A DNA stretch of 13,987 bases from Candidatus Sumerlaeales bacterium (GCA_038243585.1 JBBSQY010000067.1:1-13987), one strand, 5' to 3'. Counted from the stretch's first letter, positions 1 through 13,987 are shown. Numbers and translations are program-made. The notes: generated from the sequence alone by a model not told the origin.

Positions 1-1274
1 AAGTGGCGAGACTGACAGTAGTAGCACGAGCCCGGGAAATCGGCTTCATTTATAATTTAGCTGAAGTATTTTCCCAGACAAATGATCCAAACCCAATCAA
101 TAACGATGACATTGCTTATGTGAGTATTACGGCGCCGGCTCCACAGTACGACCTGGCCATCGCCATGCAAGCGTCGCCAGCTGCTGTTCAGGTGGGCGGG
201 ACTCTGGTTTACACCATCGGAGTCACTAACCTCGGACCGGACGACGCCACCGACATCACCCTCACCGACCTGCTTCCCGCGGAACTGGAAGTCCAGTCCG
301 TGGATGCTTCAGGCCCCTGGACAACGCAACTGGACGGTAACAGTCTGACGGCATTCCTGCAAGGGCTTGCAGCGGATCAGTCGGCGACGGTCACCATCAC
401 CACTGTCGTCCGTGCTGGCGCCGTCGGCGAAATCAGAAACACGGCACGCGTCTCAAGCCCGTTGTCAGAGGCGACAACCGTCAACAACTCAGCATCCGCA
501 GTAACCCCCATCGCCATCGTGCCAACCCCCGGCGCTGATCTGATGATTATCAAGTCAGCCAATCCGGATCCCGCAGTTGTCAATCAGCCGCTGACTTACA
601 CAGTCAAGGCAATCAACCTGGGACCAAACCGCAGCACGCTGACCTCGCTGGTGGACGTACTTCCTGATCATGTAACCGTTGTGTCTGTCGCGTCGGATCG
701 TGGAGATGCCATCATAGCAGACCGGGCCGTATCCGTCTCCGGTGTCGCTCTTGAGGTCGGTGAATCTATTACGCTTACGATTACCGTGACCCCTCTTGCA
801 CCCGGCGTACTGGTTAATCGTGCGGGCGTGCTATCCGAGGTGGTTGATCCGGATATGCTTAACAACACGGTAGAACTCAGCACCGTGGTGGGCGTAATGT
901 CCGACTGCGCGGATCTGACTGCGCAGATGACAAAGGCGCGGGCCATCTGTAAATACAACAAGAAGAAAGCGGAGTGGAAGTTCAGCGTTCAATCCAAAAT
1001 AGCCGTAAGCAATATCGGTACGGAGTGCGCCCCTGCGACAGTCGTGCAACTTTATCTCTCGGACGACAGAATCCTGGACTCGTCGGACGATTTCCTGTCC
1101 GTCAAAGCCCTGAAGCCGCTATGCCCGGGCAAGAAACCGAAAAAAGTCAACATGAAGGTAAAGTTGCAACCCAACTTGGATCCTCGCGGTCGCTATCTTA
1201 TCGCTGTTGTTGACGGTGACGGAATAGTGCTTGAATGCAACGAATTGAACAATACCGCATCCGGACCGAACTAA
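1..1274 (+). CDS. DUF11 (Ig-like) repeat surface/secreted protein with C-terminal CARDB-like domain; 5'-truncated by the window edge
   Basis: Two complete DUF11-type repeats (DLAIAMQASPAAVQVGGTLVYTIGVTNLGPDDATDITLTDLLP; ADLMIIKSANPDPAVVNQPLTYTVKAINLGP...VDPDMLNN) and the tail of an earlier one (DPNPINN). The C-terminus VSNIG..A....VQLYLSDD...YLIAVVDGDGIVLECNELNN is CARDB-like. The frame is open at the window start and stops at TAA 1272-1274. Confidence 0.8.
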   Translation, partial: VARLTVVARAREIGFIYNLAEVFSQTNDPNPINNDDIAYVSITAPAPQYDLAIAMQASPAAVQVGGTLVYTIGVTNLGPDDATDITLTDLLPAELEVQSVDASGPWTTQLDGNSLTAFLQGLAADQSATVTITTVVRAGAVGEIRNTARVSSPLSEATTVNNSASAVTPIAIVPTPGADLMIIKSANPDPAVVNQPLTYTVKAINLGPNRSTLTSLVDVLPDHVTVVSVASDRGDAIIADRAVSVSGVALEVGESITLTITVTPLAPGVLVNRAGVLSEVVDPDMLNNTVELSTVVGVMSDCADLTAQMTKARAICKYNKKKAEWKFSVQSKIAVSNIGTECAPATVVQLYLSDDRILDSSDDFLSVKALKPLCPGKKPKKVNMKVKLQPNLDPRGRYLIAVVDGDGIVLECNELNNTASGPN

Positions 1275-1288
1275 GAGAATCAAACAAC

Positions 1289-1321
1289 CGGCGGGCGTCT
1301 GGAACAGCCGGACGCCCGCCG
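1289..1321 (+). terminator. GC-rich stem-loop after the DUF11 gene (terminator, attenuator or mRNA-stabilising hairpin)
   Basis: CGGCGGGCGTCTGG-aacag-CCGGACGCCCGCCG forms a 14-bp stem with one G-U pair. There is no strong U-tract, so read-through is plausible. Confidence 0.5.
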
Positions 1322-1352
1322 ATGAATTTCACTAAAAAGGAACAACCAGATA

Positions 1353-1526
1353 ATGACAATCGATAGTGATCCCAACACTCGCTACGACAAGACGAAAGTC
1401 GCTCCAATAGGGGAGACCCCGTACACGGCTCCTGCAATAGAGCAATTTATTAACGCGGAAGAAATTGAACGGGAAGTCCATTACGCCGGCGGCCTGACCT
1501 GCCCAACCTGCCAAAGACTACCTTGA
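1353..1526 (+). CDS. 57-aa small protein, RiPP-precursor-like (YxxPxI leader motif, C-terminal CxxC); absent from the supplied ORF track
   Basis: Manual translation gives MTIDSDPNTRYDKTKVAPIGETPYTAPAIEQFINAEEIEREVHYAGGLTCPTCQRLP*. SD-like AAGGA at 1337-1341 precedes ATG 1353, and a hairpin plus T7 follows. Confidence 0.7.
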   Translation: MTIDSDPNTRYDKTKVAPIGETPYTAPAIEQFINAEEIEREVHYAGGLTCPTCQRLP

Positions 1527-1559
1527 CAGAGCCGCCATCCCTCATGGGCTGAGTGCGGA

Positions 1560-1596
1560 CTGCTCACGAAATGCCCCTTCGTTTGCAGCTTTTTTT
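1560..1596 (+). terminator. Putative intrinsic terminator after the small ORF
   Basis: CTGC-tc-ACGAA-atgcccc-TTCGT-tt-GCAG interrupted stem followed by TTTTTTT (1590-1596). Confidence 0.45.
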
Positions 1597-1719
1597 ACCA
1601 TTCGCCGTTGTCAGACTTATAAATAGAGGAAATTCGTTACGCCCATAACCGCGTGCCTCAATCTGCTGTCATATGATTTAGAATCAACATCATGAACTCA
1701 TCCGCGGATAAACCTTCTC

Positions 1720-2355
1720 ATGTTCCGACAGTCTTTCCGGTCGCTTAAACGCGGTTTTACCCTGATCGAGCTGCTCATTGTCGTAGCCATCATTGCCATT
1801 CTTGCCGGCATAGCAGTTGTTAATTTCCTGGAAGCCCAGACCCGGGCAAAGGTGGCCAGGGCGAAGTCCGATCTTCGCACCATAGCCACCGGCCTGGAGT
1901 TCTACAGGACGGATTACCCCGCCTATCCGGCCTATCATTATGCGCAGAACGACACGGCAGAGAACGGCTGGAGTTTCCATGTTGGCGGCGACATGAGTAA
2001 TATATTTGTATCGCCACCCTTCCTGGGAAACAACCCCCTTACAACTCCGGTCGCATATTTAAACCAGCCGCCCCGAGACGTCTTTGGCAAGCTCGCGAAC
2101 ATCGATTCGCCAGAGACAGCGGACTACTGGTATGTGAACTGGGACTATGCGATCACCAAAGTTACCGGCGGCTTTCAAGGGGTCTTCAACGATTTGCGCG
2201 CGGAACATGGATCCTGGCGAATTCACTCAAGCGGCCCGGATATGAAAGGCCCGGATACTATCGTGGGCGAGGGCCAGGCCAGCTACGACGCCACCAACGG
2301 AACAATCAGCCGTGGCGACGTCCTGTTTACTCAGAAGCGGCAGATGAGCCTGTAA
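1720..2355 (+). CDS. Prepilin-type N-terminal cleavage/methylation protein (GspG-like pseudopilin / type IV pilin-like)
   Basis: Class III signal KRG|FTLIELLIVVAIIAILAGIA with E5, then NFLEAQTRAKVARAKSDLRTIATGLE. LTTPVAYL...DVF and S.GPD motifs resemble GspG-like C-terminal domains. Confidence 0.9.
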   Translation: MFRQSFRSLKRGFTLIELLIVVAIIAILAGIAVVNFLEAQTRAKVARAKSDLRTIATGLEFYRTDYPAYPAYHYAQNDTAENGWSFHVGGDMSNIFVSPPFLGNNPLTTPVAYLNQPPRDVFGKLANIDSPETADYWYVNWDYAITKVTGGFQGVFNDLRAEHGSWRIHSSGPDMKGPDTIVGEGQASYDATNGTISRGDVLFTQKRQMSL

Positions 2356-2397
2356 GACCGGGGGATTCCACCAAACGCACCCTTTCGGGCCCATCGG

Positions 2398-3288
2398 TTA
2401 ATGCGTGTGCCCGTCGCCCTCCGTATGCGTATGAGTGCCCTCGGCTGATGTCGTGGCGCTGTCAGATGCTGTCGGCGTGGTGACTTCCGCACCCATAGGC
2501 AGCGAATAGGTGCTTGCGGGATCCTCAGGCTCTACGTTTCTAAGGCCGAACAGGCTGCTTTGCAGGTTGTTTCTGCCTTCCGTTTCATCCACGGTGGCTC
2601 CGCCGCCGCCGCGCACGAGCTGAAACTGGTAAATCCTGGGCGTACCAGACTCCACCAGTACATTCAGTCGCTCTTCAAACCCATAGCCCGGCTTGGATAC
2701 CTTGATGTCCCGGGTGCTGAACGTGATCCCGTTAAGGTTCTCAGGCATGGGTTTACCGTCAGGCATGGATACGGGCAATTTGAAATAGCCACGCTCATCC
2801 GTTGTCGTTTTCACATCCTGCTTCAAAAGTTCAACTGCCGCGCCGGCCACGGGCTTTCCAACGGTTTCGTCCGTTACATATCCGACAATCAGGGTGCCGT
2901 CCGCTGGCATTCCTTCCCCAAGTTTCTCCGGTCGCAGTTCCTCCGGATCCTCCGCGGGATCAAGCATTATCACATTTATGGGAGCTTGATCAAGCGCGGC
3001 CGTCTGCCGAGAGTCCAGGTCGTCATAGCCGTTCGCCTTAACCAGCACCTGGTGATCGCCGGGCGAGACAGGAACGCTCATTCGGCCGGCCTCGTCAATG
3101 GCGTTAAAAATCATTTTATTGTCAATCAGGATTGCGTCCGGGCGAACTACCGTGCCGCGGGCGCTGTCGCGAAATGTGAAGTGCATCACAGCCATCTGGG
3201 TGGCGGTCGTTTGTGCCGCGGCCATCGAGACACCGGCCATCATAGCCGCACATCCAATAACAATTTTAACACTTTCGCTAATCTTCAT
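2398..3288 (-). CDS. Exported protein with carboxypeptidase-regulatory-like (beta-sandwich) domains and a His-rich tail
   Basis: Signal peptide (VIGCAAMMAGVSMAAA-Q). IVGYVTDETVGKPVAGAAVEL...TTTDERGYFKL...IKVSKPGY is the CarboxypepD_reg pattern. It ends THTHTEGDGHTH. The start is ATG 3288, or GTG 3297 as in the track. Confidence 0.7.
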   Translation of the reverse strand: MKISESVKIVIGCAAMMAGVSMAAAQTTATQMAVMHFTFRDSARGTVVRPDAILIDNKMIFNAIDEAGRMSVPVSPGDHQVLVKANGYDDLDSRQTAALDQAPINVIMLDPAEDPEELRPEKLGEGMPADGTLIVGYVTDETVGKPVAGAAVELLKQDVKTTTDERGYFKLPVSMPDGKPMPENLNGITFSTRDIKVSKPGYGFEERLNVLVESGTPRIYQFQLVRGGGGATVDETEGRNNLQSSLFGLRNVEPEDPASTYSLPMGAEVTTPTASDSATTSAEGTHTHTEGDGHTH

Positions 3289-3314
3289 GATCCGCACCTG
3301 TTTATATAATGGCG

Positions 3315-4079
3315 TTACTGAAGCTCCCGTTTCCAGATCCGGACATCGGCGACCGACGGTGCCGCAACGCCGCTGGCCGACAAATGCAGCCGGTAGCGCA
3401 GTGACGGACCGGAAACTGTTGCAGAACTTATGGAATCCAGCGACTCCAAATCGGCGTTGGCAAGAGATGCTTGCACGGGAGCAACAACACGGTGCCCGTC
3501 CGGTTTACGATATTTTTCCATAACAACCCAGGGTGACCACTGGACGCCGTCCTCGCTCAACGACAGCTCCAGATCCACGCCTGCGCCCTCTTCCAGAGCT
3601 GCAGATTTATCGGCAGGACCCGCCAGCGCAGGACTTCGCAGCGAGATGGGCGGCGAAGCGAGCATTCCAGACCGGGGGGCCGTGCTGCCGGCTTCGCCGG
3701 TCAGGGTTAGCACGCCATCAATCAAATGGATCCCATCGGCCCGGTAGCCAGCGGGTATGGTCGTCCAATTGTCGAATTTGTCCACAATATAACCGGACAA
3801 CTGCGGCAAAACGGTGGGAGCCTCATCGGGAAAATTATGGACCCCGGCGTCGCGCGGGCGCGCGGTTGGGGTTTTATTATCTCTGGCGTCTCGGCGAGAG
3901 GGAAACTTACCGGTGGCGAGGCGATCAGTGCGCACGTCAGCCTGCCCGATAGGTTCGTCATCGGCCTCAGGCGGGGGATTGGGGCGATCCGGTTGACGCA
4001 GAAACAGCGCCCCACCCACCACACCGATAGTGAGCAGCACGGCAAAGCCAAGGGCCGGCTTACCGGAGCGTGACATCAT
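3315..4079 (-). CDS. Membrane-anchored hypothetical protein with a C-terminal beta-rich domain
   Basis: N-terminal TM segment (LGFAVLLTIGVVGGALFL), a Pro/charged linker, then LELSLSEDGVQWSPW...LRYRLHL. It overlaps the upstream gene by 20 nt, consistent with an operon. Confidence 0.65.
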   Translation of the reverse strand: MMSRSGKPALGFAVLLTIGVVGGALFLRQPDRPNPPPEADDEPIGQADVRTDRLATGKFPSRRDARDNKTPTARPRDAGVHNFPDEAPTVLPQLSGYIVDKFDNWTTIPAGYRADGIHLIDGVLTLTGEAGSTAPRSGMLASPPISLRSPALAGPADKSAALEEGAGVDLELSLSEDGVQWSPWVVMEKYRKPDGHRVVAPVQASLANADLESLDSISSATVSGPSLRYRLHLSASGVAAPSVADVRIWKRELQ

Positions 4080-4812
4080 ACGTCCATTCGCTGGTTCGAT
4101 GGCTGCCGGGGGCGGCTCGGTCGTCTGTTTCCACGATTTCCATGGAGAAGGTTTCGCTCGTGCTCCGGTCCATTTTGATCTGCATCCGCCTGCGTTCTCC
4201 GGGCGTAACCACGACGTTCTTCATGCGGACCGATTGGTAACCTTCAGCCTCAACCTCCAGGGTGACAGCCGGGCGTGCCGCAGCACCAGGCACTCCGGTG
4301 ATTATTTCGAAAGAATACAGGCCCATATCGTCCGTCCTGGTTGATAGCTGCGTATCAGGCAGAGTAACCAGCACATCCTTCATCAGCACACCGGTGTCGG
4401 CGTCGGAAACGTTGCCTTCCAATACGGCCGCATCGGCGGCCACCGGTTCCACCTCCAGCGGCTCGGTGGGATCCAGTTCAATTTCCATGATAGGCGTTTC
4501 GTCGCCCTGCACCGCGGCAGATACTTCGATAGACCCATAGCCGTCCGCTTCCACTTTGATGGAATGGGAGCCGTCAGGCAACGACAAAGCAATCAGGCTG
4601 CCCGCCTCCACCTCAAACGAAACCGCCTGTTCATCCACTGAAATAGAGGCCGGTGCCACGCCCCCGCCGGTGGATGAGTCCAGCACTTTCAGGTACAGGG
4701 TGCTGGACACGGCGGTTGTTAGCGCCGAAGTTTCTTGAGCCGCAAGCGGGACAGCAAGAGCAACCGCCAGCGCGACGACAACTGAGCATTTCCAAAAAAA
4801 GCCCGCTGTCAT
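4060..4812 (-). CDS. Exported protein with PEGA / carboxypeptidase-regulatory-like domains; paralog-like to 2398..3288
   Basis: Signal peptide VVVALAVALAVPLAA-Q. Motifs LPDGSHSIKVEADGY and LEGNVSDADTGVLMKDVLVTL...TRTDDMGLYSF...VEAEGY. TAATG stop/start overlap with the upstream gene at 4810-4814. Confidence 0.7.
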   Translation of the reverse strand: MTAGFFWKCSVVVALAVALAVPLAAQETSALTTAVSSTLYLKVLDSSTGGGVAPASISVDEQAVSFEVEAGSLIALSLPDGSHSIKVEADGYGSIEVSAAVQGDETPIMEIELDPTEPLEVEPVAADAAVLEGNVSDADTGVLMKDVLVTLPDTQLSTRTDDMGLYSFEIITGVPGAAARPAVTLEVEAEGYQSVRMKNVVVTPGERRRMQIKMDRSTSETFSMEIVETDDRAAPGSHRTSEWTYDVTLR

Positions 4813-5198
4813 TATTCTCCGGAAATCACCAGGAGTTCCGCCTGCAGCTCTTTGCGCCGGAGCTGAAGCTCTCTCGCCTGGCGCGAAGCCGTATAGTATT
4901 CGTCACAATTCTTGTGACGATTGAAGCCTCGCATCATCCATAAAAATGTCGACACCAAGGTCACGGCGACCATAAAGATCGTAAGATACCAGGCATAGCG
5001 GGCAGTCTTTACGTGAAAGATATAGGCATCCGGAATTCTATACCCAAACTCTGCCCAGCCGAAAATAAGGGCCGTCAACACCCACTTGCCCAAAGGGAAC
5101 TGTCGAGAGTCATACTGTGGGAGTGCCGCCGCAGCGGTGAGCCGCGTGATCTGCTCATCGAGACTGGCAATTTCTTGTAACAGTTGTTCTTTTCTCAT
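4812..5198 (-). CDS. Small two-TM membrane protein with coiled-coil ends
   Basis: The likely start is ATG 5198 (MRKEQLLQEIASLDEQI), preferred over the track's 5237 start. Two hydrophobic segments; translationally coupled to the next gene. Confidence 0.65.
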   Translation of the reverse strand: MRKEQLLQEIASLDEQITRLTAAAALPQYDSRQFPLGKWVLTALIFGWAEFGYRIPDAYIFHVKTARYAWYLTIFMVAVTLVSTFLWMMRGFNRHKNCDEYYTASRQARELQLRRKELQAELLVISGE

Positions 5199-5334
5199 AA
5201 GAAACAAATTTCCTATCGGAGGAAGATAGAAAATCAAGAACTTGTTTATAAGTTAAAAAACAAACATTGCTTCGGGAGAGAACCTTGCGACCGATGCTTA
5301 AGCCACGTCGGTTCTTGCCAGGATAACTAGTGAT

Positions 5335-6195
5335 TTAGTCGGCGGCAAATACCTGTTTGTAAGGTGAAATGATTCTTTCCTGGATCCATGCCAACAGGCC
5401 ATCGCGAAACTTCGGGTCCTCAAATGTGGCATTTTTACTGATTTGATCGTAGAGGAATTTGTTTACGCGATACTGTCGTTTGCGGTCGCGGAGCATGGCG
5501 TCCGTGGCTTCGGGCGCGGTTTCCAGTTCATGCTTCCACTCCACCGCCGCTTTTTCCAGTTCCGCGGTAGTCAGGGCGTCGTCCGGGCTGATGGCTTTTT
5601 CCAGAGCCACGCGCCGCGCTTCCCGTTCCCAGCTGTTTCGCGACCGCGCCAGTGCCGTTTCATGATCATCGGGAAACATCTTCTGGAATTCCTGAAACCG
5701 TTGCTCATCCTGTCCGTAGGTTATAACCAATGCCCGAAGGGCGCGCTCGGGGATTTCCATTTGCGTGGCGCTGGTCGAGACATCACGCCACAGCTCATCA
5801 AAGCTGTATTCCGAATTCTCTGCGCGGTTTTTTCGAAAGAGTTCGATGACCTGTCGTTGAAACTTAAGGCGGGGAAGCACCGTAAACGCAAGCTGTTCAC
5901 CCATATTCGACTTTTCGAAATCCTGCTGCTGACGCTCCATGGCGTCTGGATCCGGCTCCAGACTGCGGCGATCCGCTTCATCTGAGAGCCAGAGGCTCTT
6001 TAGCAGGGAAAAACAAACCCTGTATCGACACTCTTCCACCTGTGTGGCACTAAGGGTCTCGGTGGCGCAGCCGTTGTCGAGCGCTTCTGTATCGAGAGTT
6101 ACGCCGTCAAGGGTAACCACCGGCGCGGCATGGACGGCAGCACCGGCCAGCGTTATTGCAAACATCACGGCCAGCATTGCAGTGCGGCGTTTCAT
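5335..6195 (-). CDS. Secreted helical hypothetical protein
   Basis: Classic Sec signal MKRRTAMLAVMFAITLAGAAVHA-A and a 286-aa charged helical body. No family recognised. Confidence 0.7.
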   Translation of the reverse strand: MKRRTAMLAVMFAITLAGAAVHAAPVVTLDGVTLDTEALDNGCATETLSATQVEECRYRVCFSLLKSLWLSDEADRRSLEPDPDAMERQQQDFEKSNMGEQLAFTVLPRLKFQRQVIELFRKNRAENSEYSFDELWRDVSTSATQMEIPERALRALVITYGQDEQRFQEFQKMFPDDHETALARSRNSWEREARRVALEKAISPDDALTTAELEKAAVEWKHELETAPEATDAMLRDRKRQYRVNKFLYDQISKNATFEDPKFRDGLLAWIQERIISPYKQVFAAD

Positions 6196-6432
6196 GCGGT
6201 TTTTCCCTCAATCTTAAAGTTAAAGATATTAAACCCAGTGGGCGCACGAAAATTTCTTATCCGGCGTCGGTGACATGGGTTGATCATAATGCATATGCAT
6301 TTAAGCGGGTCCTGTGCCCGGCTATTAGCGTCCATTTTGAACATAACGCCTTAAATGTCCGTTTTTGGCCGCCGCCACCCCCGCCGTAAAATTTTCTGTG
6401 CCCATACGCACCCATACGTGCCCGTGCGGGAA

Positions 6433-6461
6433 TTGTGCCGCTGAAACTTCCGCCCTATAAC
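6433..6461 (+). promoter_or_regulatory. Candidate sigma70-type promoter of the head cassette
   Basis: TTGTGC (6433-6438), a 17-nt spacer and TATAAC (6456-6461). SD-like AAGGTGGT at 6480-6487 precedes ATG 6496. Confidence 0.5.
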
Positions 6462-6495
6462 CATCAGCATACTTTACGAAAGGTGGTTAAAACTT

Positions 6496-8010
6496 ATGGC
6501 GGGAATTCGTCCGGTAACACGCGAAATCTCCGGCAGGTGTCATTCCGGCGGTGTCACCCCCGGCTGGTATCATTCCATGCTGACAACGGACTGGTCCTGG
6601 GCCGGGACGCCGGGCGGGCTTTATGGCTTGTTTCAGGAGATGGAAGACAAAGATGCCCACCTGTTCGCCACGCTTCAGACCCGGAAAAACGCCTTGCTGG
6701 GGTGCCCATGGAAGGTGATCGCGGGGGACGATTCAACTGACGCTCGCGCGGCGGCGGCGCTGGTGGAACGGAATCTATTTACCCTGCCGAGCCTGAACAT
6801 GGCTCTGTTTCATCTGCTGGACGCGGTGGCAAAGGGCTTCGCCGTCGCAGAAATCATCTGGGAGGTCGATCGGGAAAGTGGTCATGTTTACGCGGCGGAT
6901 ATACGCGGTCGCAACCAGGTCGATTTCGCGTTCGACTCCGGGCAGCGTCTGTTCATGCTGAATGATACACCCGCGACAGACGGCTCAGCCAGCCGTCCGC
7001 ACCTTCGGGAAAATATGCGCGACCTGTTGCCGCGTCCCGGCGAGACGATGGTATGGGCGCAAGGAGCACAGGCGATGCCGGAACGGAAGTTTCTCCATTT
7101 CGCATTCCAGGGAAACACCTGTTCACCCTACGGCGCGGCCCTTTGCATCAAAGCTTATCAGTATTACTGGCTCAAGAAAAACACGCTCCAGCATTGGGCG
7201 CTTTTCAACGAGAAATTCGGTAGCCCCACTGCCGTTGCTCGCTATGCCGCCACCACTTCAGAGGACGACCTTCGCCGTCTGGAAGAAACCATAGCCTCGC
7301 TTCCGCAAGACACCGGGGTGCTGTTGCCAGAAGGCGTGGGACTGGAATTCCTGGAAGCGCGGCGGGCGTCCGGGTCGAACACTTATCGGGAAATGGCAGA
7401 TTGGTGCAACGACGAAATTTCGAAAATCGTCCTTGGCCAGACGCTTACCACCAGCGAAGGGCGACGTTCCGGCAGCCTCGCGCTGGGCCAGGTCCACGAA
7501 ACGGTGCGGCGTGACTACCTGGCCAGCGACGCGGCGATTGTCGGGCAGGTGCTCTCGTCCCAACTCGCGCGGTGGATCACCGACTTCAACTTCGGAACCG
7601 ATGTGCCGGCACCGAGAGTCGTGTTTGATGTTGCTCCGCCGGAGCAGTTCGAAAGCGAGCTCGCGGTAGACCGGGAGCTGATCAAGATGGGGGTGCCGAT
7701 CCCGGCCGCTTATTTTTATGATCGTTACCGCCGACCGGCACCCCGCGACGGCGAACGCACCCTGCGTTATGACGACGCCAATCTCTACCAGTATCATTTG
7801 CTCCATGGCGTGCTGACAATCAACGAGGTGCGGGCGACCTTGGGGCTGGCAGCAACGCCATGGGGAGACCAGCAAACGGGTCGCCGGGGCGGAGGCGAAT
7901 CCGCTGCCGTAGAGCAGGACATGGGCGGGCGCGGCGGAGGCCGGGACGGCGATAGAAAAGAAGGCGACGGCGATGCAGACGAGGCCACCGCAGATCGCCA
8001 GCTAGGGTAG
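6496..8010 (+). CDS. Phage portal protein, DUF935 / Mu gp29-like
   Basis: DUF935 motifs: LFQEMEDKDAHLFATLQTRKNALLG.PWKV, LLDAVAKGFAVAEIIW, W..FNEKFGSP..V.RY, EFLEA, WCNDEISKIVLGQTLT...GSLALGQVHETVR.D...SDA, L..WI..FNFG. Confidence 0.92.
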   Translation: MAGIRPVTREISGRCHSGGVTPGWYHSMLTTDWSWAGTPGGLYGLFQEMEDKDAHLFATLQTRKNALLGCPWKVIAGDDSTDARAAAALVERNLFTLPSLNMALFHLLDAVAKGFAVAEIIWEVDRESGHVYAADIRGRNQVDFAFDSGQRLFMLNDTPATDGSASRPHLRENMRDLLPRPGETMVWAQGAQAMPERKFLHFAFQGNTCSPYGAALCIKAYQYYWLKKNTLQHWALFNEKFGSPTAVARYAATTSEDDLRRLEETIASLPQDTGVLLPEGVGLEFLEARRASGSNTYREMADWCNDEISKIVLGQTLTTSEGRRSGSLALGQVHETVRRDYLASDAAIVGQVLSSQLARWITDFNFGTDVPAPRVVFDVAPPEQFESELAVDRELIKMGVPIPAAYFYDRYRRPAPRDGERTLRYDDANLYQYHLLHGVLTINEVRATLGLAATPWGDQQTGRRGGGESAAVEQDMGGRGGGRDGDRKEGDGDADEATADRQLG

Positions 8011-8031
8011 GAACGGCTCGCCGAGCCGTCC
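8007..8031 (+). repeat. GTAG-led REP-like hairpin overlapping the portal stop codon
   Basis: GTAG-GA-ACGGCTC-gcc-GAGCCGT-CC. The TAG of GTAG is the portal stop (8008-8010). Confidence 0.55.
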
Positions 8032-8074
8032 GAAACGAAACCCCACAATCAACGCAAAAAAGAAAGGAACAAAC

Positions 8075-8938
8075 ATGCAGGATGATAACGAAGTAGAAAT
8101 GGAAGTCTTTCGCACCGGAGACTACGGCGCGAAAGGGTCATACTCGCCAGCAGATTTGCAACGGATGGCGGATGATTACCGGCCCGATCTGCTGGAAGCA
8201 CCATTAACATTCGACCATGCCCAGACGGGGCCGGCCTATGGCTGGGTAAGCCGGTTACGCTGCGACGGAGATCGCCTGGTTGCGGCGCTCAAAGGCGTGC
8301 CGGAGGCCGTGCGAGAGGCCGTGAAAAGCGGGGCTTATAAGCGCCGCAGCGTGGAGCTGTTTCGCAAGCTGCCCCACACCGGCAGGCCATATCTCCGGGC
8401 GGTATCGCTACTCGGCGCGGCCACGCCCGAAGTGAAGGGGCTGCGCGATGTTTGCTTCGCCGCAAACAACGACGCGTTGCAGGTGGAGCTGGACACAAGC
8501 GCGGCGGAGGCCGAGGTTCCGCAGTTTTCTTTCGCGGCCATGCACGCCCAGTTGCTAGAGAGCCGGCTGGCGCTGATATTTTCAGAGCTGCGGGCAGATG
8601 GTTACTGCCTGGCAGATCGGGACGCACAGGCTATCCGCCGGATCGTGACCGGCCCCCGGAGCGAAGCATCAACGGCGCAGTTTGACGACAGCGTTGCCGG
8701 CGTGACCCTCGACTGGCTGTCCGGGTTTTTGCGTCAGACGCTACTGCGGGCGCCCCTTGGCGAAGCCGCGACCCCCGCCTCGAACGGCACTAGGATTCCG
8801 CGCTTTTCTGAGGGATCGCAACTGGTCGTCGGCCACACAGACCCACGATCCATCGCCCTGCACACGAACGCGCTGCAAATCCAGTCCCAGTCGCCAGGCA
8901 TGGCGTACCGCGATGCGCTCAGGCAGGCATCACGTTAG
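8075..8938 (+). CDS. Mu-like prohead protease with fused scaffold region
   Basis: EVFRTG...DL..MA..Y.P...EAPL.FDH....PAYGWV..L...G..L.A....V.......V..G.YK.RSVE...YLRAV.LLGA..PEVKGL, with putative catalytic H (FDH) and S (RRS). The tail D..S..LH..A...Q.....MAY.DAL is scaffold-like. SD AAAGGA lies upstream. Confidence 0.85.
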   Translation: MQDDNEVEMEVFRTGDYGAKGSYSPADLQRMADDYRPDLLEAPLTFDHAQTGPAYGWVSRLRCDGDRLVAALKGVPEAVREAVKSGAYKRRSVELFRKLPHTGRPYLRAVSLLGAATPEVKGLRDVCFAANNDALQVELDTSAAEAEVPQFSFAAMHAQLLESRLALIFSELRADGYCLADRDAQAIRRIVTGPRSEASTAQFDDSVAGVTLDWLSGFLRQTLLRAPLGEAATPASNGTRIPRFSEGSQLVVGHTDPRSIALHTNALQIQSQSPGMAYRDALRQASR

Positions 8939-8958
8939 GATAGGCATTCCTGCCCGTC
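8936..8958 (+). repeat. REP-like element, solo copy, overlapping the protease stop codon
   Basis: TAGGATAGGCATTCCTGCCCGTC matches 9432-9454 at 22/23 positions. Confidence 0.7.
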
Positions 8959-9038
8959 CGACAGCCCTCCTCAGCGATTCCAGCCCTGCCAAATTTAGCT
9001 CAAATAACACTAAACCGATCACGAAAGGATCAAACATA

Positions 9039-9428
9039 ATGGCCATCTACCTGATGGATAAGACGTATCGCATCACCAACTCCGGAGGTGTCGCATCCGC
9101 CCGGGTGGTTGTGGCGGGAGTAAGCTCAGGACACTGCGCGCTGCCCGCAGCCGCCAACGCGGGAAAGATTCTGGGCGTTACCGTAACGTCACAGCCAGAG
9201 CTTGGGCGCGGGGTCAGCGTGCGCAAGGCGGGCATAGTCGATGTGGTCGCTGCGGGGGCCATCTCCGCCGGGTCGCCGGTCAATATCGCCGACGCCACCG
9301 GCCGGGTGAAACTGGTTAACGAGAGTATCGGCACGAAAGTCCAATGCCTGGGTTTCGCCGAAACCAGCGCCAGTTCCGCAGGCGATGTGGTCGAAGTATT
9401 TATCTCCGTCCACGAGCGCACAATCTAA
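9039..9428 (+). CDS. Capsid cement/decoration protein (DUF2190-like), 129 aa
   Basis: True start inferred at ATG 9039 after SD AAAGGA (9024-9029). Gly/Ala/Val-rich ILGVT......G..VSVR..GIVDVVAAGAISAGSPV...ATGRV...LGFAETSASSAGDVVEV. It lies between protease and capsid, the usual position. Confidence 0.8.
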   Translation: MAIYLMDKTYRITNSGGVASARVVVAGVSSGHCALPAAANAGKILGVTVTSQPELGRGVSVRKAGIVDVVAAGAISAGSPVNIADATGRVKLVNESIGTKVQCLGFAETSASSAGDVVEVFISVHERTI

Positions 9429-9430
9429 AA

Positions 9431-9539
9431 GTAGGATGGGCATTCCTGCCCGTCGCAGTGGACCATGTTTAAATAAAGCGCCGACCCTGTCGCCCGACGG
9501 ATCGGCGAGCGATGGAGGACGGGCAGCAATGCCCATCCT
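9431..9539. repeat. REPIN-like inverted REP pair between the cement and capsid genes
   Basis: GTAGGATGGGCATTCCTGCCCGTC (9431-9454) and inverted GACGGGCAGCAATGCCCATCCT (9518-9539) are complementary at 21/22 positions. A small internal hairpin lies at 9490-9508. Confidence 0.75.
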
Positions 9540-9593
9540 CCAAATCGCGCTTCAGCGGGCCAACATAATCTTAAAAAAAAGGAAAACAAAAAC

Positions 9594-10532
9594 ATGCCTG
9601 AAGTACAGCAGGTTCATATCGACGCAGCGCTCACCAATCTGAGCGTTGCCTATAGAAACAACGACTACATAGCGGAGCTGATTGCCCCGCGGGTTGCCGT
9701 GCGAAAGCAAAGCGACCGCTACTATGTCTATGACGCGGAACGCGAATCAATCCGCGCCACCGACGACCTTCGCGCCCCCGGAAGCCTGGCCGGCGAAGTC
9801 GATTACACCCTCAGCACAGACAGCTACTATTGCAGCGATCACGCCCTGGCCAGCGCTGTCCCCGATGAAGAAAGGGAGAACGCAGACCCGATTATCCAGC
9901 CGGACATCGACCGGACGGAATTCCTGACGGAGCGGATCCTTCTCAACCAGGAGCTTGCGCTTGAAGAGCTCCTGCGCGGCAGTGCAGACATAGGCGAAAA
10001 GGTTCTGGGACCCGGCTCAGAATGGAACGAGGCGGGCAGCGATCCGGTGCTGGACGTGCAGGAGGCTCGCCTGGCGGTATTCTCCCAGTGTCAGCGCCGC
10101 GCCAATGTCATGGTGTTGCCCTATCACGTTTATGAGACCCTGCGCAATCACCCGGCGGTGATAGACCGTATCAAATACTCAACGCAGGGGGTCGTCACGC
10201 CAGACCTGCTGGCCCAGGTGTTCGATGTCGACCGCGTGCTGGTGCCACGGTGTTTTGTCAATAACGCCGCCAAGGGTCAGGCCGCGATCGTAGAGCCGCT
10301 GTGGCAATCCAACGCCTATCTGATGCATGTGGCAGAGCGCCCCGGCCTGAAACAGGTGACCCTCGCAGGGACTTTCGTGTGGAACGGGATGGCCGGAAGC
10401 ATAGACGGCCTGGTGGTGGAAAGATGGCGCGATCACGGACGCAAGGCAGACATGATTCGCGTAGAGAAATACTACGACATCAAGCTGATCGCCCCCGGCG
10501 CAGGATTCCGGATCAACAACACCATCGCGTAA
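9594..10532 (+). CDS. Major capsid protein (HK97 fold; lambda gpE / Mu-like-prophage type)
   Basis: HIDAALTNLSVAYRNNDYIAELIAPRVAV.KQS..YY.Y, W....SDPV.D, N.MVL...V...LRNHP.VIDRIKY...GVVT.DLLAQVFDVD.V.V, ...GAGF.I. It follows portal, protease and cement genes. SD AAAGGA lies upstream. Confidence 0.88.
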   Translation: MPEVQQVHIDAALTNLSVAYRNNDYIAELIAPRVAVRKQSDRYYVYDAERESIRATDDLRAPGSLAGEVDYTLSTDSYYCSDHALASAVPDEERENADPIIQPDIDRTEFLTERILLNQELALEELLRGSADIGEKVLGPGSEWNEAGSDPVLDVQEARLAVFSQCQRRANVMVLPYHVYETLRNHPAVIDRIKYSTQGVVTPDLLAQVFDVDRVLVPRCFVNNAAKGQAAIVEPLWQSNAYLMHVAERPGLKQVTLAGTFVWNGMAGSIDGLVVERWRDHGRKADMIRVEKYYDIKLIAPGAGFRINNTIA

Positions 10533-10543
10533 CAAAACCCGAA

Positions 10544-10578
10544 TCATGCACGCGCACGAGATCAGTGCGCGTGCATGA
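10544..10578. terminator. Perfect 14-bp stem-loop after the capsid gene
   Basis: TCATGCACGCGCAC-gagatca-GTGCGCGTGCATGA. There is no + strand U-tract; a T-rich tail occurs on the minus strand. Confidence 0.6.
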
Positions 10579-10625
10579 AATCGGGGCAAAAAAGAGAAGA
10601 CTCTATATAAAGAAAGGTTTAAAAT

Positions 10626-11009
10626 ATGGATCGCAAAGAAGTCGTTTACCAGGTCAACGGCGTTGCCGTGGCCTACTGGCGTCGCATGATCGCCGGCAAG
10701 ACATTCTGGATTGTCGTGGCCTTTGTTCTCACGGCGGCAGACCGCTGGAACAAGGGAGAAATATCCGGTGCCGATTTTTTTCAGATGGTACAGATCGGCG
10801 TAATAGGCATACTGATACGGACCGCCATGACCCGATCAGAACTCGCCGCCAACGCGGCAAACCCAAAAGTGGGAAGCGTCGGAGCAACCGAGAAAAAAGC
10901 AACCCTTCCGCCGGAACTGACAGGCATAGCGACCTGCCTGATAGCCGCCGGCGCACTGCTAACACTGGCAGCCTGCGCCCCCGGAACCGCAGGCATCAAC
11001 CTGGGCTAA
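10626..11009 (+). CDS. Small membrane protein, holin-like, with a C-terminal lipobox-like motif
   Basis: SD AAAGG upstream. Hydrophobic segments GKTFWIVVAFVLTAA, QMVQIGVIGILIRTAM and IATCLIAAGALLTLAAC. The holin call rests on size, topology and context only. Confidence 0.55.
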   Translation: MDRKEVVYQVNGVAVAYWRRMIAGKTFWIVVAFVLTAADRWNKGEISGADFFQMVQIGVIGILIRTAMTRSELAANAANPKVGSVGATEKKATLPPELTGIATCLIAAGALLTLAACAPGTAGINLG

Positions 11010-11016
11010 CCCCAAG

Positions 11017-11055
11017 CCGCATGATCCGCCCGAACGCCGACGGCGGATCATGCGG
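11017..11055. terminator. Perfect 14-bp stem-loop closing the head cassette
   Basis: CCGCATGATCCGCC, an 11-nt loop, then GGCGGATCATGCGG, starting 8 nt after the stop codon. Confidence 0.6.
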
Positions 11056-11255
11056 ACAGGCCACTTTTGATAGCCTCGATTTCTATGATGGCCTACATTG
11101 CATAGCACCGATTTCCCTAATAACATTTTATTTTTTTCACGGCCAAAGGTTTATTGAGCGTACCAGCCTGGCCCAAAGGCCCGTACCTCTTAAAAACAAT
11201 CGTCCCAGGCCTGAAAGCTCGTTGAGCATACAAGCTTGAGCCATAGCCCCCAGGT

Positions 11256-11378
11256 ATCGAATCATAAAGGGGCAACCGGCCCACACATCGTTTCATATTG
11301 GCCCACACATCGTTTCATACTAGGGAACCGGCCCTTGCATCGTATCATGCTGGGTTCAGCGGACAGAAATCGTGTCAT
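11256..11378 (+). repeat. Five direct ATCGNNTCAT motifs, including an exact 20-bp tandem duplication
   Basis: Motifs start at 11256, 11287, 11309, 11339 and 11369. GGCCCACACATCGTTTCATA occurs at 11278-11297 and 11300-11319. Confidence 0.75.
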
Positions 11379-11406
11379 ACGCAAAGTGCTAAAAGACATC
11401 CCCATT

Positions 11407-12121
11407 GCCGGCTTTAGCCGGCCAGTCTTTGCCCCCGCATTTATGCGGGGGGCTTTGATGGGATAAAGACCTTAGCCCGCTTTAGCGGGGCTTTCCCACC
11501 GCTTCAGCATCGTCACCGACACGATCCTGCTCGGCCTGGATATATCCATCATCATAGATGCCGCTGATTTCCAAAGTATCATTGATTTTCCCAGCACCTA
11601 CAAACCCGTGATGCTCCTTTTGCTTTTGTATGTACTCAACAATGGAGCTGGTTTGCCTTTTAGAAAAGCTGACCGCCCCGTATCCGCGTTGCCATAGCAG
11701 GGCTTTTCTACCGCAAACTTTGTTAATTTCAAATGAACTGGCGCCTTTAATTTTGCCTACAAAATCGCTGATCGTCACAAATGGTTCCATCTGAAATGCC
11801 AGATGGATGTGGGTTGGCGTGCCATTTAGCGCAAGCAGGTAAATGCCTTTCACCTGCCGACAGTGTTCGGCCATAAAAGCGAAAAGCGCCGGCTCTATAG
11901 AATCGCTAATCATGGGCTTATCATACTGGCAATGCCAGTTCAGATGTATAAATATTTCGCTGAAGACATGGCTTGAGCCAAATTTCATATTGTGTGCCAT
12001 TCTGTGGTGGGAGTTAAATGCTAAAGCGGTCGAGAAGCCCCGCTGAAGCGGGCTTGTCAATTAATTTGCAGCCAGCCCCCCGCATAAATGCGGGGGCAAA
12101 GACTGGCCGGCTAAAGCCGGC
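11407..12121 (-). mobile_element. RAYT / IS200-IS605-superfamily element: Y1 transposase gene bracketed by 104-bp composite inverted repeats of REP-like hairpins
   Basis: 11407-11454 is the exact reverse complement of 12074-12121 (48 bp). A 19-nt unrelated spacer follows on each side, then imperfect inverted blocks 11474-11510 and 12018-12054. No tnpB and no target-site duplication are seen. Confidence 0.85.
11482..12000 (-). CDS. tnpA: Y1 HUH transposase (IS200/IS605 TnpA-like; REP-associated tyrosine transposase)
   Basis: HLNW, NGTPTHIHL (HUH), VGKIKGASS, LWQRGYGAVSFS and YIQKQKEHH (catalytic Tyr). The start is ATG 12000 or 11988. The gene is visibly AT-richer than its neighbours. Confidence 0.9.
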   Translation of the reverse strand: MAHNMKFGSSHVFSEIFIHLNWHCQYDKPMISDSIEPALFAFMAEHCRQVKGIYLLALNGTPTHIHLAFQMEPFVTISDFVGKIKGASSFEINKVCGRKALLWQRGYGAVSFSKRQTSSIVEYIQKQKEHHGFVGAGKINDTLEISGIYDDGYIQAEQDRVGDDAEAVGKPR

Positions 12122-12290
12122 TACTGTGCATTAAATCCTGTGCTGTCGCGCAAAAACAAGTCGCGTCCTGAAGGGACGCAATGCAACCTGCCCCCGAGAC
12201 ACCTTTGTAATAAAATCATTAATGTATTTCTCACACCGATTCTAAGTTCTCCAACCAAAATTCCAAATTGATCCCACGGTATCGTCGACC

Positions 12291-13652
12291 ATGAGTATTT
12301 TAAAAGTCAACGCGCGCCTGGCGAGGCTCAAAGATCAGCTTCGTAATAACTACTGGCTGCTGCCCAGCGTAATGCTGGTTATCTCATTCGCGCTCGGCCT
12401 CGTAAGCCTCGCCGTCGATCGCCAGCTGGATCAGATTCCGTGGAAAACCGGATGGATTTATATGGGCGGGGCCGACGGCGCCAGGGCGCTGCTATCCACC
12501 CTTGCCGGGGCCACCCTCACCCTTGCCGGTGTCGTATTTTCCATGAATCTCGTTGCTCTTACCATGGCATCCGCCCAGTTCGGTCCGCGCCTGCTATACA
12601 ACTTCGTACGCGACTTTGGCAGCCAACTCACTTTAGGAACGTTCACCGCCATTTTTACTTTCTGCATGGTCGTGCTTCGCGAGGTACAGGGTGAGGATGG
12701 GTCCACGCAACAGTTCATCCCTCACATTTCCGTCAGCATCGCCGGCGTTATGGCGTTGTGCGGCCTGGGCGTTCTCATCTACTTTGTTCATCATGTGGCG
12801 GTGCAGATCCAGGCGCCGATCGTCATAGCCAACGTCGGACTTGAGCTGGAAAAGAGCATCAAAAGAGAATTTCGGAACAAGCTGGAGCCAGGTCAGGGGC
12901 GAACAGACTACAATGGCCAGCTTGACGAACGCGGCCAGCCAGAATTCGCACGAGACGCCTACCCGGTGGATGCACGGGAAAGCGGATACGTGCAGACTGT
13001 TGATTTTTCAAGACTCCTGGTGCTGGCCACCCGTTTCGATCTTACCCTCAAGCTGCTCCTTCGTCCCGGAGATTTTGCCATAGAAGGCACCGGGATGCTG
13101 CTCGCATCTCCGACAGACCGGGTAACGGATAAGATGGCCGATGAATTACAAAAGTGCATTGACCTGGGACGCCGTCGAAGCGCCGCCCAGGACATCGAGT
13201 TTATCGTAAACGAACTCTGCGAAGTAGGCGTGCGCGCCATGTCTCCCGCGATTAACGATCCCTTCACCTGCATCGGATGCGTCGATTGGCTGGCCGCGGC
13301 TCTGGAAGAGCTTTTCCAACGGGATTGTCCCGCAAGTTTCATCTGCGACGACGAAGACGAGCTCCGAATCGTTTGGGATCCGTTCACCCATGAGGGTATC
13401 ATGGACTCCGCATTTAACCAGATCCGGCAATTTGCCCACGCCAGCCCGGCGGTTATGCTACGGCTTTTGGAAGCTTATGCCCGCCTTGCGGGCCACGCAC
13501 GATCGGAGGCCGAGCGAACCAGCGTCCGCAAGCATGCAGATATGGCAATAAGAACAAGCCGCGACAGCTTTCGCGAGGTCAACGACGTCGCGGATGCGGA
13601 AGAACGATACAAAAAAGTCCTGGCCAATCTAGCCGCCGGCAGCGAAATTTAA
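12291..13652 (+). CDS. DUF2254 family predicted membrane protein
   Basis: YWLLP, GARALLSTLAGA.LT..GVVFS...VAL..AS.QFGPRLL.NF.RD...Q..LGTF...F, LIYFVHHVA..IQ, SGYVQ.VD, G..RS..QD..F....L.EV..RAMSPAINDP.T. Confidence 0.88.
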   Translation: MSILKVNARLARLKDQLRNNYWLLPSVMLVISFALGLVSLAVDRQLDQIPWKTGWIYMGGADGARALLSTLAGATLTLAGVVFSMNLVALTMASAQFGPRLLYNFVRDFGSQLTLGTFTAIFTFCMVVLREVQGEDGSTQQFIPHISVSIAGVMALCGLGVLIYFVHHVAVQIQAPIVIANVGLELEKSIKREFRNKLEPGQGRTDYNGQLDERGQPEFARDAYPVDARESGYVQTVDFSRLLVLATRFDLTLKLLLRPGDFAIEGTGMLLASPTDRVTDKMADELQKCIDLGRRRSAAQDIEFIVNELCEVGVRAMSPAINDPFTCIGCVDWLAAALEELFQRDCPASFICDDEDELRIVWDPFTHEGIMDSAFNQIRQFAHASPAVMLRLLEAYARLAGHARSEAERTSVRKHADMAIRTSRDSFREVNDVADAEERYKKVLANLAAGSEI

Positions 13653-13786
13653 GAACGATATCAAAGGCACGCGGGATGCGAGCATAAGAGAATGTGTAAA
13701 ATAAGTGTTTTAATCCTCGCATAGTTATATATTAATTGTCACGAGTAAAGGCATTGTCTATTTCTTCCCAATTGGATGGTCATATT

Positions 13787-13987
13787 ATGAAACACATACA
13801 GCAAGGCTTCACTCTCATCGAGCTGCTTATCGTGGTAGCCATCATTGCCATACTGGCGGCCATAGCAGTACCGAATTTTCTCGAAGCACAGACCCGCGCA
13901 AAGACAGCGCGGGTAAAAGCAGATATGCGAAGTATGTCGACTGCTCTGGAAACATACGTCGTAGACTATAACACCTATGTATATCAA
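13787..13987 (+). CDS. Second prepilin-type N-terminal cleavage/methylation protein; 3'-truncated and absent from the supplied ORF track
   Basis: Manual translation gives MKHIQQG|FTLIELLIVVAIIAILAAIAVPNFLEAQTRAKTARVKADMRSMSTALETYVVDYNTYVYQ, open to the window end. Confidence 0.9.
   Translation, partial: MKHIQQGFTLIELLIVVAIIAILAAIAVPNFLEAQTRAKTARVKADMRSMSTALETYVVDYNTYVYQ

Follow-up and report, generated by a model that had tools for sequence, protein, structure and literature searches.

Why would a bacterium keep an intact set of phage head genes with no phage around it? This question is raised by a 13,987-bp stretch of DNA (the window) from a Candidatus Sumerlaeales bacterium, which is the entire contig C67 of a metagenome-assembled genome (MAG; completeness 89.7%). 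Sumerlaeota is an uncultured phylum, common in soils and sediments. An initial annotation, made from the sequence alone, had proposed that the host keeps these genes as a head-assembly operon, possibly as one piece of a dispersed GTA. The gene content of relatives, dN/dS and an orphan terminase all support this proposal. At a probability of roughly 60%, we read the cassette as the putative head module of a GTA-like particle system whose genes are dispersed and passed on vertically, and which is secondarily tail-less in this lineage. Here, we will describe the cassette and its inheritance, then the parts of the system found elsewhere, and weigh the alternatives.

A head-gene cassette between non-phage flanks

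The cassette spans positions 6496–11009 of the window and consists of five intact genes, uninterrupted and all on the + strand, with a ribosome-binding site of the AAGG/AAAGGA type ahead of every start codon. Gene and family searches bear out the original reading of these co-oriented genes as portal, protease/scaffold, cement, major capsid and small membrane protein genes, as they do the Shine–Dalgarno site claimed for each. The flanks are non-phage as well: DUF11/CARDB, pilin-like and CarboxypepD_reg exported proteins are encoded on the 5′ side, and a Y1 transposase followed by DUF2254 on the 3′ side. The description of the latter as "RAYT plus DUF2254" stands for DUF2254, but the name RAYT is not established, the Y1 gene being an IS200/IS605 transposase according to NCBIfam (67 bits against a cut-off of 55). 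Pfam and PHROGs searches of the window found no integrase, MuA (both already reported as absent) or replication gene, and no transposition-type phage machinery lies nearby. An assembly join at either border was looked for and not found: in an independent assembly of the one run, out of three, that contains the stretch (a DNA run), single contigs cover 1903–7717 and 9206–11435 and thereby bridge both cassette borders, with contig breaks at repeat elements within the cassette. An apparent joint of 8032 to 9431 in the contigs of this run (24 bases on one side) is treated as a repeat artefact because it lies between two REP-like elements.

The first gene (6496–8010, + strand) encodes a Mu-type portal protein of 504 aa (Portal_Mu, 4.7e-92 in Pfam; phrog_113, 4e-93). 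It is the only Portal_Mu match of the genome, and 56 residues are invariant among 17 aligned orthologues. The second gene (8075–8938, + strand) encodes a 287-aa head maturation protease, probably with a scaffold as its C-terminal part. It matches phrog_976 (2e-39) over residues 8–142; S92 is invariant and H48 at least 90% conserved among 29 orthologues. The C-terminal half has no match in family searches and, because this fits a fused scaffold, is predicted to be one. Next follows a capsid cement/decoration protein of 129 aa (9039–9428, + strand; Phage_cement_2, 2.7e-6; phrog_673, 2.4e-13), which scores 2.5e-53 against a profile of its orthologues. These measure 128–133 aa in 26 of 30 genomes, and a longer ORF at 8757–9428 was rejected as the cement gene on the basis of start codon and orthologue lengths. 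The major capsid protein (9594–10532, + strand; 312 aa) matches phrog_1005 at 3.9e-76 over residues 5–311, i.e. its full length, and PDB entry 3bjq at 3e-30 in a profile search. The best fold matches of its predicted model are 3bjq and tailed-phage capsids, with encapsulins weaker (rank 22 and below); as overall pLDDT is low (57) and the model confident in its core only, it is the core that backs the fold call. Sequence and model together identify an HK97-fold protein of the Mu-like gpT family.

The cassette ends with a genus-restricted small membrane protein of 127 aa with three hydrophobic segments (10626–11009, + strand). Its gene is kept in all three genomes of the genus; two of the three pairs give a dN/dS of about 0.19, and the other pair is saturated. 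Searches of Pfam, PHROGs, NCBIfam and PADLOC returned no family, and the ESM Atlas only unnamed clusters with scores of at most 0.83. F112, a small protein ending the cluster in other families, is unrelated to it (hhalign probability 0.6%). A holin-like role is speculation.

A promoter had been suggested ahead of the cassette, and a sigma-70-like site (TTGGCC-16-TAAAAT, 9/12 positions) does lie at 6365–6392 on the + strand, about 100 bp before the portal gene. It is no more than a candidate because such sites are not enriched here (3 found versus 2.0 ± 1.6 in shuffled sequence). Three intergenic gaps are occupied by the host genome's own REP-like repeats, none assigned to a strand: a palindromic family A element between portal and protease genes (8010–8031; 46 matches on 26 contigs), a family B element between protease and cement genes (8938–8958; 30 matches on 19 contigs), and an inverted family B pair between cement and capsid genes (9434–9538) that forms a long hairpin (−58.6 kcal/mol, z −4.9). 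The counts are for the whole genome and allow up to 2 mismatches. Directly 3′ of the capsid gene lies a strong stem-loop (10538–10585, + strand; −36.9 kcal/mol, z −10.1), which none of 200 shuffles equalled and which may act as a terminator, attenuator or mRNA stabiliser. The hairpin anticipated behind the cassette is present at its 3′ end, after the small membrane gene (11017–11055, + strand; −30.9 kcal/mol, z −5.7). Both stem-loops lack a T-run.

Inheritance and selection of the head genes

Of 75 Sumerlaeota species genomes, 62 carry the capsid gene, which covers 48 of 59 genera; among 41 relatives it is present in 32, as one copy in nearly all of these. The expectation that would have spoken against a host-kept cassette, namely that relatives carry a complete prophage or lack the genes, failed, as they carry the same cassette. 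The gene is missing from 13 of the 75 genomes, and the system is therefore dispensable. Capsid identity is 67–72% within the genus, 52–63% within the family and 47–59% within the class. With 12 host families among its 31 genomes, the capsid tree requires only 11 label changes, the smallest number possible and a value reached in 0 of 200 shuffles. The terminase tree (33 rows) likewise shows minimum changes and similar groupings, so that both trees follow the 12 host families, in agreement with the host-congruent phylogeny that had been suggested as a check. Synteny had been proposed alongside it. Of 15 loci compared, 13 have the four head genes in one and the same order by tblastn (with cement found in a 14th by blastp). 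Flanking genes are shared mainly between close relatives, which favours vertical inheritance, as do the host's own REP-like repeats in three intergenic gaps: only 40 of 861 locus pairs have any flank family in common, and eight of the ten best flank-sharing Sumerlaeota pairs have at least 84% capsid identity. That flank synteny is lost beyond about genus level counts against a GTA-like system.

Selection was estimated as dN/dS by NG86 in 12 chosen close pairs. The values are 0.02–0.21 for the capsid protein, 0.06–0.28 for cement, 0.12–0.32 for the portal, 0.12–0.33 for the protease and 0.09–0.30 for the terminase, all far below the value near 1 that had been named as a sign against the proposal. 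As in a GTA, the head genes are fixed in the chromosome, inherited with the host and kept by purifying selection without genes for self-propagation. The base composition of the parts also stands out: within the genome, GC3 of the head genes and of the unlinked terminase ranks between the 95th and the 99.6th percentile. GC3 exceeds that of the flanks for the cassette in 15 of 15 relatives examined and for the terminase in 13 of 14. Portal, protease with scaffold part, cement and capsid form the head-morphogenesis module of an ancient, phage-derived particle system, inherited as host genes in the class Sumerlaeia, and this is very probably a domesticated, selected and vertically inherited system. 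Outside the phylum, loci that may be either prophage or domesticated were seen in Poribacteria, Chitinophagaceae and Acidimicrobiaceae.

A terminase at separate loci

The initial annotation had observed that no terminase lies directly upstream of the portal gene and had called for a search for an orphan one. Both points proved sound: an intact large terminase gene stands alone among housekeeping genes on another contig (C36:18925–20703), with Walker A, Walker B and acidic nuclease residues invariant in 25 sequences and a family A REP-like element after its stop codon. Terminase is present in 34 of the 41 relatives; 30 have both terminase and capsid gene, 5 have neither and 6 are discordant. 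In one closed genome (G007) the head genes lie 131 kb from the terminase, and in another (G021) head genes, adaptor, hub and terminase occupy four separate sites. This genome holds at least 5 terminase copies, which the GTA-like head-module model leaves unexplained.

ORF clustering around 32 terminase loci revealed no conserved small gene that could be a small terminase, and identified neither an endolysin nor a regulator; small terminase genes diverge fast and may be elsewhere in the genome. A 118-aa cluster, considered as small terminase, consists of overlapping-frame ORFs of the terminase itself.

Neck and tail parts

Most Sumerlaeia also have a head-tail adaptor, a tail-tube-fold protein (F297), a hub (F1036) and a fibre, without a tape measure. 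F297 and F1036 match chains of PDB entry 8rk3: chain D by Foldseek (8e-4) and, weakly, chains U (E 0.0032) and o (E 0.39) by profile search. The weak profile match of the hub is to a tip attachment protein J domain (E 0.39). In this genome, adaptor, tube-fold protein, hub, fibre, sheath, baseplate and tape measure were not found. We keep to this wording since the MAG is 89.7% complete and since the searches for tape measure and tube, which started from single distant proteins, have low sensitivity. G007, a closed genome from the same family, likewise yielded head genes and terminase only, and profile scans for a neck remnant at the loci of the three genomes of the genus (G000, G001, G002) gave a best E of 0.076. 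In family f1 the cassette is followed by F269, a lipoprotein-like gene that may belong to the system; in this genome it is on contig C35. It has no Pfam or PHROG match and is unrelated to F297.

The genomes form a natural reduction series, from head plus stub tail in most families, through head plus adaptor in some, to head-only in this genus. The description of the cassette as head-only holds for this genus but not as the ancestral state; the reduction to the head is derived and is seen in this genus and some of its sister genera. A delivery device, tail or other, defines known GTAs; here it is missing, since no neck or tail gene was found in this genome.

Descent from Mu-like phages

The system descends from a Mu-like transposable siphophage. 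A genuine prophage of this kind is present in Sumerlaeota (G013:C26, 96–133 kb), and together with Pseudomonas phage JBD30 (baseplate PDB 8rk3) such phages have six PHROG families in common with the Sumerlaeota system: terminase phrog_38, portal phrog_113, protease phrog_976, cement phrog_673, capsid phrog_1005 and adaptor phrog_195. Their tail-tip proteins are homologous to F297 and F1036 of Sumerlaeia. The cassette is nevertheless distinct from a resident phage. The prophage spans a contiguous 37 kb with Gam, a MuA transposase, a tape measure and a terminase immediately upstream of its portal gene; none of this is seen in the cassette, which also lacks the MuB, gpF and contiguous tail genes typical of Mu-like prophages. 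Of 33 prophage proteins, only terminase, portal, protease and capsid match in this genome, and identity to the cassette proteins is about 23–36%. This type of phage is found sporadically, its tape measure being detected in 3 of 41 genomes, while the cassette is nearly universal.

A possible working model

Since the capsid genes are intact, under selection and inherited like ordinary genes, the bacteria themselves probably make a virus-like container for DNA. In the preferred reading, a head module of a GTA-like particle, the protease-scaffold and portal would nucleate a procapsid of the HK97-fold capsid protein, which the protease would then mature. The unlinked terminase would pump DNA in through the portal, and the cement protein would stabilise the filled shell. 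GTA particles carry roughly random host DNA in amounts too small to code for the particle. The DNA packaged here would probably also be that of the host, because no small terminase was found that could give sequence specificity. In most Sumerlaeia, adaptor, tail-tube-fold protein, hub and fibre may form a stub tail without a tape measure, so that the whole particle looks GTA-like; in this genus, where neck and tail genes were not found, the proposed product is a tail-less, DNA-filled head, whose release is perhaps aided by the genus-specific small membrane protein. That the job of the system is to package DNA for cell-to-cell transfer is, judged from the genes, a proposal we hold at slightly worse than even odds.

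More doubtful is a host-owned, tail-less, portal-bearing DNA capsule that would work without injection in this genus and some sister genera. Lysis could free such capsids and recipients take up the DNA by pilus or competence machinery, or the capsids could store or sequester DNA inside the cell. The terminase paralogues might each select different cargo.

Alternative explanations

The cassette could instead be a weapon against phages: heads and terminase made by the host upon infection by a Mu-like siphophage might sequester phage or host DNA or package it wrongly, or might capture phage tails, and so block productive infection. Mu-like siphophages with homologous head, adaptor and tail-tip genes do infect the phylum (G013:C26), a head-only set could not act without a helper phage to work with or against, and the terminase expansion could reflect an arms race. 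We nevertheless consider such a decoy improbable: the PADLOC defence library matched 0 of 10 proteins, no adaptor that could accept foreign tails was found here, the proteins are no more than about 25–30% identical to those of the resident type of phage, and single-copy head genes with slow, strictly host-congruent evolution are unlike typical fast-turnover defence islands. A helper phage would also be needed, for tails and induction, by a mobile satellite of the capsid-forming island type with a small capsid of its own. The compact head-only gene set and the neighbourhoods that differ between families suit this idea, but no integrase, primase/replicase, regulator or att-like repeat was seen at the borders, the terminase is at least 131 kb away in closed genomes, flanks are syntenic between close relatives, and a capsid tree at minimum label changes with a single-copy gene in nearly all relatives does not suggest mobility, which makes a satellite very unlikely. 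A satellite-type island is in fact present elsewhere in this genome (on C2), with an integrase, a DUF3987 primase-like gene and an HK97 capsid gene, and looks quite different.

Equally unlikely is a portal-bearing protein nanocompartment, in which the shell would be re-used for enzymes or minerals, as in encapsulins, without DNA packaging. The HK97 fold, the encapsulins among the weaker fold matches and the missing tail of this lineage speak for it, but the best capsid matches are tailed-phage capsids, and no conserved cargo-type gene was found beside the shell gene in the loci of relatives. Portal, maturation protease and terminase serve DNA packaging, and here they co-occur and are kept under selection, the terminase with intact ATPase and nuclease motifs. 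The initial annotation had listed this option; the co-retained intact terminase makes it less likely than a DNA-packaging particle. That the genes are an inert prophage remnant surviving by chance is hardly credible: the phage gene set is partial and an IS200-type gene adjoins it, but the four genes are intact in at least 62 loci across phylum-level divergence, dN/dS is 0.02–0.33 and the tree follows host families.

Comparison with known systems

In encapsulins, as in the cassette, a host gene codes for a shell protein with the HK97 fold; encapsulins have no portal, protease or terminase and are loaded with protein cargo, whereas these three genes are present and conserved in Sumerlaeota. Capsid-forming phage-inducible chromosomal islands and other satellites encode an integrase along with replication and regulatory functions, and they excise and spread by horizontal transfer. 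The cassette is similar to them as a small chromosomal set with its own capsid and no full virion, but it shows no integrase, replication module, excision genes or horizontal spread.

Closer are the RcGTA-type GTAs of Alphaproteobacteria. These are classified as viriforms by ICTV (PMC9953437), and RcGTA comprises 24 genes at five loci (PMC5721377, PMC11841831). Both systems have phage-derived head and packaging genes that are chromosomal and split over several loci, a host-congruent phylogeny at family and order level, selection and a deviant base composition. Their origins are unrelated, the Sumerlaeota system having a Mu-type portal and a gpT-type capsid from a transposable siphophage. Unlike in RcGTA, tail tube and tape measure were not found in the class-wide Sumerlaeia set (nor any neck or tail part in this genus), and no small terminase was found; known GTAs have a small terminase without a DNA-binding domain (PMC11841831). 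RcGTA loci keep their flanks within orders (PMC5721377), whereas those of the Sumerlaeota cassette are not conserved beyond genus level. The GC excess of RcGTA lies in codon positions 1 and 2 (PMC7360931), while in the Sumerlaeota system GC3 is raised as well as overall GC. Undescribed GTA-type systems outside Alphaproteobacteria have been revealed by long-read sequencing of capsid-packaged DNA, with GTA-like packaging measured in gut Oscillospiraceae and Ruminococcaceae (PMC12946183). They belong to another phylum and use another gene set. Our literature search, whose coverage left out most subscription journals, found no description of a Sumerlaeota GTA or major capsid system.

Implications

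Few families of GTAs have been described, and it is still debated where they came from and what selective value they have. If our reading is true, the Sumerlaeota system would join them as an independent domestication from another ancestor, a transposable phage of the Mu-like kind, and would span an entire uncultured phylum. The scattered genes, the codon bias common to unlinked parts and the terminase family would provide handles for finding regulators and cargo rules. The natural reduction series would make it testable which parts a host-owned particle needs, and whether tail-less, DNA-filled capsids are of any use, a question of long standing.

The head-gene cassette and its surroundings

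The MAG G000, a Candidatus Sumerlaeales bacterium of the Candidatus Sumerlaeota (formerly BRC1), comprises 3.43 Mb in 99 contigs (89.7% complete, 3.6% contamination), of which the window is one entire contig of 13,987 bp (C67). Its head-gene cassette consists of five consecutive genes, all on the + strand (6496-11009). These encode a Mu-type portal (6496-8010; Portal_Mu 4.7e-92), a head maturation protease (8075-8938; phrog_976 2e-39, matching the N-terminal half), a 129-aa cement protein (9039-9428; Phage_cement_2 2.7e-6, phrog_673 2.4e-13), the major capsid protein (9594-10532; phrog_1005 3.9e-76) and a 127-aa membrane protein in which segment analysis finds three hydrophobic segments (10626-11009). 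The C-terminal half of the protease, where no profile matches, is probably the scaffold. The small three-segment membrane gene 3′ of the capsid gene is kept in all three genomes of the source genus, with a dN/dS of ~0.19; calling its product holin-like is only a guess.

The initial annotation had placed a Shine-Dalgarno (SD) sequence before each gene, a hairpin behind the cassette and a candidate promoter in front of it. Ribosome-binding sites do precede all five start codons, and strong stem-loops lie 3′ of the capsid gene and 3′ of the last gene, but the promoter-like site at 6365-6392 does not stand out from chance. Both flanks are non-phage, as the annotation had stated. The upstream genes encode pilin-like proteins along with exported proteins of DUF11/CARDB and CarboxypepD_reg type. 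Downstream is a Y1 transposase gene (11482-12060, - strand) followed by DUF2254, as described, except that the Y1 gene is of IS200/IS605 type and the label RAYT is not established. Across both strands of 1-6195, we count a DUF11/CARDB repeat protein, a pilin-like N-methyl protein, two CarboxypepD_reg/PEGA proteins and three proteins without a family match. Just past the 3′ end of the Y1 gene, 11270-11400 holds a ~20-bp direct repeat in two exact and two degenerate copies, followed by two short GC-rich hairpins; these may be end structures of that IS200/IS605-type element.

In an independent assembly of the sole run containing this stretch, contigs cover 1903-7717 and 9206-11435. Single contigs thus span each border of the cassette, so neither border is an assembly join. 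The breaks in that assembly fall inside the cassette, where they coincide with REP-like elements (repeated palindromic elements). Two such palindromic families occupy three of the intergenic gaps (8010-8031, 8938-8958 and 9434-9538) and recur across the MAG, one with 46 matches spread over 26 contigs, the other with 30 over 19 (at most 2 mismatches). Because its gaps hold these genome-wide families, the cassette belongs to the G000 genome. One of its REP-like elements is also found on contig C36, after the stop codon of a terminase gene.

Distribution, inheritance and selection of the head genes

Of 41 related genomes, G000 among them, 32 carry the capsid gene, nearly all as a single copy, and its identity is 67-72% among members of the genus, 52-63% across the family and 47-59% across the class. 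Of the phylum's 75 species genomes, 62 gave a capsid match in a profile search, as did 35 of the 43 that are of high quality; the matches cover 48 of 59 genera, and both genomes from outside the class Sumerlaeia gave none. The four head genes are colinear by tblastn in 13 of 15 fetched loci. One further locus carries a longer form of the cement gene, detected by blastp, and one locus of family f8 has the protease without a portal beside it; another f8 genome carries its portal on a separate contig.

The capsid tree follows the host families. Built from 31 genomes, with G016 omitted as its gene is in two pieces, it places 12 GTDB families with 11 changes, the fewest possible; none of 200 shuffles was equally low, and genera were recovered too. 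In the relatives, the cassette is flanked by ordinary housekeeping genes that differ from family to family. Any shared flank family was found in only 40 of 861 locus pairs, mostly among close relatives: eight of the ten best-sharing Sumerlaeota pairs have a capsid identity of at least 84%. A chromosomal gene gives this pattern where gene order decays fast in the lineage; an element that re-inserts itself does not.

Values of dN/dS for the head genes lie at 0.02-0.33 and not near 1. Across 12 hand-picked close pairs (NG86, where saturated pairs gave no value), they were 0.02-0.21 for the capsid (0.021-0.079 at dS <0.6), 0.06-0.28 for cement, 0.12-0.32 for the portal and 0.12-0.33 for the protease.

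An unlinked large terminase

A search for an orphan terminase found an intact copy at an unlinked locus, a full-length large terminase of 592 aa (C36:18925-20703; phrog_38 3.9e-76) neighboured by a TerB-domain gene, an ABC-F ATPase gene and sugar-nucleotide genes. Orthologues occur in 34 of the 41 relatives, and their presence tracks that of the capsid: among these related, non-independent genomes, 30 have both genes, 5 neither, 2 the capsid only and 4 the terminase only. The terminase tree (33 rows; the fragments of G016 and G035 and the partial G000 paralogues omitted) also reaches the minimum of 11 changes, with 0/200 shuffles as low, and groupings of the capsid tree recur in it. Its dN/dS is 0.09-0.30, and 25 terminases show no variation at the glycine and lysine of Walker A, at the Asp-Asp-x-Glu of Walker B or at six acidic residues in the nuclease half. 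The separation from the head genes holds in closed genomes, being 131 kb in G007, of the same family as G000; in G021, of family f10, head genes, adaptor, hub and terminase occupy four separate sites. No small gene is conserved beside the terminase in 32 loci.

In three genomes of family f10 (G021, G027 and G031), the terminase is divided between an ATPase ORF and a nuclease ORF that differ in frame. Because the arrangement is uniform within the family, a real split or a programmed shift may lie behind it instead of decay.

Beyond the C36 copy, terminase fragments lie at six contig ends of G000, the contigs breaking within the copies: 3′ parts at the ends of C27, C65, C4 and C51, and 5′ parts at the ends of C29 and C34. 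The four 3′ fragments belong to recent copies and share 94-96% protein identity with one another and 68-77% with the C36 copy. The DNA after each is different and unique, and the repeated unit is only the ORF with ~220 bp upstream. Four distinct 3′ parts plus the C36 copy make at least five terminase genes in G000, versus only one portal. At least three copies are found in G002, of the same genus, and two in G008.

A fuller system in the class and its reduction in the source genus

Clustering the ORFs of 66 related loci revealed further genes 3′ of the capsid gene in most Sumerlaeia, with counts that are lower bounds, as many loci end at contig ends. A head-tail adaptor (Mu Gp36 family, phrog_195 down to 5e-31) lies 3′ of the capsid in at least 46 loci. 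The protein clusters F297 (200-360 aa) and F1036 (~1,040 aa) occur in at least 29 and 26 loci, a fibre-like protein in at least 7 (F768) or 4 (F482), and F112, a small membrane-anchored protein, in at least 12. The AlphaFold model of F297 (pLDDT 93) has a tail-tube/distal-tail-protein fold, its matches including the phage T1 tail tube (2e-5), the JBD30 baseplate (8e-4) and the neck of RcGTA, the alphaproteobacterial type of gene transfer agent (GTA). F1036 has a weak likeness to the tip-attachment protein J of the JBD30 baseplate entry. In sister genera of family f1, a ~260-aa lipoprotein-like protein with a conserved L-x-G-C box and without a family match is encoded 3′ of the cassette (loci L042, L044, L047, L048 and L083); in G000 its gene sits at C35:10767-11549, flanked by genes for an amino-acid kinase and a SIS-domain protein.

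One relative offers a phage for comparison. At ~96-133 kb of contig C26 in G013 (L159, L160), a contiguous cluster encodes MuA transposase, Gam, terminase, portal, protease, cement, capsid protein, adaptor, tape measure, F297 (tube-fold), F1036 (hub) and F768 (fibre). By its gene content, this is a genuine, complete Mu-like transposable siphophage prophage, and likely the ancestor type of the domesticated set. Among its 33 proteins, only terminase, portal, protease and capsid protein match G000 by tblastn. In single-protein queries, which are insensitive, its tape measure was found in only 3 of 41 genomes and its putative tube protein, assigned from cluster position and without a tail annotation, in 2 of 41. 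With either found in so few genomes, the class-wide set resembles a head bearing a stub tail without tube and tape measure.

This stub is reduced further in some lineages. F1036 occurs in 19 of 41 relatives, with a single weak match among the 12 f1 genomes, and the adaptor in 25 of 41, yet in only 4 of the 12; the source genus (three genomes), genus g2 and closed G007 all yielded no adaptor. Profile searches of six-frame ORFs of G000 yielded no adaptor, F297, F1036, F768 or F482, and Pfam Gp36, sheath and Baseplate_J had no match there. The cassette had been described as being without connector and tail genes, and a search of G000 for orphan tail loci agrees, finding none. The head genes of the tail-less lineages are strongly constrained, with capsid dN/dS of 0.03-0.08 in g2 and 0.13-0.15 in the source genus.

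A separate small island of G000 on contig C2 (~99.4-110.2 kb, L158) adjoins DivIC, FabZ, LpxC and BamA. It carries an HK97-type capsid gene (PF05065 1.6e-11) together with an integrase, a DUF3987 primase-like gene and a 497-aa gene of unknown kind, and it looks like a capsid-encoding phage satellite.

Base composition

The four head genes of G000 have a GC3 of 0.69-0.72 and the unlinked terminase 0.745, placing them at the 95th-99.6th percentile of 1,994 ORFs of at least 250 aa (mean 0.577 +/- 0.067). Measured against raw, unfiltered flank ORFs in genomes that are related to each other, the cassette mean exceeds the flanks in 15 of 15 relatives with long loci and the terminase in 13 of 14. This shared elevation suggests that the head genes and the terminase are under one selective or expression regime. 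RcGTA regions are described as having raised GC in codon positions 1 and 2 (PMC7360931), which makes the parallel only partial.

A domesticated head-and-packaging system

We interpret the cassette and the unlinked terminase as a domesticated, vertically inherited and selected head-and-packaging system of phage origin, a reading we hold at a probability of about 0.9. An alternative is that the head genes act as an anti-phage decoy. They might otherwise belong to a phage satellite, form a protein nanocompartment or persist as an inert remnant, and each of these three readings conflicts with the features tested here.

For the domesticated system, the following steps are predicted because the protein families are known to act in this way: a portal-bearing HK97-fold procapsid would assemble and be matured by the protease, the unlinked terminase would fill the head with DNA, and the cement protein would stabilise the shell. 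Since a small terminase was not found, the cargo is probably host DNA.

A search of the accessible literature returned no paper tying Sumerlaeota to GTAs or capsid proteins. The closest known kind is the GTA or viriform, whose defining evolutionary features are found here; in contrast to a GTA, however, G000 yielded no delivery device when searched for one. For that reason, and as the functional features of a GTA (random host DNA, release, delivery) are at most putative here, we describe a system that would work like the head-and-packaging module of a GTA and do not file it as a GTA. The whole system, with the stub tail of most families, resembles a gene transfer agent, and in the source genus its product would be a tail-less head.
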